A stretch of 62,974 nucleotides of DNA, the filler included, from Myxococcota bacterium (GTDB taxonomy: Bacteria > Myxococcota_C > UBA6777), in NCBI GenBank assembly GCA_023150835.1. It is 9 parts of 9 records of this genome, joined end to end, with 100 filler letters (N's around TTAATTAATTAA, not from the genome) between each part and the next. Parts side by side here need not be neighbours in the genome. Positions count along the whole stretch, not along the records: positions 16,195 to 27,049 come from JAKLKB010000215.1; 8 more parts are not named here. One strand, given 5' to 3'. Both the position numbers and the translations under genes were made by a program. Below, one piece after another: positions 1 to 62,974 of the stretch. Positions within the stretch are counted from its first letter, which is position 1. Each line of letters opens with the position of its first letter. The notes under the pieces are model-generated. The model did not search any database. It was given only the letters and a program-made list of their open reading frames with translations, and was not told the DNA's origin.

Positions 1-240
1 AGCAGCCTTACCCAAGGACTGTCCGCGTGTCGCGCAGAGGCATCGGACTGGAGAAGCATCCGACTGTGCCTCTCTATTCTCTCCCAACGTTTCCTCCACC
101 AAAGTTTCCCTCGGCTTCTGGGGGCGGGTCAACGGGGCTTTCCGAAGCAAGCCCGCTCCATGTCGGGGCGGGTCGTTGACCCTGCGGTTCTCCTGTCGTC
201 GTTGCGCGCTGTTTCGCTGCGCGGTGGAAGTGAGGGGCGT

Positions 241-741
241 TTACTTGGCGCTTTCCCACTCGCGGAGGCGTTTTTGAAAGAACACATTTTTGCTCTCAAA
301 CGTCGAGGCCATGCGAAGGGTCTGGATCGCTTTGACCCGATCCCCCGACTGATAGAGGCGTTCCGCTTCTTGGTAGAGCTTGCGTCCTTGGGGGGTTGTG
401 CCACCTGCGGCCACTTTGTTCTCTCGCAAACGCTTCTCGTCTTCGTCCGTGTATCGTAGCCTTTTCTGGGGTGCTGTCAAACCTTCGTTGTAGAAGGCGC
501 GCTTGTCGTCGTCGCGCAACACAAGATAAGCCTCCGTCACGCGCTTGTATACCCGATCAATCGCGACTTTGAGTTGTTCGTCTGTGCTTTCGAAAAACAA
601 ATCGGGGTGCAGCGTACGTGCGCGGCGATGATACGCCACGCGGATATCGCCGCTGTTTGCGTTGCGTTGTAGCCCGAGCAGTTGGTAATAGTCCAACTCG
701 TCGATCCGCGACGCAAGAGCCATAAGTTTCTGAATATCCAT
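241..741 (-). CDS. J-domain (DnaJ-like) protein with a C-terminal TPR-like helical segment
   Basis: DYYQLLGL...IRVAYHRRARTLHPD...VTEAYLVLRDDDKRAFY J-domain with HPD; lies downstream of an Hsp70 gene. Confidence 0.85.
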   Translation of the reverse strand: MDIQKLMALASRIDELDYYQLLGLQRNANSGDIRVAYHRRARTLHPDLFFESTDEQLKVAIDRVYKRVTEAYLVLRDDDKRAFYNEGLTAPQKRLRYTDEDEKRLRENKVAAGGTTPQGRKLYQEAERLYQSGDRVKAIQTLRMASTFESKNVFFQKRLREWESAK

Positions 742-850
742 CCGCTCCTAAACCTCCGCCTTTCCCCTACACATCGAACCGATCCATCCGCCAACTTGTT
801 CCCATCCTCTCGGCGCTCGCAAGAGACCGTACCGCCCCTGCACACCGCGC

Positions 851-2443
851 TTATCCATTCGCCAACTCCATCCCTGCGCCGCGTTGGCTGAGTCGTACCA
901 CTTCGTCCTCGCTTAGCGCGCTTGAGAGCGCAACCGTCATGCGTTGGCGCAAGCCTGTTTCGAGATCTCGTGCCGTCACATGCACCAGCCCCGATGCGTC
1001 GATACTAAACGTCACTTCGATCCGCGCTTGCCCCCGATAACCGATGCGGAAACCTTCAAAATCAAAATACCCCAGCAAGACATTCTCTTCTTCGCGATTC
1101 GATTCGCCCTGATACACCCGAATATTCACCCGCTCTTGGCCGTCTCGAACCGTCGTAAAGATCCGCGAACGCTCGATCGGGATCGGCGTATTCCGCTCGA
1201 TCAACATCTCCGTGTATCCCCCCACCGTCGCGATCTGCAACGACAGCGGTGTGACGTCCAGCAAGTGCGCTGCTCCGATGTGCCCGCCTCGTGCCGCACC
1301 GCTTTGGATCAAGCTGTGCGCATGAATGGCTGCTCCCAGCGCCACCACTTCGTCCGGGTTCAACGAGACGTTCGGCGGTTGCCCAAAGTAGTACTGCACC
1401 GCCTCCCGCACCAACGGAAGCCTTGTCGGCCCACCCACAAGGATCACCCCATCCAACTCTTTTGGATGCAACCTCGCTGCCCCCAACGCTTCATCGCAGA
1501 CCTTGAATGTCCGTTGCACAAGGTCCGTCACCAAGCTATTGAACTCTTTTTGCGAGACCATGTACTCCAAACTCATGCTGCGACCGCGATCCACAAAGAT
1601 ATCTGGGATCGACACCAACACTTCGGGATGCACCGACAACAGCTTTTTCGCCTCTTCACAGGCTTCTCGCAGCTTTTGCAGGCTCTGCCGATTTTGACGC
1701 AGATCCACCCGCGTATCCCGCAGATAACGATCCACCAAATACTCTGTCATCCGCATATCAAAGTCGTCACCACCCAGATACGAGTCTCCCGCCGTCCCCA
1801 ACACCTCGAAGATATCGCCGTCGATCTCCATCACCGACAAGTCAAATGTCCCGCCGCCCAGATCGTAGATCGCCACCCGCTGACGCAACTCTCGACCATA
1901 ACCGTACGCAAGGGCCGCTGCCGTCGGCTCGTTGATCATCCGCAACACATTCAGTCCTGCGATCCGCCCCGAGTCCAACGTCGCTTGGCGTTGGTTGTCG
2001 TTAAAGTACGCAGGCACCGTCACCACCGCATCCACGATATCGTCTTGAACATACGCCGACGCGAGGTTGCGCATCTCCCGCAAGATGAATGCGGAGATCT
2101 CTTCGGGAGAAAAAAGCTGGCCATCGATCATCAAGCGGATCGCGTGGTTGTCTGACTCGACGATCTGGTACGCACAAAACGTCTGCGCCTTCTTCACTTC
2201 GTGCGAAAAGCTCTTGCGACCGAGGATCCGCTTGACCGACCACACCGTCCGATCTGGATCGAGGATCACGTGCCGCTTCGCTTCGTTTCCGACGATCACG
2301 CGGTCGCCACCGGGAAAATGCACCACCGAGGCATGCAAGTTGTCTCCCCACTGATTCGGTACCACGATCGGTGCGCCGTTGGCCACCACTCCAACGCAAG
2401 AGTTTGTCGTTCCCAAGTCGATGCCTATGGCGTGTTTTCCCAT
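851..2443 (-). CDS. Hsp70/DnaK-family protein, short form lacking the helical lid
   Basis: [53 protein letters not shown]; only 530 aa. Confidence 0.92.
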
Positions 2444-2444
2444 C

Positions 2445-3599
2445 TCAGCACCCCAACAAACGTGCGATCACCATACGCTGGATCTCCGAAGTCCCTTCGC
2501 CGATCTCCAACAGCTTTTGATCGCGGTAAAAACGTTCGACGTGGTATTCGTTGATCAGCCCGTAGCCACCGTGTATCTGCACCGCATCCGCCACCACCCG
2601 CTTCATCACTTCTGAGCAATATAGCTTGGCCATCGCTGCTTCTTTCTTGAAGTCTCGCTTGTGGTCGCACAACCAGCACGCCTTGTACAATAGATTGCGC
2701 GCTGCTTCGATCTCCATCGCCATATCCGCCAACTTGAACGAGATCGCTTGGAACTGACTGATCGCTTTGCCAAATTGCTTGCGTTCTTTCGCATAGTTCA
2801 GCGCCATCTCAAACGCCCCTTGCGCCCCTCCCAAGCCCATCGAACCGATGCTCAAACGTCCCTTGTCCAACGTCGCCAACATCTGACGAAAACCATCCCC
2901 TCGCCGACCCAACATCGCACTCTCTGGCAGTTCCACATCCTCAAAATACAACTCTGCTGTATTCGAGGCACGCCACATCATCTTGCCGTGGATACTGCGC
3001 GACGTAAATCCCGGCGTTCCTTTCGCGGGCATCAAGAAATTCGAGTATTCCTTCTTTCCTCCCACCGAGTCCTCCGTCACCGCTTGCACCACGATCACCT
3101 CGGTCATCTCGGTCGCGCCGTTCGTAATAAAGATCTTGCTCCCGTTCAGCACCCATCCCTTGTCCGTCTTGCGCGCCCGTGTTTGCGTCCCTCCCGCGTC
3201 CGATCCCGCGTTCGGCTCCGTCAATCCAAACGCAGCCAACCCTTTTCCCTCCGCCAACATCGGCAACCAACGCTCTTTTTGCTCCTCGTTCCCAAAATAC
3301 GCGATCGGTCCCACACCCAATGAATTCGCCGCCGCCACCGTCGCGGCATGCGAACCATCCACTCGTGCGATCTCTTCTACTGCCAACACATACGTCAGAT
3401 AATCCGATGCCATCCCACCATATTGCTCAGGAATCAAAAAGGCAAACATCCCCAACTCGCCCATCTTCCGGGTCAACTCAACACTAAATTCTTCTTTGGC
3501 ATCCAACGCTATCGCACGCGGCTTGATCTCGGCTTCTGCGAATCGACGGATCTGTTGGCGAAACTCTTCTTGCTCGGGACTCAGATCAAAGTTTAACAT
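2445..3599 (-). CDS. acyl-CoA dehydrogenase
   Basis: [51 protein letters not shown] at 3599 preceded by GGAGAAGG. Confidence 0.95.
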
Positions 3600-3727
3600 C
3601 TGCCTTCTCCTGCCCTCTCTCGCGGCTTTGGGGGACTGTTGCGAAACATACGCCGCTATGATAGCCAACTCCCCCCCGCTCGACAATAGAAGTCTTTCAC
3701 GAATTCAAACAAAGGACACTCACGCTG

Positions 3728-4858
3728 ATGATCCCACACACACACCGCTCTCTTTCTCCTCTGTTCATCCAACCCATCCACCGCTCTCTTTCGCTCTTTC
3801 TTCTCCTTGCCTTTCTGCTCGTACCACCCCTTCGACCCACCACTCCCCTCGCCCAAACTCCTCCTCTCCCCAAGATCCGTATCCTCCCCGAACCTCCCCT
3901 CTGGAGCTTCCATGCCCAACAAGCCGTCCTACACCTCGATCTCCACCTCCAAAGTACTCCCCAAGAACCCCTCTCCTTGCGCTTCGCCCAACTCTACGCC
4001 GCTTCCAAAGGCCAAACCCTTCACATCCACGTCTTTTCCAAAGACACCCTTCTCGCTTATGCCCGTCGCTTCGACTCCCAACAACGCGCTTGGCTCCCCC
4101 ACCACTCAACCGACCTCCCGCCCTCCAGCGATCTTGTCTTGTCCCTCCCTCCCCTCCGTTATCCACGCCATCAAACCCCCGATTCCTTGCTCCTCCGCCT
4201 TTACTTCCAACAAGGCCCCCGCGCCCTTCAACGCACCCTTTCCATCCAACCCCAGTCTCCCGCTCTTCCTCACCTCCGCTTTCCCGTCCGTGGCCGCTGG
4301 TGGGTCGCCAACGGACACGGACCCGCCGCACCCCACCGTCATCGGCTCCGCGAACCCTCCGCTCCCTTCCTTGCCCCCCAACGCTTTGCCCTCGATCTCT
4401 TGCGCATCGACCACAACAACCGCATCCATCGCGGCGCTCCCCACCAAAACGAAAGCTTCCTCGGATTCTCCGAACAAGTCTATGCCCCCGCTGACGGACA
4501 GATCCACTCCATCGAACGCCACCACCCCGACCCCCACCCCGGTCGACCCGACAAACAAAATCCCCTCGGAAACTACATCCTGATCCAACACACACACCAA
4601 CTCTTTTCCTTGCTCGCCCACCTCAAACAAGGCTCCATCCAAGTCGAACCCAAACAATCCGTTAAAGCTGGACAATGGATCGCCCGCGTCGGAAACAGCG
4701 GCGACGGCTCCACTCCCCACCTCCATTTCCAACTCCTGCGCTCCCCACAACCCGAATCCGCACCCTCTCTCCCTCCCCTCTTCTGGGGACTCTCCGCACC
4801 TCTCGGTACCTTCTCTCCCTTCTGCCCCCAAGACGGACAAATCGTCCTCGCTTTCTAA
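3728..4858 (+). CDS. M23-family metallopeptidase, probably exported
   Basis: VYAPADG, GNYILIQH, AHLKQGSIQV, VGNSGDGSTPHLHFQ; N-terminal hydrophobic stretch. Confidence 0.85.
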   Translation: MIPHTHRSLSPLFIQPIHRSLSLFLLLAFLLVPPLRPTTPLAQTPPLPKIRILPEPPLWSFHAQQAVLHLDLHLQSTPQEPLSLRFAQLYAASKGQTLHIHVFSKDTLLAYARRFDSQQRAWLPHHSTDLPPSSDLVLSLPPLRYPRHQTPDSLLLRLYFQQGPRALQRTLSIQPQSPALPHLRFPVRGRWWVANGHGPAAPHRHRLREPSAPFLAPQRFALDLLRIDHNNRIHRGAPHQNESFLGFSEQVYAPADGQIHSIERHHPDPHPGRPDKQNPLGNYILIQHTHQLFSLLAHLKQGSIQVEPKQSVKAGQWIARVGNSGDGSTPHLHFQLLRSPQPESAPSLPPLFWGLSAPLGTFSPFCPQDGQIVLAF

Positions 4859-4886
4859 CCTTATACGATCTCCAAGCGATGCGTGA

Positions 4887-5798
4887 TCAAAGCATCGTCC
4901 CATACACATCGATACGCGGCGCACCCTGCAATCGCTCCCTCACCCTTTCAACATCCCTCACAAACAACGCATTGTCACTCGAAACCCCCTCCACTTCCAC
5001 CGCGCCCATCTGGTCTCCCAATGCGTACAGCGTCCGATTCATCGGATTGTACGCATACGCACCAAATCCCAAAGACAGCATATACCGAAACAATTCTCCC
5101 TCGTCATAACCATACCGTTCTCCCGCTCCCCCCAGTTCCATGATCACCGAATGCAGGCCGGGCTCTCGAAAAGTCTTCTCTCCCCCCCTCACCACCGCCG
5201 TCTCAAAACCTTCCACATCGATCTTGATCACCGACGGCACCGCTCCCCCCAAGATCCCATCCAAGGTCCGTACTTGCACCGACACCGTTTCTTTTCCCTG
5301 ATCCTCTAAACCTGCCACCCGATTCATCGTGTTCTCCGAGCGCGTAAACAACATCTCCCCCTCTTTCTCCGCCAATCCAATGTTCAGCGCCGTCACCCGC
5401 TCGCTCAAATCATTCAAACGCACATTCGCCGACAGCCTCGAAAAGGTCTCCGGCACAGGCTCCACACAAATCCCCCTCGCCTTCCTCCCCCCACACGCCA
5501 ACAACGTGTACGAACCCACATTCGCCCCGATATCCACAAACAGGTCTTCCGAACCCAACGTATGCAGCACGTACCCCATCGACGAAAATTCATGCAAACC
5601 ACAATACACATTCCCCGTCAGGCCCGTCTCTCTCGAACGCAGCAAAAACTTGAGCCCCATGATCCAATCATACGCCAACTCGCCCTGCACCAATCGCCCA
5701 CCCACCTGCCAACGCACATAACGAGACAACGCATCCAGCCGATGCTCCCGATTGATCGGATGATTCCACAAAAAACGCAACGTCGATAACAATCCCAT
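4887..5798 (-). CDS. FkbM-family methyltransferase
   Basis: FVDIGANVGSYT, VEPVP, IKIDVEGFE motifs. Confidence 0.9.
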   Translation of the reverse strand: MGLLSTLRFLWNHPINREHRLDALSRYVRWQVGGRLVQGELAYDWIMGLKFLLRSRETGLTGNVYCGLHEFSSMGYVLHTLGSEDLFVDIGANVGSYTLLACGGRKARGICVEPVPETFSRLSANVRLNDLSERVTALNIGLAEKEGEMLFTRSENTMNRVAGLEDQGKETVSVQVRTLDGILGGAVPSVIKIDVEGFETAVVRGGEKTFREPGLHSVIMELGGAGERYGYDEGELFRYMLSLGFGAYAYNPMNRTLYALGDQMGAVEVEGVSSDNALFVRDVERVRERLQGAPRIDVYGTML

Positions 5799-5927
5799 TG
5801 ACCGCTCCTTACTGCGGATAGAAGTTTTCTGTTCCTTTCACGTCGATCATTTCTGATCGACAAGGGGTCATTCGCTCTCCGTTGATGCTCCGCCCCCCAA
5901 GGGGAATAGAAGTCTTGCTTTGCTTGG

Positions 5928-6204
5928 ATGGGGCGCTGCCCCATAGGCGTTAGGTTAAGGTGAAAACCTCGTAGAGTCGGTCTTGATCGCCTTTTCTTTT
6001 GTTCTCCCCCCCCCTCAATCCCCCCGTGAACGGGGGGAAGTTGGAACGGGCAGCGTCTGCATTTCGTGCATACAGCGTGCGTCATGAAAAAACAAAATCC
6101 CCGAGGCTTCCGACTTTCGCTCCCTCCCCTGTTCACGGGGGAGGGCAGGGCGGGGTGGGGGGCTTTCCTCCGCTTCACAAGGCGCGTATGGGGCGCTGCC
6201 CCCC
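5928..6204. repeat. Repeat family A: ~220-bp MITE-like core (TTAAGGTG...CGCTTCA) between hairpin-bearing flanks
   Basis: Near-identical copies at about 21436-21725, 32347-32528 (rc), 53426-53637 (rc), 62828-62974 and a start at 16043-16094; internal hairpins CCCCCCGTGAACGGGGGG and CTCCCCTGTTCACGGGGGAG. Confidence 0.9.
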
Positions 6205-6266
6205 GCACTCAGCGCATCCGCCCACTCTGCCCCTAACCACCGCACTCAGCACTTCCGCCAACAGCA

Positions 6267-7691
6267 TCAACCGATCGCAGGCAGCGCATCCGCCGACGTC
6301 ATCTGGCGATCTGCGTACACCGAATCGCTCACAAAAAACGCCTCATGCAACGCCTTCATCGCCTCGATCGCGTAGTTGGGTTCCGTCACCAACGTCACGT
6401 TGATCCGCGAAGCTCCCTGCGAGATCATGTGCAACGGGATCTGACGATCCCCCAACATCGCAAAGATCCGACCCAACAACGACGAATCTTGCCGCAGCCC
6501 CGAACCCACCAAACACAACAGGCTGCGCTCTTTCTTTTGCTCGACATTCGCAAACGCCGATATCTCCGCAATCGCCGCGTCCAGATCTCCTTCCCAATAA
6601 TCGAACGTCATCGAAACCGACACTTCGCTCGTTGTGATCGCATCGACAGACACTTGATGCCGCGACAAGATCTCGAAGATCCGCGACAAAAACCCCGGCG
6701 CTTCCAACATCCCCAACGAACGCACCAACAGCGAACGCACATTCTTGCGCAGCGCGATCGCACGCAACGGCTCGCTCGGGGCCTTGTCGTCGATCAACGT
6801 CCCTTGCAGATATCGCGGATCTGGATCGTTTGGATCGACATGAAACGTCCCCAACACCCGCACCGGAATCCCATTGCGACGCGCTGGTTCGATCGTTCGC
6901 GGATGCAGCACCTTGGCCCCGAAAAACGCCAACTCCGCTGCTTCTTCAAAACTCACCGCCGGCACCAACGAGGTATTCCCCACCACTCGCGGATCCGCTC
7001 GCAAGATCCCCGGAACATCCGTCCATATCTGGATCTCATCCACCTTCGCCGCCGCACCAAACACCGCTGCTGAAAAGTCCGATCCTCCACGACCCAACGT
7101 CGTGATCTCGCCCTGAATCGACCGCGCAATAAACCCCGTCACCACCGCGATCTCATCCGATTGCAACCGCGCCACCGCACCCTCGATCTCAGGATAACAC
7201 TCCGGTAACACTCCCGCCCGCGTATACCGCTGATCTGTACGCATCCCCAATTCCCAACTGTCCCACGCCTTCGCTGGATGCCCCATCTTCCGCAACGTCG
7301 CCGCCAACAACCTCACACTCATCCGCTCCCCAAGCGATGCCAACATATCCCGCACCCTCGGACTCACCTCCCTCAACAAAAAAATACCCCCCAACACCCG
7401 ACGCAGCTCCTCATACTGCGCTTCGATCAAACCAAAACCCAAACCCAGCTTCTCGATGATCGCATCGTGCCGCCCAATAATCTGCTTCTCTAATTCCTGA
7501 TACGCCTCCCCTCTTTGCGCTTGCTCCGCCACCTCCAACAGCATATCCGTCACACCGCCCAGCGCCGACACCACCACGATCGGCCAGCGCGTCTCCCGCG
7601 CTACCAACTGCGCCGTCCTTGTCATCGCCTCAGGCGTCCCCACACTCGTCCCACCAAACTTCATCACCACTTTTCCTTGATGCCGACTCAC
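6267..7691 (-). CDS. lysC: aspartate kinase with ACT domains
   Basis: VMKFGGTSVG, VVVSALGGVTD, TTLGRGGSDFSAA, IWTDVPG, GAKVLHPRT, TTSEVSVSMT; follows lysA. Confidence 0.95.
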   Translation of the reverse strand: MSRHQGKVVMKFGGTSVGTPEAMTRTAQLVARETRWPIVVVSALGGVTDMLLEVAEQAQRGEAYQELEKQIIGRHDAIIEKLGLGFGLIEAQYEELRRVLGGIFLLREVSPRVRDMLASLGERMSVRLLAATLRKMGHPAKAWDSWELGMRTDQRYTRAGVLPECYPEIEGAVARLQSDEIAVVTGFIARSIQGEITTLGRGGSDFSAAVFGAAAKVDEIQIWTDVPGILRADPRVVGNTSLVPAVSFEEAAELAFFGAKVLHPRTIEPARRNGIPVRVLGTFHVDPNDPDPRYLQGTLIDDKAPSEPLRAIALRKNVRSLLVRSLGMLEAPGFLSRIFEILSRHQVSVDAITTSEVSVSMTFDYWEGDLDAAIAEISAFANVEQKKERSLLCLVGSGLRQDSSLLGRIFAMLGDRQIPLHMISQGASRINVTLVTEPNYAIEAMKALHEAFFVSDSVYADRQMTSADALPAIG

Positions 7692-7791
7692 TTATGCCGC
7701 CTTTCTTCCGTGTCCTTGACTTTTTACATACAGCCTCTTCGCTGCGCTTCTTTCTTTGATGCCCACACATACGGACTCTTCGCTTCGCTGC

Positions 7792-9132
7792 TTATTCGCC
7801 TTGGCGTTTCAACGATGCTGGGATGCAATCAAGCCGCAACATCGATGCGGCATCTTCGCGCATAGCCAACAACTCCGCCCGTCCTTCGGAGACCATCACC
7901 ACCGCAGGACGCGCCACCCGATTGTACTGGCTCGCCATGCTGTATGTGTACGCTCCCGTTGACAAGAACGCCACAACATCATCCACCCGAATATGCGGAA
8001 GATACACATCTTTTTGCAACATATCCCCCGACTCACAACAACGACCCGAGATCGACCACAGCGTATCGGGCTTTTCATTCATCCGATTTGCCAAGGCCAC
8101 TTGGTATTTGGCGTTGTACAGCGCAAAGCGCGGATTGTCCGTCATCCCGCCATCCACGCTCGCATAATTGCGTACACCCTCGATCTCTTTGATGCTCTGC
8201 ACCGTGTACAACGTGACACCCGCTCGACCCACGATCGAACGCCCCGGCTCATCGCACAACAACGGCGGTTCCACCTCGTACTCTTCCGCCAGTTCCATCA
8301 CTCGCCGGCGCATCCGCGCAAGATGCTCGCCCACCGATGGCGGGACATCATCCTCCGTATAACGAATCCCGATCCCTCCCCCCATATTCAACTCATCCAA
8401 CGGCGCTCCCAACTCTTTTTGCACATACGCATAAAACCGCATCATCGACTCTACCGCCACCGAAAACGGCTTCAAATCGAAGATCTGCGAACCGATATGA
8501 CAGTGCAAACCCACCAGCCTCAATCGCGGATATCGCAAGATCTTCAACACCGCTTGTTCTGCCGCACCGCTCGCCAAATTAAACCCAAACTTCGAGTCCA
8601 CTTGTCCTGTCTGGATCGCTTGATGTGTCGAAGGCTTTACCCCGGGCGTCACCCGAATAAACACCCGCGCCTCTTTCTCCATCGCTTCCGCCATCTCCCC
8701 CAATCGCTCGATCTCTGCAAGGTTATCGATCACGATCCGACCGATCCCCATCTCCAACGCCAGCCGCAGATCCTCTCGCGTCTTTGCATTCCCGTGCATC
8801 AAGATCCGCTCCGCTGGAAAACCCGCCGCCCTCGCCGTCTCCAACTCCCCCCATGACGCCACATCCAAACCCATCTCTTCTTGTTCCATCAACCGACAAA
8901 AGCCTGTCGTCAAAAACGCCTTGCTTGCATAATACACCCGCGCTCGCGGATACTGCTCGATCTGCTGCTTGTACGCTCGGCAATTCCCCCTCACCACTTC
9001 TTCCAACAACACCACCAACGGACTCCCAAATCGTACCAGCAGATCCCGCACATCATGGCCCGCCAACGTCATCACTCCCGACTCATTCACCCCATAAATC
9101 GGCGGCTCCGTATACACCATCTCTTCCATCAT
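7792..9132 (-). CDS. lysA: diaminopimelate decarboxylase
   Basis: YYASKAF, DSKFG, GLHCHIGSQIF, EPGRSIVG, VDGGMTDNPR, GRCCESGD, TGAYTYSMASQYN; start placed at ATG 9132 after GAAGGGA. Confidence 0.95.
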   Translation of the reverse strand: MMEEMVYTEPPIYGVNESGVMTLAGHDVRDLLVRFGSPLVVLLEEVVRGNCRAYKQQIEQYPRARVYYASKAFLTTGFCRLMEQEEMGLDVASWGELETARAAGFPAERILMHGNAKTREDLRLALEMGIGRIVIDNLAEIERLGEMAEAMEKEARVFIRVTPGVKPSTHQAIQTGQVDSKFGFNLASGAAEQAVLKILRYPRLRLVGLHCHIGSQIFDLKPFSVAVESMMRFYAYVQKELGAPLDELNMGGGIGIRYTEDDVPPSVGEHLARMRRRVMELAEEYEVEPPLLCDEPGRSIVGRAGVTLYTVQSIKEIEGVRNYASVDGGMTDNPRFALYNAKYQVALANRMNEKPDTLWSISGRCCESGDMLQKDVYLPHIRVDDVVAFLSTGAYTYSMASQYNRVARPAVVMVSEGRAELLAMREDAASMLRLDCIPASLKRQGE

Positions 9133-9273
9133 CGCCCATATCCCTTCGTCTCTCTGTGGCCTCGCTCTCAAACGCGCTGCCTCCCTGCTTTTTCTTGCAA
9201 CCATCACTTCCCGTCCTCAGCGACGCGCAGCATAACTCCCCACTCCACCACCGTCAATCTCAACTTCTTCGCT

Positions 9274-9765
9274 TCAACCGACTAAATCCGCCGCATCCAA
9301 GCGCTTTAAGAGGCTTGCGCCTTTTTCTCGCTCCACCACGACGATCTCTTCTGGCTCGAAAAGATCCAAGAATGTCGAAGATTGCGTCGCAAACAGAATC
9401 TGCGTGTGTCTTGACACAAAACGGGCAAGTTCCGCCACCATCCGAATCGCCTTGGGATGCAAGCCAAGTTCCGGCTCGTCGATACTCATCCACCTCGGCA
9501 AAGAACTTGGCTTCGCTCCATCTTCGCAAGGTACGCAGCAAGATTCCCTCCGTCCGTGTGGAGCCGCTGATCGTCTTCCACTCGTGCGTATGTCCTCAAT
9601 GCAGAATTCACCGAAGTATCGTAGAAATGAACAAAAGGTCATCGCATTTAGCCAATCCCAAAACGCAGCAACAACCTGATCTTGCGATGCGGCCTCTTCC
9701 AACGCGCTCTCTCCCAACCCCGCACGGCTTGACTGTGAAATCCTTTCAACCCCATCCACACCCAC
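9274..9765 (-). pseudogene. frameshifted, internally deleted AAA_21-type ATPase
   Basis: One frame gives HFYDTSVNSALRTYARVEDDQRLHTDGGNLAAYLAKM, another gives IDEPELGLHPKAI...QILFATQSSTFLDLFEPEEIVVVERE; no Walker A; region between the two motifs is missing. Confidence 0.75.
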
Positions 9766-9774
9766 CCTCTCCCC

Positions 9775-10052
9775 CTCAGATCGAACGGATCGAACGCGGC
9801 ATGAACCTCACAGGCGTGGAAACCAATATCGTTGTCTCCGTCAAATCCATCTTCTTGATCGCCCCTGATGTTTGGGAACTCACCTACCGCTTGCCCGATG
9901 GCTCTACCCGCGAACAGATGATCCGTAGAGAAGACGAAACACGCATTGAGATCGCCGAAAACGAAAGACCCTTCACTTTTGACGGCGATCCCGCCCGCCT
10001 TCGATCGATCTTGATCGGCTCCAAAGACTCTTGGAACGCGGGTTCTTGTTGA
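9775..10052 (+). pseudogene. N-terminal fragment resembling SNF2/DUF3883-type helicases
   Basis: IERIERGMNLTGVETNIVVSV...TYRLPDGSTREQMIRREDETRIEIAENERPFTFDGDP, then a stop; recognised from memory of the family. Confidence 0.55.
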
Positions 10053-10254
10053 GCCAAGCCGTCGAACAATGGCGCACCCGTGCGATCTGGGTTCTCAGCC
10101 GCGCAGATGCAGATGGCTCATGTTGTGTTTTGAGGTCTTTTTCGAAAAACGTGGTATCATCGGGCTTCATGGCTTGTTTGCCCTTGACATGAGAGGTCTC
10201 AGAGGAACGTCTCGCGACATGACAGTTGAAGAAAACAACGAAAACTCTCGGGGG

Positions 10255-10354
10255 NNNNNNNNNNNNNNNNNNNNNNNNNNNNNNNNNNNNNNNNNNNNTT
10301 AATTAATTAANNNNNNNNNNNNNNNNNNNNNNNNNNNNNNNNNNNNNNNNNNNN
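10255..10354. other. artificial contig linker (first of eight)
   Basis: N44-TTAATTAATTAA-N44, stops in all six frames; also 16095-16194, 27050-27149, 32529-32628, 37927-38026, 48319-48418, 53326-53425, 58220-58319. Confidence 0.99.
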
Positions 10355-10787
10355 GTATTTTAGAGGGAGAAGCAGCGGCGTTGACGGGGCGTAGGGTGCC
10401 ATTGCCGTTAACGCGCTCGATGTAGGGCTGCTCGGTCTCTTGGATCACGATCTCAGGGTCTTGTTCGTGGAGAGCTTCGCCATCGGAGGGAGCGGCATCT
10501 TCGGGAAAAAGGGCTTCTTCGGGGAGGTTCTCGGGGAGGGGTTCGGTCTTTTCGGAGCCACCGTCCGTTTGTTCGGAGGCGCACTGTTTGGGATCGGGGT
10601 TGGATTGAGGAACACAGACTTTTTCGCGGCAGATCAGACCTCGGTCGAGGCAGTCATCAACGCAGGGATGACAGAGAAAATCGGGCCAAGGGCGGAGGAC
10701 ACAAGAGACCGCCATAACAGCCCAGAAGAGAGCGAGCGCCGCGAGCCAAGAAAAAGCCCGATGCCCCAGAGAAACAGGATTCGGCAT
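10355..10787 (-). CDS. exported or lipoprotein Cys-rich protein, 3'-truncated by the gap
   Basis: Signal-like WLAALALFWAVMAVSC, Cys cluster CHPCVDDC...C...C, acidic linker; frame open into the Ns. Confidence 0.6.
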
Positions 10788-10905
10788 CACAAAGACTCCT
10801 TCATACGACAAAAAGACCAAGCCGCTGCTCGCCTTGCGATGAGGCTTTGCAAGCATCCGCAAAGAGACGATGCAGGGGCTTGAGAAGAGTATGCAGGCAA
10901 AAGTC

Positions 10906-11664
10906 TCACCAGAGGATCCTTTCTTTTGTAGCATGAGGGGGATGCTCTGAAGAGCGAGGAGGCGGGGACTTGGTGAGTTCAACGATCAACCAGATGGTCG
11001 AGGCAACCAACAAAGCCCCGCCCGTCGCATAGGCAAGATTGGCCCCTAACGCCAAACCGTCGGCATTTCGGAAGTGAAGGGCCGCAGCAGGGAGCTTGTG
11101 GTAGGCTTTTTCAGCGGCATCTTGCTCAGAAAGAGCAACGGCTCCGAGGATGGCAGCCCCCACAAAAGCAGCGGCCCCGATGCTGAGCAAGACGATGGAA
11201 GGGACGATATCAGGGGAACGAGAAGGCGGCGGAGGTCGGCGACGAACAGGGTGATGGAGGAGGAACTCTTTGCGCCAGAGCAAGAACTGTCGCCGCATGA
11301 GCGGACTCATCTCTCCACGCAACGGGACATCGGGATCGCTCTTGAGGGCTTGGCGAAAAGCGTCCTTGGCAAGGCCCTTTTGAACTTTGTTGTAATAAGC
11401 GAGGGCGAGAAGTTGGAGGTATTGCGCCCGAAGAGAAGCAGAAAGCTCGGAACGTTCGAGTTCTTTTCGCAAGAGGGGAAAGGCTTTGTCGGGTTCTTCG
11501 TCGACAAACCGAATTAGCTGCGAGAGAGGAGTGGCGGCCCATCCGAGCGAACGGCCCCCCAAGCCTCCAAGAAGCACAAAACAACAGAGGATCCAACGCA
11601 TCATACCAAGAGCTCCATAGCCTCGAAGCCGCTGCGGCAAAGATCGAGATTCACCAACGGACAA
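10906..11664 (-). CDS. exported TPR-like protein with C-terminal hydrophobic segments
   Basis: Signal-like stretch, LALAYY...AKDAFRQALKSDP, two hydrophobic segments; true start may be ATG 11604. Confidence 0.65.
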   Translation of the reverse strand: MSVGESRSLPQRLRGYGALGMMRWILCCFVLLGGLGGRSLGWAATPLSQLIRFVDEEPDKAFPLLRKELERSELSASLRAQYLQLLALAYYNKVQKGLAKDAFRQALKSDPDVPLRGEMSPLMRRQFLLWRKEFLLHHPVRRRPPPPSRSPDIVPSIVLLSIGAAAFVGAAILGAVALSEQDAAEKAYHKLPAAALHFRNADGLALGANLAYATGGALLVASTIWLIVELTKSPPPRSSEHPPHATKERILW

Positions 11665-13918
11665 AAGGGGGTTGCGCGATCTGGTTGGGAGAGATCACGA
11701 TGGCGAGTTTTCGGACCTGCGTGCTTTGGCCTTCACGGTACAGGGTGAGGTTGTGGCTGCCTGAAGGCAAAGAGATCGGTGTGTGGCTTTGTCCGATCTC
11801 ACCGAAGGGAGCGAGCAAAACAGAGGACCAAGGCTTGCTGCGGATGAAGACTTGGCCCATCTCCACACGCTTTTCAACGCGGTGCGTTCCGCCCGACGAA
11901 AGATCCACAGAAAAAGTCCAAAGGAAGAGTTTTTGCCGATGGATACAGCGAAAGCGATAGCGTTTTGGCTCCAAAGAAAGCGTGAACTGCGAGTGTTTAC
12001 CGTAGTCTTCGTATTGGTTTCGCAAGACGCAAGGAAAGGGCGATATCTGAACGATCAGCGTGGCTTTCTGTGCGGCAGGTGCGGTGGGTGCAAGAGGACG
12101 GTGAAGAGGTGGGGTGGATGCGCGGAGTGTAGGAGCCTGCACCGTATTGGGACGGATCACAAGAGGCGAGTGTTTGGATAGGGCGATGGATGGGGCGGTT
12201 CTGGCGTTCTGCGAGAGGGCCTTCGCAAGAGGTCGCGCCTTTGGGGAACGGGTACGCCGAAGATAAGGGCGCTTCGGAAGGCGCACGATAGGAGAAGGCG
12301 TTTCATCGGGTGTTATGGAAGAGGCATCCACGGGATCGCGTTGTTGTCGTGGAGATTCAGCAGAAGAAGCGCCCTCTGGATCTGGAAGAGCAAGAACAAG
12401 AGAAGGTCGATCGGTAGGACGAGCCGCCAAGCTCGCCCGCTCTTTGGGGCGAAGGGGTGAGGGCAGCGCAGCATCGCGAGCTTTTTGATGGCGGGGCAGC
12501 GGAGAAGATCGTTCGACAAGCAAAACATTCGGTAGCCCAGAAGGATTACGCCAAAAAGACCCCCCCCAAAAAGCCATCCCAAGCAAGGCAACAACGACCA
12601 GCACAAATGCTATTTTCTGCGGATACAACGGTCTTTTTGATTTAGACAACGCAAGAGCCGAAGCATCGGACACAAGAGCCGAAGCATCGGACGCAAGAGC
12701 CGAAGCATCGGACACAAGAGCCGAAGCATCGGACGCAAGAGCCGAAGCATCGGACACAAGAGCCGAAGCATCGGAGGGACGAGGGGCATTTGCGGAGAGA
12801 GAAAGCGAGGGAGAAGACCAGACAGCGTCTTGGATGGTGTCTTTTTTGTGACGAGAGGCGAGTTCTTCGGGGGTTTGAGCGAGGGTATCGGAATAAGCAG
12901 CCAAGCCGTACCAAGAGACTTTGGAAAGGGATCTGGATTCGCCACGCAACAGCGAAGAAAGCCACGATTGGATCTCGTTCGGTCCATAGAGGGGATGTTC
13001 GTGTCTTCGACAAAGTGATTCGAGTTCTTGGCGGACGTGGAAAGCCTGTTGGGGTCGGCGTGTTGGGTCGGGTGAAAGCAATAGGTCGAGATAGGAACTG
13101 ATCGCATGAGGAAGATGTTCGACGATCTGTTTCGCCGAAGGGATGGGCGATTCAGCAAGTTTTGCGAGGCGGATGAGGTGTTCGTGGTAGAGAGTCGGTC
13201 GAAAAGGGGCTTGGCCAGTGAGGAGCTCGTAGAGGACAGCAGAAGCAGCGAAGATGTCGGACTGTGGGGAGGTTTGTGCATAAAGAGCTTGTTCGGGGGC
13301 CATGTAGGCAAAGCTGCCTTTGGGCTTGGCTTCGAGCGTTTGGAGGGCTTGATCGCGTTGTTCCCACTTGGCGATGCCAAGATCGATGATCTTGACAAGG
13401 CCGTGAGTCGAGAGCATCAGGTTTTGAGGTTTGAGATCCCGATGCACCAGATGCAGCGGTTGCTCGTGAAGAGTCGCGGTGTGGGCGTGATGGAGGCCCT
13501 CGAAAAGCTGCGCTGCGATAGAAAGCGCCATCGGCCAAGGGATCGGGGTTTTGCGGGTTTCTCGATGTTCGTGCAGCAGATCGAAAAAGTCCAATCCTTC
13601 GACGATCTCCATCTCAAGGCCAAGCAAAGCGTGCTGTTTGTCTTCGAATGCGTTGTTAACGCGCACAAAGTGTGGAGAGTGACGCAAGCACTCGCTGAGT
13701 CGGGCTTCTTCACGAAAGGCAAGCAAACGCAGCTTGAGGACGTCGACGTTGGGGGTGGCGTCAAGGCGCATGATCTTGAGCGCGACCTGCATCTCAAGGC
13801 CGAAGGCTTCGGTGATCTTGATAGCACGCCAGACTTGCGCTTGTCCGCCACTTCCAAGTAGCCGCACGAGTCGAAAAACGCCTTGTTTGATGGTAGTTTC
13901 AGGTCGAAGCGGTTGCAA
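11651..13918 (-). CDS. Ser/Thr protein kinase with TM segment and PEGA-like C-terminus
   Basis: LGSGGQAQV, VALKIM, HRDLKPQN, IDLGIAK, YMAPEQ; TM IAFVLVVVALLGMAFWGG. Confidence 0.92.
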   Translation of the reverse strand: MQPLRPETTIKQGVFRLVRLLGSGGQAQVWRAIKITEAFGLEMQVALKIMRLDATPNVDVLKLRLLAFREEARLSECLRHSPHFVRVNNAFEDKQHALLGLEMEIVEGLDFFDLLHEHRETRKTPIPWPMALSIAAQLFEGLHHAHTATLHEQPLHLVHRDLKPQNLMLSTHGLVKIIDLGIAKWEQRDQALQTLEAKPKGSFAYMAPEQALYAQTSPQSDIFAASAVLYELLTGQAPFRPTLYHEHLIRLAKLAESPIPSAKQIVEHLPHAISSYLDLLLSPDPTRRPQQAFHVRQELESLCRRHEHPLYGPNEIQSWLSSLLRGESRSLSKVSWYGLAAYSDTLAQTPEELASRHKKDTIQDAVWSSPSLSLSANAPRPSDASALVSDASALASDASALVSDASALASDASALVSDASALALSKSKRPLYPQKIAFVLVVVALLGMAFWGGSFWRNPSGLPNVLLVERSSPLPRHQKARDAALPSPLRPKERASLAARPTDRPSLVLALPDPEGASSAESPRQQRDPVDASSITPDETPSPIVRLPKRPYLRRTRSPKARPLAKALSQNARTAPSIALSKHSPLVIRPNTVQAPTLRASTPPLHRPLAPTAPAAQKATLIVQISPFPCVLRNQYEDYGKHSQFTLSLEPKRYRFRCIHRQKLFLWTFSVDLSSGGTHRVEKRVEMGQVFIRSKPWSSVLLAPFGEIGQSHTPISLPSGSHNLTLYREGQSTQVRKLAIVISPNQIAQPPFVRW
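12650..12775. repeat. coding 21-bp tandem repeat x6 (SDASALV/A)
   Basis: C(G/A)CAAGAGCCGAAGCATCGGA units, alternating variants. Confidence 0.92.
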
Positions 13919-13947
13919 AGACTATCCCTCTCTCGAAAAGCCCGAGA

Positions 13948-15714
13948 TTAGCGCAAAAACGAGAAGATCACAAAAAACACGACGGTAAAAAAGACGCCCA
14001 CTGCAAGGCCGATCAAGATGCCCGTCTTCATGCTCGTATCAGTCGGTGGGGGTGGAGTACTCGGAAGGTGCGAGATCACAGAGTCGACAGGCGCGTGATG
14101 AGGCATCGGGGCCGTCTCGGCCAACGAAGTAGGTGAAGTCGTCGCGTAGTGGGATGCCACAATCGCCGCTTGCACGTCAAAGGGCTCTTCGCGCGTTTTA
14201 CTGAAAACGTCCGACAGATGAGAAGAAACGACGGGCTGAGGAATGTATCCATGAATCGAAGGGGAAGAGTCCGCCGATGCCAAATGCGCAGAACTCGATG
14301 GATGAAGTTTTTCTGTAGGCGTTGATTTGGCCGATGGATAGAGGATCTCCAAGGCTTCTGCGGGGATCTGTTGCGTGGCAGGCATCGGATCGGTGCTGAC
14401 TTCGTGTTCATGGCTCGGTGAGGCGGATGTGTAGGATGGTGCAGGATAAGCCGATGGATGGGGGTTTGCAGAAAGGTACGAGGACGTCGAGGCATCAGGA
14501 GATCGTGCGGGATACGACGAAGTCGGCAGGTAGGGATGTTCCGAGGATGCCGATGAATAGGGATGTTGAGACGGCGTTGAGGATGCCGATGAATAGGGAT
14601 GTTGAGACGGCGTTGAGGATGCCGATGAATAGGGATGTTGAGACGATGCCGACGAAACGGACGGATAGGGATCGGAAGAAGCAGAAACAAAAGAAGCTGC
14701 TGTGCTGGGAGGAGGGGGAAGCGCGGCAAGGCGAGGGAAAAGATCGGGAGGAGGGCCGACAAGCGCTTGTGGAGCCAAAAGATCGATCCCATGAACGGCG
14801 CGAAGGATCTCAAGGAGGTTTTTCGGATCGATCGGAGCGGTTCGGACCCGCGAGACCTGCTGGAGATCGATGGTTTGATCGAAGAGATCTTCGAGGGCTT
14901 GACGAAAAGCATCGCAAGAGGGAAAGCGATCCGTCGGATCTTTCGCAAGCGCCCGCATCACGATGTCGTTCAAGCCATCGGGAAGATCGGTGCGAAAGTT
15001 GCGGATGTCATCGGGTTCGGCTTCGGTGTGAGCGATCAAAACATCGGTGTATCCGCCTCGAAAAGGTGGATGTCCAACAAGCAATTCGTACAAGCTGATC
15101 CCGAGCGAATAGATATCCATGCTCGGGGTAGGAGGTAGCCCACGGATCTGTTCGGGCGAGATGTAGGTGATCGTACCGAGTAGAGAGCCTTCTTTGGTTT
15201 TGATGAAACTGCTTTCGAGCATCTTGGCGATGCCAAAGTCTAGAATCTTCGGAGTGATCCGCTCTTCTGTGATGTGGAGCATGATGTTGGCGGGCTTGAT
15301 ATCGCGGTGAACGATATGATGCCGATGAACAAAAGCCATCGCCTCCAAGATCGGCAAAAAGAAGTTCTGGATCTGCTCGATAGAAAGACCAAACAGATTT
15401 TGTTGACGCATGAAAGTTCGCAGATCCACACCGTCGATCCATTCCATCACAAGGGCAAAGATGCCCTCTTCGTCGATCAGCCCCAACACTTGGCCGATGT
15501 TGGGATGAGAAAGGCGGCATTGGATCTGTGCTTCTTGTTGAAGGCGTGCGCGTACTTCTTCCGAGGCATTGTGGTGATCGGACAAGACCTTAATCGCCAC
15601 CCATCGCTCAGGAACAAATTCGGCGACGGCTTTGTAAACACGCGCCATCCCCCCGCGCCCAACTTCCTTAACAAAGCGGTAGCGACCAACCCGACTCCCT
15701 ACAAGTTCCGCCAT
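13948..15714 (-). CDS. Ser/Thr protein kinase with Ser/Pro-rich linker and C-terminal TM
   Basis: GRGGMARVY, VAIKVL, HRDIKPAN, DFGIAK, YISPEQ; SQHPYSSASS repeats. Confidence 0.93.
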   Translation of the reverse strand: MAELVGSRVGRYRFVKEVGRGGMARVYKAVAEFVPERWVAIKVLSDHHNASEEVRARLQQEAQIQCRLSHPNIGQVLGLIDEEGIFALVMEWIDGVDLRTFMRQQNLFGLSIEQIQNFFLPILEAMAFVHRHHIVHRDIKPANIMLHITEERITPKILDFGIAKMLESSFIKTKEGSLLGTITYISPEQIRGLPPTPSMDIYSLGISLYELLVGHPPFRGGYTDVLIAHTEAEPDDIRNFRTDLPDGLNDIVMRALAKDPTDRFPSCDAFRQALEDLFDQTIDLQQVSRVRTAPIDPKNLLEILRAVHGIDLLAPQALVGPPPDLFPRLAALPPPPSTAASFVSASSDPYPSVSSASSQHPYSSASSTPSQHPYSSASSTPSQHPYSSASSEHPYLPTSSYPARSPDASTSSYLSANPHPSAYPAPSYTSASPSHEHEVSTDPMPATQQIPAEALEILYPSAKSTPTEKLHPSSSAHLASADSSPSIHGYIPQPVVSSHLSDVFSKTREEPFDVQAAIVASHYATTSPTSLAETAPMPHHAPVDSVISHLPSTPPPPTDTSMKTGILIGLAVGVFFTVVFFVIFSFLR

Positions 15715-15913
15715 CTTCCACCCCTATCGCGCAACACTCCGCAAGACCACCCAACCCATGCCATCCGTCCAAAAACCTTTTTGACGCAACACGCAACTCA
15801 CCTCCAACAACACCCATCGACCCACAAGAAAAAAACAGACTACCCAAGCCACGCTTTCTTGCCAAGCCCCACAACACCAAAACAAAAACGCACCGTCGAC
15901 ACCGCTTCTACAA

Positions 15914-16032
15914 CCCCCGTGTTCGAGCCATTTCAAGCGGCTGTGCTGTTCGATTGAAAAACGTCCATTCACCCCGCCGATACGGGGTCAAGGGAGCCGC
16001 GCTCTATGGCGGGGCGTGGGGTGGAACCCCAC
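15914..16032. repeat. Repeat family B: ~120 bp, CCCCGTGTTCG...TTCAAGCG...GGGGTCAAGGG...GTGGGG..CCCCA
   Basis: Diverged copies at about 16392-16508 (rc), 21333-21451, 27001-27049 (rc, partial), 32262-32363, 32756-32872 (rc), 53621-53737 (rc), 54627-54743, 56748-56863 (rc). Confidence 0.85.
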
Positions 16033-16249
16033 ACGCGCTAGGTTAAGGTGGAAACACCGGATAGTCTAGCCTGATCGCCGTTTCTTTTGTCGCCNNNNNN
16101 NNNNNNNNNNNNNNNNNNNNNNNNNNNNNNNNNNNNNNTTAATTAATTAANNNNNNNNNNNNNNNNNNNNNNNNNNNNNNNNNNNNNNNNNNNNTTGGAC
16201 TGGTAGACAGAAACATCGGAGGAATGGACGTCTTGTGATGTCCCCTCTC

Positions 16250-16373
16250 AGACGAGATCCGCCCGTTGAGTGATCGTAAAAATGTAGGGGCAGCCCCCTG
16301 TGGCTGCCCAACCATCGGGCGGTTCGCGAACCGCCCCTACATCATGCGATCATACCTTACGCGGAGATCGTAT
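16250..16373. repeat. Repeat family C: GTAG-type REP doublet inside ~29-bp imperfect inverted repeats (REPIN-like)
   Basis: GTAGGGGCAGCCCCCTGTGGCTGCCC...GGGCGGTTCGCGAACCGCCCCTAC within ATACGARATCCGC.../...CGGATATCGTAT-like ends; copies 42257-42371, 53810-53930, 54384-54498, 58461-58584; single REPs near 58328 and 60879. Confidence 0.88.
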
Positions 16374-16540
16374 GACGCAATCGAATGGTTTGGGTGGGGT
16401 GTGACGCCACGCCCCACAAGGGAGCGCAGCTCCCTTGACCCCGTATCGGCGAAGAGATTACTGGTTTTTCAAAACAACGGCTCTGTCGCTTGAAGAGCGC
16501 GAACACGGCTTTTTTTGGCGACTTCGTAAGTCCTACAAGA

Positions 16541-17179
16541 TCAAAACCCAACCCCCAAAGGATCTTCGGGTTTGTCCGTTGTGGTGGGGATCTCGGGCGT
16601 TTTAAGAAGCCCTTTCTTTTTGCAGTAGGAAGTGTCGCCGCCGTGGGCTTGGTTGTACTTGCAGACGAGTTGGCGTGTGTAATCGATCTCTTGCCGCGCC
16701 ACAAGGATCTGCGCATGGCTGCGGTCCACGATCATATCCAAGCCATGCTTTGCTCGGATCTTTTCAAGGATCGGCAACATCTTCTTCACGATCTTGTTGG
16801 TTTCTGTGGCTTCGACTTGCATCAATTGTTTCGTGAGACCCGCATACGCCTGTTGAAGCTGGAGAAACATCCGCTGCATATCGGTTTGCAGCTTTTGGAC
16901 TTCTTCTTTTTTTAACGTACTTCGGTGCATATCATAGTACGCTTTTTTCTCCTTCAATCGTTGCTGCAATCCGTTGAGTTGTTCTTGGTAGCGGGCTTTC
17001 ATCTGTGCGAGGCGCTTCTTGGCCTCAAGGCCGTCTTTGGTGAGCAGCAGCGCTTTTTTCACATCCACATAGCCGATCTTGCCCGCGTGTGCCGAAGGCA
17101 AAGCCACCGAAAAAACAAGGGCAAACGTCACCAAAGAAACAGCAGCACGCACAAGTCGGAACAAGGGGCGATCAAACAT
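16541..17179 (-). CDS. skp: OmpH/Skp periplasmic chaperone
   Basis: Signal peptide ending AHA, KIGYVDVKKAL, long coiled coil, GLDMIVDR...IDYT; start overlaps the pheT stop. Confidence 0.85.
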   Translation of the reverse strand: MFDRPLFRLVRAAVSLVTFALVFSVALPSAHAGKIGYVDVKKALLLTKDGLEAKKRLAQMKARYQEQLNGLQQRLKEKKAYYDMHRSTLKKEEVQKLQTDMQRMFLQLQQAYAGLTKQLMQVEATETNKIVKKMLPILEKIRAKHGLDMIVDRSHAQILVARQEIDYTRQLVCKYNQAHGGDTSYCKKKGLLKTPEIPTTTDKPEDPLGVGF

Positions 17180-19046
17180 TGGTTTCTCCGTGAGATTTCG
17201 AGGGTTCAAGAGCGTAGAGATCCTCGGTAGCAAGGAGGGGTTGGAGGCTGATCTCAAAGACGGCGAGAGGTTGGACGAGGCGGAGTTTTTCGAGGACAAC
17301 GGGGTGGATCTCCCCTGCGATGCCGACAGGTTCATCACGGTAAAACAACTGCGCGGCGCGGCCTTCGAGAAATGCAGGGTGTTGGATCGACTGGTAGGTC
17401 AGAGGCATACCGAGTTCGTGGGCGATGGCTTCGGTGATGGCTTTGATGTCGGAGAATCCGACCTGTGTATCCAAGATCCCCCCCGAAAGATGCAGACGCT
17501 CGGAAGGATGGGGGGTTCCCTGTTCAAAGATCACCACGTCATCCGCCTCAAACAAACGCTGCGGAAGTCCTTGGCCGCGATTGAGTGCAAACAACCGAAG
17601 CAACTGGGGCAAGATCATCGTGCGCATCATGGATTGTTCGACCGATGCGGGGTTATCAAGCAAGACGGCATCTTCGGGATCATCGACGTTCATCAAAGCA
17701 TATTGTTCTTCCGGATTGGAAAGCAAAAGGCTCATCACCTCAAAGAATCCAAGGCCGATCAGCGCGCTGCGAGCGCGATTCGCAAGGATCCGCTCGGGTC
17801 GCTCTTGAGCCACCGTCATATTCGGAACCAACACAGGGACGATGCGATGATAACCATAAGCGATCGCAAGATCCTCGATCAGATCGACTTCGTGCATGAT
17901 ATCGTTGCGATAAGGGGCAACCGTCACACGGATGTGATGTTCGGAGCCTTCGGTGGCTTCGGCATGATGACGCATTCTTCGCAACAATTCGATCGCCTGC
18001 TCGCGGGTGATATCGATCCCGATGCGGCGACAAGCATGATGCACGTCGATCTCGAAAGACTCTGTCGCCATCGTAGGCAAAGCAACGGATGTTGCAGGGA
18101 GATTGTGCATTGCAGGGAAGCGCATCTGTACGCGCTCCGCCGCCGAGCCCGGAAACAACTCAAGCATCGAAGTGACAAGCGTGTGCAGGCACTTGGTGAC
18201 GACACGATCCGAGATCCCCGTCACATCGACAAAGACATCTTTGGTCTCGGTTGTCACGCGGGTTTCGTGGGAATTGATGATCGGCGGCATCGAAAGAACT
18301 TGCTCGACTTTGTCGATCAACAAAGGGACGCGAGGATGCCCTTCGAGCAGATGGGCGTAGGCCGTGCCTTTGGGATGGTGTGAGAGGATCGCTTGGGGTG
18401 TGACAGCCTGTCCGTCACTTTGCAGCGGAACAAAGCGGATATCCTCGCGTCCAACGGTGGTATAAGTGATCGGCCCTTTGATCGCAGACAGGTCATACAC
18501 CCCGATAGAGGCGAGTTTGCGATCTCGCGCCAGCGCCCAGTGCAAGTTTTCTTGCAGCTTCATCAGCATACGCAAACCGACATCATCGATCTGCAAGTTG
18601 CGGATCACCGCACACCCGATCTGCGGACGTACCGCTGCGACCGAGGCATCCACAAACACCTCAAGGCTCGGAGGTTCGAGACGATACGCAGCCAGTCCCG
18701 TCTCCACCGCCAGCAGCCCTTTGATGGCACGCGTCAACCCGCCTGCATCGAAGATATCGGGGCGAACGGGCAACAAATCCATCTTGACCACATCGACATC
18801 CCCGAGATATTCCCAAAGCTCGTCGGGCTTGCCTTCGACCAAGGTTTCGGGACAACGGGAAGGAAGCTCTTCGTTGGGATTGAGTTCGATCAGCGCGCCA
18901 CTCGGGCGGCAACGATAACGCCGCAGCTTGCTGAAGCCGTCGAGATCCACGCCCAACTGATCGAGATGCGCTTCCATCTCGCCAGAGGTCAGATCGCGGC
19001 CAAGACGCCGATTAAGTTCTTCGATAGGAATAGCGATCACAGGCAT
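17172..19046 (-). CDS. pheT: phenylalanine--tRNA ligase beta subunit, archaeal/eukaryotic type
   Basis: RPDI, LQENLHWALARDRKLASIGVYDL, VLSMPPIINS, YRNDIMHEVDLIEDLAIAYGY; 624 aa; no bacterial OB-fold or FDX-ACB domain evident. Confidence 0.93.
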   Translation of the reverse strand: MPVIAIPIEELNRRLGRDLTSGEMEAHLDQLGVDLDGFSKLRRYRCRPSGALIELNPNEELPSRCPETLVEGKPDELWEYLGDVDVVKMDLLPVRPDIFDAGGLTRAIKGLLAVETGLAAYRLEPPSLEVFVDASVAAVRPQIGCAVIRNLQIDDVGLRMLMKLQENLHWALARDRKLASIGVYDLSAIKGPITYTTVGREDIRFVPLQSDGQAVTPQAILSHHPKGTAYAHLLEGHPRVPLLIDKVEQVLSMPPIINSHETRVTTETKDVFVDVTGISDRVVTKCLHTLVTSMLELFPGSAAERVQMRFPAMHNLPATSVALPTMATESFEIDVHHACRRIGIDITREQAIELLRRMRHHAEATEGSEHHIRVTVAPYRNDIMHEVDLIEDLAIAYGYHRIVPVLVPNMTVAQERPERILANRARSALIGLGFFEVMSLLLSNPEEQYALMNVDDPEDAVLLDNPASVEQSMMRTMILPQLLRLFALNRGQGLPQRLFEADDVVIFEQGTPHPSERLHLSGGILDTQVGFSDIKAITEAIAHELGMPLTYQSIQHPAFLEGRAAQLFYRDEPVGIAGEIHPVVLEKLRLVQPLAVFEISLQPLLATEDLYALEPSKSHGETNV

Positions 19047-19057
19047 AACGCGCTCCG

Positions 19058-20593
19058 TTACCTTGAAAGGGCGCTTTCCTTGAGCCAGTCCAGTTGGCTC
19101 AAGTAAAGCTGTCGGATATCTTCGAGCTGATAGCGCACCATCGCGAGACGTTCGAGGCCAAGCCCCCACGCCAACACAGGGACATCCACCCCCGCAGGCT
19201 GCACCACTTCGGGGCGAAACACGCCTGCACCGCCCAATTCAAACCAGTCCTTGGCCCCCGGCAAACGCACAAACACCCCCACCGAAGGCTCGGTATAGGG
19301 GAAAAAGTCTGGGCGGAACTTGACTTCATCGAAGCCCATTTGTTTGTAAAAGGCAGTAAGCGTCCCAAGCAACGAGGCAAAACTGGCGTCTTTGTCGATG
19401 ATCACGCCGTCCACTTGGTGAAATTCAGGAAGGTGCTTCCAGTCGATGGTTTCGCGGCGAAACACCCGCCCGACACAAAAGATCTTTTGCGGAGGTTGGG
19501 GGTTTTTGTGGCACGCAGCCACCGTCACGGCGGTGGTGTGGGTACGCAACACCACTTGGCGGGCTTTTTGGGCGCTCCACTTGTAGCGCCATCCTGTGGA
19601 CCCCGTCTGTCCGCCATCTTCGTGTGTACGACGGATCGTCTCGACAAGCGCCTCGTCAGGCAGTTCAAATTGATTCGGTCGGGCGCAATAAAAGGTATCT
19701 TGCATCTCGCGTGCGGGATGATCTTGGGGCTGAAACAGCGCATCAAAGTCCCAAAAAGCACTCTCCACATACGGGCCTCGGATCTCCGCAAAACCAAGGT
19801 TGAGAAATGCCCGCCGTGTCTCTTCAAGAACGCGGCGTAAGGGGTGCATTTTCCCCGGTCGGACGGGGGCCGTTGCGAGTGTGACGTCATAACTGCGGAA
19901 ACTGGCTTTGCGCCACGCTCCAGAAAGCAACATCGCTTCGGTCAGTTGGTTGATCTCGACCCGTTCTTCGATCCCGTCGGAGAGGACATCCTTTCCGATC
20001 TGCGTCAAACGGATCTCTCGAAACTTCCGCTCTTTGCTGCGGAGGTAACCTCGACTACGCAAGCCTTTGATGATCTCTTGGACAGCTTCGTCGTTGCTCT
20101 CGGAGGCGTCGAGCAACAAACAAGACTCCGGAGATCGTGTCAGGCGATCGAGCAAGATCTCATCGGGTTGACGGATATCAAGGTCTGCAGCAGACGACCA
20201 CACCAAGGATTTTCCTGCGCGCTCGGCGTATCCTTTGGCCGTCAGAGAACGCATGATCTTGCCGATAGCTTGGGCGTCTGAACCTGTGGCTTCCGCAAGC
20301 TCCACAGGCGTCATCGGCTGCGCCTTTTGACGCAAGGCCTCGGCGGCTCGGCGCTCCAACAAAGAAGCCCCGCTTTTCACAAACGCCAAACCCTCTTCAT
20401 CCAGCGAAAGCTCCAACCGAATCTCTTCGGTGATCTCGATCCAACCGTCTTGTGCAAACGCTGTGGCGACCGCCATCGCTTGCGATTGATCGATCCCCGT
20501 CTGCGCCACCACAGCCTCCATACCGAGGCGGCCCCCTTGGGCTTCAAGCTGCTTGAGTACTTTGTATGCGTTCGTTGTGAGTTGGCGTACCAT
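19058..20593 (-). CDS. pheS: phenylalanine--tRNA ligase alpha subunit, archaeal/eukaryotic type
   Basis: GKMHPL, FWDFDALFQPQDHPAREMQDTF, LRTHTT, HLPEFHQVDG, FFPYTEPS, ELGGAGVFRPE, AWGLGLER; 511 aa with long N-terminus. Confidence 0.95.
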   Translation of the reverse strand: MVRQLTTNAYKVLKQLEAQGGRLGMEAVVAQTGIDQSQAMAVATAFAQDGWIEITEEIRLELSLDEEGLAFVKSGASLLERRAAEALRQKAQPMTPVELAEATGSDAQAIGKIMRSLTAKGYAERAGKSLVWSSAADLDIRQPDEILLDRLTRSPESCLLLDASESNDEAVQEIIKGLRSRGYLRSKERKFREIRLTQIGKDVLSDGIEERVEINQLTEAMLLSGAWRKASFRSYDVTLATAPVRPGKMHPLRRVLEETRRAFLNLGFAEIRGPYVESAFWDFDALFQPQDHPAREMQDTFYCARPNQFELPDEALVETIRRTHEDGGQTGSTGWRYKWSAQKARQVVLRTHTTAVTVAACHKNPQPPQKIFCVGRVFRRETIDWKHLPEFHQVDGVIIDKDASFASLLGTLTAFYKQMGFDEVKFRPDFFPYTEPSVGVFVRLPGAKDWFELGGAGVFRPEVVQPAGVDVPVLAWGLGLERLAMVRYQLEDIRQLYLSQLDWLKESALSR

Positions 20594-20820
20594 CCTCCAA
20601 ACACTCCTCTACATCGGGCTGTTCCACAGATCACCGCTGCTTTTGCTTGCGTCGCCCTTCGCAAGAAGACAAGCCTCTTAGCACATCAAGCACCGAAGAT
20701 CAACGCTTCTGCGGCTTGCGTTTGCGCGACCCTCTGCTTGACTTTTTGCGCGCTTTGCCCACGATCTCACCGCGTCTTGCATCCCTACACTCGACCTCTT
20801 AACCACCCCGAGGCTTTTCG

Positions 20821-21291
20821 ATGAAACCCATCAAAACCATTTTTCTGATCGTTGCGTCGATGTCCTTTGTCGTCGCAGCCTTGATCTTTGTCCCGATGAT
20901 GCTTCACCCAAGCGCCTCCTCGACGGTCTATTGGGTCGCAGCCTTTGTTTTTTCCCTACTGATCGGCCTTTTCTCTTTTGTCTGGCGGCTGCTCACGAGC
21001 GTTCTTGCGGCCATCGATTCTTCTAGCTCGCTCCATCACCGAGGTACACGCATCCGCACCTCGGACGCGCACGAAGCCGATCCTTGGATCATCGAATCCT
21101 CCGACTCCAGCGACGCAAACGATGATCACCCACGCTACGGCGGCGAAACCGAAAGCAGCTACGATACCGCCGATAGCAGCTCGTTTAGCGATTCCTCTTC
21201 TTCTTACAGTAGCGACTCGTCCTCTTCTTCATCCGGCGACTCGTCTTCTTCTAGCAGCGATTCCTCTTCTTCTTCTAGCAGCGATTGGTGA
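20821..21291 (+). CDS. small two-TM membrane protein with Ser/Asp-rich tail ending in W
   Basis: Two hydrophobic helices then SSDSSSS...SDW. Confidence 0.7.
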   Translation: MKPIKTIFLIVASMSFVVAALIFVPMMLHPSASSTVYWVAAFVFSLLIGLFSFVWRLLTSVLAAIDSSSSLHHRGTRIRTSDAHEADPWIIESSDSSDANDDHPRYGGETESSYDTADSSSFSDSSSSYSSDSSSSSSGDSSSSSSDSSSSSSSDW

Positions 21292-21811
21292 ACTCGTTTC
21301 GTGGAAACGTGCGCGGCGTTGTGGCATCAAAACCCCCGTGTTCGCGCCACTTCAAGCGGAGCCTCCGTTGGTTTGAAAAACCTGTGCTCACTCCGCCAAC
21401 ACAGGGTCAAGGGAGCGCGGCTCCCTTGTGGGGCGTGGGGCAAAGCCCCATACGCGCCTTGTTAAGGTGGAAACCTCGTAGCGTCGGTCTTGATCGCCTT
21501 TTTTTCTCCCCCCCTCAATCCCCCCGGCCAACGGGGGGAAGTTGGAACGGGCAGCGTCTGCATTTCGTGCATACAGCGTGCGTCATGAAAAAACAAAATC
21601 CCCGATGCTTCCGACTTTCGCTCCCTCCCCTGTTCACGGACTTTCGCTCCCTCCCCTGTTCACGGGGGAGGGCGGGGTGGGGGGCTTTCCTCCGCTTCAC
21701 CTAACGCCTATGGGGCAATGCCCCACCAAACCAAACGAATCTGCGTAATCCTACGCCTCTCGCGCAACCGATCCTCCCCGACAACAGAGACCCACACACA
21801 AAGAGGAAGCC

Positions 21812-24622
21812 ATGACCCATCCGAAACCACCCACCGCATCGAAGCCCCAAACAGATCCACGCAGCACACCGCCCTCCACGATAGAAGACGATTTGTGGCA
21901 AGAAGACGCTGCGCTCGAAGCCCCCGTCTCCATGTTTTCGGCACCTGATATCGCCATCCGTCGGCCCATTGCACGCGCTGCTCTATTGGCGACCCACGAA
22001 TACCGCCGCCTCGAAGAAGACGAGCGCGACGAGATCCCTTGGCGGCGTTGGGGCCCGTACCTCAGCGAGCGACAGTGGGGAACTGTGCGCGAAGATTACA
22101 GCAAAGACGGTGACGCTTGGAATTATTTCCCTCACGACCACGCAAGAAGCCGCGCCTATCGTTGGGGCGAAGATGGTTTGGCCGGATATTCCGACAACAA
22201 ACAATACCTCTGCTTTTCGCTCGCCTTGTGGAATGAACAAGATCCGTTTCTCAAAGAGCGGCTGTTCGGCCTCACCAACCCCGAAGGCAACCACGGTGAA
22301 GATGTCAAAGAGTTGTATTATTACCTCGACGCAACGCCCACTCACAGCTATCTCAAGATGCTCTACAAATACCCGCAACAAGCCTTTCCTTACGAGCAGC
22401 TTCGCCAAGAGAGCCGCAACAGAGGCCGCATGGATCGGGAGTTTGAGTTGCTCGATACAGGGATCTTTGAGCAGGATCGCTACTTCGATATCTTTGTCGA
22501 ATACGCCAAAGCTGCCCCAGACGACACGCTGATCCAGATCACCGCCCACAATCGCGGCCCCCAAGAAGCCCCGTTGCACCTGCTGCCGCAGATCTGTTTT
22601 CGCAATATCTGGTCATGGAAAGGCATCCCGCAGATGCCCGAAGCCTCGATGGCCAATGAAGAAGCCCTGTCGCTCCACCACCCAGAACTCGGACAATACT
22701 TCCTCTACAGCGCAGAATCCTCTGCCCGTTTCTTGTTTTGCGAAAACAACACCAACACCCGCCGTTTGTATGGCGCACAAGACGCACAAGGCCCGTTCAA
22801 AGATGCCTTTCACGATCGGGTGGTGATGGGAAAACAAGACGCGACAAGCGCCGCAGATCGGGGAACAAAGGCCGCGATCTGGTCGCGTCATACGATCCCT
22901 GCACATGGATCGATCACCTTGCGCTTGCGCCTCACCAACCTCCATGATCCCCATCCCTTCGCCTCTTTCGATTCGATCTTTGCGCGTCGCCAACAAGAAG
23001 CCGACGAATACTACAACGCCCTCGAAGAAGATATCCCCCACGAAGACGACCGCCGCATCCAACGCCAAGCCTTCGCAGGCATGATCTGGAACAAGCAATA
23101 CTACCGCTACAACGTACACGACTGGCAACGCGGTGATCCGCTCCAACCTCCCCCACCCAAGGGGCGTATCGCACGCAACGCTGAGTGGGGCCACCTCAAA
23201 AATAACAACGTGATCTCCATGCCCGATACATGGGAATATCCGTGGTATGCCGCTTGGGATCTCGCCTTCCACGCCCTTCCCTTCGCCCTGATCGATGCAC
23301 CCTTTGCCAAGCGACAACTGCTCTTGATGACCCGTGAATGGTATATGCACCCCAACGGTCAACTTCCCGCTTACGAATGGAACTTTAGCGATGTCAATCC
23401 TCCCGTTCATGCGTGGGCCGCGTGGCGGGTCTTTCAGATCGACCGCAGCGCCCGAGGCGATCAAGGCGACCTGTTTTTCTTAGAGCGGATCTTCCACAAA
23501 CTCTTGCTGAACTTTACTTGGTGGGTCAACCGCAAAGACGCCCAAGGGCGCAACGTCTTTCAAGGCGGCTTCTTGGGACTCGACAACATCGGCGTGTTTG
23601 ACCGCAGCAAACCCCTTCCCACAGGTGGACATCTCGATCAAGCCGATGGGACTAGCTGGATGGGGATGTACTGCCTCAATATGTTGCAGATATCCCTCGA
23701 ACTTGCCCGTCACAACGCCGTGTACGAAGACATCGCCACCAAGTTTTTCGAACACTTTTTGTACATCGCCCAAGCCATGACCAACATGGGCGGCGAAGGC
23801 GTCGGGCTTTGGGACGATCAAGACAAGTTCTTCTACGACGTGCTGCACTTCCCTGACGGTCGCAATCTCCCACTCAAAGTCCGATCGATGGTCGGCTTGA
23901 TCCCCTTGTTTGCGGTCGAAACCATCGAACCTGAAACCCTCAAGCGCCTGCCCAACTTTTCCAAGCGTATGCACTGGTTTTTGGAGAAACGCCCTGACTT
24001 GGCGGATCTGGTGTCTCATTGGAATGAGCCCGGGCGTGGCGAACTGCGCTTGCTCTCGCTGTTGCGCGGCCATCGGATGAAACGCCTGCTACAGCGTACG
24101 CTCGATCCAAACGAATTTCTATCCGATTATGGCATCCGCTCACTTTCCCGCTACCACAAACAACACCCCTACACCTTCACTTACCGCGATCAATCGTTTA
24201 CGGTCGCCTATGTTTCGGGCGAATCGGACTCAGGACTCTTTGGCGGAAACTCCAACTGGCGCGGCCCGATCTGGTTCCCTGTCAACTATCTGCTGATCGA
24301 GTCGTTGCAAAAATTCCATCACTACTACAGCGACGACTTTTTGGTCGAATACCCCACAGGATCGGGGCAATCGCTGTCTTTGTTGCAGATCGCAGAACAC
24401 CTCGGCCAACGCCTTGCCGGATTGTTTCGTCGTGGAGAAGATGGAAGACGCCCGATATTTGGCGACAACCGCAAGATGCAAGAAGACCCCCAATTCCGCG
24501 ATCATCTGCTGTTTCACGAATACTTTGACGGCGATACAGGCCGAGGATTGGGTGCCTCCCATCAAACAGGATGGACAGGTCTGATCGCCAAGCTACTCCA
24601 GCCTCGACGCAAACCCTCCTAA
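21812..24622 (+). CDS. MGH1/GH63-like glycoside hydrolase
   Basis: WGPYLSERQWGTVREDYS, SMPDTWEYPWYAAWDLAFH, GGNSNWRGPIWFPVN, GLGASHQTGWTG. Confidence 0.9.
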   Translation: MTHPKPPTASKPQTDPRSTPPSTIEDDLWQEDAALEAPVSMFSAPDIAIRRPIARAALLATHEYRRLEEDERDEIPWRRWGPYLSERQWGTVREDYSKDGDAWNYFPHDHARSRAYRWGEDGLAGYSDNKQYLCFSLALWNEQDPFLKERLFGLTNPEGNHGEDVKELYYYLDATPTHSYLKMLYKYPQQAFPYEQLRQESRNRGRMDREFELLDTGIFEQDRYFDIFVEYAKAAPDDTLIQITAHNRGPQEAPLHLLPQICFRNIWSWKGIPQMPEASMANEEALSLHHPELGQYFLYSAESSARFLFCENNTNTRRLYGAQDAQGPFKDAFHDRVVMGKQDATSAADRGTKAAIWSRHTIPAHGSITLRLRLTNLHDPHPFASFDSIFARRQQEADEYYNALEEDIPHEDDRRIQRQAFAGMIWNKQYYRYNVHDWQRGDPLQPPPPKGRIARNAEWGHLKNNNVISMPDTWEYPWYAAWDLAFHALPFALIDAPFAKRQLLLMTREWYMHPNGQLPAYEWNFSDVNPPVHAWAAWRVFQIDRSARGDQGDLFFLERIFHKLLLNFTWWVNRKDAQGRNVFQGGFLGLDNIGVFDRSKPLPTGGHLDQADGTSWMGMYCLNMLQISLELARHNAVYEDIATKFFEHFLYIAQAMTNMGGEGVGLWDDQDKFFYDVLHFPDGRNLPLKVRSMVGLIPLFAVETIEPETLKRLPNFSKRMHWFLEKRPDLADLVSHWNEPGRGELRLLSLLRGHRMKRLLQRTLDPNEFLSDYGIRSLSRYHKQHPYTFTYRDQSFTVAYVSGESDSGLFGGNSNWRGPIWFPVNYLLIESLQKFHHYYSDDFLVEYPTGSGQSLSLLQIAEHLGQRLAGLFRRGEDGRRPIFGDNRKMQEDPQFRDHLLFHEYFDGDTGRGLGASHQTGWTGLIAKLLQPRRKPS

Positions 24623-24802
24623 TCAGCCCTCTTCCTTCGTCGCGGAGGGTTCTCCCACCGCTTGCGCTTGCATCTTCACGATCGCTTCCGCTGATAGCCC
24701 CGTCACTTTCGTGATCTGTTCCATCCCCATCCCCATCTCCAGCAACTTCAACGCCATCTCCCGCTTTTCTTCTTCTCGACCCTGCTGCAAAGACAAACGC
24801 AC
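24623..24802 (-). CDS. stand-alone Rpn/YhgA-like C-terminal peptide (59 aa; may be a pseudogene remnant)
   Basis: Own translation: VRLSLQQGREEEKREMALKLLEMGMGMEQITKVTGLSAEAIVKMQ...*; below the 60-aa ORF cutoff. Confidence 0.65.
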   Translation of the reverse strand: MRLSLQQGREEEKREMALKLLEMGMGMEQITKVTGLSAEAIVKMQAQAVGEPSATKEEG

Positions 24803-24805
24803 CTT

Positions 24806-25036
24806 TTACACGGCTTCATGATCTTCGCCGTCTTCGCTCTCCGCTTTCCCCATACCGCCCGCCATCTCCGTTAATTCACCTTGCTGATTCACAATCCCTG
24901 CCCGAACGAGAGTCGCAAACTTTTCTTTCTCTGTCAGTCGGTCAAATGATTCCATCGCTTTCAAGTGGAAATGATATTCCTCACTCCGATAATAATCCCA
25001 TTCCTTCGGGAGCTTTCTCTCCTGTTGGCTGCTCAT
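24806..25036 (-). CDS. small hypothetical protein, possible antitoxin
   Basis: 76-aa acidic ORF overlapping the 3' end of the upstream gene; LVRAGIVNQQGELT. Confidence 0.6.
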   Translation of the reverse strand: MSSQQERKLPKEWDYYRSEEYHFHLKAMESFDRLTEKEKFATLVRAGIVNQQGELTEMAGGMGKAESEDGEDHEAV

Positions 25037-25646
25037 CCTTTTCTCCTTTCGCTACACGTGGCCGAAAATAGCCTAAAATACACGAAGGATCACGAACTGC
25101 GATCTGAAGATGATTTTTGCTCTGAAACCCAGAACCTTCATAAGCTGCCTCACCTTCCACAAAGACCCCTCGCACAGTCTGATAATACGACGTACCCCCA
25201 TACTCCGCATCCATCCATTCTAAATACCAGTTGAGATAAGCACAATCCCGATACCGAAGCAGGATATCATTAGTGAACCTTTGGCCTCTCTTGTTCTCTG
25301 GCAACGGTTTGCCTGCCGCTTCAAAAATGCCCTTAAACCTCGGCCAAGCCATCCGTAGCTGCTCCGTGTGATACACATCTGCAAGATCAAAACAACGACC
25401 AAGGTGGATATACGCCCCCAACACAAAGGGAGTCTCCAACTTCCCCCGCTCTTTCTGCTCAAAAGCAAAGTCCCACGCACGACGCGGCCCATACTCCCAA
25501 AAATACACGCCCTTCCCCAACCAATCGTATGTATTTTGACTTGGACGCAGTTCTTCACCTTCCATCAACACACGTTCCGCTACACTCTTCTCGCAACCAT
25601 GATAGCCCACAATCAACCGTTGATAACCCCATTCTGGCGGTCTCAT
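24981..25646 (-). CDS. hypothetical protein with ADP-ribosyltransferase-like motifs
   Basis: IVGYHGC...SQNTYDWLGKGVYFWE...HLQIAVR resembles the YHG / GxGxYF pattern of H-Y-type ART folds; ATG 25646 after GGAGAG. Confidence 0.55.
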   Translation of the reverse strand: MRPPEWGYQRLIVGYHGCEKSVAERVLMEGEELRPSQNTYDWLGKGVYFWEYGPRRAWDFAFEQKERGKLETPFVLGAYIHLGRCFDLADVYHTEQLRMAWPRFKGIFEAAGKPLPENKRGQRFTNDILLRYRDCAYLNWYLEWMDAEYGGTSYYQTVRGVFVEGEAAYEGSGFQSKNHLQIAVRDPSCILGYFRPRVAKGEKDEQPTGEKAPEGMGLLSE

Positions 25647-25948
25647 CTCTCCAACCTCCTTTGCGGCTCTCCTCTCTCCCAAAGATACCGATCTATCCGC
25701 AGTATTTCAACCGCTACCTTTGCCACGCTTCAACGCTCGGCAGACTCGCCTTGTCACCGCTTGCGCCTCGCTCCTCCATCCGCAAAAAAGAAAACCCCTT
25801 GGGCGCTCAGTCGCTAGACCTACGGACGCAAGGGGCTTTCGGGGCGTTCTTTGTCCCACAATGGGGCGCGGGTAAGAGAAGATGGCCTGAGCCTTGTCCA
25901 CACAAGCGGCAGCCGTAACCACCGCCTCTCTGGGATGCGCTGAGGATT

Positions 25949-26062
25949 GACGACACGGAAACCGATGTTGTTGTTGCGGTTCGTCGGCGTGTTGTTGTTA
26001 CGCTGCGCCGCCCGCACGTTGTTGGCGTTGTTGTTCCAACTGCCACCACGTTTCACGCGGTT
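25949..26062 (-). ncRNA. DGR template repeat (TR) of CLec/FGE-sulfatase type
   Basis: 114 nt reading [38 protein letters not shown]; 13 of 38 codons are AAC; begins 11 nt after the RT stop; boundaries approximate without a VR. Confidence 0.9.
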
Positions 26063-26073
26063 CGTGCTTCTCC

Positions 26074-26472
26074 TTACCCTTTTTCGATCCCTAACAAACT
26101 CCGTCGCAACATACAAGTATTCGCCATCCGCGCATGACCCAACAGGCCGCGCATCCGACATTGCGCCTCTTCCTCGCTGATCTCCCCCAATGATTCCGCC
26201 CTCTCCACATCCCGCCAACCCCCGATAAACCGCCGCAAGGCTCCCTGCCCAAATCGTATCAAATGCGGATATACCCGAAAACCCAGAAAACCAAATCCCT
26301 CCCACGTCGGACACAAGCGCGTCTCGCTCTCCTTCAACCGCAGCCCCAGATGCTCCCGCAGATACCCCTCGATCTGCGCCTTCCACGCCCACATCTGCGC
26401 CTTGTCCTCCCCAAATAACAACATATCGTCCATGTACCGCAGATAACGCCGCACCGCCTTCTGTTCCCGCGC
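26074..26472 (-). pseudogene. DGR-type reverse transcriptase, C-terminal fragment
   Basis: [20 protein letters not shown]...[11 protein letters not shown]...[11 protein letters not shown]...[15 protein letters not shown] at 26425-26436; RT motifs upstream of YMDD absent. Confidence 0.88.
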
Positions 26473-26950
26473 TTTCCTCTGGCCTACGAAAAAAACCCAA
26501 CAACACATCCGCATAACGTTCCATACTCGCCTTGCCGAAGCCTTGGATCGCCTCCAACCCTGCCCGTGTTTCCGGCTTTTGACGCACAATCTCCATCAAC
26601 ACCTCATTGTTTAAGATCACAAACGCAGGGATCCCATCTTCTTTCGCTTGCTTTGCCCGCCAACGCCGCATCGTCTCAAAAAGCGCCTTGTCTTGCTCGT
26701 TTTCCAACTTCGCGCCTGCGCGTTCCCCCTTTCGCTCCTGCCCAGAAAAAATGCCCTGCCCTCCCCTCTTGCGCAAAAACGGGCTGTCCCGATACGTCAC
26801 CACCACGGCCATGCGCGGTACGCCTTGCTGCATGAAAAAATGTTCCTGCGCCGACAATATCTCGACTTCCTCCCCCAGCGCCTCCAACTCGCTGCTATCA
26901 AAACCGCCCGTCTCCGCATCATAACTTAAATTAAACACTTTCACCTTCAT
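26473..26950 (-). CDS. HRDC-domain DGR accessory protein; own stop lost, ORF reads on to 25820
   Basis: [18 protein letters not shown]...[18 protein letters not shown] plus [61 protein letters not shown]. Confidence 0.85.
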
Positions 26951-27149
26951 CCGCCTTTTCCTTTCTTTTCTACAAACCTACACCTTGATTCTTCCATTTT
27001 TGGGGGCCTGCCCCCAATCCCCCGCCATAGACTCTCGCCCCTTGACCCCNNNNNNNNNNNNNNNNNNNNNNNNNNNNNNNNNNNNNNNNNNNNTTAATTA
27101 ATTAANNNNNNNNNNNNNNNNNNNNNNNNNNNNNNNNNNNNNNNNNNNN

Positions 27150-27365
27150 GGAAAGTACGGAAAGTACGGAAAGTACGGAAAGTACGGAAAGTACGGAAAG
27201 TACGGAAAGTACGGAAAGTACGGAAAGTACGGAAAGTACGGAAAGTACGGAAAGTACGGAAAGTACGGAAAGTACGGAAAGTGCGGAAAGTGCGGAAAGT
27301 GCGGAAAGTGCGGAAAGTGCGGAAAGTGCGGAAAGTGCGGAAAGTGCGGAAAGTGCGGAAAGTAC
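27150..27365. repeat. 9-bp tandem repeat, at least 24 units, runs into the gap
   Basis: (GGAAAGTAC)14(GGAAAGTGC)9(GGAAAGTAC)1. Confidence 0.95.
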
Positions 27366-27405
27366 GGAGACGGGGTTTCTCTGTGCGCTCAGACTTTCTG
27401 CCTTC

Positions 27406-27477
27406 CTCCCCCTCGCGGCAGCAGCGAGGCTTTGCGAGCGTCGCAGGGACAGGGGACGCCCGAAGGGCAGGGGTGAG
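27406..27477. repeat. Repeat family D: ~70-bp palindromic element
   Basis: CTCCCCTCGC..GCAGCGAGGCTTTGCGAGCGTCGCAGGGA..GGGGA.GCCCGAAGGGCAGGGGTGAG; second copy 61038-61107. Confidence 0.85.
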
Positions 27478-27583
27478 CGTCACGCGATCAAAAGAACGAG
27501 GTCGGGATAAAGGACAAAGGGCAGAAGAAGAGAAGGCGAGAGAAAAGAGGGGCGATGCGGAGAAAAGAGGGGGATGTGCGGGA

Positions 27584-28318
27584 TCAAAAGCAGCGGCTAA
27601 AGTTTTCGCCTGTCGAAGGTTTGCAGACCGTACCTGTTTCACAAGCGATATCTCCACCGCAGATATCGCCTTTTTTGGCTTTGGTGGGGACGGGTTCACA
27701 ATAGCCGAGGGGTTCGTCGACAGGTGTTAGCGGTCGGCAGTTTTGCTTTTCAGCGGGGCAATCTTCGCCTTTGTTGCGGAGATCACAGGTGGGAGTGCAT
27801 CGCTTGACAAAGGTAAATCCGACAACAGGGCGGCAGTAAAGATTCAATTCACAATCGAGTTCTTGTTCGCAAAGGCCGCCTACAGGCTTGTTTCCGCTGG
27901 GAGTGCGGCAGTAGCCGTTCCCCTCAAATAGAACGCAGATCTCGCTTTTGGGGCAACCTTGTTGCTTGACGACATCGCAGCGTGCGACGCAAAAACGTCC
28001 CTTGCCATCGAGATTTGGCGCGCAGGTTTCTTGAAATTTGTTGCAGTCGTCTTGTTTGGCGCAAGGTGTGGGGGCAGGGATGATGTTGGAAACGCAACTG
28101 GTGTTGCTGCATCGAAAATCTTTGGGACAGTCGTTGTCTTTGCTGCACGTCTTTGGCACGCAGGTTTTTTCGAGGCACTTGTAATCGGTGGGGCAATCTG
28201 CATCTTGTGTGCAGTTGAATCGGGCCTGCTTGTAGTCCACAGAGAATGTACAAGAGGCCGAAAACAACAAGAGGCTACAAAGCAAAAAAGAAAAAACAAA
28301 TCTCGTCCGCATGCGCAT
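27584..28318 (-). CDS. Cys-rich lipoprotein
   Basis: Signal peptide ending LFSASC; repeated CxxDxDCPxxxxC units. Confidence 0.8.
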   Translation of the reverse strand: MRMRTRFVFSFLLCSLLLFSASCTFSVDYKQARFNCTQDADCPTDYKCLEKTCVPKTCSKDNDCPKDFRCSNTSCVSNIIPAPTPCAKQDDCNKFQETCAPNLDGKGRFCVARCDVVKQQGCPKSEICVLFEGNGYCRTPSGNKPVGGLCEQELDCELNLYCRPVVGFTFVKRCTPTCDLRNKGEDCPAEKQNCRPLTPVDEPLGYCEPVPTKAKKGDICGGDIACETGTVCKPSTGENFSRCF

Positions 28319-28545
28319 AACCTTCTTCTGTTCGACTCCTCAACCCACGAAAGGGGGCGAGAGCGCTTGTCGGATATCTCAAACGCCTGTTAAGAAGCCC
28401 CCTTGTTGTATGGGATTCCCTTGAATCGGTCAAGAAGATTGCGATAGAGTTTCTGGGGAAAGCGCCGTTGGGGCGTTGTGCTGCCTTGGACGGCGTGGGC
28501 GCATGACAACGCCAGCCTCAATTCATCCAAACAGGAGAGCGGATC

Positions 28546-30351
28546 ATGTTTCGACAGTTCGTCTTGGGCATCTTGGGGGCAGCCTTGTGGGTCGGTGGGA
28601 TGGCGCAACCTGCGCATGCTTTTTGGGACTTTGGTGCAAACAAGAAACCTGAAAAAAAGCCGATCGAGGTCGCGATGTTTCGTCTGGCAGGGGGCTATCC
28701 CGATCGGGCCAAAAGTGCTGGACTGTTTGCGCAGCCCAAAAGCTTTCAACGCTTGATGCGGCGTTTGAACACAGCCAAAAACAGCCCCACCGTCAAAGCC
28801 GCGATCTTTCGTCTTGGCGGATTGAGCGTCAGTCTGACCAAAGCCGAAGCCATCCATAAGGCGATCTTGGTGTTGCGCCAGTCTGGAAAACAAACTGTTG
28901 CGATGCTTGAGGCCGGAAGCAGCGCAGATTATCTCGTTGCGATGGCCTGTGACAAGATCTATATGCCCAAAAGTGGTATGTTGATCTTGCCGGGTCTGCG
29001 GAGCGAATCGCTTTACTTCAAAAAGATGATGGAGCGCTTCGGCCTGTTGGGAGACTTTATTACGGTGGGCGACTTCAAAACCGCCCCCGAACCTTTCTTG
29101 CGCGATTCGATGTCCGATGCCCAACGCCGCCAAGTCTCCGCGATCCTCGATGATCTGTACCAACACTTCGTGTCGCTGATCTCCACCCATCGCAAGCTCC
29201 CCATAGAAAAAGTCAAAGCTCTCCTCGATCAAGGGATCTGGTCGCCCGAAGATGCCAAAAAAGCCGGAATGATCGACGACGTGTTGTACATCCAAGATAT
29301 CTACAAACAACTGCGTTCCGCATGGAAAGACGAAAAAGTCGAATTCATCGCCAACTACGCGATCAAAAAACGCGAGCGACCCACCAACTTGTGGTCGATG
29401 TTTTCGATGCTGCTCAATCCGAAAAAGTCCAGTACTGCGGGATCTCAGCCCAAGATCGCCGTCGTGTATGCCGAAGGCACGATCTATTACGGCTCTGCAC
29501 CACGCGGACTCTTTTCGGAAGAGACCGATATCTGGTCCGATGGGCTGATCAAGACTCTTGAACAGGTGCGCAAGGTTCAAAACTTGCGTGCGGTGATCTT
29601 GCGTATCAATAGCCCGGGAGGATCGGCTCTTGCGAGTGATCTGGTGTGGCGAAAACTCGAACAGCTCAAACGCAAGGTTCCACTCTACGTTTCGATGGGC
29701 GACGTTGCCGCTTCGGGCGGTTATTATCTTTCGATGGGCGCGGATACCATCGTGGCCCAACCCACGACCATCACAGGCTCGATCGGCATCTTTGCAGGAA
29801 AGTTGGTTCTGCGCGGCGCGATGGACAAACTCGGCATCACCGTACAAAGTCTCTCTCGTGGCAAAAACGCGGGGATGTTCTCTGCCTTTGAAACCTTTTC
29901 GACCTCCGAACGCGAGGCACTCCGTCAGATGCTTCAACACGCTTACACAGACTTCGTCAACAAAGCCGCAAAAGGCCGAAAGATGAAGCCCGAAGATCTG
30001 TTGAAACTGGCAGGTGGGCGCGTTTGGACTGGCCGACAAGCCCATGCCAAGGGACTTGTCGATAAACTGGGCGATCTGCACGATACCATCGAATTGGCGA
30101 TCCAACGAACAGGACTCCGCGTTCGCCCACAGATCGTCAACTTCCCCCAACCCAAGGGCTTCTTTGAGATGTTCGACGCTGTTTCTTCTCGCGAACAAGG
30201 CACCCTTCCTTTGGCCGCGCAGCGCTTGTGGGCCTTGCTTGCAACCCTCCCCGCGCCTCTAAGCGCTCCCTTGCACCTGTTGTTTCGCACACAAGCGCAA
30301 AACCAACACCTGTTGATGTACCACCCCATCCCTTCCATCCACCTGCGTTGA
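28546..30351 (+). CDS. sppA: signal peptide peptidase SppA (long type)
   Basis: GDFKTAPEPF, LRINSPGGSALAS, SMGDVAASGGYY, TITGSIGI, GRVWTGRQA. Confidence 0.93.
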   Translation: MFRQFVLGILGAALWVGGMAQPAHAFWDFGANKKPEKKPIEVAMFRLAGGYPDRAKSAGLFAQPKSFQRLMRRLNTAKNSPTVKAAIFRLGGLSVSLTKAEAIHKAILVLRQSGKQTVAMLEAGSSADYLVAMACDKIYMPKSGMLILPGLRSESLYFKKMMERFGLLGDFITVGDFKTAPEPFLRDSMSDAQRRQVSAILDDLYQHFVSLISTHRKLPIEKVKALLDQGIWSPEDAKKAGMIDDVLYIQDIYKQLRSAWKDEKVEFIANYAIKKRERPTNLWSMFSMLLNPKKSSTAGSQPKIAVVYAEGTIYYGSAPRGLFSEETDIWSDGLIKTLEQVRKVQNLRAVILRINSPGGSALASDLVWRKLEQLKRKVPLYVSMGDVAASGGYYLSMGADTIVAQPTTITGSIGIFAGKLVLRGAMDKLGITVQSLSRGKNAGMFSAFETFSTSEREALRQMLQHAYTDFVNKAAKGRKMKPEDLLKLAGGRVWTGRQAHAKGLVDKLGDLHDTIELAIQRTGLRVRPQIVNFPQPKGFFEMFDAVSSREQGTLPLAAQRLWALLATLPAPLSAPLHLLFRTQAQNQHLLMYHPIPSIHLR

Positions 30352-30417
30352 AACATCCTCGCCTATCTCCTACGGGATTTGGATTTCACGCAGATACTTT
30401 GCACGAAAGGAGCGCCG

Positions 30418-31290
30418 ATGCGGACCTTGATCGCTGGATGTGGGTATGTTGGGAGCGCGTTGGCGCAAGAACTCGTGCTTTCGGGGCATACCGTGTGGGG
30501 GCTGCGCCGCGATCCTGCGGGTCTGCCCGCAGGATCGCGTCCTCTTGCTGCGGATCTGACCCAAGCAGAGACCTTGCGATCGCTTCCAAGCGATCTGGAC
30601 TTCGTGATCTATGCGGCTTCCGCAGGAGGGCGTCGCGAAGAAAACTACCGCGCCGCTTATGTCGATGGTTTGCGCTGCTTGTTGACCGCTCTTGCCCCCC
30701 AACGCTCGTCGATCCGACGTGTCCTCTTTACCTCCAGCACCAGCGTCTATCCGCAAGATGACGGATCGTGGATCGACGAAGAAACGCCCGCAACACCGAC
30801 GCATTTCACAGGCGCGCTGCTGCGTCAGGCAGAAGATCTGCTCTGGGATAGCGGCTTTTCTGCTGTGGTCTTGCGACTTGCGGGGATCTATGGACCCGGG
30901 CGTTTCCGTTTGATCGAGCAGATCACAAAAGCAGAGGCGCGTTGCTCAGAAGGGCCTCCGCGCTACAGCAATCGTATCCATCGCGACGATTGCGCGGGGG
31001 CTTTGCATCACTTGATGCAGCTTCCCCATCCCAAACCCTTGTACCTTGGGGTGGATGATGCTCCTGTCGATATCTGCGAAGTGCAGCGGTGGATCGCAAC
31101 ACAACTCGGACAACCCCTTCCTCCCACCGTTTCAGAAGAACAAGCACCCCCGATCCTTCGCGCCAACAAACGTTGCAGCAACGCTTTGCTGCGCAAAAGC
31201 GGATACTCCCTTCGTTATCCTTCTTATCAAGACGGATACTCCGCTATCTTAGACGAATGGCGCAGGATATCCCCCGTCCCTCCGCTCTAA
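30418..31290 (+). CDS. atypical SDR / NAD-dependent epimerase-like protein
   Basis: IAGCGYVG, FTSSTSVY, LRLAGIYGPGR, NRIHRDD, YPSYQDGY. Confidence 0.88.
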   Translation: MRTLIAGCGYVGSALAQELVLSGHTVWGLRRDPAGLPAGSRPLAADLTQAETLRSLPSDLDFVIYAASAGGRREENYRAAYVDGLRCLLTALAPQRSSIRRVLFTSSTSVYPQDDGSWIDEETPATPTHFTGALLRQAEDLLWDSGFSAVVLRLAGIYGPGRFRLIEQITKAEARCSEGPPRYSNRIHRDDCAGALHHLMQLPHPKPLYLGVDDAPVDICEVQRWIATQLGQPLPPTVSEEQAPPILRANKRCSNALLRKSGYSLRYPSYQDGYSAILDEWRRISPVPPL

Positions 31291-31299
31291 ACATACCAC

Positions 31300-32001
31300 C
31301 TAGTACCAGATCTCCATCCGCAACCCTCTTTCATCGCAAGGCGGAGCCTCCGGTACTCGCGAGGCTTTGCCTTGGTTGTACTTCCAAGCCACCCACGCCA
31401 GCGCACAAGCATCAAGGATATCTTCTACACCAAAGTATTTCCTCTCGGTTTGGACCCGTAGATCTTCGCATAGCGCCCGCACGTTTGAAAAAAAACCGTC
31501 TGTGCGCTGTTCTAAAAGCTGAATGCGCTGATTTTGCCCAATCTGCGAGCGTTTGTGTGTAACAAGCGGCTCGCCATGCAGCGCTGAAAACACCATCTCT
31601 GGATGTGCTTCGACGATCCGCTCTTGTAGATCGGGCGTCATGGTCGTGTCGAGATCGCGGATCTTCGGCCAGATCAAAAAACTTTGACGACTTACACCGA
31701 GTTTCCTCACCACCTCGTAGTCTTGAAGCTCCAGCCAAGCCCGTAGCGGCGGCGAAAATAAGGCGCTGCTGCGTTTCCCAAGCAGCTTCCGCCCCATCCG
31801 ATCGGCTTCTCGTCCGCCCTGTGCTTTCTGCTCGGGTAAACCGATCGGCATATCTACCGCACAGGCCGCTGCTGTCGGGTAATGTTGTAAGATATCCGTC
31901 ATACTGCGAAATACGCTCGCAGAAGCTGCTCCGCTTGACGAAGGAAGCTGTACAACAAGCCATCCTTCTCGACATCCATCTATTCCGAGAACCTCCGTCA
32001 T
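31300..32001 (-). CDS. DUF429-family predicted nuclease
   Basis: GIDGCREGW, VDMPIGLP, GREAD, EAHPE, EDILDA, RGLRMEIWY. Confidence 0.85.
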   Translation of the reverse strand: MTEVLGIDGCREGWLVVQLPSSSGAASASVFRSMTDILQHYPTAAACAVDMPIGLPEQKAQGGREADRMGRKLLGKRSSALFSPPLRAWLELQDYEVVRKLGVSRQSFLIWPKIRDLDTTMTPDLQERIVEAHPEMVFSALHGEPLVTHKRSQIGQNQRIQLLEQRTDGFFSNVRALCEDLRVQTERKYFGVEDILDACALAWVAWKYNQGKASRVPEAPPCDERGLRMEIWY

Positions 32002-33091
32002 CTTTTGCCCTCGCTATCTGTTGAAATCTCGCTTTTCAGAGTGGATGCGTCTGTGCTTTTGGGCGACGCCTAGGAGACATTTGCGATTTCAGATGCGACT
32101 TGCCGTTTTTTTGATTCTGAATCAATGTTTTTTTTTACCAAAAAAGCAGCGACTCGTTTGGGCACGGATCGATGGAACGCCGCTTGCCAAAAAATCCCCA
32201 CCGCCGCTTGCCAAAAAATCCCGATGCTCGTGGTATACCGAGCGGAGCCGCCGTTCGTGATATCCCAAGCGCAGCCGCCGCTGGAGAAAAAACGTCTGTT
32301 CGCTCCGCCGATACGGGGTGAAGGGAGCCGCGCTCCCTTCCGGGGTGTGGGGCAGCGCCCCATAGGCGTTAGGTGAAGCGGAGGAAAGCCCCCCACCCCA
32401 GCCCTCCCCCGTGAACAGGGGAGGGAGCGAAAGTCGGAAGCAGCGGGGATTTTGTTTTTTCATGACACACGCTGTATGCACGACGCGCAGACGCTGCCCG
32501 TTCCAACTTCCCCCCGTTCACGGGGGGANNNNNNNNNNNNNNNNNNNNNNNNNNNNNNNNNNNNNNNNNNNNTTAATTAATTAANNNNNNNNNNNNNNNN
32601 NNNNNNNNNNNNNNNNNNNNNNNNNNNNACCGCTGAAAAAGGCAGCGTCCATGTTGTTGAAGTCCTTGCGTCCGAGCTATCAGGGGTCATGTTCTTTGCT
32701 CCTTTGTGGTGAGGGCGAATTCTTGGTTACTTTGGAAGTCGATCTGCTCATTTTTTGGGGCGCTGCCCCATGCCCCGCAAGGGAGCGCATCTCCCTTGAC
32801 CCCGTATTTGGCGAAAAGATCACAGGTTTTTCAAGACAACGGCTTCGTCGCTTGATCGGATGCGAACACGGGTTTTTGGGAGCCGACTGCGCCGCTCTTC
32901 TCTTCTTGGATGAGAAATTCTACAAGTATCGGGGAGATTGGGATGGTGGGTGGAAAAATATTTTCTTTTTCCGAGGGAGTGGCTTATCTTCGTTGGGGTT
33001 TCTGTGTTTGCTTTGTCACAAAGGCTCTTGATCCAAGGAGAAAGCGATGTCGAAGCCAAAGAAGATCCGAGGTTGTCAAGATGGGGGTTAA

Positions 33092-33409
33092 ATGAAGGGG
33101 TGGGTGCGCGTGGCCCAAGAGTCGGAGGTGATCGCCGCAGGCCGTCTCGTGGTTGAGATCGGCGATGCGCGGATCGCGCTGTTTTCTATCGCAGAGCAAC
33201 GCGGGATCTACGCGATCGATGATCGTTGCCCGCATGTGGGGGCTTCGCTTGCGGGTGGAAAAGTCGAAGGGCTGGTGGTTTCGTGTCCGTGGCATCATGC
33301 GCGCTTTAGTCTTACGACGGGGGCGAACCTGTCCCCACCCGACTTTGGGCCTGTGCGTGCGTACCCTGTGCGCGTCGAAGAAGGCTACATCGAGATCCTT
33401 TTGCCATAA
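33092..33409 (+). CDS. Rieske [2Fe-2S] ferredoxin
   Basis: CPH...CPWH ligand motifs. Confidence 0.92.
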   Translation: MKGWVRVAQESEVIAAGRLVVEIGDARIALFSIAEQRGIYAIDDRCPHVGASLAGGKVEGLVVSCPWHHARFSLTTGANLSPPDFGPVRAYPVRVEEGYIEILLP

Positions 33410-33429
33410 GTCCACGAAAGCCTCGGCGC

Positions 33430-34410
33430 TCACAAAGGAAGGTGTTTTCCAATGTAGCCCACGAATATCTCTTTTTTCTGTGGAAGAGGGAAGAAGTGAA
33501 TGCGGCGACCATTTCCCAATTTTAGGTGCCAGAAGCATTCGTAGGTGCTGCCTTCTGGGGCAGAAAATCTTCGTTTCGAGCGGAGATGTGGGTTGTTTTT
33601 GACGCTATCTGATTCGTCTGATGCGTCTTTTAATGTGGGGTGTTGGATATCGAATTCGCCTGCTTGTCTTTGCTCTGCGTAATGGTTGAGATCCGCTAAC
33701 CTGTCAACGGTTTGACCGAACAATTTCCCTCCGCCCATTTGCGAGATCGATTGTTCGCTTTCTTTGCTCCAGATCAAATAAGGAAAAAATCGGTCAAATT
33801 GTCCAGATAAATCTCTACCGATCTGTGGGGGAGGGAGGCAGTTGTTTTGCAAAGATTCTTTGAGTGCATCGATATGCGCTTCTTTGCTGGCGTGGTGGAT
33901 CTTGGCTTCTTCTGTGTGGAGTTCGCCTTGTTCGCTGAAGCGTTGCAACGTTGCGGTGATGCAGTGTGTTTCCCACCGTTCGGCGGTTGGGAAGCTGACC
34001 GCGACACCTCGAAACGCATGCGCGGCAGAGAGACCGGCGGCGCTTCTCTGATCGAGCGAGATCTCCGATTCGGCGTGGCGTGTGGCGTCACCGTGTTCGG
34101 AGGATGGATCGTAAATTGGTGTTCTTGTTGCGAAACTAAGAAGAAAATCTCTTTTTCTCTGTTCGAGATGGTGGATCGACTCTTGGAGCGGATAGTCTTT
34201 CGCCAAGCGCGTTTCTGCATCGTAAAAGGATACGCTGCTTCTGAGCAGGAGACTGTTCCAATAACGACCCCTTGTGTCTTTCAACCAAGTATCGAAAGCC
34301 AGCAGCACCGAGACGAATGATTCCATTTGAGAGTGAGCGGCTTGTTTGTCGGTCTGCTGTTCACAATCTCGTAAGCAAAGTTCGTTAAAGGCGAGATTAA
34401 GTGCGCTCAT
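33430..34410 (-). CDS. putative Menshen-like effector (NsnC position)
   Basis: Start overlaps the ATPase stop; C-terminal WHLKLGNGRRIHFF...IFVGYIGKHL suggests a RelE-like nuclease fold (inference). Confidence 0.6.
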   Translation of the reverse strand: MSALNLAFNELCLRDCEQQTDKQAAHSQMESFVSVLLAFDTWLKDTRGRYWNSLLLRSSVSFYDAETRLAKDYPLQESIHHLEQRKRDFLLSFATRTPIYDPSSEHGDATRHAESEISLDQRSAAGLSAAHAFRGVAVSFPTAERWETHCITATLQRFSEQGELHTEEAKIHHASKEAHIDALKESLQNNCLPPPQIGRDLSGQFDRFFPYLIWSKESEQSISQMGGGKLFGQTVDRLADLNHYAEQRQAGEFDIQHPTLKDASDESDSVKNNPHLRSKRRFSAPEGSTYECFWHLKLGNGRRIHFFPLPQKKEIFVGYIGKHLPL

Positions 34411-35570
34411 CGTCGAGCGTCCTTTTGGGCGGCAGCTTCTGCACGCAACAAGTCGCCAAGCCCTTCTGTGATCTCGTCAAAAAAGCCTTTGGGCCAAGGT
34501 TCGATGTGCCCTGCGTGGTCGATTTGAGGAGATTCTACCCAAGAGAAGCTTTCTCCTTCCTCGGACACGCGCTCGATAAAGTGAAGGGCGACTTTTTCGG
34601 GAGGTAACCCGCCTTGGGCGACTTCTAAGCGGATGCCGTTGAGGATGTGATCGCTGTGTGATTCGACGAGGATCTGGATGCCGACGGAGGCAGCTTTTGC
34701 GAGCAACCGCCCAAGCTGCCGCTGGCCGCGTGGATGTAAGTGAGCTTCTGGATTCTCGATGATCACCAGATCGTTTGGTTTGGAGGACAAAAGCGCGACG
34801 ATCACGGGAAGGGTGTAGGTGATCCCGAAGCCGACGTGGGTGGCTCGATATCTCTTGGTCTCTGTTCCGCCCTTCACATGGAAAGCATAGCGCATTTGGA
34901 TTTGATCGAGGCTGGGGTGTGCTTCCAAGCGCAAGCGTGTGCCGGGGCATACTTCGGACATCCAACCTTCCACTTGATACTTTAATTCATTTCTGCCTTC
35001 ACCTGGATAAAGTAGCTCTTTTCTTTGGATTTTGTCTTCTCCGTAAAGAGACAGAAAGTGCGCTGTAAATTCGCCGCTGGTTCCAAGATTTCTTTGCGTT
35101 GAAACCATGAGATCAGAAAACCCATAAGAGACGCGAGGACCAATGCGTTCGGCATGGAGCGTTAGGCAAGAGGAGTCCGAGAAAAGACTCAAACCTCGGA
35201 GCGATTCTTCATTCGGGCAAGAAAGTAGTTCCAAGTAGCGACTTTCGAGCTTTTCTTTCGAGAAGCTAGGGATCGAGAAAACCCATGCAGCTTCGCCATT
35301 TTCCCAAGACAGGCCGAGTACGCCCTCGTCTTCGACCGCATATTCGTAACGCACATCTTCGACTGTTCCCAATTTGGCAAGATCGCCCTGCAAGGAAAGC
35401 CCGGGTTTGGGGAGGCTTTTTTGTTGGTAGGACTGGCGCAAAACGAGAAGAGCCTGAAGGATCGAGCTTTTGCCTGCACCGTTTTGGCCCGAAAGCAAAG
35501 TCAAGGCACCAAGGGAGAGTTCTTGATCTACGAAAGATTTCCAATTTTTTAATCGAATGCTTCGCAACAT
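34407..35570 (-). CDS. ABC/AAA_21 ATPase with DUF3696 (NsnB-like)
   Basis: GQNGAGKS, GFGITYTLPVI, IIENPEAHLHPRGQ, ESHSDHILNG, WPKGFFDE. Confidence 0.88.
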   Translation of the reverse strand: MLRSIRLKNWKSFVDQELSLGALTLLSGQNGAGKSSILQALLVLRQSYQQKSLPKPGLSLQGDLAKLGTVEDVRYEYAVEDEGVLGLSWENGEAAWVFSIPSFSKEKLESRYLELLSCPNEESLRGLSLFSDSSCLTLHAERIGPRVSYGFSDLMVSTQRNLGTSGEFTAHFLSLYGEDKIQRKELLYPGEGRNELKYQVEGWMSEVCPGTRLRLEAHPSLDQIQMRYAFHVKGGTETKRYRATHVGFGITYTLPVIVALLSSKPNDLVIIENPEAHLHPRGQRQLGRLLAKAASVGIQILVESHSDHILNGIRLEVAQGGLPPEKVALHFIERVSEEGESFSWVESPQIDHAGHIEPWPKGFFDEITEGLGDLLRAEAAAQKDARR

Positions 35571-35580
35571 AAGTTTCCCT

Positions 35581-36816
35581 TTATTTTTTTGAGAGATACG
35601 CAACCAAGGCCAACGTGCCGATGCCAAGCAAGCCACCAACGAGCAAGTCTTGTTGTTGTTTTTCTTCGATGAAGGTTTTTTCTTGCTCTATTTTTACTCG
35701 AAGGCTTTCAATCAAGCCGTCAAGGTACGCAGAGGAAGCCTCTTCAATTTGCCCCATCCACTCGAAAAGCCGATCTTCGTTTTTTTGATTTGTGGGCGGA
35801 GTGGTTTGGGCGATCTCCATTAAAGCCAAGCCGACCCCTTCTCTTGTGTGGGCTGCTTTGGGCAAATGGGCGATCAACGCTTGTTGTTGGAGTGTGTCCT
35901 CTGCTTTTTGAAGAAACGAACGTACTTGTGTGTTGGAGGCCAGTTCTCGTGCGATTTGATTGGGGAAGGCAGTGGAGTGGGCTTGCAAGCGTCGAATGAT
36001 CGCATATTTGGCTTGGCGAGCGGAGCCTTTTTCGATGGTGTGAAGCGTCCAGCGGCTTTCGAGTATCTTTCTTTGGAGGGGGCGTGGCAATTCATCGTAA
36101 GATTTGCCTTCGTATTGCGGGAAAAATTCGAGTCCTTGCAAGGTTAGAGATTTGTCGACGAGAAAGGAACGGCAGGATTGGACTCTTTGTTCTCCGTCAT
36201 AAAGCAGCCAGTGATCGTCCTGTTGAACGCCGAGCCAGATCGGCGGCAGCGGGAGTGCAAGCATCAAAGATTCGATCCATCGGCTTTGTGCGATTGCAGA
36301 CCAGAGCGTGTTGGTTTGCGACTCTGGAAAAAGCTCAAAGCGCGTCAACCATTTTTTTCTTTTGATATGTTCCATGATCTCGCCGAGTGGGATCAGGCGC
36401 GTTTCAAAACGTAATTCAGCGAGGTCCTCTCTATCGACGGGTTCTGTGGGCTGGATCGGCTCTTGGGGGGAAGTGGATAATTGCAATTGCTCAAAAGCGT
36501 TTTGCAGGGCGGACAGAGACTGTTCCTTGTCGAGGTTCGTTGTGGGGTCTTGCAATGTGCGAAGTGTGTCGATGAAATATTCAAGGCGATCCAATGGCTC
36601 GCTTTGGAGCATCTTTGGATTGGAAAAGCTTTCGCGAATCAGAGAGATGAATTTTTCTTGGATTTTTTCGCTGCGTTTTTTTAGTAGTGTAAGAGGCTCT
36701 TTCTTCAAGGTTTTTCTCACGTTCGCGAGGTACGTGGTCGCTGAGGGGTCCCGTCCGTGGATAAGGAGCAGGCATGAAAGATCGCAGAACGTAGCCTGAG
36801 CAAGCGGGAAAAGCAA
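35581..36816 (-). CDS. DUF262 (ParB-like) domain protein, divergent, with C-terminal hydrophobic tail (NsnA-like)
   Basis: WSAIAQSRWIESLMLALPLPPIW...YDGEQRV...LQGLEFFPQYEGKSYDELP; start codon uncertain. Confidence 0.75.
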   Translation of the reverse strand: MLFPLAQATFCDLSCLLLIHGRDPSATTYLANVRKTLKKEPLTLLKKRSEKIQEKFISLIRESFSNPKMLQSEPLDRLEYFIDTLRTLQDPTTNLDKEQSLSALQNAFEQLQLSTSPQEPIQPTEPVDREDLAELRFETRLIPLGEIMEHIKRKKWLTRFELFPESQTNTLWSAIAQSRWIESLMLALPLPPIWLGVQQDDHWLLYDGEQRVQSCRSFLVDKSLTLQGLEFFPQYEGKSYDELPRPLQRKILESRWTLHTIEKGSARQAKYAIIRRLQAHSTAFPNQIARELASNTQVRSFLQKAEDTLQQQALIAHLPKAAHTREGVGLALMEIAQTTPPTNQKNEDRLFEWMGQIEEASSAYLDGLIESLRVKIEQEKTFIEEKQQQDLLVGGLLGIGTLALVAYLSKK

Positions 36817-36831
36817 GGGATAGTGTTGGGG

Positions 36832-37926
36832 TCAAGGCTCTTTGACGCAGCGGAAACCCACCCAACTAAGCCCTTGGCGAAGTTCGATTCGCCCGCGCCA
36901 ATCGAGTGGATGTGCTTGACTAAAGGCAGAGCCTCCTTTGATCAGACCGTCACGCATCATCTCGGCGACATTTCCTGCAAGCATCTGAACTCCAAAGGGG
37001 CTGATATCGCCAAGTGGTCGATGGATCGGAAGAAGAGAAGGCACTTGAACGCCATTGCGCTGTACGGGAAAGCACCAGTGCAGGTTAGCGCGCTGGCAGT
37101 CGTGTTTGTTTTCGCCCCAAGGATAGGGGCGTTTGGGGAAGGGATTGGGGCCGTTTGGCAAGCGAAGAGAGCCACGCGCAGCGATCATCCATTGCGCCTC
37201 GGTGGGGAGGGTCATGTTTCGCCATCGACAAGCGGCTTGCGCATCTTTGACACGCAAACGATCGCGAGGAAGGCTCCAAGACAAAGCAAAGAGATCGTCG
37301 AGTGGTGGGCAGCGACCTGCCACCGCACAAGCCGCATAATAGGCCCGATCTGCTTCGTCTCGGTCGATCGAAAAAGGGGCGACTTGTTGGAGCCGTTCTT
37401 TGCCGTCGTAGGTGATCCAGACTTCGCCCGAAGGGATCGGTATCTGTGGGATGTTCGGCGGGACGGATGGGGTGGCATCGCGTAGAGGCTCTTGGCAAAA
37501 GGGAGCGAGCGTTGCTCCCCCGCGTTGCAAGAGCCGACAGATGTGGACCAATGAGGCGCGATAAAGAGGCTCGGGGGTGTTTTGGGCGACACGCAACAGA
37601 TCGATCCAGACCATCGCTTCCAAGATCTGCAAAAAAGGCGCATCGGTGGGCAAGATCGCAGCGGTTGGGGGAGGATCGGGGAGGATGATATCTTTGGGGA
37701 GGTGAGCGAGTAGGCGGGGCGGCTGATCGGCGGTTTTGGCGAAGAGGGCGGTGTTGTTGAAAGAAATTAGCGTACGCAAGCGAAAGCCTGCTGGAGCGGG
37801 ATGATCGAAAGAAAAAGACTCGGGCAGGCGAGGTTGTTGCGAGGCAGCAGGAGAAAAATGGGTAGGAGTCGGATCTGCCGATGGGATGGGGGACTTGGGG
37901 GACGAATGACTCGAATGCTTTGAGTT
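36832..37926 (-). CDS. FGE-sulfatase (SUMF1/CLec) domain protein, 5'-truncated by the gap
   Basis: FSIDRDE, LPTEAQWMIAARG, YPWG, SPFGVQMLAGNVAEM, KGGS, GFRCV; frame open to the fragment edge. Confidence 0.85.
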   Translation of the reverse strand, partial: NSKHSSHSSPKSPIPSADPTPTHFSPAASQQPRLPESFSFDHPAPAGFRLRTLISFNNTALFAKTADQPPRLLAHLPKDIILPDPPPTAAILPTDAPFLQILEAMVWIDLLRVAQNTPEPLYRASLVHICRLLQRGGATLAPFCQEPLRDATPSVPPNIPQIPIPSGEVWITYDGKERLQQVAPFSIDRDEADRAYYAACAVAGRCPPLDDLFALSWSLPRDRLRVKDAQAACRWRNMTLPTEAQWMIAARGSLRLPNGPNPFPKRPYPWGENKHDCQRANLHWCFPVQRNGVQVPSLLPIHRPLGDISPFGVQMLAGNVAEMMRDGLIKGGSAFSQAHPLDWRGRIELRQGLSWVGFRCVKEP

Positions 37927-38026
37927 NNNNNNNNNNNNNNNNNNNNNNNNNNNNNNNNNNNNNNNNNNNNTTAATTAATTAANNNNNNNNNNNNNNNNNN
38001 NNNNNNNNNNNNNNNNNNNNNNNNNN

Positions 38027-38536
38027 TTTCGCGTTTTCGTCAGGCTGGTTTGCCTCGGTAGATGGGGCTGTTTTGTCAGACTTGTTTGCTTCGGTAGATG
38101 GGGCTGTTTTGTCAGACTTGTTTGCTTCGGTGGATGGGGCTGTTTCGTCAGGTTTGCCTTGCGTGGGCTTATCATCTTTCTTGTCGGTTTTCAACCCTTC
38201 AACTTCGGCGAGTTTGGGCATTTGAAAGACGCGGATCTTTTCGGTGTCAAGGCTGAGATGGAAGACTTCTTTGTCGTGAAAGGCTTGAACGGCTTCGCAG
38301 ATCTGAGAGAACAGTTCGATGCACCAGTCAGCAGAGAAATCGGCGGTGGGTTGAAGGTAGTGTGGCAGGGGCAAGCCTTCGACTTCATCTGGATCTTTCG
38401 GCTTTTTTGCCTCCTCGCTTTTTCCGCCCCCCAAGGAGATATCGCCCCCGCCTCCTCCCGAAGCATGGCCGAGTGCGCCTTCTTCGGCTTGGGTCGAAGA
38501 AGCAGGTCCAAGAGGCTCTTTTTGGCGCGTGTTCAT
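38027..38536 (-). CDS. pseudokinase-like protein, 3'-truncated, with 36-bp repeats
   Basis: FSQICEAVQAFHDKEVFHLSLDTEKI; (D)KTAPSTEANKS repeats at the gap. Confidence 0.6.
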
Positions 38537-38612
38537 CAGAAAAAAACTCCCTCGTGTAAAAAGCCTGTTGCAGCGGCTTGGACGTGTGCGTTGTCGATCG
38601 AGATCCGCCGAA

Positions 38613-40709
38613 TCATCGTGGATCTTCCTTGTCTTTTTCAAGACAATAATCGGGCGGTAAGATCTGCATCTGTTCTTTTTGCATCGAAAGAACGAACGGC
38701 CCCGTTTGTCGGCGAGTCACGCGAAAGACGCAGCGCACAAAGTCTGGGTGAGACACAAGGATCTGTCCTGATCTTGCGGGCAAACAGAACCCAAGCGGAA
38801 TCTTCTTGGCTTGGCCTTTTTCCGAAGTGATCGTGATCTGTTCTGCCTGCTCTTTCAGAACTTTCAAGCGGATCTTTGGCGCAGGGCAAGCCTGCTGGGC
38901 TTTGCGCTCTTCTTCGGCTTGGGCGGCTTTCACCGCCTCGGCCTTACGCTTTTCCTCGATTTGAGCGGCTTTCACCGCTTCGGCCTTACGCTTTTCCTCG
39001 ACTTGGGCGGCTTTCACCGCTTCGGCCTTGCGCTTTTCCTCGACTTGAGCGGCTTCAAGAGCGATCTGCTCGGGCGTTTTGATCGCTCGCGAGGACAAAG
39101 CCGCCTCTCCACGAGCGCGTTGGATCACGCGCTGAACCGCAGGCACTTCGGCGACAACATCCGCTGCTTCGCCCCCTCCCATCGCCCCAATCGCCACCCC
39201 AGCAGCCAACAAAGCCGCTTTTGTAGCCACCGCAATCGACGTAGAGATCACCGCCGATGTCGCCGCCGATGAGATCGCCGCTGATGTCGCTGCTGTAGCC
39301 GCTGCTTGCGCCGCAGCCGCCGAAGCCGCGACCGAAGTTGCGGCTGTTCCCGCTGCTTGCGCCGCTGCCGCCGAAGCTGCGACCGAAGTTGCGGCTGTTC
39401 CCGCTGCTTGCACTGCCGCCGCCGAAGCTGCGACCGAAGTTGCGGCTGTTCCCGCTGCTTGCGCTACCGCCGCCGAAGCTGCGACCGAAGAAGCGGCTGT
39501 TCCCGCTGCTTGCGCTGCGACAGCACTTGCGACCGAGGCAGCGGCGCTCGAAGCGGCTGCTGCGGTGGAGGCAGCAGAAAGAGAAGAGGCCGCAGCAGCG
39601 GCAGATTTTGCAGCCGCTGTGCTGTAAGCAACGGTTGCTGCTTGACGGACAGCGGCTTGGGCGGCTTGTTTGGCGATCTCCTGCATGGCTTGTTGGGCGG
39701 CTTGCTTGGCGACTTGTTTGGCAGCTTGTTTGGCGGATTCTCGGGCGGCTTGCTTGGCGGCTTGTTTGGCACTTTGCTTGGCGGCCTGTTTGGCAGATTC
39801 TCGGGCGGCTTGTTGAGCCGAATCTTTGGGTGCTTTGGGTCTGGCGAAAAGCTGCTTAATGTAAAGAGAAAGCTCTTTGATCACGAAGCTCTTCATCTTT
39901 TTCTTGAGATACTTGACGAGCTTCTTTTTGACGGTTTTGCGAAAGTCTTTCCATTTGAAGGACTTGGGGCCTTTGGCGATCTCGTGTGCTTCTTTGAGCG
40001 CGGTCAGGAAGTGGGCGACGCTTGGATGTCGGTCTTCGCGGTCCGCCTCGACAGCTTTTTGGAGAACTTCGTCGAGTCCATCGAAGTATTTGCGTTCGGG
40101 GCAGATCTCCGCGAGCGGAGGAGGCGGGATCTGCAAAGGGATCTGTCCTGTAAGGGCTTCGTAAAAGATGATGCCAAGAGAGTAGACGTCGGCACGTCCA
40201 TCGAGAAGAACGTCGGGATCGGCAGCTTCGGGGGGAGCGTAAAGTGAATCGGGCGGGTGGAGCGGTTTGGGGGGAGGCGGGAGGGCGTCTGGGTCGTTGG
40301 GATCGTTTTTTGGGGGCGGTTCGAGGTCGATCACGTCGGTGAGTTTGGGTTCGGGAAGAAGGCGGATCTTTTCAGGAGTGAACGCCGCATGGATGAAGTC
40401 ATTTTTATGAGCTTCTTCGACTTTTTTGCAGATCTGCTCGAAGAAAGCATAGCACCACAGCGCGGGTTGAGGTTGCTTCATCCACTCCGATAACGGCTTT
40501 CCTTTGGGCTTTTTAGGGGGGTCTTCTTTGGGGGCATCTGGTGTTTGGGCGGTCTCTGCGACGGTGTCGGATGTGGTGTGGCTTGGAGGCGCTTGGACGG
40601 GATCGTTGTCCGCGTGGGTGCGGGGATTTGGCGATTGGATGGGGTCGTTGTGGGTGTGGTGGGTTTGACCTTGTGGGGGGTTTGCGGAGGATGGGGGCAT
40701 TGAGGTCAT
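38613..40709 (-). CDS. kinase C-lobe-only pseudokinase with Ala-rich and coiled-coil repeats
   Basis: FEQICKKVEEAHKNDFIHAAFTPEKI, YAPPE, ADVYSLGIIFYEALTGQIP, DREDR; AAGTAATSVAASAAAAQ and EEKRKAEAVKAAQ repeats. Confidence 0.8.
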   Translation of the reverse strand: MTSMPPSSANPPQGQTHHTHNDPIQSPNPRTHADNDPVQAPPSHTTSDTVAETAQTPDAPKEDPPKKPKGKPLSEWMKQPQPALWCYAFFEQICKKVEEAHKNDFIHAAFTPEKIRLLPEPKLTDVIDLEPPPKNDPNDPDALPPPPKPLHPPDSLYAPPEAADPDVLLDGRADVYSLGIIFYEALTGQIPLQIPPPPLAEICPERKYFDGLDEVLQKAVEADREDRHPSVAHFLTALKEAHEIAKGPKSFKWKDFRKTVKKKLVKYLKKKMKSFVIKELSLYIKQLFARPKAPKDSAQQAARESAKQAAKQSAKQAAKQAARESAKQAAKQVAKQAAQQAMQEIAKQAAQAAVRQAATVAYSTAAAKSAAAAASSLSAASTAAAASSAAASVASAVAAQAAGTAASSVAASAAVAQAAGTAATSVAASAAAVQAAGTAATSVAASAAAAQAAGTAATSVAASAAAAQAAATAATSAAISSAATSAVISTSIAVATKAALLAAGVAIGAMGGGEAADVVAEVPAVQRVIQRARGEAALSSRAIKTPEQIALEAAQVEEKRKAEAVKAAQVEEKRKAEAVKAAQIEEKRKAEAVKAAQAEEERKAQQACPAPKIRLKVLKEQAEQITITSEKGQAKKIPLGFCLPARSGQILVSHPDFVRCVFRVTRRQTGPFVLSMQKEQMQILPPDYCLEKDKEDPR

Positions 40710-42118
40710 GGGGCGCTCCGTGTCGAGAGAGAAGAAGAAAAAGAGTGACTATCGAAGAGCAGACGAGCGTTGGGAGCAGGGATGGGCGGAGGTGCGGGCG
40801 GATCGGGCTTGTAGGTTGCGCGTTGGACAAGATACCAGATCAAGCCGGCTCCCCCGATGGCGGCAGCGGCCCCGACAACGATCCACCCGACCACGACTTG
40901 TGTTTCGAGGTTGCCGAGGCGTTGTTGGAGTTGGGCAGCGGAGAGGCCGCTTTTGGTGGCGAGGATCTGTTCTTCGGGGGTGCGCTGGTCCGCATCTTTG
41001 CGCAAAGCCTCGATGGTTTGGCCGACATCGGAGATCTGCCCATAGCCCAGCCCCATCGCGATCCCTCCGCCGATCAACGCCGCTCCACCAATGCCCATGA
41101 GGATGGCAGGCCCCACCACAGAAGGCGGTGGATTGGGCTTTTTGGGCGGTTGTTTTCGAGCCATCGCGATCTTCTTTTCTTCGCGTTTTTTGGGCGGCTT
41201 GACAACCGCTTGTGTGGTGGGCGGATCGCCCCTTCGAGGCGGAGGTTCGGGTTCGGTGCGCTTCGGAGGTTCAGGTTCGGTGCGCTTCGGAGGTTCAGGT
41301 TCGGTGCGTTTCGGAGGTTCGATAGGTTGCGAAACATCGCGTGCTTCGGGTTCTTTGGGGGTGGGTTCTTTGGGGGTGGGTTCTTTGGGAGCGGAAGCAC
41401 CGTCCGAAGGCAGAGCAGCGAGGCGAGTTCTGCGGGTGCGCGGCTTTTTGCGAGGGGTGCGAGCGGTTCGTTGTTCTCGCTGCATTTCGGAGGCTTCGTC
41501 GGCAGGGATCGGCAAGACCACCCGAAGGGGCGGCGCATCGGCTTTTTGTTCTTCTTCGACGGCGAGGGCATGGCGTCGGGTTTTTTGTTTTGCGGACTGG
41601 TAAAGCAGCGTGTACGGGCCCGGGCGAACGCGCCCGACCCACGGGGTGTAATGTACTTCGCGGAAGCGGTATCCTTGGATCACGACGCGGGTTCGGACAC
41701 CTTGGGGGGCGGCCACTTCGAGTTTCTTGTAGAGGATGGATTGTGCGATCTGTTCCATGCGTTGGCGGACTTGGGCGCAATGCCCTTCGCCGCTGCAAAG
41801 GCGCTCAGAGAGAAAACGCCGCAAAGCCCTAACAGCCCGCTCTTTTCGATAAGCGCGAACGGCCTGATCTTTTTCTTTTTGGGCGGCCCGATAATAGGCC
41901 AACGCGCTATTGCGAAGATGGTTTCCACGAATCGAACGCTGAAAAGGATCTTGGGCGGACGCAGGGATGCGATCTGCGGCGCGTTGAAAACAACGAGCCG
42001 CTTTCAAATCTTCGCCTTTGGCAGACCACTGAAAACAATTGGTTGAAGCCTGCACTCGGGCGGTCAAGCCCAAAAAAGCAGCCAACAAAAACCACAGGCA
42101 TCTTGATGGATGGGACAT
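40706..42118 (-). CDS. exported protein with Pro-rich linker and C-terminal hydrophobic segments
   Basis: Signal peptide ending VQA; EPPKRTEP and PKEPT repeats; two hydrophobic segments. Confidence 0.7.
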   Translation of the reverse strand: MSHPSRCLWFLLAAFLGLTARVQASTNCFQWSAKGEDLKAARCFQRAADRIPASAQDPFQRSIRGNHLRNSALAYYRAAQKEKDQAVRAYRKERAVRALRRFLSERLCSGEGHCAQVRQRMEQIAQSILYKKLEVAAPQGVRTRVVIQGYRFREVHYTPWVGRVRPGPYTLLYQSAKQKTRRHALAVEEEQKADAPPLRVVLPIPADEASEMQREQRTARTPRKKPRTRRTRLAALPSDGASAPKEPTPKEPTPKEPEARDVSQPIEPPKRTEPEPPKRTEPEPPKRTEPEPPPRRGDPPTTQAVVKPPKKREEKKIAMARKQPPKKPNPPPSVVGPAILMGIGGAALIGGGIAMGLGYGQISDVGQTIEALRKDADQRTPEEQILATKSGLSAAQLQQRLGNLETQVVVGWIVVGAAAAIGGAGLIWYLVQRATYKPDPPAPPPIPAPNARLLFDSHSFSSSLSTRSAP

Positions 42119-42391
42119 GATGAAGCCCTCGTCTTCCACAGGAAACCAACCGCCGCAACCAAGACGTACACGGCAGGTCGATGTCCAAACTTGAAGGTGT
42201 ACACAAATGTGCCATACTCGATCCAACGATGCAAAATCCTCCGTTTGGAGCGTCTAATACGAGATCCGCTCGTTGTGTTACCGTAAAAACGTAGGGGCAT
42301 CCCCCTGTGGCTGCCCAAGAATCGGGCGTCTACAAATGATGCTTTGTGTACACCTCTCACGGATATCGTTTAAAGCCCAACGCTCCCAAGA

Positions 42392-45300
42392 CTACGGCAT
42401 CACAAGCCAAACAAACATCCCGTTGTTCGTGGCGGTACGAGTCTTTGAAGCAAAGGTGGCTTGTTGAAGAAAAGTCCCGACGACATGAAAGCGTGTTCCC
42501 CATGTGGTGGAATGGATACCGTATCCGATATCATCGTTGGGACCACCCGCTCTTTCCGCCCAAACCAAGCGCCCGTCCGATTCAAGCACCGCAAAATAGA
42601 TATCGCGGCCACCTTGTGAGATCAGCGAAACCTCATCCAACGACCATGTACCTGCAAAGTCGCCCACCAAATAAACGCGACCGTTGTTGTCCTTGCTGAT
42701 GCCTCGGATCGCATCGTTGTCTGTCGAACCAAAGCGCTTGGCCCAGATCAAGTTTCCGTTGCTGTCGAACTTTGCAAGAAAAGCATCCGTTCCACCGATC
42801 GCTGTAAGGGTTGTGTTTTCGATCGTGATCGTTCCAGAAAAAGTACCCGAAGTATACACAAAGTTTCCGTCCACCAACACGGGCCCCATCGTGACAGCGT
42901 TGGGACTATGCAGACCTTTGGCCCATTGAAAAACGCCCGCGTCCGTCAAACTGACCAGCGCACCGTCCCAATCGCCCAAGGATGTTAAGCTAGTGGTGCC
43001 AAAGACGCCCGTCGATTTGAACATCACGCTGACATACACACGCCCTGCACCTACGCCCACACCACCGACTTGGTCGTCGTCTGCCAACGTTCCAAACGTG
43101 CGCAACCACAAGCAGGTTCCGTTGTTATCATGGCGAACCACATAAGCTTCGGTATTCGAGTCCGCAAACGTGTGACCACACAACGTCGACGGGCCTGCCA
43201 TCCAACCGACCGCGTAATTGTCCGTAGCATCGGCGGTCATAAAATAGCCCCACTCGTATTTCGTTCCACTAATAGGACTCACCCACGCCCCAACGCCTGT
43301 GGTATGGTTCAACCGCAGGACATAAGCATCGTACGCTCCGCTCGGTGTGAGCGTGGTGGGCGTGGCTGTGGGGAAAGTTGCTGTCGTAGAGGGTCGGCCA
43401 AAATAACCCGTCAGATACAAGTTTCCTGTCGCATCCATCGCGATACCGTTAGCGCGATCTTCGGCGGCCCCTCCCGCGCTCACCGCCCAAGACACTACGC
43501 CTGTTGGGCCGATCCGCGCCCCAAAGATATCGTCTTGACCTGCGGAGGTCAGGATCGTACTTCCAAACGTCGCTGTACCCGTGTAATAACCGCCGATCTT
43601 GAGCTCTCCTTGGGGGTCCATAAACACGCCTCGCGGGATCAACGTTCCTGTCGAAGAAAATGACGAGATCGCCCCACAGCCCGATGTACAGTCCTTGCAC
43701 ACACCAAAACTACACGACTGTCCTGTGGAACACTCGCTACTGGTGCGACAATCCACGCAAGCTCCGACACGGCAGACCTTCCCTGTCGCACAGGCATTCC
43801 CACAAGCCCCACAATGCGCAAGATTCGATTGCAGATTCGCGCAAACGCTGCTGCATTGGGTCTCTCCCGCTTGGCATGCCAGTCGACATACACCCGAAAC
43901 ACACGCATACGAAGCAGGGCAGATCGTCCCGCAGGCTCCGCAGTTTTGCGGATCGCTTTGTGTGTTGGTGCATCCTGTCGGACAAAGGTTCGGAACGTTC
44001 GGCAAACACGCACACGCCCCACTCGAACAATACGCTCCTGCACCACAAGGGGCCGAACAGCCCCCGCAATGAGAGGCGTCTGTTTGCGTATCCACGCACA
44101 AGGCTCCGCACAGCGCACGACCACTCCCACACGTTGCTGAGCAAGTCCCTCCCGAGCAAACTTGACCCGTCGCACACACCGTCCCACAGCTTCCACAATG
44201 CGCGGGTGAATAAGTCTTGTCGACACACAGCCCGCTGCATTCGGACAATCCCGCTGCACAAACACAAGACCCCGCAACACAGATCTTGCTCGCGCCACAG
44301 ACCTGCCCACAACCCCCGCAATGATCTCGGTTATTTTGCAAGTTGACGCACGTCCCACCGCACGGCGTTTGGCCTGTCGGACAAGCCAACACACAAGAAC
44401 CCGCCGAACACAGTTGCCCCATCGTACAAGTATTCGCACACGCACCGCAATGTTGGCGATCCGTCGCCGTGTCCACGCAGATCCCGAAACAACCCGTCAA
44501 ACCGCTCGGACACGCACACGCCCCCCCAGAACAGACCATCCCGCCCGTACAGGCGATACCACAGCTTCCGCAGTTTTTGTTGTCGGTCTGATACGAAACG
44601 CAAGCTCCGTTGCACTCGGACTGACCCACAGGACAGGATACCGCACACACACCCCCTACACACAAAGACCCGACAGCACAAGCGTTGTTGCATCCCCCAC
44701 AATGCGCACGCCGCAACATCGTATCCACACAAGTTCCCCCGCATTTGGTGAATGTTCCCGAACAGCCGCACGATCCAGCCACACACACCTCTCCACCCGC
44801 GCAAACCACGCCGCATCCGCCGCAATGGTTGTCATCGCTTTGCAAGCTGACACACGCCCCGCCGCAATCGCTCTGACCGCTCGTGCAGGCCGTCACACAC
44901 GAACCACTCGAACACACTTTCCCGCTCGCACATCCCTGACCGCACGCCCCACAATGCGCCCGATTCGCAGTGGTATCCACACACGCTCCCCCACAATCCG
45001 TCAAACCGCCCGAACACGCGCATACGCCCGAAACGCACGTCTTTCCGTTCAAGCAGCGCGCTCCGCACGCCCCACAATGAAAGTCATCGCTTTGCAGATC
45101 AAAACACGCTCCGCTGCACTCGCCTTGACCCGTCGGACAGGACAACACACACAAGCTGTTGGCGCATACTTGGCCTTTTGCGCACGACGTCCCGCACACC
45201 CCGCAATGCGCTCGATCCGCCGTCAAGTTCACGCAAACCCCGCTACAATCCGTCCAACCGCTCGGACAGGCACACGCTCCCCCCACACAGGCCTTTCCAC

Positions 45301-46417
45301 CCGAACAAGCCACACCACAGGCCCCACAATGCAGATTGTTGGTTTGTCGATCGACGCAAACGCCCGAACATTCGTTCTGTCCCGTTGGGCAAGACACCGC
45401 ACATACACCACCGTTGCAGATCTCTCCTTTGTTGCAGGCTTTCCCACAAGCCCCACAGTTCGCCCGATCCGACTGGAGTTTTGTACAAAGCGTCCCGCAC
45501 TTGTCCACTCCTTCCGGGCAAACAAAGTCGCAGATCCCCATGTTGCAGACTTCTCCTTGCGCACAGGCTTTTCCGCACGCTCCACAATGAAAACGATCTT
45601 TTTGCAGATCCACACACGCCCCTCCGCACGCCGACAAACGGCTCGCGCAAGCCACTTTGCACGCCCCTGTCGAACAAAGCTGACCGCTCGGGCAGGCCGT
45701 CCCACACGCCCCGCAGTGCGCGTTGTCCGTCTGTGTGTCCACGCATCTCCCCGCGCACTCCGTCAATCCGCTCTGGCAAGTGAGCTGGCATTGCGCATTC
45801 GAACAAACCAACCCGTTCGCACAAGCCGCTTTGCATGCCCCACAATGCGCTCGATCGGTCTTGAGGTTCACGCACACGCCCTCACAAGGCGTCGTCCCTG
45901 CTTGGCACGAAACCTGACAAACCCCTTGTGAACACACCTTTCCGCTTTCACAGATCGTCCCACACGATCCGCAATTTCGGATATCCGTTTGCAGATCCAC
46001 GCACACGCCCGAACAATCGTTGCGTCCTACCTGACACGACAGCTTGCACGCGCCATCCACACACGCTTCTTCGGGCTTACAAGATCTCCCACAAGCCCCG
46101 CAGTTCGCCACATCCTTCTTGAGATTTTTGCACACTTCGCCACATAAAGCTTCGGGTTCAACGCAGTTCAGCAAGCAACGACCGCTCTTACAGCGCTTTC
46201 CCTCTCCACACGGGCGACCACACGCGCCGCAGTGCTCGACGCTCGAAAAGGTGTCCACACAAACACCGCCACATTCCAACAGCGTACCCTCACAACGCGA
46301 TGTCTTGGGCGGATCACAACCCAACACGCCTTGCAACAACAACCCACTCACCAACACGCAAAGGTACAAAGACACCCCACTTCTCGGAGGCTTCGCTTGT
46401 TTGATTCGAAGGTGCAT
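42392..46417 (-). CDS. large Cys-rich repeat (MXAN_6577/Stig1-like) surface protein with C-terminal SBBP-like propeller
   Basis: About 20 units of CxGxCVDLQxDxxHCGACGxACxxGxxCxxGxC; VLGC lipobox-like; WAKRFG / DIFVW repeats. Confidence 0.88.
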   Translation of the reverse strand: MHLRIKQAKPPRSGVSLYLCVLVSGLLLQGVLGCDPPKTSRCEGTLLECGGVCVDTFSSVEHCGACGRPCGEGKRCKSGRCLLNCVEPEALCGEVCKNLKKDVANCGACGRSCKPEEACVDGACKLSCQVGRNDCSGVCVDLQTDIRNCGSCGTICESGKVCSQGVCQVSCQAGTTPCEGVCVNLKTDRAHCGACKAACANGLVCSNAQCQLTCQSGLTECAGRCVDTQTDNAHCGACGTACPSGQLCSTGACKVACASRLSACGGACVDLQKDRFHCGACGKACAQGEVCNMGICDFVCPEGVDKCGTLCTKLQSDRANCGACGKACNKGEICNGGVCAVSCPTGQNECSGVCVDRQTNNLHCGACGVACSGGKACVGGACACPSGWTDCSGVCVNLTADRAHCGVCGTSCAKGQVCANSLCVLSCPTGQGECSGACFDLQSDDFHCGACGARCLNGKTCVSGVCACSGGLTDCGGACVDTTANRAHCGACGQGCASGKVCSSGSCVTACTSGQSDCGGACVSLQSDDNHCGGCGVVCAGGEVCVAGSCGCSGTFTKCGGTCVDTMLRRAHCGGCNNACAVGSLCVGGVCAVSCPVGQSECNGACVSYQTDNKNCGSCGIACTGGMVCSGGACACPSGLTGCFGICVDTATDRQHCGACANTCTMGQLCSAGSCVLACPTGQTPCGGTCVNLQNNRDHCGGCGQVCGASKICVAGSCVCAAGLSECSGLCVDKTYSPAHCGSCGTVCATGQVCSGGTCSATCGSGRALCGALCVDTQTDASHCGGCSAPCGAGAYCSSGACACLPNVPNLCPTGCTNTQSDPQNCGACGTICPASYACVSGVCRLACQAGETQCSSVCANLQSNLAHCGACGNACATGKVCRVGACVDCRTSSECSTGQSCSFGVCKDCTSGCGAISSFSSTGTLIPRGVFMDPQGELKIGGYYTGTATFGSTILTSAGQDDIFGARIGPTGVVSWAVSAGGAAEDRANGIAMDATGNLYLTGYFGRPSTTATFPTATPTTLTPSGAYDAYVLRLNHTTGVGAWVSPISGTKYEWGYFMTADATDNYAVGWMAGPSTLCGHTFADSNTEAYVVRHDNNGTCLWLRTFGTLADDDQVGGVGVGAGRVYVSVMFKSTGVFGTTSLTSLGDWDGALVSLTDAGVFQWAKGLHSPNAVTMGPVLVDGNFVYTSGTFSGTITIENTTLTAIGGTDAFLAKFDSNGNLIWAKRFGSTDNDAIRGISKDNNGRVYLVGDFAGTWSLDEVSLISQGGRDIYFAVLESDGRLVWAERAGGPNDDIGYGIHSTTWGTRFHVVGTFLQQATFASKTRTATNNGMFVWLVMP

Positions 46418-46494
46418 ATTCAAGTCCTTTACCACTGTACTTCTTTTGAAGAGTGAATCCTGCGCTGTGTGAAGTTTCCCAAGCATCGGTCTCT

Positions 46495-48318
46495 CTAAGG
46501 CCCAAGACGCCAAACAAAGATATCCGTGTTTCCGTTGGACGTACAACTCAAGCTTTCAAATGTGCTCGTGTTATTGAAATATCCCGACACAACAGGCGTG
46601 TTCGTGCTATCATAGATCACTGAACCCACCCGATCGTTTCCGGTTCCACCCGAAAGACGCGCACGAATCGCAGTACCAAGGCTATCGTACTCCACAAGAA
46701 ACACATCCTCCGCCCCCTTCGACGTCAGCGAAAAAGAGCCGAACGTCCCACCTCCAACAACATACCCTCCAACAGCCACCCGGTCTGTGCTGCTGACCGC
46801 GATCCCTGTCCCTTCGTCGTCGCCTGTTCCTCCGCCAGAACGCGCCCACAGGATGGTTCCGCTGCTACTTAATTTCACAACGAACATATCCAGCCCTCCA
46901 GCCGATGTAAGCGTGCTTGGACCGTAGGTCGGAGTTCCTGAAAAAGTACCCGCAACATAGGCTTCGTTGTTGCTGTTGACGGCGACACGCTTGGCGTAAT
47001 CCCGCGCCACGCCACCGATCCGCGTGGCCCATAGATGATTCCCGTTCTGATCCATCTTAAACACCATGCCGTCCGCCCCCCCCGCAGAAGTCAACGTGGT
47101 GGAGCCGATCGTCAGCGGAGAATAGAAATGCCCTACCGCATAGAGACCGTCATCTTTGTCCACCGCCAAAGACTCGACGTAATCGGAACTTGCACTGCCT
47201 ATCGATTTGGCCCAGACAAAAGCACCTGTGCTTTGGCTCAAGCGCGTGACGTAGATATCGTTCCCTCCGACAGGCGTCAGAGTTGTCACCCCAAGCGTCA
47301 TCGACGCGGTATACTCACCCAAAACATACACCTGCGAAGAACCTACACGCACAGACATCGGGTGGCTGCTTGATGTCCCGATCTGTGTCGCCCACAAAAA
47401 ACTCCCGTTTGGATCGAGCTTTGCCACAAAACCACCCAAACCAAGGCTCGATGAACCGAGCGTCGCCGCTCCCCCTAGATTGCCCGCCACGTACAAATTC
47501 CCTCCCGCATCTCGCGCTAGGCTCGGAACTGTATCACCCGATGCGCTGCCCCCTCGCACAGCCCACACTGCGGTTCCCGACGCATTGAATTTCGCCACAA
47601 AAAAATCGGCCCCCCCCAGCGAATTCAGCGTGAAACTCCCGATCTGTATGCTCCCTGAAAAAACACCCGAAAGATAAAGATTCCCCGCAGAGTCCGAAGC
47701 CAACCGCCCCGAACTATCCGCCAACGTCCCCCCCACACAGAGCACGCTTGTGGGCAACGGCGGAACATAGCGCCACACAAAGATGTCCTCGAATCCTCCA
47801 CTTGAGAGCGTGGTTCCACCAAAGGTCGCCGAACCCGTAAACGCACCGACGATCACCACCCGTCCATCGGCATCCAACGCGAGATCCATTCCGATATCGC
47901 TCGTGGCTCCGCCCCCTGATACCGCGTGGGTCACTGTCCCCGCCGTGTTAAAGATCACCCCGTACACGTCCGACGCACCCGCCGAAGTCAACGTCCCACC
48001 CGCCAACGTCACCGAACCTTGGAAATGTCCTGCCGTGTAAATTTGACCTGCCCCCCCAAAACGGATCGCGCTTGCGGTGTCATTGCCCGTTCCACCCGCT
48101 CTCTTGGCCCACAACACATCTCCCCCCACATCCAAGCGCAACACAAACACATCCGACCCTCCCGCCGAAGTCAACGTGGCCGCCGCAAAGTTGACCGTCC
48201 CCCAAAATGTCCCTTGCACATAACTCGACCCTCCGCTTTCTACCGCCACCCCCCCGCTTCCTTCCGCCCCTGCACTCCCCCCAAAACGCAACGCCCAAGA
48301 CAGCACACCCGCGCTGTT
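46495..48318 (-). CDS. SBBP-like beta-propeller repeat protein, 5'-truncated
   Basis: Repeated TLTSAGGxDxFVxKL...WAxRxGG units; frame open to the gap. Confidence 0.85.
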   Translation of the reverse strand, partial: NSAGVLSWALRFGGSAGAEGSGGVAVESGGSSYVQGTFWGTVNFAAATLTSAGGSDVFVLRLDVGGDVLWAKRAGGTGNDTASAIRFGGAGQIYTAGHFQGSVTLAGGTLTSAGASDVYGVIFNTAGTVTHAVSGGGATSDIGMDLALDADGRVVIVGAFTGSATFGGTTLSSGGFEDIFVWRYVPPLPTSVLCVGGTLADSSGRLASDSAGNLYLSGVFSGSIQIGSFTLNSLGGADFFVAKFNASGTAVWAVRGGSASGDTVPSLARDAGGNLYVAGNLGGAATLGSSSLGLGGFVAKLDPNGSFLWATQIGTSSSHPMSVRVGSSQVYVLGEYTASMTLGVTTLTPVGGNDIYVTRLSQSTGAFVWAKSIGSASSDYVESLAVDKDDGLYAVGHFYSPLTIGSTTLTSAGGADGMVFKMDQNGNHLWATRIGGVARDYAKRVAVNSNNEAYVAGTFSGTPTYGPSTLTSAGGLDMFVVKLSSSGTILWARSGGGTGDDEGTGIAVSSTDRVAVGGYVVGGGTFGSFSLTSKGAEDVFLVEYDSLGTAIRARLSGGTGNDRVGSVIYDSTNTPVVSGYFNNTSTFESLSCTSNGNTDIFVWRLGP

Positions 48319-48553
48319 NNNNNNNNNNNNNNNNNNNNNNNNNNNNNNNNNNNNNNNNNNNNTTAATTAATTAANNNNNNNNNNNNNNNNNNNNNNNNNN
48401 NNNNNNNNNNNNNNNNNNAAACCCTCACCACTTCCGTCAATGTCAAGAAGGCCACCACTCGGCTGGCCGCACGAACCACCACCCTCACAACACAAAGAAA
48501 GGGCGGCGCTTCCTCCCCCCTCTAAAGAAGGGGGTCTCCGCGCCTTAAAAACG

Positions 48554-49711
48554 ATGAACAAGAATTTTCTCTTTACCTCCGAATCCGTCACCGAAGGCCA
48601 CCCCGACAAGATGGCGGATCAGATCTCTGATGCAGTCCTTGATGCCTGCCTCAAAGACGATCCCCGCAGCCGCGTTGCAAGCGAAACTCTCCTCAACACC
48701 GGCCTGATCGTGATCGCAGGTGAGATCACCACCAAAGCCGTCCTCGACTTCCAAGAGATCGCACGCAACGCCGTCAAAAAAATCGGCTACGATCACACCG
48801 ACAAAGGCTTTGATTACCAAACTTGCGCTGTCCTCGTCTCGATGGACAAACAAAGCCCCGATATCGCCCAAGGTGTCGACGAAGGCGCGGGCCTCCATAA
48901 AGAACAAGGCGCTGGTGACCAAGGCATGATGTTCGGCTACGCTTGCGACGAAACCGACGTCCTCATGCCTATGCCCATCCACTTCTCCCACCGCCTCACC
49001 GAACAACTCGCCGCTGTCCGTAAAAACGGAACCCTTCCCTTCCTCCGACCTGACGGAAAGTCCCAAGTCACCGTCCGCTACGAAAACGGTAAACCCAAAG
49101 AAGTCACCGCCATCGTAGTCTCTTCTCAACACAGCCCCGACGTCAGCCACGAAACCATCCGCGAAAGCATCATCGAAGAAGTCGTCAAAAAAGTCATCCC
49201 CGCCAACCTGCTCTCCCCCAAGATCCTCTATCACATCAACCCCACAGGACGCTTTGTTGTCGGCGGCCCCATGGGCGATAGCGGACTCACAGGACGCAAG
49301 ATCATCGTCGATACTTACGGCGGCATGGGACGCCACGGTGGCGGCGCTTTCTCCGGAAAAGACCCCAGCAAAGTCGACCGCTCCGCCGCATACATGGCCC
49401 GATACATCGCCAAAAACATCGTTGCCGCTGGCCTCGCCTCCCGCTGCGAAGTTCAACTCGCCTACGCCATCGGCGTCGCTGAACCCGTCTCCATCATGGT
49501 CGATACCTTCGGCACCGGCTCCATCTCCGAAGAAAAACTCAGCCTCGTGATCCCCCAAATCTTCTCCACCAAACCCGCCGGTATCATCGAAAGCCTCGAT
49601 CTCCGACGCCCCATCTACAGCCCCACCTCCGCCTACGGTCACTTCGGTCGTACCGGCGAATCCTTCACTTGGGAAAAAACCGACAAGATCGACGCTCTCA
49701 AAGCCATCTAA
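48554..49711 (+). CDS. metK: S-adenosylmethionine synthetase
   Basis: [46 protein letters not shown]. Confidence 0.98.
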
Positions 49712-50082
49712 CCCGCTCCTCCCAACCCTCCTGATCCGCTCTTCCCCCTCCCTCTGATCTCCTCCACCCAAATTTCCCTTTGCCTTTAATACCGCTCTGT
49801 GTCTATAATGCCCTGCCTTGTGGCTTGCTTGGTCGCCGTCGACCTCCTTTCACAACATACGCCTCACCAAAAGAACAACATCGGGGTGAAAAAATTTTCC
49901 CACCCCGTCCGTCTTGAGGCGTCCTCTTGCCCAATCTGTGTCTGCCGAACTTGACTCGCGTTCCCAACCCGGCAACAAACGCCCGAAACGAACGCAACAA
50001 ACCTGCAACACAAACATCCGAACAGACGGCAGCCACACAAACCACTCAATACGCTGCCCCACATCCGATGGAGAAAAATGGA

Positions 50083-53000
50083 ATGTACAGTACCAAAAGA
50101 ATCGTTTTGATCTATATGGCTTTTTTTGCCTTGTTGATCGCTACCGCCTCCACCACCGCTTGTACCTGCGGTGAAGCCCCCTCCGCCGGCGTCGGTGAAC
50201 TCGCCACCAACCTCGACAACAACCAGATGATCTTCTCCAACATCCAAGTCGGACAACCCAGCACCAAAGAATTTCTCCTCTACAACAAAGGCCAAGTCGA
50301 CGTCCGTATCACCGAACTCGCCATCGATCGCGACCAAGGCAAGGTCTTCTCTATCATCAACAAACCTGAGATGCCCCTCACCCTCAAACCCGGCCTCAAC
50401 AACGCCGTCTCCGTCAAAGTCCAATTCCTCACCCAACAAACCGGCGACTTCTTCGCCCGCGTCAACATCTCCTCCGACGCAAATAACGTCGATGAAACCG
50501 GCTTTTTCGTCATCCGCCTCAATCACCAGATCCTCACCGCTGAACCTTTCTTTGATTGCGGAAAATCCCTCAACTTCGGCACCGTCCAAAAAGGCCAATC
50601 CAAAACCCTCGACTGCGCCATCTCCAACCGTGGCAACGCCGACCTCACCATCCGTGAAGTCGTATACGCCAAAGAAAAAGGCTCCGATGGTGACTTCAAG
50701 ATCCTTGAACCCAGTTTCCCCCTCACCATCAAACCCGAACAACCCGCTGTCACCTTCAAGATCGCCTACAACCCCTCCGATTATCCCCCCGCCGAAGACC
50801 AAGGCGAATTCAAACTCTTTACCAACATCTCCACCGAAAACGACGCCAACCGCAGCGGGATCAAAGTCGTCGGTGTCACCGCCGTCCCACTCGTCCAACT
50901 CGTCCCTTACTACGGCGATTGCCAAGACGACAACACCTGCCGCCGCATCGACAACAGCCTGACCTGCCAAGATGACGCCTTCAGCGGCAAAAAACTCTGC
51001 CTGCCCTCCACCCAAGGCAGCACTCCCACCTTGCTCTTCCCCCTCACCTCCAAAGGCAAAACCACCACCCGTCGATTCCTCATCCGCTCCAACGGCGACC
51101 TTGCCCTCGAAGTCAACAAAGTCGAACTCGACAGCAACAGCAGCCTTGACTTCCGCGTCGACGGCTCTTCCATCACCACACCCCTCAAGATCGAACCCAA
51201 ACAAGAAAAACTGGTCACCGTCGAATACACACCCTCCGATGATGTCGCTGACAGCGGCCTCGTCAAAGTCGAAAGCAACGCAGGAAACCTCGCCAGCGCA
51301 CCCATCCAACTCCAAGCCTCTTCTCGCGGATGCAACCTCGAAGTCAACCCCGACCCCAAACTCGGTATCAAGTTCACCGGACCCCGCTCCCAACGCATCA
51401 CCATCTACAACATCGGCAACGAAGGCTGTGTCATCGACAAGATCGCCCTCGAAAAAGGCGCTCCCTACTCCCTCATCCCCACACAGCCCGATGGCCAAGC
51501 CATCGCTCCCAACGGCTTGATCGAGTTCTTGCTCCGCTTCGATGCCAAAGACAAAAATGCCTACCCCGATAACCTCGTCATCACCAGCAGCGACCCCGAC
51601 GAACCCACCATCAAACTCCCCCTCAACGGCCAAATCGCCGGCAAATTCGAATGCGAACTCGAAGCCACTCCTTCGCAGCTTCAATTCCCCCTCACTCCCG
51701 TCGGTCGCAGCCGCCGACTCTCCGTCCAGATCTCCAACAAAAAAGGGTACGGCGACTGCATCATCGAACAAGCCAAACCCATCGTGATCAAAGGCACCAA
51801 CCCCGCCAACCACACCGCCTTTACCCTCGATACGCAACTCACCTATCCCATCGTCATCCCCTCGGGCGAAAGCCGCCGACTCGATATCAACTACACTCCC
51901 CCTCAAAGCGTCCCGGGATACCAAGGCGAACTCCAAATCCCCAGCAACGACGGCCAAAATCCACTCTTCAAGATCGCCCTCAACGGCGCTTCTGGCAACC
52001 TCTGCCTCGAAGTCGTCCCCCCGCAAATGGACTTCGGTTCCTCCAAAGTCGGATGCGCCACTCCTGATCGCGACATCAATATCTTTAACCTCGGTGCATC
52101 GGGCTGTAGCACCAGCATCACCGTCAGCAAAGTCGCCCTCGGACAAGGCACCTCTAGCGAGTTCCAACTGCGCAGCGTCCCCACACTCCCCAAAACCCTC
52201 GCCTCTGGCGACAACATCGTCATCAAAGCACGCTACAAACCTACCGACCTCGACGTCGACTTCGGTACCCTCGAAGTCGAAAACAACGTCCAAGGACAAT
52301 CCCCCCTCTCTATCCCTCTCGCCGGCGAAGGCGTCAACACCTCCGATCAAAAAGACGTGTTCAGCCAACTCCGTCAACCCAAAGCCGATATCCTCGTCGT
52401 CATCGACGACTCCTGCTCCATGTACGAAGAACAAACCAACTTGACCGCCAACTTCCAATCCTTCATCGCATGGGCCGTCCGCCTCAACGTCGACTACCAG
52501 ATCCTCGTCACCACCACAGACACCACCGGCCAAGCCCAATGGACCCCCATCAAGTGCAACCGCCCCACCGGCATCCCCGGCTGCGCTTGCCTTGGCACAG
52601 GCTCTCCCACCCGCATCATCACACAATCCACCCCCAACCCCGAAGCCGCCTTCACCGCAAACGCCAGCGTCGGTACCACTGGCGACGCCTCCGAAAAAGG
52701 CCTCGAAGCCGCTTACAAAGCACTCACTCCCCCCGCTACCACCAACGCAAACTGCAACAAAGACTTCTATCGCCCTGAAGCCTCCCTCTCCATCATCATC
52801 GTCTCCGACGAAAAAGATTACTCCCCTCAACCCGTCAACTTCTATGTCACCTTCTTCAAAAACCTCAAAGGCTTCCGCAACCTCGACTTGATCCGCCTTT
52901 CCTCCATCGTCGGACCCGCACCCAGCGGCTGCCGAAACCCCGCCACAGGAAACGCTGACTACGCCCCCCGCTACATCGAAGCCGCAAAACAACTCGGCGG

Positions 53001-53271
53001 CATCGACGAATCCATCTGCAACAACGACTGGGCCGGCACTCTCTCCAAGATCGGAGCCATCACCTTCGGCTACCGCAAGCAATTCTTCCTCAGCCGACAA
53101 GCCGACCCCGCCACCATCGCTGTCAAAGTCAACGGACAAGTCTCCCAACAAAGCGCCACCGACGGCTGGATCTACGACCCCATCACCAACTCCATCCTCT
53201 TCAGCGAAGGCAAGATCCCTCCCCCCGGTGCCGCCGTCGAAGTCCAATACAAAGCCGTCTGCCTCCAATAA
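50083..53271 (+). CDS. probable lipoprotein with tandem Ig-like (choice-of-anchor D-like) domains and a C-terminal VWA-like domain
   Basis: Hydrophobic signal then ACTC; repeated DFG..V...I.N.G...L.I units; DILVVIDDSCSM MIDAS-like motif. Confidence 0.85.
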   Translation: MYSTKRIVLIYMAFFALLIATASTTACTCGEAPSAGVGELATNLDNNQMIFSNIQVGQPSTKEFLLYNKGQVDVRITELAIDRDQGKVFSIINKPEMPLTLKPGLNNAVSVKVQFLTQQTGDFFARVNISSDANNVDETGFFVIRLNHQILTAEPFFDCGKSLNFGTVQKGQSKTLDCAISNRGNADLTIREVVYAKEKGSDGDFKILEPSFPLTIKPEQPAVTFKIAYNPSDYPPAEDQGEFKLFTNISTENDANRSGIKVVGVTAVPLVQLVPYYGDCQDDNTCRRIDNSLTCQDDAFSGKKLCLPSTQGSTPTLLFPLTSKGKTTTRRFLIRSNGDLALEVNKVELDSNSSLDFRVDGSSITTPLKIEPKQEKLVTVEYTPSDDVADSGLVKVESNAGNLASAPIQLQASSRGCNLEVNPDPKLGIKFTGPRSQRITIYNIGNEGCVIDKIALEKGAPYSLIPTQPDGQAIAPNGLIEFLLRFDAKDKNAYPDNLVITSSDPDEPTIKLPLNGQIAGKFECELEATPSQLQFPLTPVGRSRRLSVQISNKKGYGDCIIEQAKPIVIKGTNPANHTAFTLDTQLTYPIVIPSGESRRLDINYTPPQSVPGYQGELQIPSNDGQNPLFKIALNGASGNLCLEVVPPQMDFGSSKVGCATPDRDINIFNLGASGCSTSITVSKVALGQGTSSEFQLRSVPTLPKTLASGDNIVIKARYKPTDLDVDFGTLEVENNVQGQSPLSIPLAGEGVNTSDQKDVFSQLRQPKADILVVIDDSCSMYEEQTNLTANFQSFIAWAVRLNVDYQILVTTTDTTGQAQWTPIKCNRPTGIPGCACLGTGSPTRIITQSTPNPEAAFTANASVGTTGDASEKGLEAAYKALTPPATTNANCNKDFYRPEASLSIIIVSDEKDYSPQPVNFYVTFFKNLKGFRNLDLIRLSSIVGPAPSGCRNPATGNADYAPRYIEAAKQLGGIDESICNNDWAGTLSKIGAITFGYRKQFFLSRQADPATIAVKVNGQVSQQSATDGWIYDPITNSILFSEGKIPPPGAAVEVQYKAVCLQ

Positions 53272-53935
53272 TCCCCCAACCCGACATACAGCCTCTTATC
53301 CTTCCCCCCTGCCTCTTATCCTTCCNNNNNNNNNNNNNNNNNNNNNNNNNNNNNNNNNNNNNNNNNNNNTTAATTAATTAANNNNNNNNNNNNNNNNNNN
53401 NNNNNNNNNNNNNNNNNNNNNNNNNTCCCCCGTGAACAGGGGAGGGAGCGAAAGTCGGAAGCATCGGGGATTTTGTTTTTTCATGACGCACGCTGTATGC
53501 ACCAAATGCAGACGCTGCCCGTTCCAACTTCCCCCCGTTGGCCGGGGGGATTGAGGGGGGGAGAAAAAAAAAAGGCGATCAAGACCGACTCTACGAGGTT
53601 TCCACCTTAACAAGGCGCGTATGGGGCGCTGCCCCATACCCCGCAAGGGAACTTCGTCCCCTTGACCCCGTATCGGCGAAACGATCCGTCGTACTCCAAA
53701 CCAACGACTGCCTCGCTTGAACGAGCGCGAACACGGGAATCTTTGGAGCGGCAAGATACGGCGAAAAAGAAATGAGAAAAAGTCTTTGATTTTTCGGATC
53801 AAAGAAATGATACGAAATTCGCTCGTTGTTAACGAAAAAAAGTAGGGGCAGCCCCCTGTGGCTGCCCAACTCCAGGGCGTCTACAGCGGAGCGTACCTAC
53901 CCTAAACCACACATCTCTCGGATATCGTATGATTG

Positions 53936-54007
53936 CGCTAGAGCCCAGACTCGAACTGGGAACGAACGGTTAACAGCCGAATGTGATTACCTTTTCACCA
54001 CTCTAGC
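53936..54007 (-). tRNA. tRNA-Asn(GUU), atypical, CCA not encoded
   Basis: GCTAGAG TG GTGA AAAGGTAA TCAC A TTCGG CTGTTAA CCGTT CGTT CCCAG TTCGAGT CTGGG CTCTAGC G; hand-folded cloverleaf with only 3 anticodon-stem pairs. Confidence 0.8.
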
Positions 54008-54010
54008 GGA

Positions 54011-54084
54011 TGCCCTCGGGGGGATTTGAACCCCCAACTCACCGGTTAAAAGCCGAGTATGATCAGCCGTTTCACTACGAAGGC
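54011..54084 (-). tRNA. tRNA-Lys(UUU), atypical, CCA not encoded
   Basis: GCCTTCG TA GTGA AACGGCTGA TCAT A CTCGG CTTTTAA CCGGT GAGTT GGGGG TTCAAAT CCCCC CGAGGGC A. Confidence 0.85.
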
Positions 54085-54104
54085 AAAAGGGAGAATTTTT
54101 ACGA

Positions 54105-54145
54105 AAATAAAAAAGCCGTCTGAGCGATTCACCCAGACGGCTTTT
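54105..54145 (-). terminator. intrinsic terminator / attenuator upstream of the tRNAs
   Basis: AAAAGCCGTCTGGG TGAATCG CTCAGACGGCTTTTTTATTT: long stem followed by a U-tract. Confidence 0.85.
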
Positions 54146-54347
54146 GATTCCGACATTGCGGAAGAAAGCGTACAGGCGAAGGGTCAGGTGGATGATGTTT
54201 GCTGGTCTGATTGGCGCGCATCATCTTGCGAACGATGAGGATACAAAGATTGTGACGGCGTTGGCAAACGACCAAGGTGTGGCAGTTTTGGGGATGGACG
54301 ACACCGATGGCGGGGAGGACTTGTGTTTGGTTATGTTGGCGTGTCAT
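54129..54347 (-). CDS. putative leader peptide (72 aa)
   Basis: AAAGG then ATG at 54347; ...KMMRANQTSKHHPPDPSP...KPSG*, stop codon lies in the terminator loop. Confidence 0.6.
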   Translation of the reverse strand: MTRQHNQTQVLPAIGVVHPQNCHTLVVCQRRHNLCILIVRKMMRANQTSKHHPPDPSPVRFLPQCRNQKPSG

Positions 54348-54792
54348 CGACAAAACCTTTGAAGAAAAATGCGCTGTTTCGTAATACGAAATCCGCAGGG
54401 TGTGTCACCGTAACGGTGTAGGGGCAGCCCCCTGTGGCTGCCCAAGAATCGGGCGTCTACGCGATATCTTACGATCACACATCACTCGGATATCGTATAA
54501 GTCGAAAACGGCGCGTGTGATCGATTTTGGCGTTTCTACGCAGATCGAAAAAGCGAGTTCAAAAAAAACCAAAAAAGATTTTGCCCTCGATCGCTTTCTC
54601 ACAATTGACAACAAGCTGACAAAAAACCCCGTGTTCGCAGCACTTCAAGCGACAGGGTCATCAGTGTGAAAAACGATGCTGTCTTCGCCAAACACGGGGT
54701 CAAGGGGCGACAGTCTATGGCGGCGCGTGGTACCTCGCCCCACACAAACGAACAAACAAAAACAAATCAAAAGAAGAGGAGCGAAAGAAGAA

Positions 54793-56697
54793 TTAACGTT
54801 CGAGGTAGGTATAGCTGGTGAGACCTTCGTCCAAGGCTTCGACGGCGATGGCGCGGATCTCTTCGGAGAGGTGGGCATATTCGAGTTTTTTGTGGAGGGC
54901 TTCGCGCATTTGTTTGGGATCGTAGCCGACTTCGGACAAGAGTTGGTCGGCGGTGTTGCCTTTGGTGACTTGGGTGATGCGCCAGCTACCGTCGTAGAGT
55001 TCGATATTTGCGGCGTCGGTGCTGCCGAAGAGGTTGTGGATATCGCCCAAGGTTTCTTGGTAAGCGCCGATCAGAAAGACGCCGAGGAGATAATCGCTGT
55101 TGGGGAGGGGGAGATGGACGGGAAGGGTTGAGGTGATCCCGCCTTGTTCGACGTAGTGGTCGATGCGACCGTCCGAATCGCAGGTGAGGTCTTCGAGGCG
55201 AGCGCGGCGGACGGGGGGTTCGTTGAGTCGTTCGAGCGGCATGATCGGAAAGACTTGATCGATCGCCCAGATATCGGGCATGGAGCGAAAGACGGAGAAG
55301 TTGCAAAAGTATTTGTCGGCCAAGATATCGCCCAACTCGTCCAACAGGTCGCGGTGTCCGCGATTTTTGGGTTCCAGCGAGCGGTACACTTTGCGACAGA
55401 CAGCAAAGAACAATTCGTCTAGCCAAGCGCGTTCTTCGAGCGACAGCATCCCGTGACCAAACAGCGAACGTCCTTCGCTGTGGAAGTGCTGCGCTTCGTA
55501 GTAAGCCTCGATCGGGGGGCGTTCATCGTCTTCTTCGGCGAGGACGTGCATGGTTTTGACGACGTAGTGGGCATCTTTGGGGGGAGCATCACCGCTCCAT
55601 TCGGGGGCGGTTTCGAGGGCTGTGACGTTGGTGACCAGCACAGCGTGGTGAGCGGTCAAAGCCCGCCCTGACTCGGTGATGATGTTGGGGTGCGGCAGTG
55701 AAAACTCCGAACAGACGCGCTCAAGGGCTTCGACGATATTTTCTGCGTACTGTTCTGCACCGTAGTTCATCGAAAAAAAGCTGCGTCCACGACCGCCTTC
55801 ATAGTCGACAGCGAGTCCACCACCGACGTCCATTGTGTCGATGGGTACGCCTTGTTGACGAAGCTGCACGTAATAACGCGCTGCTTCGCTGATGCCCTGC
55901 TGGATATCCCGCACATTTGATATCTGCGAACCCATGTGAAAGTGCAACAGCCGCAAACTCGACAACATCCCCGCACGACGGGCCTCTTCGGTCAGATCCA
56001 ACAACTGCCGCGCTGACAGTCCAAACTTCGCCTTTTCTCCGCCTGTATTTTGCCACTTGCCCACCCCCAGCGAAGACAAGCGCAGACGCACACCCAACAA
56101 CGGCTCGATCCCCAACAGTCGGGACTCTTCCACCACCAATTGAAACTCCGCCGACTTTTCGATCACCAAGTAGGTATTCAACCCCATCGCTCGGCCCAAC
56201 AGCGCAAGGCGGATGTATTCGCGATCTTTGTAGCCGTTGCAGACGATCGTACATCCCGGCTGCGCTGCCAACGCCAAGATCGCGATCAGCTCGGGCTTAC
56301 TGCCTGCTTCCAAACCCAGACGCTCACCGCCGCGTTTGACCAGCTCGTTGACCACGCTTGCCCGTTGATTGACTTTGACGGGATACACGCAGGTATAGCG
56401 CCCTTTGTAGTTTGCGTTCTTCATCATCTTGGCGAACGCATCGTTGAGGGACGATACACGCTTGCCCAAGATGTCCGAAAAACGCATCAAGATCGGCAAC
56501 TTCAAGCCCATCCGTTGCGCTTCGGCCACCACTTCGGCCAATGGGATCCGCGCCCCTTTGTTCGCTGTCGGTAGCGCACACACGCGCCCTTGCACATCCA
56601 CATCAAAAAAACCTTCGCTCCAATGGCGCACATTATACAAACGTCGTGCAGACTCGATATCCCAATGGCTGAGCATCTTTTTCACTTTCACCTTCAT
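54793..56697 (-). CDS. speA: biosynthetic arginine decarboxylase
   Basis: VYPVKVNQ, GLEAGSKPEL, CNGYKD, HFHMGSQI, TESGRA, DLTCDSDG, GAYQETLGDIHNLFG. Confidence 0.96.
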   Translation of the reverse strand: MKVKVKKMLSHWDIESARRLYNVRHWSEGFFDVDVQGRVCALPTANKGARIPLAEVVAEAQRMGLKLPILMRFSDILGKRVSSLNDAFAKMMKNANYKGRYTCVYPVKVNQRASVVNELVKRGGERLGLEAGSKPELIAILALAAQPGCTIVCNGYKDREYIRLALLGRAMGLNTYLVIEKSAEFQLVVEESRLLGIEPLLGVRLRLSSLGVGKWQNTGGEKAKFGLSARQLLDLTEEARRAGMLSSLRLLHFHMGSQISNVRDIQQGISEAARYYVQLRQQGVPIDTMDVGGGLAVDYEGGRGRSFFSMNYGAEQYAENIVEALERVCSEFSLPHPNIITESGRALTAHHAVLVTNVTALETAPEWSGDAPPKDAHYVVKTMHVLAEEDDERPPIEAYYEAQHFHSEGRSLFGHGMLSLEERAWLDELFFAVCRKVYRSLEPKNRGHRDLLDELGDILADKYFCNFSVFRSMPDIWAIDQVFPIMPLERLNEPPVRRARLEDLTCDSDGRIDHYVEQGGITSTLPVHLPLPNSDYLLGVFLIGAYQETLGDIHNLFGSTDAANIELYDGSWRITQVTKGNTADQLLSEVGYDPKQMREALHKKLEYAHLSEEIRAIAVEALDEGLTSYTYLER

Positions 56698-57239
56698 TCA
56701 CGCAAAAAGAATCATTCAACAACAAACTGACACATCCGATCGCTTTTGTGGGGTTCCACCCCACACCCCGCAAGGGAGCACCGCCCCCTTGACCCCGTGT
56801 TGATCGCTTGACCCTCCGCATCTCAAACCTACGGATATCCCAGCACGGGCGGTTGCGAACACGGCTTTTTTTCTCAACGAGTGACTCCTGCAAACGAAAG
56901 AAATATCCTTACCATCACGACAAACCACCCCTCTCCCCCACCTTCCGCGCGACACTCTTAAAAGAACCGCCCCCCCCTGTCAAGCGAAACTCGCGCCCCC
57001 TTCTGCCGTCTCGCCCAAATCCGCCTTCCATCACACTTTCGCGCCTCGCCCGCTTTCGCCTTCCATCACACTTCCGCTCCTCGCCCAAAGCCCCTGATCG
57101 TGCTGCCCCTACCCAAAAAAAAGCCTCTGTGCAATATAAGAGCGGCCAGAAGCTCCCCTCCGTGTGTTGGGGATGTTTGCTCTCCGCAAAAACCAAACGA
57201 GTCAACGCGCAACAAAGTGTCCAGCGCAAGAGGTGTTTG

Positions 57240-58219
57240 ATGGACTGGAGCGAAGGATTGCTGTTTGAAAGATACGAATTTCTCCAGCGCCTTGGTGAAG
57301 GCGGGCAGGCAGAAGTTTGGGAAGTCAAACTGCGCGGCGTTGGTGGCTTCACAAAGCATATCGCGCTCAAAGTCCTACGCAACAACACAGAACAACGCCA
57401 CGAAGCACAACAACGCCTCATCTCCGAAGCACGGATCGTCTCTGAGATGCACCATCCCCATATCGTCGAGATCTACGATGTCGGAGGCACCGAACACAGC
57501 GTCTACATCGCCATGGAACTCGTGCGCGGCATCGATCTCGATTCGCTGCTCCAAATACACCTCCAAAAAAGACAAAAACCCCTCCCTTGGCCTTTGGCCT
57601 CTCAACTGATCGCTGATACTTGCAAAGGACTCCATCACGCCCATCAATTCGCCAGCAAAGAACACAAGCCCTTCTCTCTCGTCCACCGCGATCTCAAACT
57701 CAAAAACCTCATCCTCGATCAAAACGGCTTCATCAAGATCATCGACTTTGGCATCGCACGCGTCAGAGATATCTCCCCCACCACCCACAGCGCCAAACTA
57801 CGCGGTACACCCGCCTTTATGTCGCCCGAACAGATCCGCAACGAATCCATCGATCATCGCTCCGACCTCTTCTCTCTCGGTGTGATCTTTTATGCCCTCC
57901 TTTGTGGATGTCTCCCCTTCGACAACAAAGATATCTTTTCCACCCTCTACCAGATCGTCTCCAAACAACCCGATCCCCCCCGTCAAAAAAACCCAAACAT
58001 CCCCCCAGAAATCGAACACATCATCCTCTCTCTTCTCGCCAAAGATCCCGCTCTACGCTTTGATTCCGCCTGCGCCGTGCAACACGCGATCCAGATCATC
58101 CTGCACAAACACCAGATACGCGTCGACTACGAAGACATCGCCCAATTCACCCGAAACCTCCAAAACCAACCCGCCACACTCACACAAGACAACCCCACTC
58201 TACCCGAACAACTCGGCAT
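57240..58219 (+). CDS. Ser/Thr protein kinase, 3'-truncated
   Basis: LGEGGQAEV, IALKVL, HRDLKLKN, DFGIAR, GTPAFMSPEQ. Confidence 0.92.
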
Positions 58220-58380
58220 NNNNNNNNNNNNNNNNNNNNNNNNNNNNNNNNNNNNNNNNNNNNTTAATTAATTAANNNNNNNNNNNNNNNNNNNNNNNNN
58301 NNNNNNNNNNNNNNNNNNNTCCGACACGTAGGGGCAACCATGCGCGGTTGCCCTCGCTGAGAAGTGTTGCCTCTTGGGGT

Positions 58381-58458
58381 GAGGGGAATCACAAGACGTC
58401 CATTCCTTCGATGTTTCTGTGTACACATCCAAAAGATCTCACTGTTTTAGACACCCTC
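58381..58458. repeat. Repeat family E: ~80-bp MITE-like unit with GAGGG...CCCTC ends
   Basis: 58381-58432 is the reverse complement of 16195-16247 (CAGAAACATCG.AGGAATGG.ACGTCTTGTGAT); both abut a family C element. Confidence 0.7.
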
Positions 58459-58658
58459 TGATACGAAATCCGCCCGTTGTGTGATCGTAAAAATGTAGGG
58501 GCAGCCCCCCGTGGCTGCCCAAACACAGGGCGGTTCGCGAACCGCCCCTACATGATGCGATCACACATCTCGCGGATATCGTATGATTTGTTTGTGTGCA
58601 AGAGCACAAGGAGGCCACACCATCTCCATTTGCAGCCCCCTACGATCTCTGCCACCTG

Positions 58659-60725
58659 CTACAGCACATCGGCTTTTGCGACAAAGTACCAGCCCACCCC
58701 ATCTAGTCGATAAAAAGCGTACAGTTGTTTGCGCGAGGCGCGGACTTCTTCAAACATCCCCGAGCTACCCGTCCCCATCGCTTGCAATACGCTAGGCTGC
58801 GAAAAATAAGCTGTCGGTGATGCGGGGGAAGGTGTGGTTGTTGCGGAAACCCACAAGATGATCCGCCCGTTCGGTTCGAGAAGATAGCTTTCTCGAACTC
58901 CCATCGTTTTGGGCAAACGCAGTTGTGTTGGGGTGATCTGCGTTCTTGCGAATTGCAAGCGCAGTGCGGCATCCACCGACAAGAGGCGGTTTTCGATGAC
59001 GTTGGATTGGAGGGCTGTTGCCGTCAAAAGCTGGCTGATCTGCCCTTCTCGTTGGCGCGCATATTCGAGGGCTTGATAGCGTTGGACTTGCCCCAAGATG
59101 ATCAGGCCCGTCGTGAGCAGCGAAAAGCTCAACAACACGATCAGCGTCATCTGCCGATGTTTGAGCAGATACCGTCCGATCTGTTGCAGCGGATTATCGG
59201 GGCGCGCCAACAAGGCTTCACCGCGCAGATAACACCGCAGATCTTCGGCCAACGCTTCCACCGATGCGTATCGATCTTCGCGATCCAGATGTGTGGCTTT
59301 TTCGACGATCGCCTTGAGCGACGATGGGATGGGTTCAGCCCGCAAGTGCTCCATCGGTGCGATGTGGCCTCGCATCGCTTTCGCTAATATCTCCGCCGCC
59401 ACATACCCCGTGATCGCAGGGCGCAAGGTGATCAACTCAAACAAGATCAGGCCCAACGCATACAGATCGCTTCGTCCGTCCAACATCGGATGCAAACCTG
59501 CCGCTTGTTCGGGCGACATATACGGCGGCGTTCCCAAGATCTGACCTGCCAACGTCTCTTCGATGCTCGGTTCGCTCGTATCTTTGGGCGTGATGATCGA
59601 GTGTTCTCGCTCCTCCCGTTGCATCAGCCGCGCAAGTCCCCAATCCATCACATACACTTGGTTGTATCGACCGATCATCACATTCGCGGGCTTCAGATCG
59701 CGGTGGATCACGCCCTTGCTGTGGGCATACGCGACCGCATCGCACACCTTAATAAAATGCTCGATCCGCGTCTCCAACGACATCTCCCTTGGTAAGGGCT
59801 TTTTGTCTTCGTAGTGTTGGACGACTTCACGCAACAATTGCTGGAGTGTCCGTCCTTGCACCAGCTTCATCGCGTAAGCTGGCTGCCCTTCTTTGGTGTA
59901 TTCAAGGCTGTACAGCGGAACGATGTTGGGATGATCGAGCTGCGCCGTCACTTGGGCCTCGCGCAAAAAGCGGTGTCGGATCACATCTTTGGACTCGCTC
60001 ACATCGTGAAGCTGTTTGAGCGCCACTTTGCGATGCAGACTTTCATCACGCGCCAAAGAAACCACACCCACCCCGCCCCGACCGATCGCCCCCAACACAC
60101 GATAACGCCCCACCATCGAAGGATCTGTGGAATGTTCCCACGTATCCCGATAACGCCCTTGCGATCGGGGTTTTGAAGCAATGCCTGCTTTCTCTTGCTG
60201 CGACAACGATATCGCGGCGATCTCTTCTTCGGTTCGGATCTCCGCCTCCACCGCAGCGATCAGATGATCCGCATGAAAACGCCCTCCGTACGGCGAACCT
60301 TTGAGACCGTGTGTGTCCAGCGTTTCTTCGTCTGGCGAATGCCCTTCCTCTTCCCAAGAAGCACGCTGCTTGGTCTCGATGTCCGTTTCCTCTCGGTCGA
60401 TCTCCATCACCACACGCCGCGTCCCTTCCGGCTTTTCGTCCGTCTCTTCGGGATAATCGTGAACGGGCAACCGCGTAAACTCCACCAACATCTGATCCGC
60501 TGCATAAGGATCTTCGTCGGCTCCTCCCTCCAAAAAAACCTCGATCCGTTCGTTTCCGTGTATATCGCGAAACAACGACTCCGAGATCCGTCCCGTTCGC
60601 CAAAGCTCCGTCACAAAGTCATCCAACCGCCGAGCCCCGTGGCGTGCGCAATAATCCGCGTACAACCGCTCCACAGACTCCCCCAGTTCTCCCGACAACA
60701 GCACGCGCAGCGGCTCCCACTCCAT
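58659..60725 (-). CDS. Ser/Thr protein kinase with acidic N-terminal extension, TM and short C-terminal domain
   Basis: GRGGVGVV, VALKQL, HRDLKPAN, DWGLAR, GTPPYMSPEQ. Confidence 0.92.
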   Translation of the reverse strand: MEWEPLRVLLSGELGESVERLYADYCARHGARRLDDFVTELWRTGRISESLFRDIHGNERIEVFLEGGADEDPYAADQMLVEFTRLPVHDYPEETDEKPEGTRRVVMEIDREETDIETKQRASWEEEGHSPDEETLDTHGLKGSPYGGRFHADHLIAAVEAEIRTEEEIAAISLSQQEKAGIASKPRSQGRYRDTWEHSTDPSMVGRYRVLGAIGRGGVGVVSLARDESLHRKVALKQLHDVSESKDVIRHRFLREAQVTAQLDHPNIVPLYSLEYTKEGQPAYAMKLVQGRTLQQLLREVVQHYEDKKPLPREMSLETRIEHFIKVCDAVAYAHSKGVIHRDLKPANVMIGRYNQVYVMDWGLARLMQREEREHSIITPKDTSEPSIEETLAGQILGTPPYMSPEQAAGLHPMLDGRSDLYALGLILFELITLRPAITGYVAAEILAKAMRGHIAPMEHLRAEPIPSSLKAIVEKATHLDREDRYASVEALAEDLRCYLRGEALLARPDNPLQQIGRYLLKHRQMTLIVLLSFSLLTTGLIILGQVQRYQALEYARQREGQISQLLTATALQSNVIENRLLSVDAALRLQFARTQITPTQLRLPKTMGVRESYLLEPNGRIILWVSATTTPSPASPTAYFSQPSVLQAMGTGSSGMFEEVRASRKQLYAFYRLDGVGWYFVAKADVL

Positions 60726-61223
60726 GACTCTCCCTTTCGCCTTTCTTCTTTGCTTCACAACACCCCAAACGCACCCATCCTACAAAGACTTTCGCAAAGA
60801 GCAAGAGCCACATCCGACGGCTTTTGGTCGCACAAGGGCCGCATTCATGCAACATCCAACCCTTGCGTGATCGAAAAAGTAGGGGCAGCCCCCCTGTGAC
60901 GAACACTCGGACGCATCCTCTGTCAAGCCCAAAGGGCAGGGGTATCAGACATCGTACCCGCGTCGGAGCAGACGGAAAAAAGCTGATCCGCTGCTCCATG
61001 CAGCTAAATCGCGGCTCCATTCCGATCCTTCTGTGCTCTCCCCTCGCCTTGCAGCGAGGCTTTGCGAGCGTCGCAGGGAGAGGGGAGGCCCGAAGGGCAG
61101 GGGTGAGGGTTGAATCCCGACGGGGCGAGGGGGACACCATGCGTACCGATGTTTAATCAAAGAGTTTCGAGGGAGACGAGAGAGCAAAGAGTTTCGGGGG
61201 ATAGTAGCGAGGTTCGGGGGGGA

Positions 61224-61910
61224 TTAGAACGAGAAGCTCATCAAGGGGGCGCTGCCGACAGTGGGGAAACCACGAATCATCGAGCGGGACTGGGCATCGA
61301 TCATCATCCCTTCATCTCGGAAATGACGGCGACGGTGCATCACCCGCACTCCACGTCGGCGATTCAACACATGCAACACCACCGTAATGATCGGTACGAT
61401 GTAGCCAATCCCCATCAACACACCACCGAGCGCGTACATAATCGCCCCCACTCCCGCAAGCGTATAGTTGGAGATCACCAACACCCAACCTATCAGCATC
61501 AGGGCCAAGCCACCGCCCCAACCGATCGCGCCCACCAAGCCACCCACAAAGTCACCAACCACCCAACTACCGATCGCAAAAGGCAGGAAGATATTGAGCA
61601 ACAAGCCCAAGACGAGATCCATCCCGCCACCGCCGCCACCCACAACCACTACATCACAAGGCTTTTTGCTTTCGTTGTCGCACAACAACCAGCCTGATCG
61701 ATCTTGCTTCTTCTTTTGCACACTCAACGCTTCACGCACCAACGCACGATCCGAATCATCGGAAACCAACGTTGTATCCGTCAATTTTGGAAGTTTTCCA
61801 GAATACGCAAAGCCTTCTTTTTGGCCTTGTGCGGCATGCGCTTGGGGCGCTCCAAGCACCGACCACAACAACACACCACACAACGCGATACACCATCGAA
61901 ACATGAGCAT
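61224..61910 (-). CDS. hypothetical membrane protein
   Basis: Signal peptide ending AHA; several Gly-rich hydrophobic segments. Confidence 0.7.
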   Translation of the reverse strand: MLMFRWCIALCGVLLWSVLGAPQAHAAQGQKEGFAYSGKLPKLTDTTLVSDDSDRALVREALSVQKKKQDRSGWLLCDNESKKPCDVVVVGGGGGGMDLVLGLLLNIFLPFAIGSWVVGDFVGGLVGAIGWGGGLALMLIGWVLVISNYTLAGVGAIMYALGGVLMGIGYIVPIITVVLHVLNRRRGVRVMHRRRHFRDEGMMIDAQSRSMIRGFPTVGSAPLMSFSF

Positions 61911-62171
61911 TTCCTCCTTCCGTATAACACGGTGAAGTGACAAGAGACGCGGGCTTCGGAAGATCTGTACACCCTTGCGGGGGGTGATATCTTGTAGCGA
62001 TCAAGAATCCATCAAGAGACCTTGGACGGCATGACAGCGCAGAGATTCAAACGAATCCAATGTGTTGCTTGAAGACCGACACGACCGTCCCGTTGACGGG
62101 CATCTTGGGGCACCAAAACGATCGCAAGCATAGCCAAACAATCCACCCCGCGCAAGATACCGCCCACAATT

Positions 62172-62774
62172 TTACACCGCAGGCAAAAACAACTGAAACG
62201 TCGTTTCCAACGCTGCGCTCGCTTCGAGGTTTTGCAACGGCGACAGCGCAAGCCAACGCGCCCTCACAAAATTAATCACACCGATATCGCGGCAATCTTC
62301 GTCCTCTTGGGCTGCGTGTGCGATCGCCATCACCACTGTCTTGAGTGTATTGGCTCGAATCCGCGTTGTATGTGGGCTGTATCGTGCGGGATGGACATGC
62401 GCAAAACGCTCTTCATCCCCAACAAAAAACACCCACACCGATCGATCCGCTTCCAACTCCACCGTCCGATAAGTCCCCTCTTGCGCGATCCATGCTTTGC
62501 ACCTCTCCGCATCTTCCACACCTTCAGACAACAGATGCCCCTTCAACATCGAACAGACGGCCTCCAACGACAGCGGCCCATGATAAAAGTCCATCAGCCC
62601 TTGTCCTAGCGGCACCAACGCCTCCGCCATCTTGTCCAATCCCTCCTCCCCCAACGATACAGCCTGTTCTATCAACCCCCGCAACGCCTCGATATGATGC
62701 TTTTGCGCGTTCAATAACAACGGCAACGGCACGATCGGCTGCACAAAATACACTTCTTTGCTGGATATCTCCAT
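62172..62774 (-). CDS. hypothetical protein
   Basis: 200-aa ORF with HVHPARYSPHT motif and coding-like composition. Confidence 0.65.
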   Translation of the reverse strand: MEISSKEVYFVQPIVPLPLLLNAQKHHIEALRGLIEQAVSLGEEGLDKMAEALVPLGQGLMDFYHGPLSLEAVCSMLKGHLLSEGVEDAERCKAWIAQEGTYRTVELEADRSVWVFFVGDEERFAHVHPARYSPHTTRIRANTLKTVVMAIAHAAQEDEDCRDIGVINFVRARWLALSPLQNLEASAALETTFQLFLPAV

Positions 62775-62974
62775 CCGCTCTTTCACCTTTCTCCCCAATA
62801 ACGACTTACGCTGTTCGAACATTTTTGTGGGGTGCCACCCCATACGCGCCTTGTTAAGGTGGAAACATCGGATAGTCTAGGCTGATCGCCGTTTCTTTTT
62901 CTACCCCCCCTCAATCCCCCCGTGAACGGGGGGAAGTTGGAACGGGCAGCGTCTGCGTCTCGTGCAAACAGCGT

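Follow-up and report, generated by a model that had tools for sequence, protein, structure and literature searches.

The minus strand of the window (the whole stretch of DNA that was analysed, 62,974 nt in length, a chain of draft contigs joined by linkers of the form N44-TTAATTAATTAA-N44) carries, on the contig at 16195–27049, a bacterial cassette for targeted mutation, a diversity-generating retroelement (DGR), that appears to have been disabled by a young deletion of ~1 kb. According to this reading, to which we assign a probability of about 0.78, an ancestral chromosomal cassette of the target(VR)-HRDC-avd-RT-TR type would have lost ~1 kb that reached from the 3' end of HRDC into the middle of the reverse transcriptase (RT) gene, probably through a deletion that ran from one copy of an 8-nt sequence to the other, and the variable repeat (VR) would lie past the contig end. 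The deletion would have taken the tail and the stop codon of HRDC, the whole avd gene and RT motifs 1–4, including the fingers and the first catalytic aspartate, leaving over the HRDC domain, a palm/thumb remnant of the RT, the template repeat (TR), a structured RNA and a terminator-like end. The cassette is a disrupted DGR of an already published kind, and the event behind it is recent, ordinary gene loss.

Read along the minus strand, the cassette has the order HRDC gene, C-terminal part of a DGR-type RT, adenine-rich TR, structured RNA and U-tract, and every part lies at the place and in the order given by the earlier note. The HRDC accessory gene, recognized by Pfam, is represented by codons 1–165 (26456–26950), its own tail and stop codon being absent. 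It is joined directly to RT sequence through a deletion junction of 8 nt (GGTGCGGC on the minus strand; 26448–26455), common to both sides and placed by the limits of the contig matches of run X4 (see below). The RT remnant, delimited by alignments, extends from the YMDD motif to the natural stop (26074–26455) and lacks motifs 1–4; the RT sequence starts 6–9 codons before YMDD and not ~12 codons, as had been thought when the direct join was first described. Seven bases past the natural stop at 26074 begins the TR (25948–26067, 120 nt with 36 A), followed by the structured RNA (25802–25942) and by a long hairpin and a U-run (25784–25840) that, from the sequence and its fold, form a terminator-like end of the cassette RNA. 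A simple terminator scan returned 0 sites, despite the long hairpin and U-run visible there. At the other end, the ATG of HRDC at 26950 is separated by 99 nt from the end of the contig at 27049, in agreement with the ~100 bp noted previously, and the contig end itself is occupied by a high-copy repeat (26988–27049) that was detected by its summed contig depth.

The list of open reading frames also contains a 376-codon frame (25820–26950, minus strand) that runs through HRDC, the RT out of frame and the TR in its own frame, and in whose product both HRDC and an FGE-sulfatase tail are matched by Pfam. This frame is taken to be a by-product of the deletion, an accident rather than a gene. An HRDC-RT fusion protein was ruled out from the same list, in which the HRDC and RT frames differ. 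The neighbours of the cassette on its contig are housekeeping genes, namely those of the PheRS alpha and beta subunits, OmpH and a GH63-like hydrolase; the DGR is chromosomal and its host probably an uncultured Myxococcota bacterium from activated sludge.

Several features of the surrounding DNA were recorded. The gene placed after the cassette (24981–25646, minus strand), which encodes a protein of 221–233 aa, belongs to no Pfam or NCBIfam family; it gives a weak PADLOC match (PD-T4-9_A, E 3.1e-4, residues 10–55) and a non-significant PDB row, 'Exotoxin' (E 0.28). The first ~100 nt of this gene have a read-contig depth of 47 vs 13.6 in run X1, a pile-up that suggests paralogues, and no homologue of the gene was found adjoining the 80 related DGR loci described below. 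The 119-nt stretch at 25644–25762 is present in only two copies by depth in X1, with no other copy in the window. At the edge of the next contig (27150–27375), ~25 tandem 9-nt units (CTTTCCGCA, then CTTTCCGTA, minus strand) run into the N linker, forming a minisatellite.

A closer inspection of the two truncated genes showed that the HRDC domain is intact in the ORF that starts at 26950 (Pfam E 2.3e-17, residues 88–151). The sole protein match found for the HRDC protein was a 174-aa HRDC protein (P0002) with 38% identity, and no locus was retrieved when genome contigs and metagenome contigs were searched with it. In the RT frame, Pfam RVT_1 is matched only at profile positions 146–205 of 205 (the last 60 positions) and below the cutoff (E 2.8e-4). 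The remnant aligns to residues 224–344 of a 352-aa RT (P0001) and to residues ~205–335 of the full-length relatives, which measure 320–360 aa. It therefore corresponds to the C-terminal ~127 of ~340 residues, about one third of the enzyme, and not to the half that had been estimated. A complete, catalytically competent RT is not encoded here, motifs 1–4 being absent, and the part that is left keeps 10 of the 10 invariant columns of the alignment of its relatives (A1). Those relatives are distant; one match of 39% was found among longer proteins, and none of the best 150 RT matches among 1.84 billion cluster representatives exceeds 48% identity.

The assignment of this remnant to the DGR RTs, proposed from the sequence alone, is supported from several sides. 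The best solved relative is a 328-aa chain (PDB 8UB7, E 1.3e-7), a group II intron maturase being found at E 1.5e-4. The chain was identified as Brt of Bordetella phage BPP-1 through a phage record with an identical aligned string, and the remnant shares 30% identity with BPP-1 Brt over residues 208–315 (E 3e-12). The full-length relatives carry LPIGNLTSQ (IGNLTSQ) in motif 4, and the IGNLTSQ motif marks DGR RTs. In addition, adenine-specific TR/VR pairs were found in 55 of the 80 related loci, at least 75% of the mismatches falling on TR adenines. Clustering with group II intron or retron RTs, which would have spoken against the assignment, was not observed: the model TIGR04416 for group II maturases gave 33 bits against a cutoff of 300, the retron models match relatives only and below cutoff, the group II and DRT models of the libraries used, which contain no DGR-specific RT model, gave scores far short of their cutoffs, and no Rfam family was matched in 24900–27049 at E up to 1. 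Two of the RT relatives (P0006 and P0032) are annotated ~100 residues too long and end in threonine/proline-rich tails (TATTGTPPTATSTSAS); these tails seem to be the TR read in the ACA frame, the gene calls running past the RT stop region into the TR.

Of the 36 adenines of the TR, 35 occupy codon positions 1–2, and 13 in-frame AAC codons are present; the 114 nt, 34 A and 13 AAC codons counted in the earlier note for 25949–26062 are exact. With 14 AAC, the TR is the AAC-richest 120-nt stretch of the window (mean 1.9, sd 1.6, 99.9th percentile 11), and the peptide it encodes matches the C-terminal end of FGE-sulfatase (Pfam profile positions 210–254 of 255, E 4.6e-6). Its limits were set where the VR-like contigs of four sequencing runs cease matching, the contigs of these runs (X1, X4, X7 and X10, from four studies) having been placed on 24900–27049. 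The stretch that follows is also preserved. In the relatives, a hairpin stands just after the TR, with compensatory changes in 8 of its 8 predicted pairs, and is followed by conserved single-stranded blocks, a second hairpin and GACAAA(U/G)A. A covariance model built from 21 relatives, with the window left out, matches the window over its full length at 25802–25942 (36.4 bits, E 3.5e-8); this is the sole significant match, the next best in the window having an E of 0.3. With this structured RNA, a Spacer-like cis element, the DGR has kept a component that was already known and not a new one.

Because Avd and RT motifs 1–4 are gone, the cassette would be unable to make cDNA in cis, judging from what is established for Brt-Avd. 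It is conceivable, if on balance unlikely, that the locus still works in another way, its TR-plus-Spacer RNA being used in trans by the Avd-RT of a paralogous cassette in the same genome while the targets keep diversifying. Every cis RNA part checked is kept (the TR, the structured RNA and the 3' end of the RT upstream of the TR), and DGR parts acting in trans are documented (PMC5758913, PMC10907252). Moreover, one contig per run matches 26868–27032 (83 nt at the start of HRDC together with the 82 nt upstream) with ~10 differences and then diverges. The depth of this contig tracks that of the main locus in the four runs (12.1 vs 13.5, 9.13 vs 9.99, 19.2 vs 16.1 and 13.6 vs 11–20), which points to another locus of the HRDC type in the genome. 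However, only ~165 nt of the second locus are seen, and the VR-like contigs listed are near genome depth in X1 (16.7 and 18) and X7 (23.1, 15.3 and 18.6), a weak hint of fixed VRs, these depths being taken from the contigs listed only and contigs hiding rare variants.

A further contig of genome-like depth (1364 nt in X1, 1307 nt in X7) repeats, with 94% identity, the final 18 nt of the TR and the next 155 nt (25794–25965). In this contig the copy is placed 972 nt downstream of an 87% copy of 25644–25762, which precedes the gene for the 233-aa protein. Either another TR module or a product of VR x TR recombination, with a target gene fused to a TR-type flank, may be represented here.

The extent of the loss was assessed by comparison with 80 related loci from named genomes, retrieved with a 5-sequence RT alignment, in which HRDC homologues were located by tblastn with the HRDC protein of the window or P0002. 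An HRDC homologue is present in 45 of the 80 loci, upstream of the RT where listed, and an avd homologue in 59; both are found in 35. The order HRDC-avd-RT was confirmed in 33 of these 35, the other 2 being flagged only for overlapping alignments, and the gene placed between HRDC and RT is bAvd (PF22296, E 3.5e-16). Relatives with both accessory genes have the overall order target(VR)-HRDC-avd-RT-TR, and in the HRDC group the TR is located after the RT and the VR upstream of HRDC. No avd was found in the whole window. When these relatives are projected on the window, the gap from residue 165 of HRDC to the start of the RT sequence has a median length of 976 nt (range 886–1261). Measured against them, the window lacks the end of HRDC with its stop codon, avd in full and RT motifs 1–4; the loss of the HRDC stop and of the N-terminal part of the RT, already noted, stands but is larger than described, as avd has gone with them. 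No relative above 48% RT identity was found in the protein or contig collections searched, and the ancestral state is therefore drawn from distant relatives.

The same comparison accounts for the missing target. In 25 related loci the VR ends 94–381 nt upstream of the HRDC start. No VR was found in the window (blastn, word 7), as the earlier note had stated, because the contig ends 99 nt upstream of HRDC, at the usual place of the VR; a target gene that carries the VR should lie a short way beyond that end. The repeat at 26988–27049 has a summed contig depth of 358–1071 vs 6–20 for the neighbouring DNA in the four runs (~36–66 times), and is the likely cause of the assembly stop before the target gene. 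This repeat is short, G-rich and dispersed, with a 28-nt copy at 54696–54723.

Several short VR-like contigs were found in all four runs, matching 25948–26067 with 13–23 differences and diverging at both TR ends. Over the whole of 24900–27049, the changed places fall on a plus-strand T (a TR adenine) in 29 of 62, 20 of 35, 31 of 65 and 29 of 77 cases (47, 57, 48 and 38%), T representing 24% of the stretch; the T excess has a binomial P of 8e-5 to 5e-3, in counts pooled over 2150 nt with paralogous contigs included. Four of the five best-supported changes listed inside the TR are at T. Read only in part, these contigs look as VRs of this TR would. When metagenome contigs were searched with an unchanged, adenine-free 17-nt piece of the TR, at least 120 matches were obtained; of the 120 listed, 4 were at contig edges, and no cognate VR was present among the 116 that were scored, the best non-A identity being 0.85 and the median 0.45.

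The VR borders of the relatives share a further trait. In 25 HRDC-avd loci (in L002–L072), the homology between TR and VR stops at AGG(A/T)C on the VR side, the TR having AGC or AGT (examples of the DNA that follows the VR are L015:4210–4260, L072:4401–4450 and L040:844–890). By eye, many VR flanks display two or three tandem T-rich units of ~8 nt (CTTTTACC-like) within ~10 nt, and several a GC-rich hairpin further on. The VR flank in the read contigs of the window species resembles this T-rich flank of the relatives, which could be a target-recognition element of the HRDC-avd DGR group.

The locus stretch is present in runs of 9 studies, mostly of sludge and wastewater. In X1, a contig of 1256 nt identical to 25794–27049 (0 differences) crosses 26448–26455 at a depth of 13.5, that of the flanking DNA being 13.6. 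In X7, which belongs to another study, a 1119-nt contig placed over 25851–26969 with 8 differences crosses the same positions (depth 16.1, flanking 18.1). Both contigs extend for several hundred letters on each side of the junction. With these contigs, the direct join between HRDC and RT is confirmed as real DNA. The window was probably assembled from X1, in which case X7 would be the single independent run for the junction.

The contigs of X4 present a different arrangement. The contig on the RT side matches 26030–26455 (3 of 426 letters different) and continues into 114 letters unlike the window, and that on the HRDC side matches 26448–27049 (0 of 602 letters different) after 381 letters unlike the window. 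The two matches overlap by 8 nt at the junction, no X4 contig crosses it, and by simple arithmetic the X4 bin depth of 8.84 is that of the two broken contigs alone. In X10, one contig ends exactly at 26455, which would fit a branch between two forms, and among the X10 contigs listed none crosses the junction. The flanks of X4 and X7 differ from the window by <1%, and therefore the deletion varies in one species-level population. A deletion that varies among populations of one species is accordingly supported, the deleted form being seen in X1 and X7 and a longer form in X4; contigs drop rare variants, and a minority intact allele is possible in X1 or X7. From their position, the extra letters of X4 are presumably avd and the N terminus of the RT, and the longer form would be the intact ancestor.

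The description of the locus as a recently switched-off DGR consequently holds as regards a real deletion that varies within the species, and falls short as regards its size, which is larger than noted and includes avd. The absence of decay in the TR and in the remaining RT frame was also correctly observed; it had been regarded as unusual, but nothing unusual preserves them, and they look undecayed because the deletion is young.

The order of events could in principle be the reverse, with the deleted form older and fixed and the extra X4 sequence inserted later, for instance as a mobile element with an 8-bp target duplication, from which the 8-nt overlap of the X4 matches would also be expected. 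This is very improbable, as the break is located exactly where ~1 kb of cassette genes is missing with respect to 35 relatives, an insertion at that exact base would be a coincidence, and the X4 flanks are too close to the window, with only the 0 of 602 and 3 of 426 different letters mentioned above. Least credible of all is a chimeric or collapsed contig in place of a real genome with the full cassette, for although the metagenome bin is a fragmented one, the contig breaks off in a repeat 99 nt further on, and TR/VR repeats often upset assemblers, such an artefact is largely refuted by the separately assembled contigs of two runs from two studies that cross the junction at flanking depth, and an 8-nt overlap is, by reasoning, too short to mislead a 31-mer graph.

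A young deletion in a formerly complete cassette has its closest precedent in Thiohalocapsa sp. PB-PSB1, a natural population in which the RT is disrupted in some of the chromosomal DGR loci (Dore et al., PNAS 2024, PMC10907252). In that organism, other cells carry structural variants in which the RT is intact, and trans use of the parts of another locus was proposed (PMC10907252). The window cassette shares with those loci the disrupted RT and the chromosomal location, and the Thiohalocapsa targets carry C-terminal VRs of the CLec/FGE type (PMC10907252). In contrast, transposons are linked to the evolution of the loci there (PMC10907252), whereas here a plain ~1-kb deletion with an 8-nt overlap has removed avd, and the host is probably a Myxococcota bacterium of activated sludge. 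The words HRDC and Avd are absent from the main text of that article. A literature search on truncated RTs with a deletion gave nothing on natural decay in the article texts available beyond this precedent, whose kind of remnant could also be listed in supplements, and a search on DGRs in Myxococcota returned no article.

HRDC-containing DGRs were catalogued as 'Architecture C' in the survey of Wu et al. (NAR 2018, PMC5758913), with HRDC in 14 of 372 DGRs and avd in about half of these as well. The view of HRDC as a known class of DGR accessory gene is therefore well founded, and the window, with its intact HRDC domain inside the cassette, resembles the members of that architecture (PMC5758913). 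Treponema denticola, the type of Architecture C, has its HRDC gene between the TR and the RT (PMC4891356); unlike it, the window cassette and its relatives have HRDC ahead of the RT, the order being HRDC-avd-RT in 33 of the 35 relatives with both genes, and the TR comes downstream of the RT in those with an identified TR/VR pair. The DGR of BPP-1 has the order mtd-avd-TR-Spacer-brt, and Spacer-type RNA elements occur in 207 of 278 Avd-type DGRs (bioRxiv 10.1101/2023.10.23.563531). As in BPP-1, the adenine-rich TR of the window leads into a structured non-coding RNA, in which one stem-loop adjoins the TR and adenosines come after another (bioRxiv 10.1101/2023.10.23.563531). The window cassette departs from BPP-1 in having the TR after the RT, an extra HRDC gene, a target domain of the FGE-sulfatase type and a chromosomal rather than phage location, and in the deletion of Avd and of the N-terminal two-thirds of the RT.

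For the family, the comparison made here changes the weight of HRDC. Of the 80 nearest RT loci, 45 have HRDC and 35 have both HRDC and avd, far more than 14 of 372 suggests, and as an accessory gene HRDC in MAG-derived cellular DGRs seems to be much commoner than the figure of the 2018 survey. The HRDC-avd-RT order (33 of 35), with the TR and the conserved RNA after the RT, is common in cellular DGRs of Myxococcota, Bdellovibrionota, Thiomargarita and others.

For the organism, the locus is a DGR caught shortly after a disabling deletion, in itself of little weight, and it illustrates that, in a draft genome, an RT fragment beside a perfect TR can be genuine and need not be blamed on the assembly. 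The deleted samples (X1 and X7) and the longer-form sample (X4) offer a natural comparison for the diversification of targets in sludge and for service in trans. A more ambitious view, which we consider doubtful, is that the deletion is a natural off-allele, the intact allele occurring in other wastewater plants, and that the Avd-RT pair of a paralogous HRDC-type cassette in the same genome uses in trans the TR-Spacer RNA that survives. If this were true, one enzyme set would serve two templates, and the deleted and intact populations could be compared for the effect of a DGR on the target repertoire in nature.

What the first reader, a model, noticed from the sequence alone, without database searches (positions are those of the whole stretch)
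53936..54347. Leader peptide and attenuator placed in front of two tRNAs: candidate translation-stress-induced tRNA supply
Seen: 72-codon ORF (…MMRANQTSKHHPPDPSP…) whose stop lies in the loop of a strong intrinsic terminator, then about 20 nt later tRNA-Lys(UUU) and, 3 nt on, tRNA-Asn(GUU). The PPD codons (CACCUGAC) can pair with the terminator 5' arm and loop (GUCUGGGUG; 8 bp with one bulge), giving a candidate antiterminator. Established: leader ORF plus terminator is classical attenuation; stress-induced tRNA operons exist in cyanobacteria; Lys(UUU) is cut by PrrC and PARIS AriB, Asn(GUU) by colicin E5. Inference: full leader translation allows termination, while stalling upstream of PPD allows read-through to backup tRNAs.
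Basis: partly seen in the sequence, partly recalled or inferred. Interest (0 to 1): 0.78.

Follow-up and report, generated by a model that had tools for sequence, protein, structure and literature searches.

The report
Small gene and terminator before tRNAs
A small, probably translated gene that ends inside a strong transcription stop signal sits just in front of a tRNA gene cluster in three uncultured bacteria, so tRNA output may depend on how well ribosomes keep up with transcription, though this has not been tested.

Summary
The anatomy is real. On the minus strand, a 72-codon ORF (54347-54129) has its stop codon inside a strong hairpin plus U-run (54145-54111, -24.3 kcal/mol). tRNA-Lys(UUU) follows 26 nt later, then tRNA-Asn(GUU) 3 nt after that.

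The unit is flanked by two copies of a ~120-nt MITE. A relative, metagenome contig L158, has the same unit without either MITE and with two more tRNAs, Arg(GCG) and Met(CAU). A third, much more diverged ORF homologue (P0002, 52-57% identity) reads through the same hairpin into tRNA-Lys. ORF-hairpin-tRNA is therefore a conserved module.

The ORF is probably translated. Six of 9 substitutions against L158 are synonymous (P=0.02), and the frame is kept in P0002. Codon usage is ambiguous.

The hairpin-tRNA spacer is the least conserved segment and holds no promoter-like site.

My best reading (confidence about 0.35) is a pyrBI-type gate. A ribosome that keeps up with RNA polymerase masks the hairpin, and transcription runs on into the tRNAs. 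A lagging ribosome allows termination. The "backup tRNA" idea could not be tested because no whole genome is held.

The parts
54499..54613 (-). Conserved non-coding block upstream of the unit. It is the candidate promoter region, with a weak TTGAAC (54562-54557), an 18-nt spacer and TAGAAA (54538-54533), preceded by T-rich tracts.
   Evidence: It is 89.7% identical to L158 228-343. Homology with L158 starts here, just after the speA terminator. The hexamers are kept and the substitutions fall in the spacer (read from alignment A2). The site is below the threshold of the promoter scan, so this is inference only.
54384..54498 (-). MITE copy B, inserted between the conserved block and the ORF. 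Its inner hairpin lacks the T-run that the other four copies have.
   Evidence: Direct repeat with copy A. The family has 5 copies in the window and terminal inverted repeats. L158 has a clean empty site here.
54129..54347 (-). Small ORF of 72 codons plus TGA (MTRQHN...PPDP...LPQCRNQKPSG). An AAGG Shine-Dalgarno-like motif at 54359-54356 lies 8 nt before the ATG.
   Evidence: ORF listing. Nine differences from L158, 6 of them synonymous (P=0.021). A homologue, P0002, has E=2e-8. RNA-library contigs from two studies cover 54190-54374 and 54175-54378. Codon usage is ambiguous.
54180..54191 (-). PPDP codons (P53 P54 D55 P56), invariant in all three ORF sequences. They form a polyproline-type motif about 35-40 nt upstream of the hairpin base.
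   Evidence: Alignment A3. That PPD is a motif needing EF-P is recalled knowledge. The effect of EF-P on coupling and on intrinsic terminators is from PMC5021804 (abstract read).
54111..54145 (-). Intrinsic-terminator hairpin (16 bp, loop AAU). It contains codons Q68 to G72 and the stop codon, and is followed by a U-run extending to about 54100.
   Evidence: The 14-bp core is identical in L158 and only the top pair and loop differ. P0002's tail is this hairpin read in a shifted frame.
54085..54110 (-). Spacer between hairpin and tRNA-Lys (26 nt, T- and A-rich).
   Evidence: Least conserved segment: 19 of 26 positions identical to L158, with 1 gap. No promoter-like site. P0002 has Ala-Pro residues where the window has GTAAAAA, so that A-rich box is not kept.
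54011..54084 (-). tRNA-Lys(UUU), discriminator A, no encoded CCA.
   Evidence: It is 72 of 74 identical to L158.
53936..54007 (-). tRNA-Asn(GUU), discriminator G. Its anticodon stem has two U.U mismatches.
   Evidence: It is 71 of 72 identical to L158, where one of the mismatches is an A-U pair.
53810..53930 (-). MITE copy A, abutting the 3' end of tRNA-Asn. Its hairpin (53867-53846) plus T7 run is terminator-like. Homology with L158 ends here; L158 continues with tRNA-Arg(GCG) and tRNA-Met(CAU).

Best explanation
This is a conserved three-part module: a small translated ORF, an intrinsic terminator that overlaps the end of that ORF, and a tRNA gene cluster. The cluster is Lys-UUU and Asn-GUU here, with Arg-GCG and Met-CAU as well in a relative.

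Transcription most likely starts in the conserved block upstream of the ORF. In this genome it then runs through MITE copy B. It reaches the tRNAs only by reading through the hairpin, because there is no usable promoter in the 26-nt spacer.

The last five sense codons and the stop codon lie inside the hairpin. A ribosome that follows RNA polymerase closely therefore covers the 5' arm and prevents the hairpin from forming, so the tRNAs are transcribed. If the ribosome lags, the hairpin forms and transcription stops. Lagging could come from poor initiation, general translation trouble, or a stall at the conserved PPDP motif about 35-40 nt upstream.

This is the pyrBI/pyrE type of attenuation, in which a ribosome occludes a terminator, placed in front of tRNA genes. 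It couples output of this tRNA cluster positively to ongoing translation.

Shown: the anatomy, the conservation of the module, the lack of a promoter-like site, and the substitution pattern. Inferred: translation of the ORF, co-transcription of the tRNAs, and the gating itself.
For: (1) The module is conserved while its surroundings are not.
- L158 matches the window only over 54613-54498 and 54378-53929.
- The window has speA upstream. L158 has convergent hypB, hypA and hypE-type genes downstream.
- P0002's C-terminal tail is the hairpin and T-run read in a shifted frame (score 49, reached by 0 of 2000 shuffles). It ends in ...LPS*, which matches the first bases of tRNA-Lys.

(2) The ORF is probably coding.
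- Six of 9 differences from L158 are synonymous (P=0.021). The other five frames give 0 to 3 synonymous of the 7 differences first listed.
- The start MTRQHN and the frame are kept in P0002 over 62-64 residues, with in-frame gaps.
- A Shine-Dalgarno-like AAGG lies 8 nt before the ATG and is kept in L158.
- RNA-library contigs from two studies cover the ORF.

(3) The hairpin is under constraint. Its 14-bp core has 0 changes, while the adjacent spacer has 6 mismatches and 1 gap in 26 positions.

(4) There is no promoter between hairpin and tRNA.
- No promoter-like site was found there in the window or in L158.
- The spacer is the fastest-changing segment.
- The A-rich box is replaced in P0002.

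(5) MITE copy B lies inside the proposed transcription unit and is the only one of 5 copies without a T-run after its hairpin.

(6) The geometry matches published work.
- PMC4824070 (passages read): a hairpin needs 10-15 nt of free RNA after the A site to fold. Termination fell from about 90% to under 10% with the stop codon 5 bp from the terminator. The pyrBI terminator lies inside its leader ORF.
- PMC5021804 (abstract read): ribosome stalling at polyproline uncouples translation from transcription and causes premature intrinsic termination.
Against: - No transcript data show read-through into the tRNAs, and no transcription start site is known.
- The coding evidence rests on one pairwise comparison of 9 substitutions. 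The variant RNA contig in run X20 is the same allele as L158, so it is not independent.
- Codon usage is ambiguous. The ORF sits at the 3.4th percentile of real in-frame gene pieces, and 16% of wrong-frame pieces score as high.
- AlphaFold and the protein atlas give nothing.
- P0002 is known only as a protein, so its hairpin, spacer and tRNA are inferred from its amino acids. It is also visible only because a gene caller found the frame open, which is an ascertainment bias.
[quoted passage not shown] A 2-nt indel after LPQ shifts the frame in P0002, which could equally mean that the ORF end is unconstrained.
- Stop codons close to or overlapping terminators also occur at ordinary genes, with no regulatory role.
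- Promoters of this lineage may not resemble the sigma-70 consensus that was scanned.
- The candidate upstream promoter matches only 8 of 12 positions, below the scan's threshold.
Confidence: 0.35

Rival explanations
1. Ordinary adjacency. A small gene of unknown function, or a small RNA, has its own efficient terminator. The tRNA cluster downstream has its own unrecognised promoter, or is a weakly expressed or decaying accessory cluster. The hairpin simply insulates the two units and nothing is regulated.
For: - Terminator-like hairpins abutting tRNAs occur elsewhere: 6 of 139 cluster-first tRNAs, including hairpins 3-5 nt before tRNA-Trp and tRNA-Tyr in unrelated loci.
- A short A-rich box (GTAAAAA) in the spacer is kept between the window and L158.
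- The tRNAs show signs of relaxed constraint. Stem mismatches differ between the two close relatives. L158's tRNA-Met is not seen by Rfam. The Arg and Met tRNAs are missing after tRNA-Asn on the window's contig.
Against: - Twenty-six nt cannot hold a whole promoter. The -35 position falls in the hairpin's 3' arm and matches the consensus at no more than 3 of 6 positions (my reading).
- No promoter-like site was found in either genome.
- The spacer is the least conserved segment, and the A-rich box is not kept in P0002.
- The three parts stay together across 52-57% protein identity and in different contexts.
Confidence: 0.3
2. Non-coding leader. The ORF is not translated. The roughly 230-nt region is the 5' leader of the tRNA operon or a separate small RNA. 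The hairpin acts as a constitutive partial terminator or as a 3'-end stabiliser after RNase P cuts at tRNA-Lys.
For: - Codon usage is atypical.
- Pfam gives no match and the atlas recognition score is low. An exhaustive search of 1.84 billion proteins finds only two relatives.
- A 2-nt indel changes the frame before the hairpin in P0002.
- This genome makes long shadow ORFs, so an open frame means little.
Against: - Six of 9 substitutions are synonymous in this frame only (P=0.021).
- The frame and start are kept over 62-64 residues in P0002, with in-frame gaps.
- An AAGG motif sits at the right distance from the ATG.
- Rfam has no match for the leader.
- The fold of the leader apart from the hairpin is unremarkable.
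Confidence: 0.15
3. The PPD codons pair with the terminator's 5' arm as an antiterminator. Full translation allows termination, and stalling upstream of PPD allows read-through. Translation stress therefore induces backup tRNAs.
For: - The ORF, terminator and tRNAs are a conserved unit.
- The PPDP codons are invariant in all 3 sequences.
- An alternative fold of the 5' arm with upstream RNA (54180-54165, not the PPD codons) is predicted before the 3' arm is made. The one substitution in it, G to A, keeps the pair.
Against: - The PPD duplex is only -10.4 kcal/mol, against -24.3 for the terminator.
- The best partner, at -14.2, is reached by 1059 of 2000 and 481 of 2000 shuffles.
- The stop codon lies inside the hairpin, so a ribosome that finishes the ORF masks the terminator instead of freeing it (geometry; PMC4824070).
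- At 72 codons the ORF is long for a leader of this type.
- The first Asn codon is codon 6, so a shortage of these tRNAs would stall the ribosome far upstream.
- The cited cyanobacterial operon is controlled by a repressor, not by attenuation.
Confidence: 0.05

Closest known systems
pyrBI (pyrL) and rph-pyrE attenuators of Escherichia coli
   Same: An ORF runs into or through an intrinsic terminator. Whether the hairpin forms depends on how closely the leading ribosome follows RNA polymerase, and no antiterminator helix is needed. PMC4824070 (passages read) describes the pyrBI terminator as lying inside the 135-bp leader gene.
   Different: - The genes downstream here are tRNAs, not pyrimidine enzymes.
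- No U-rich polymerase pause region was identified.
- The ORF is 72 codons, and its sequence, not just its presence, looks conserved.
- Nothing has been tested experimentally.
trp/his/leu/pheL-type leader-peptide attenuators
   Same: A small ORF upstream of a hairpin plus U-run terminator, within a leader.
   Different: - No antiterminator above chance.
- The stop codon is inside the terminator rather than upstream of it.
- There is no run of regulatory codons.
- The ORF is several times longer.
Anabaena sp. PCC 7120 trn operon (long tRNA array induced by translational stress; PMC8421152)
   Same: A tRNA gene cluster whose expression is linked to the state of translation.
   Different: [quoted passage not shown] Here there are 2 to 4 tRNAs behind an ORF and a terminator.
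Phage tRNAs that counter anticodon nucleases (PARIS AriB and T5 tRNA-Lys, PMC11464382; PMC10264068)
   Same: The cluster includes tRNA-Lys(UUU), and its tRNAs look accessory and somewhat atypical.
   Different: - There were 0 exact matches of either tRNA pattern in IMG/VR.
- The anticodon loops are the common ones.
- The context is chromosomal.
- I saw these papers only as search listings and abstract starts.
Correia-like MITEs with terminator hairpins
   Same: The flanking ~120-nt elements have terminal inverted repeats, an inner hairpin with a T-run, many copies, and empty sites in a relative.
   Different: They are passengers around the module, not part of its conserved core.

Membership tests
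Intrinsic (Rho-independent) terminator | G+C-rich stem-loop directly followed by a U-run on the transcribed strand | tested here: met
   A 16-bp stem at -24.3 kcal/mol, followed by UUUUUUAUUUU. The other strand gives a weaker hairpin (-17.1) with a poorer tail.
Intrinsic (Rho-independent) terminator | Transcripts end at the U-run | not testable with these tools
   Only assembled contigs of RNA libraries were available, and they cannot show 3' ends.
pyrBI/pyrE-type attenuator (ribosome occlusion of a terminator) | A translated ORF extends into or through the terminator hairpin | tested here: met
   The stop codon 54131-54129 is inside the hairpin 54145-54111. The same holds in L158. P0002 reads through the hairpin. 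Translation itself is inferred.
pyrBI/pyrE-type attenuator (ribosome occlusion of a terminator) | Downstream genes depend on read-through, with no promoter of their own | tested here: inconclusive
   No promoter-like site was found and the spacer is poorly conserved. Only a sigma-70 consensus was scanned, and no transcription start data exist.
pyrBI/pyrE-type attenuator (ribosome occlusion of a terminator) | Polymerase pause sites that set the ribosome-polymerase distance | not tested
   No pause prediction was made and no conspicuous U-rich tract was noted upstream of the hairpin.
trp-type leader-peptide attenuator | An antiterminator helix that competes with the terminator | tested here: not met
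The best partner of the 5' arm is -14.2 kcal/mol, reached by 1059 of 2000 and 481 of 2000 shuffles.
trp-type leader-peptide attenuator | A short leader ORF whose stop lies upstream of the terminator, with clustered regulatory codons | tested here: not met
   The ORF has 72 codons and its stop is inside the hairpin. The Asn, Lys, Arg and Met codons are scattered; Asn is at codons 6, 21, 33, 46 and 67.
[quoted passage not shown] | Arrays of many tRNA genes (up to 43) with repressor-bound repeats in the promoter | tested here: not met
   There are 2 tRNAs on this contig and 4 in L158. The definition is from PMC8421152. The 9-nt repeat signature was not searched.
MITE (flanking elements) | Short non-coding element with terminal inverted repeats, many copies, and an empty site in a relative | tested here: met
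   Five copies in the window. The terminal inverted repeats were read from alignment A1. L158 lacks both copies cleanly.

The most novel reading that the evidence does not exclude
The module is a self-regulating tRNA supply switch. The Asn (codon 67) and Lys (codon 69) codons lie 2 nt before, and inside, the base of the hairpin; P0002 has Met-Lys at the same place. A ribosome starved for exactly the tRNAs encoded downstream, whether through depletion, lack of charging or cleavage by an anticodon nuclease, would stall on top of the terminator's 5' arm. That would force read-through into the Lys, Asn, Arg and Met tRNA genes. It would be the first attenuator in which tRNA genes sense the shortage of their own products.
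Probability: 0.08. Interest if true: 0.85.

Novelty: new variant of a known kind. Interest (0 to 1): 0.5.

Why it matters
Bacterial tRNA genes are generally thought to be controlled at their promoters, through growth rate, ppGpp or repressors. My four literature searches found no case in which a translated ORF and an overlapping terminator gate a tRNA cluster.

If the gate works as proposed, it couples tRNA output directly, in cis, to how well ribosomes are translating. It would also extend the pyrBI-type mechanism to stable-RNA genes.

Even if it is not regulatory, the conserved pairing of an orphan small ORF with an atypical tRNA cluster that includes the rare Arg(GCG) is a defined, testable unit in an uncultured activated-sludge lineage.

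Tried and rejected
- **Whole-genome tRNA census and relatives.** No genome is held for this window. The control genomes gave no handle in the right phylum.
- **Synteny through speA.** The best hits were about 54% identical Gammaproteobacteria, with no close relative.
- **Strict tRNA-pair pattern in metagenomes.** 0 hits. The lenient pattern gave 84 stretches, 80 of them loci, but only L158 is related. The rest are 0.77 or less identical to our tRNAs and show no ORF or leader similarity.
- **Viral origin.** 0 exact matches for either tRNA pattern in viral contigs.
- **Protein searches.** Word-index searches with the ORF and with P0002 returned only the queries themselves. Pfam returned nothing for the ORF.
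- **Protein atlas.** Recognition 1151, best score 0.86, no family.
- **AlphaFold on 3 sequences.** Mean pLDDT 61.8 with one predicted helix. Not usable.
- **The plus-strand ORF 54144-54362.** Six of the 7 first-listed substitutions would be non-synonymous in it. Rejected.
- **The internal promoter-like site 54267-54238.** It matches 9 of 12 positions, with 1 site found against 0.8 expected. Its -10 first base is changed in L158. Rejected.
- **tRNA bit scores as a sign of accessory status.** The background loci are themselves tRNA arrays scoring from about 30 to 79 bits, so 55-57 is low but not an outlier. Not used.
- **Survey of stop-to-terminator distances in the window.** Too noisy to use.
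- **RNA-library contigs.** Depth over the hairpin and tRNAs (53906-54225) was at most 2.6 in all four runs, and no listed contig piece joins the ORF to the tRNAs. These are assemblies, tRNAs are poorly captured, and a hole proves nothing.
- **Earlier notes searched by sequence.** Nothing found.
- **Supplementary files of the papers.** Not opened. They may hold distance and termination tables that bear on the geometry argument.
Full report
**1. What is there**

The window is nine contigs joined by N runs with a TTAATTAATTAA linker. The finding lies on the 4794-nt contig 53426-58219. No whole genome is held for it. Earlier notes of this scan call the assembly an uncultured Myxococcota; I could not verify that.

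On the minus strand the order is:
- an arginine decarboxylase gene, 56697-54793 (Pfam), with its own long hairpin and T-run;
- a non-coding block, 54613-54499;
- a ~115-nt repeat, 54498-54384;
- an ORF, 54347-54129;
- a hairpin, 54145-54111, with a U-run;
- 26 nt of spacer;
- tRNA-Lys(UUU), 54084-54011, then TCC, then tRNA-Asn(GUU), 54007-53936;
- a second copy of the repeat, 53930-53810.

The hairpin is a 16-bp stem at -24.3 kcal/mol. Two of its pairs are G.U, so the plus-strand version is weaker (-17.1), and the long U-run is on the minus strand. It is therefore a terminator for transcription running towards the tRNAs. It occurs only once in the window.

**2. The flanking repeats are MITEs**

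- The hairpin inside the repeat occurs five times across different contigs, against 0 expected.
- Aligned copies share about 115-120 nt bounded by terminal inverted repeats.

**3. Relatives**

- Synteny through speA found nothing closer than about 54% identity.
- A strict tRNA-pair pattern had no metagenome match.
- A lenient pattern gave 84 stretches, 80 of them loci. Only one, L158, is a relative, with tRNAs 97% and 99% identical. All others are 77% or less.
- L158 aligns with the window over 54613-54498 and 54378-53929 only.
- L158 lacks both MITE copies cleanly. After tRNA-Asn it carries tRNA-Arg(GCG) and tRNA-Met(CAU), and it is followed by convergent hypB, hypA and hypE-type genes.
- The block-ORF-hairpin-tRNA unit is therefore the same in two different chromosomal settings.

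**4. Is the ORF real?**

Evidence against, or uninformative:
- Word-index searches found only the ORF itself, and Pfam found nothing.
- Codon usage is ambiguous. The ORF frame is the best of six frames, but it sits at the 3.4th percentile of real in-frame gene pieces, and 16% of wrong-frame pieces score as high.
- The genome makes very long shadow ORFs, so an open frame means little.
- AlphaFold and the protein atlas were uninformative.

Evidence for:
- An exhaustive HMMER search of 1.84 billion representatives found one more protein, P0002 (86 aa, E=2e-8, 52-57% identical over residues 1-64).
- Against L158, the 72 codons differ at 9 positions. Six changes are synonymous, and the other three are P19A, S49R and V59I. 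Given 7 transitions and 2 transversions, six or more synonymous changes has P=0.021 under neutrality.
- No other frame has more than 3 synonymous among the 7 differences first seen.
- Those 7 came from an RNA-library contig of run X20. It carries the L158 allele, so it is not independent of the L158 comparison.
- P0002 keeps the start MTRQHN and the frame, with in-frame gaps. PPDP and LPQ are invariant.
- RNA-library contigs from two studies cover 54190-54374 (exact match) and 54175-54378. The tool warns that such libraries can contain DNA.

I put translation of the ORF at about 0.7.

**5. The third genome**

- P0002's last 24 residues do not match our protein. They match the hairpin and T-run translated in a shifted frame (KAVWV..FF.F..), with score 49, reached by 0 of 2000 shuffles.
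- P0002 ends in LPS*, which is what the end of the spacer and the first bases of tRNA-Lys encode.
- So the hairpin and a tRNA-Lys about 26 nt after it are inferred for that locus too.
- There the ORF runs through the hairpin, because a 2-nt indel after LPQ shifts the frame.
- Where the window has GTAAAAA in the spacer, P0002 has Ala-Pro codons, which cannot spell that box.
- All of this is inferred from amino acids. The DNA could not be fetched.

**6. Conservation by segment, window against L158**

| Segment | Identity or changes |
|---|---|
| Upstream block | 89.7% |
| ORF | 95.8% |
| Hairpin | 33 of 35 identical, both changes at the top pair and loop, none in the 14-bp core |
| Spacer | 73% |
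| tRNA-Lys | 97.3% |
| tRNA-Asn | 98.6% |

- The spacer is the least constrained part.
- No sigma-70-like site lies in the spacer in either genome.
- The one promoter-like hit inside the ORF (54267-54238) loses the first base of its -10 hexamer in L158.
- A weak TTGAAC-N18-TAGAAA in the conserved block keeps both hexamers while its spacer varies (alignment A2). It is below the scan's threshold, so it is only a candidate.
- MITE copy B lies between that block and the ORF. It is the only one of five copies without a T-run after its hairpin. That fits transcription passing through it, but it is a single observation.

**7. The antiterminator**

- Folding the RNA before the 3' arm exists pairs the 5' arm with 54180-54165 instead.
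- That duplex, at -14.2, is reached by 1059 of 2000 shuffles of the 202 nt upstream, and by 481 of 2000 shuffles of the proximal 80 nt.
- No antiterminator is supported.

**8. Mechanism**

- The hairpin base is at 54145. Codons Q68 to G72 and the stop codon (54131-54129) lie inside the hairpin. N67 is 2 nt before it.
- PMC4824070 (passages read) reports that a hairpin needs 10-15 nt of free RNA beyond the ribosomal A site to fold.
- The same paper reports that a terminator a few bp from a stop codon is almost fully repressed. Termination fell from about 90% to under 10% when the stop was moved to 5 bp from the terminator.
- It also reports that full terminator function needed more than 27 nt in their system, and that the pyrBI terminator lies inside its leader ORF.
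- Here the distance is negative. A ribosome that keeps pace with the polymerase must therefore block the hairpin, and a lagging ribosome lets it form.
- The invariant PPDP codons (54191-54180) lie about 35-40 nt before the hairpin base, far enough for the hairpin to fold if a ribosome stalls there.
- PMC5021804 (abstract read) shows that stalling at polyproline uncouples translation from transcription and causes premature intrinsic termination.
- This gives a pyrBI-type gate in which efficient translation switches the tRNAs on.
- I rate it 0.35, because translation, co-transcription and gating are all inferred.

**9. Rivals**

- Ordinary adjacency with a hidden promoter or a decaying tRNA cluster: 0.30.
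- Non-coding leader: 0.15.
- A bolder variant: stalling at N67 or K69, on top of the hairpin, induces the very tRNAs that are lacking. I give this 0.08.

**10. Are these backup tRNAs?**

This could not be tested without the genome. There are hints that the cluster is accessory:
- Stem mismatches differ between the two close relatives.
- L158's tRNA-Met is not seen by Rfam.
- The Arg(GCG) anticodon is absent among 44 Arg tRNAs of 600 background tRNAs.
- The Arg and Met tRNAs are missing after MITE copy A on the window's contig.

Against a phage origin or nuclease evasion:
- Neither tRNA pattern matches any viral contig.
- Both anticodon loops are the common ones.

**11. Background and precedent**

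- A hairpin plus U-run within 70 nt upstream was found for 9 of 594 tRNAs, and for 6 of 139 cluster-first tRNAs, in the 78 unrelated loci. Ours is the strongest.
- The Anabaena trn operon is controlled through promoter repeats and a repressor, not by attenuation (PMC8421152, passages read).
- Searches for attenuator-controlled tRNA genes found none. This covers only the held open-access library.

**Verdict.** The anatomy is real and conserved. The most likely reading is a new variant of a known kind, and it is untested.

Noticed in passing
window 16288-16309, 42295-42316, 53846-53867, 54422-54443, 58499-58520 (element about 115-120 nt around each): A MITE family with terminal inverted repeats and an inner hairpin. 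L158 has clean empty sites for the two copies that flank the tRNA unit. Four of the five copies carry a T-run after the hairpin. The copy at 54384-54498 does not.
   Followed up: partly
window 10255-10354, 16095-16194, 27050-27149, 32529-32628, 37927-38026, 48319-48418, 53326-53425, 58220-58319: Eight N-run linkers, each with TTAATTAATTAA in the middle, so the window is nine separate contigs joined artificially. Neighbourhood across these points means nothing.
   Followed up: yes
window 15983, 16431, 27038, 32792, 53658, 54695, 56785: The short motif CCCCTTGACCCCG occurs 7 times (at most 1 mismatch) against 0.13 expected, on both strands and once at a contig end. It is probably part of another dispersed repeat.
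   Followed up: no
L158 825-897 and 904-974: tRNA-Arg with anticodon GCG, which none of the 44 Arg tRNAs in the 78 unrelated loci has. Next to it is a tRNA-Met(CAU) that ARAGORN calls but Rfam does not find at E<=0.1.
   Followed up: partly
L101 (tRNA-Trp at 3658-3731), L146, L160; L093 (tRNA-Tyr at 8260-8343), L095: Unrelated metagenome loci with strong hairpins plus U-runs (-17 to -20 kcal/mol) only 3-5 nt upstream of a tRNA. Terminator-like hairpins abutting tRNAs therefore recur in other lineages.
   Followed up: no
window 54499-54613: The conserved upstream block holds three near-repeats containing CGATC (AAAGCGATCG, TTTTCGATCT, AAATCGATCA) and long T tracts. This could be an operator or an UP-like region.
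   Followed up: no
window 49864-53271: A 1134-aa minus-strand ORF completely overlaps the 1114-aa plus-strand ORF. Long shadow ORFs are common in this genome, so an open frame alone is weak evidence of a gene.
   Followed up: no
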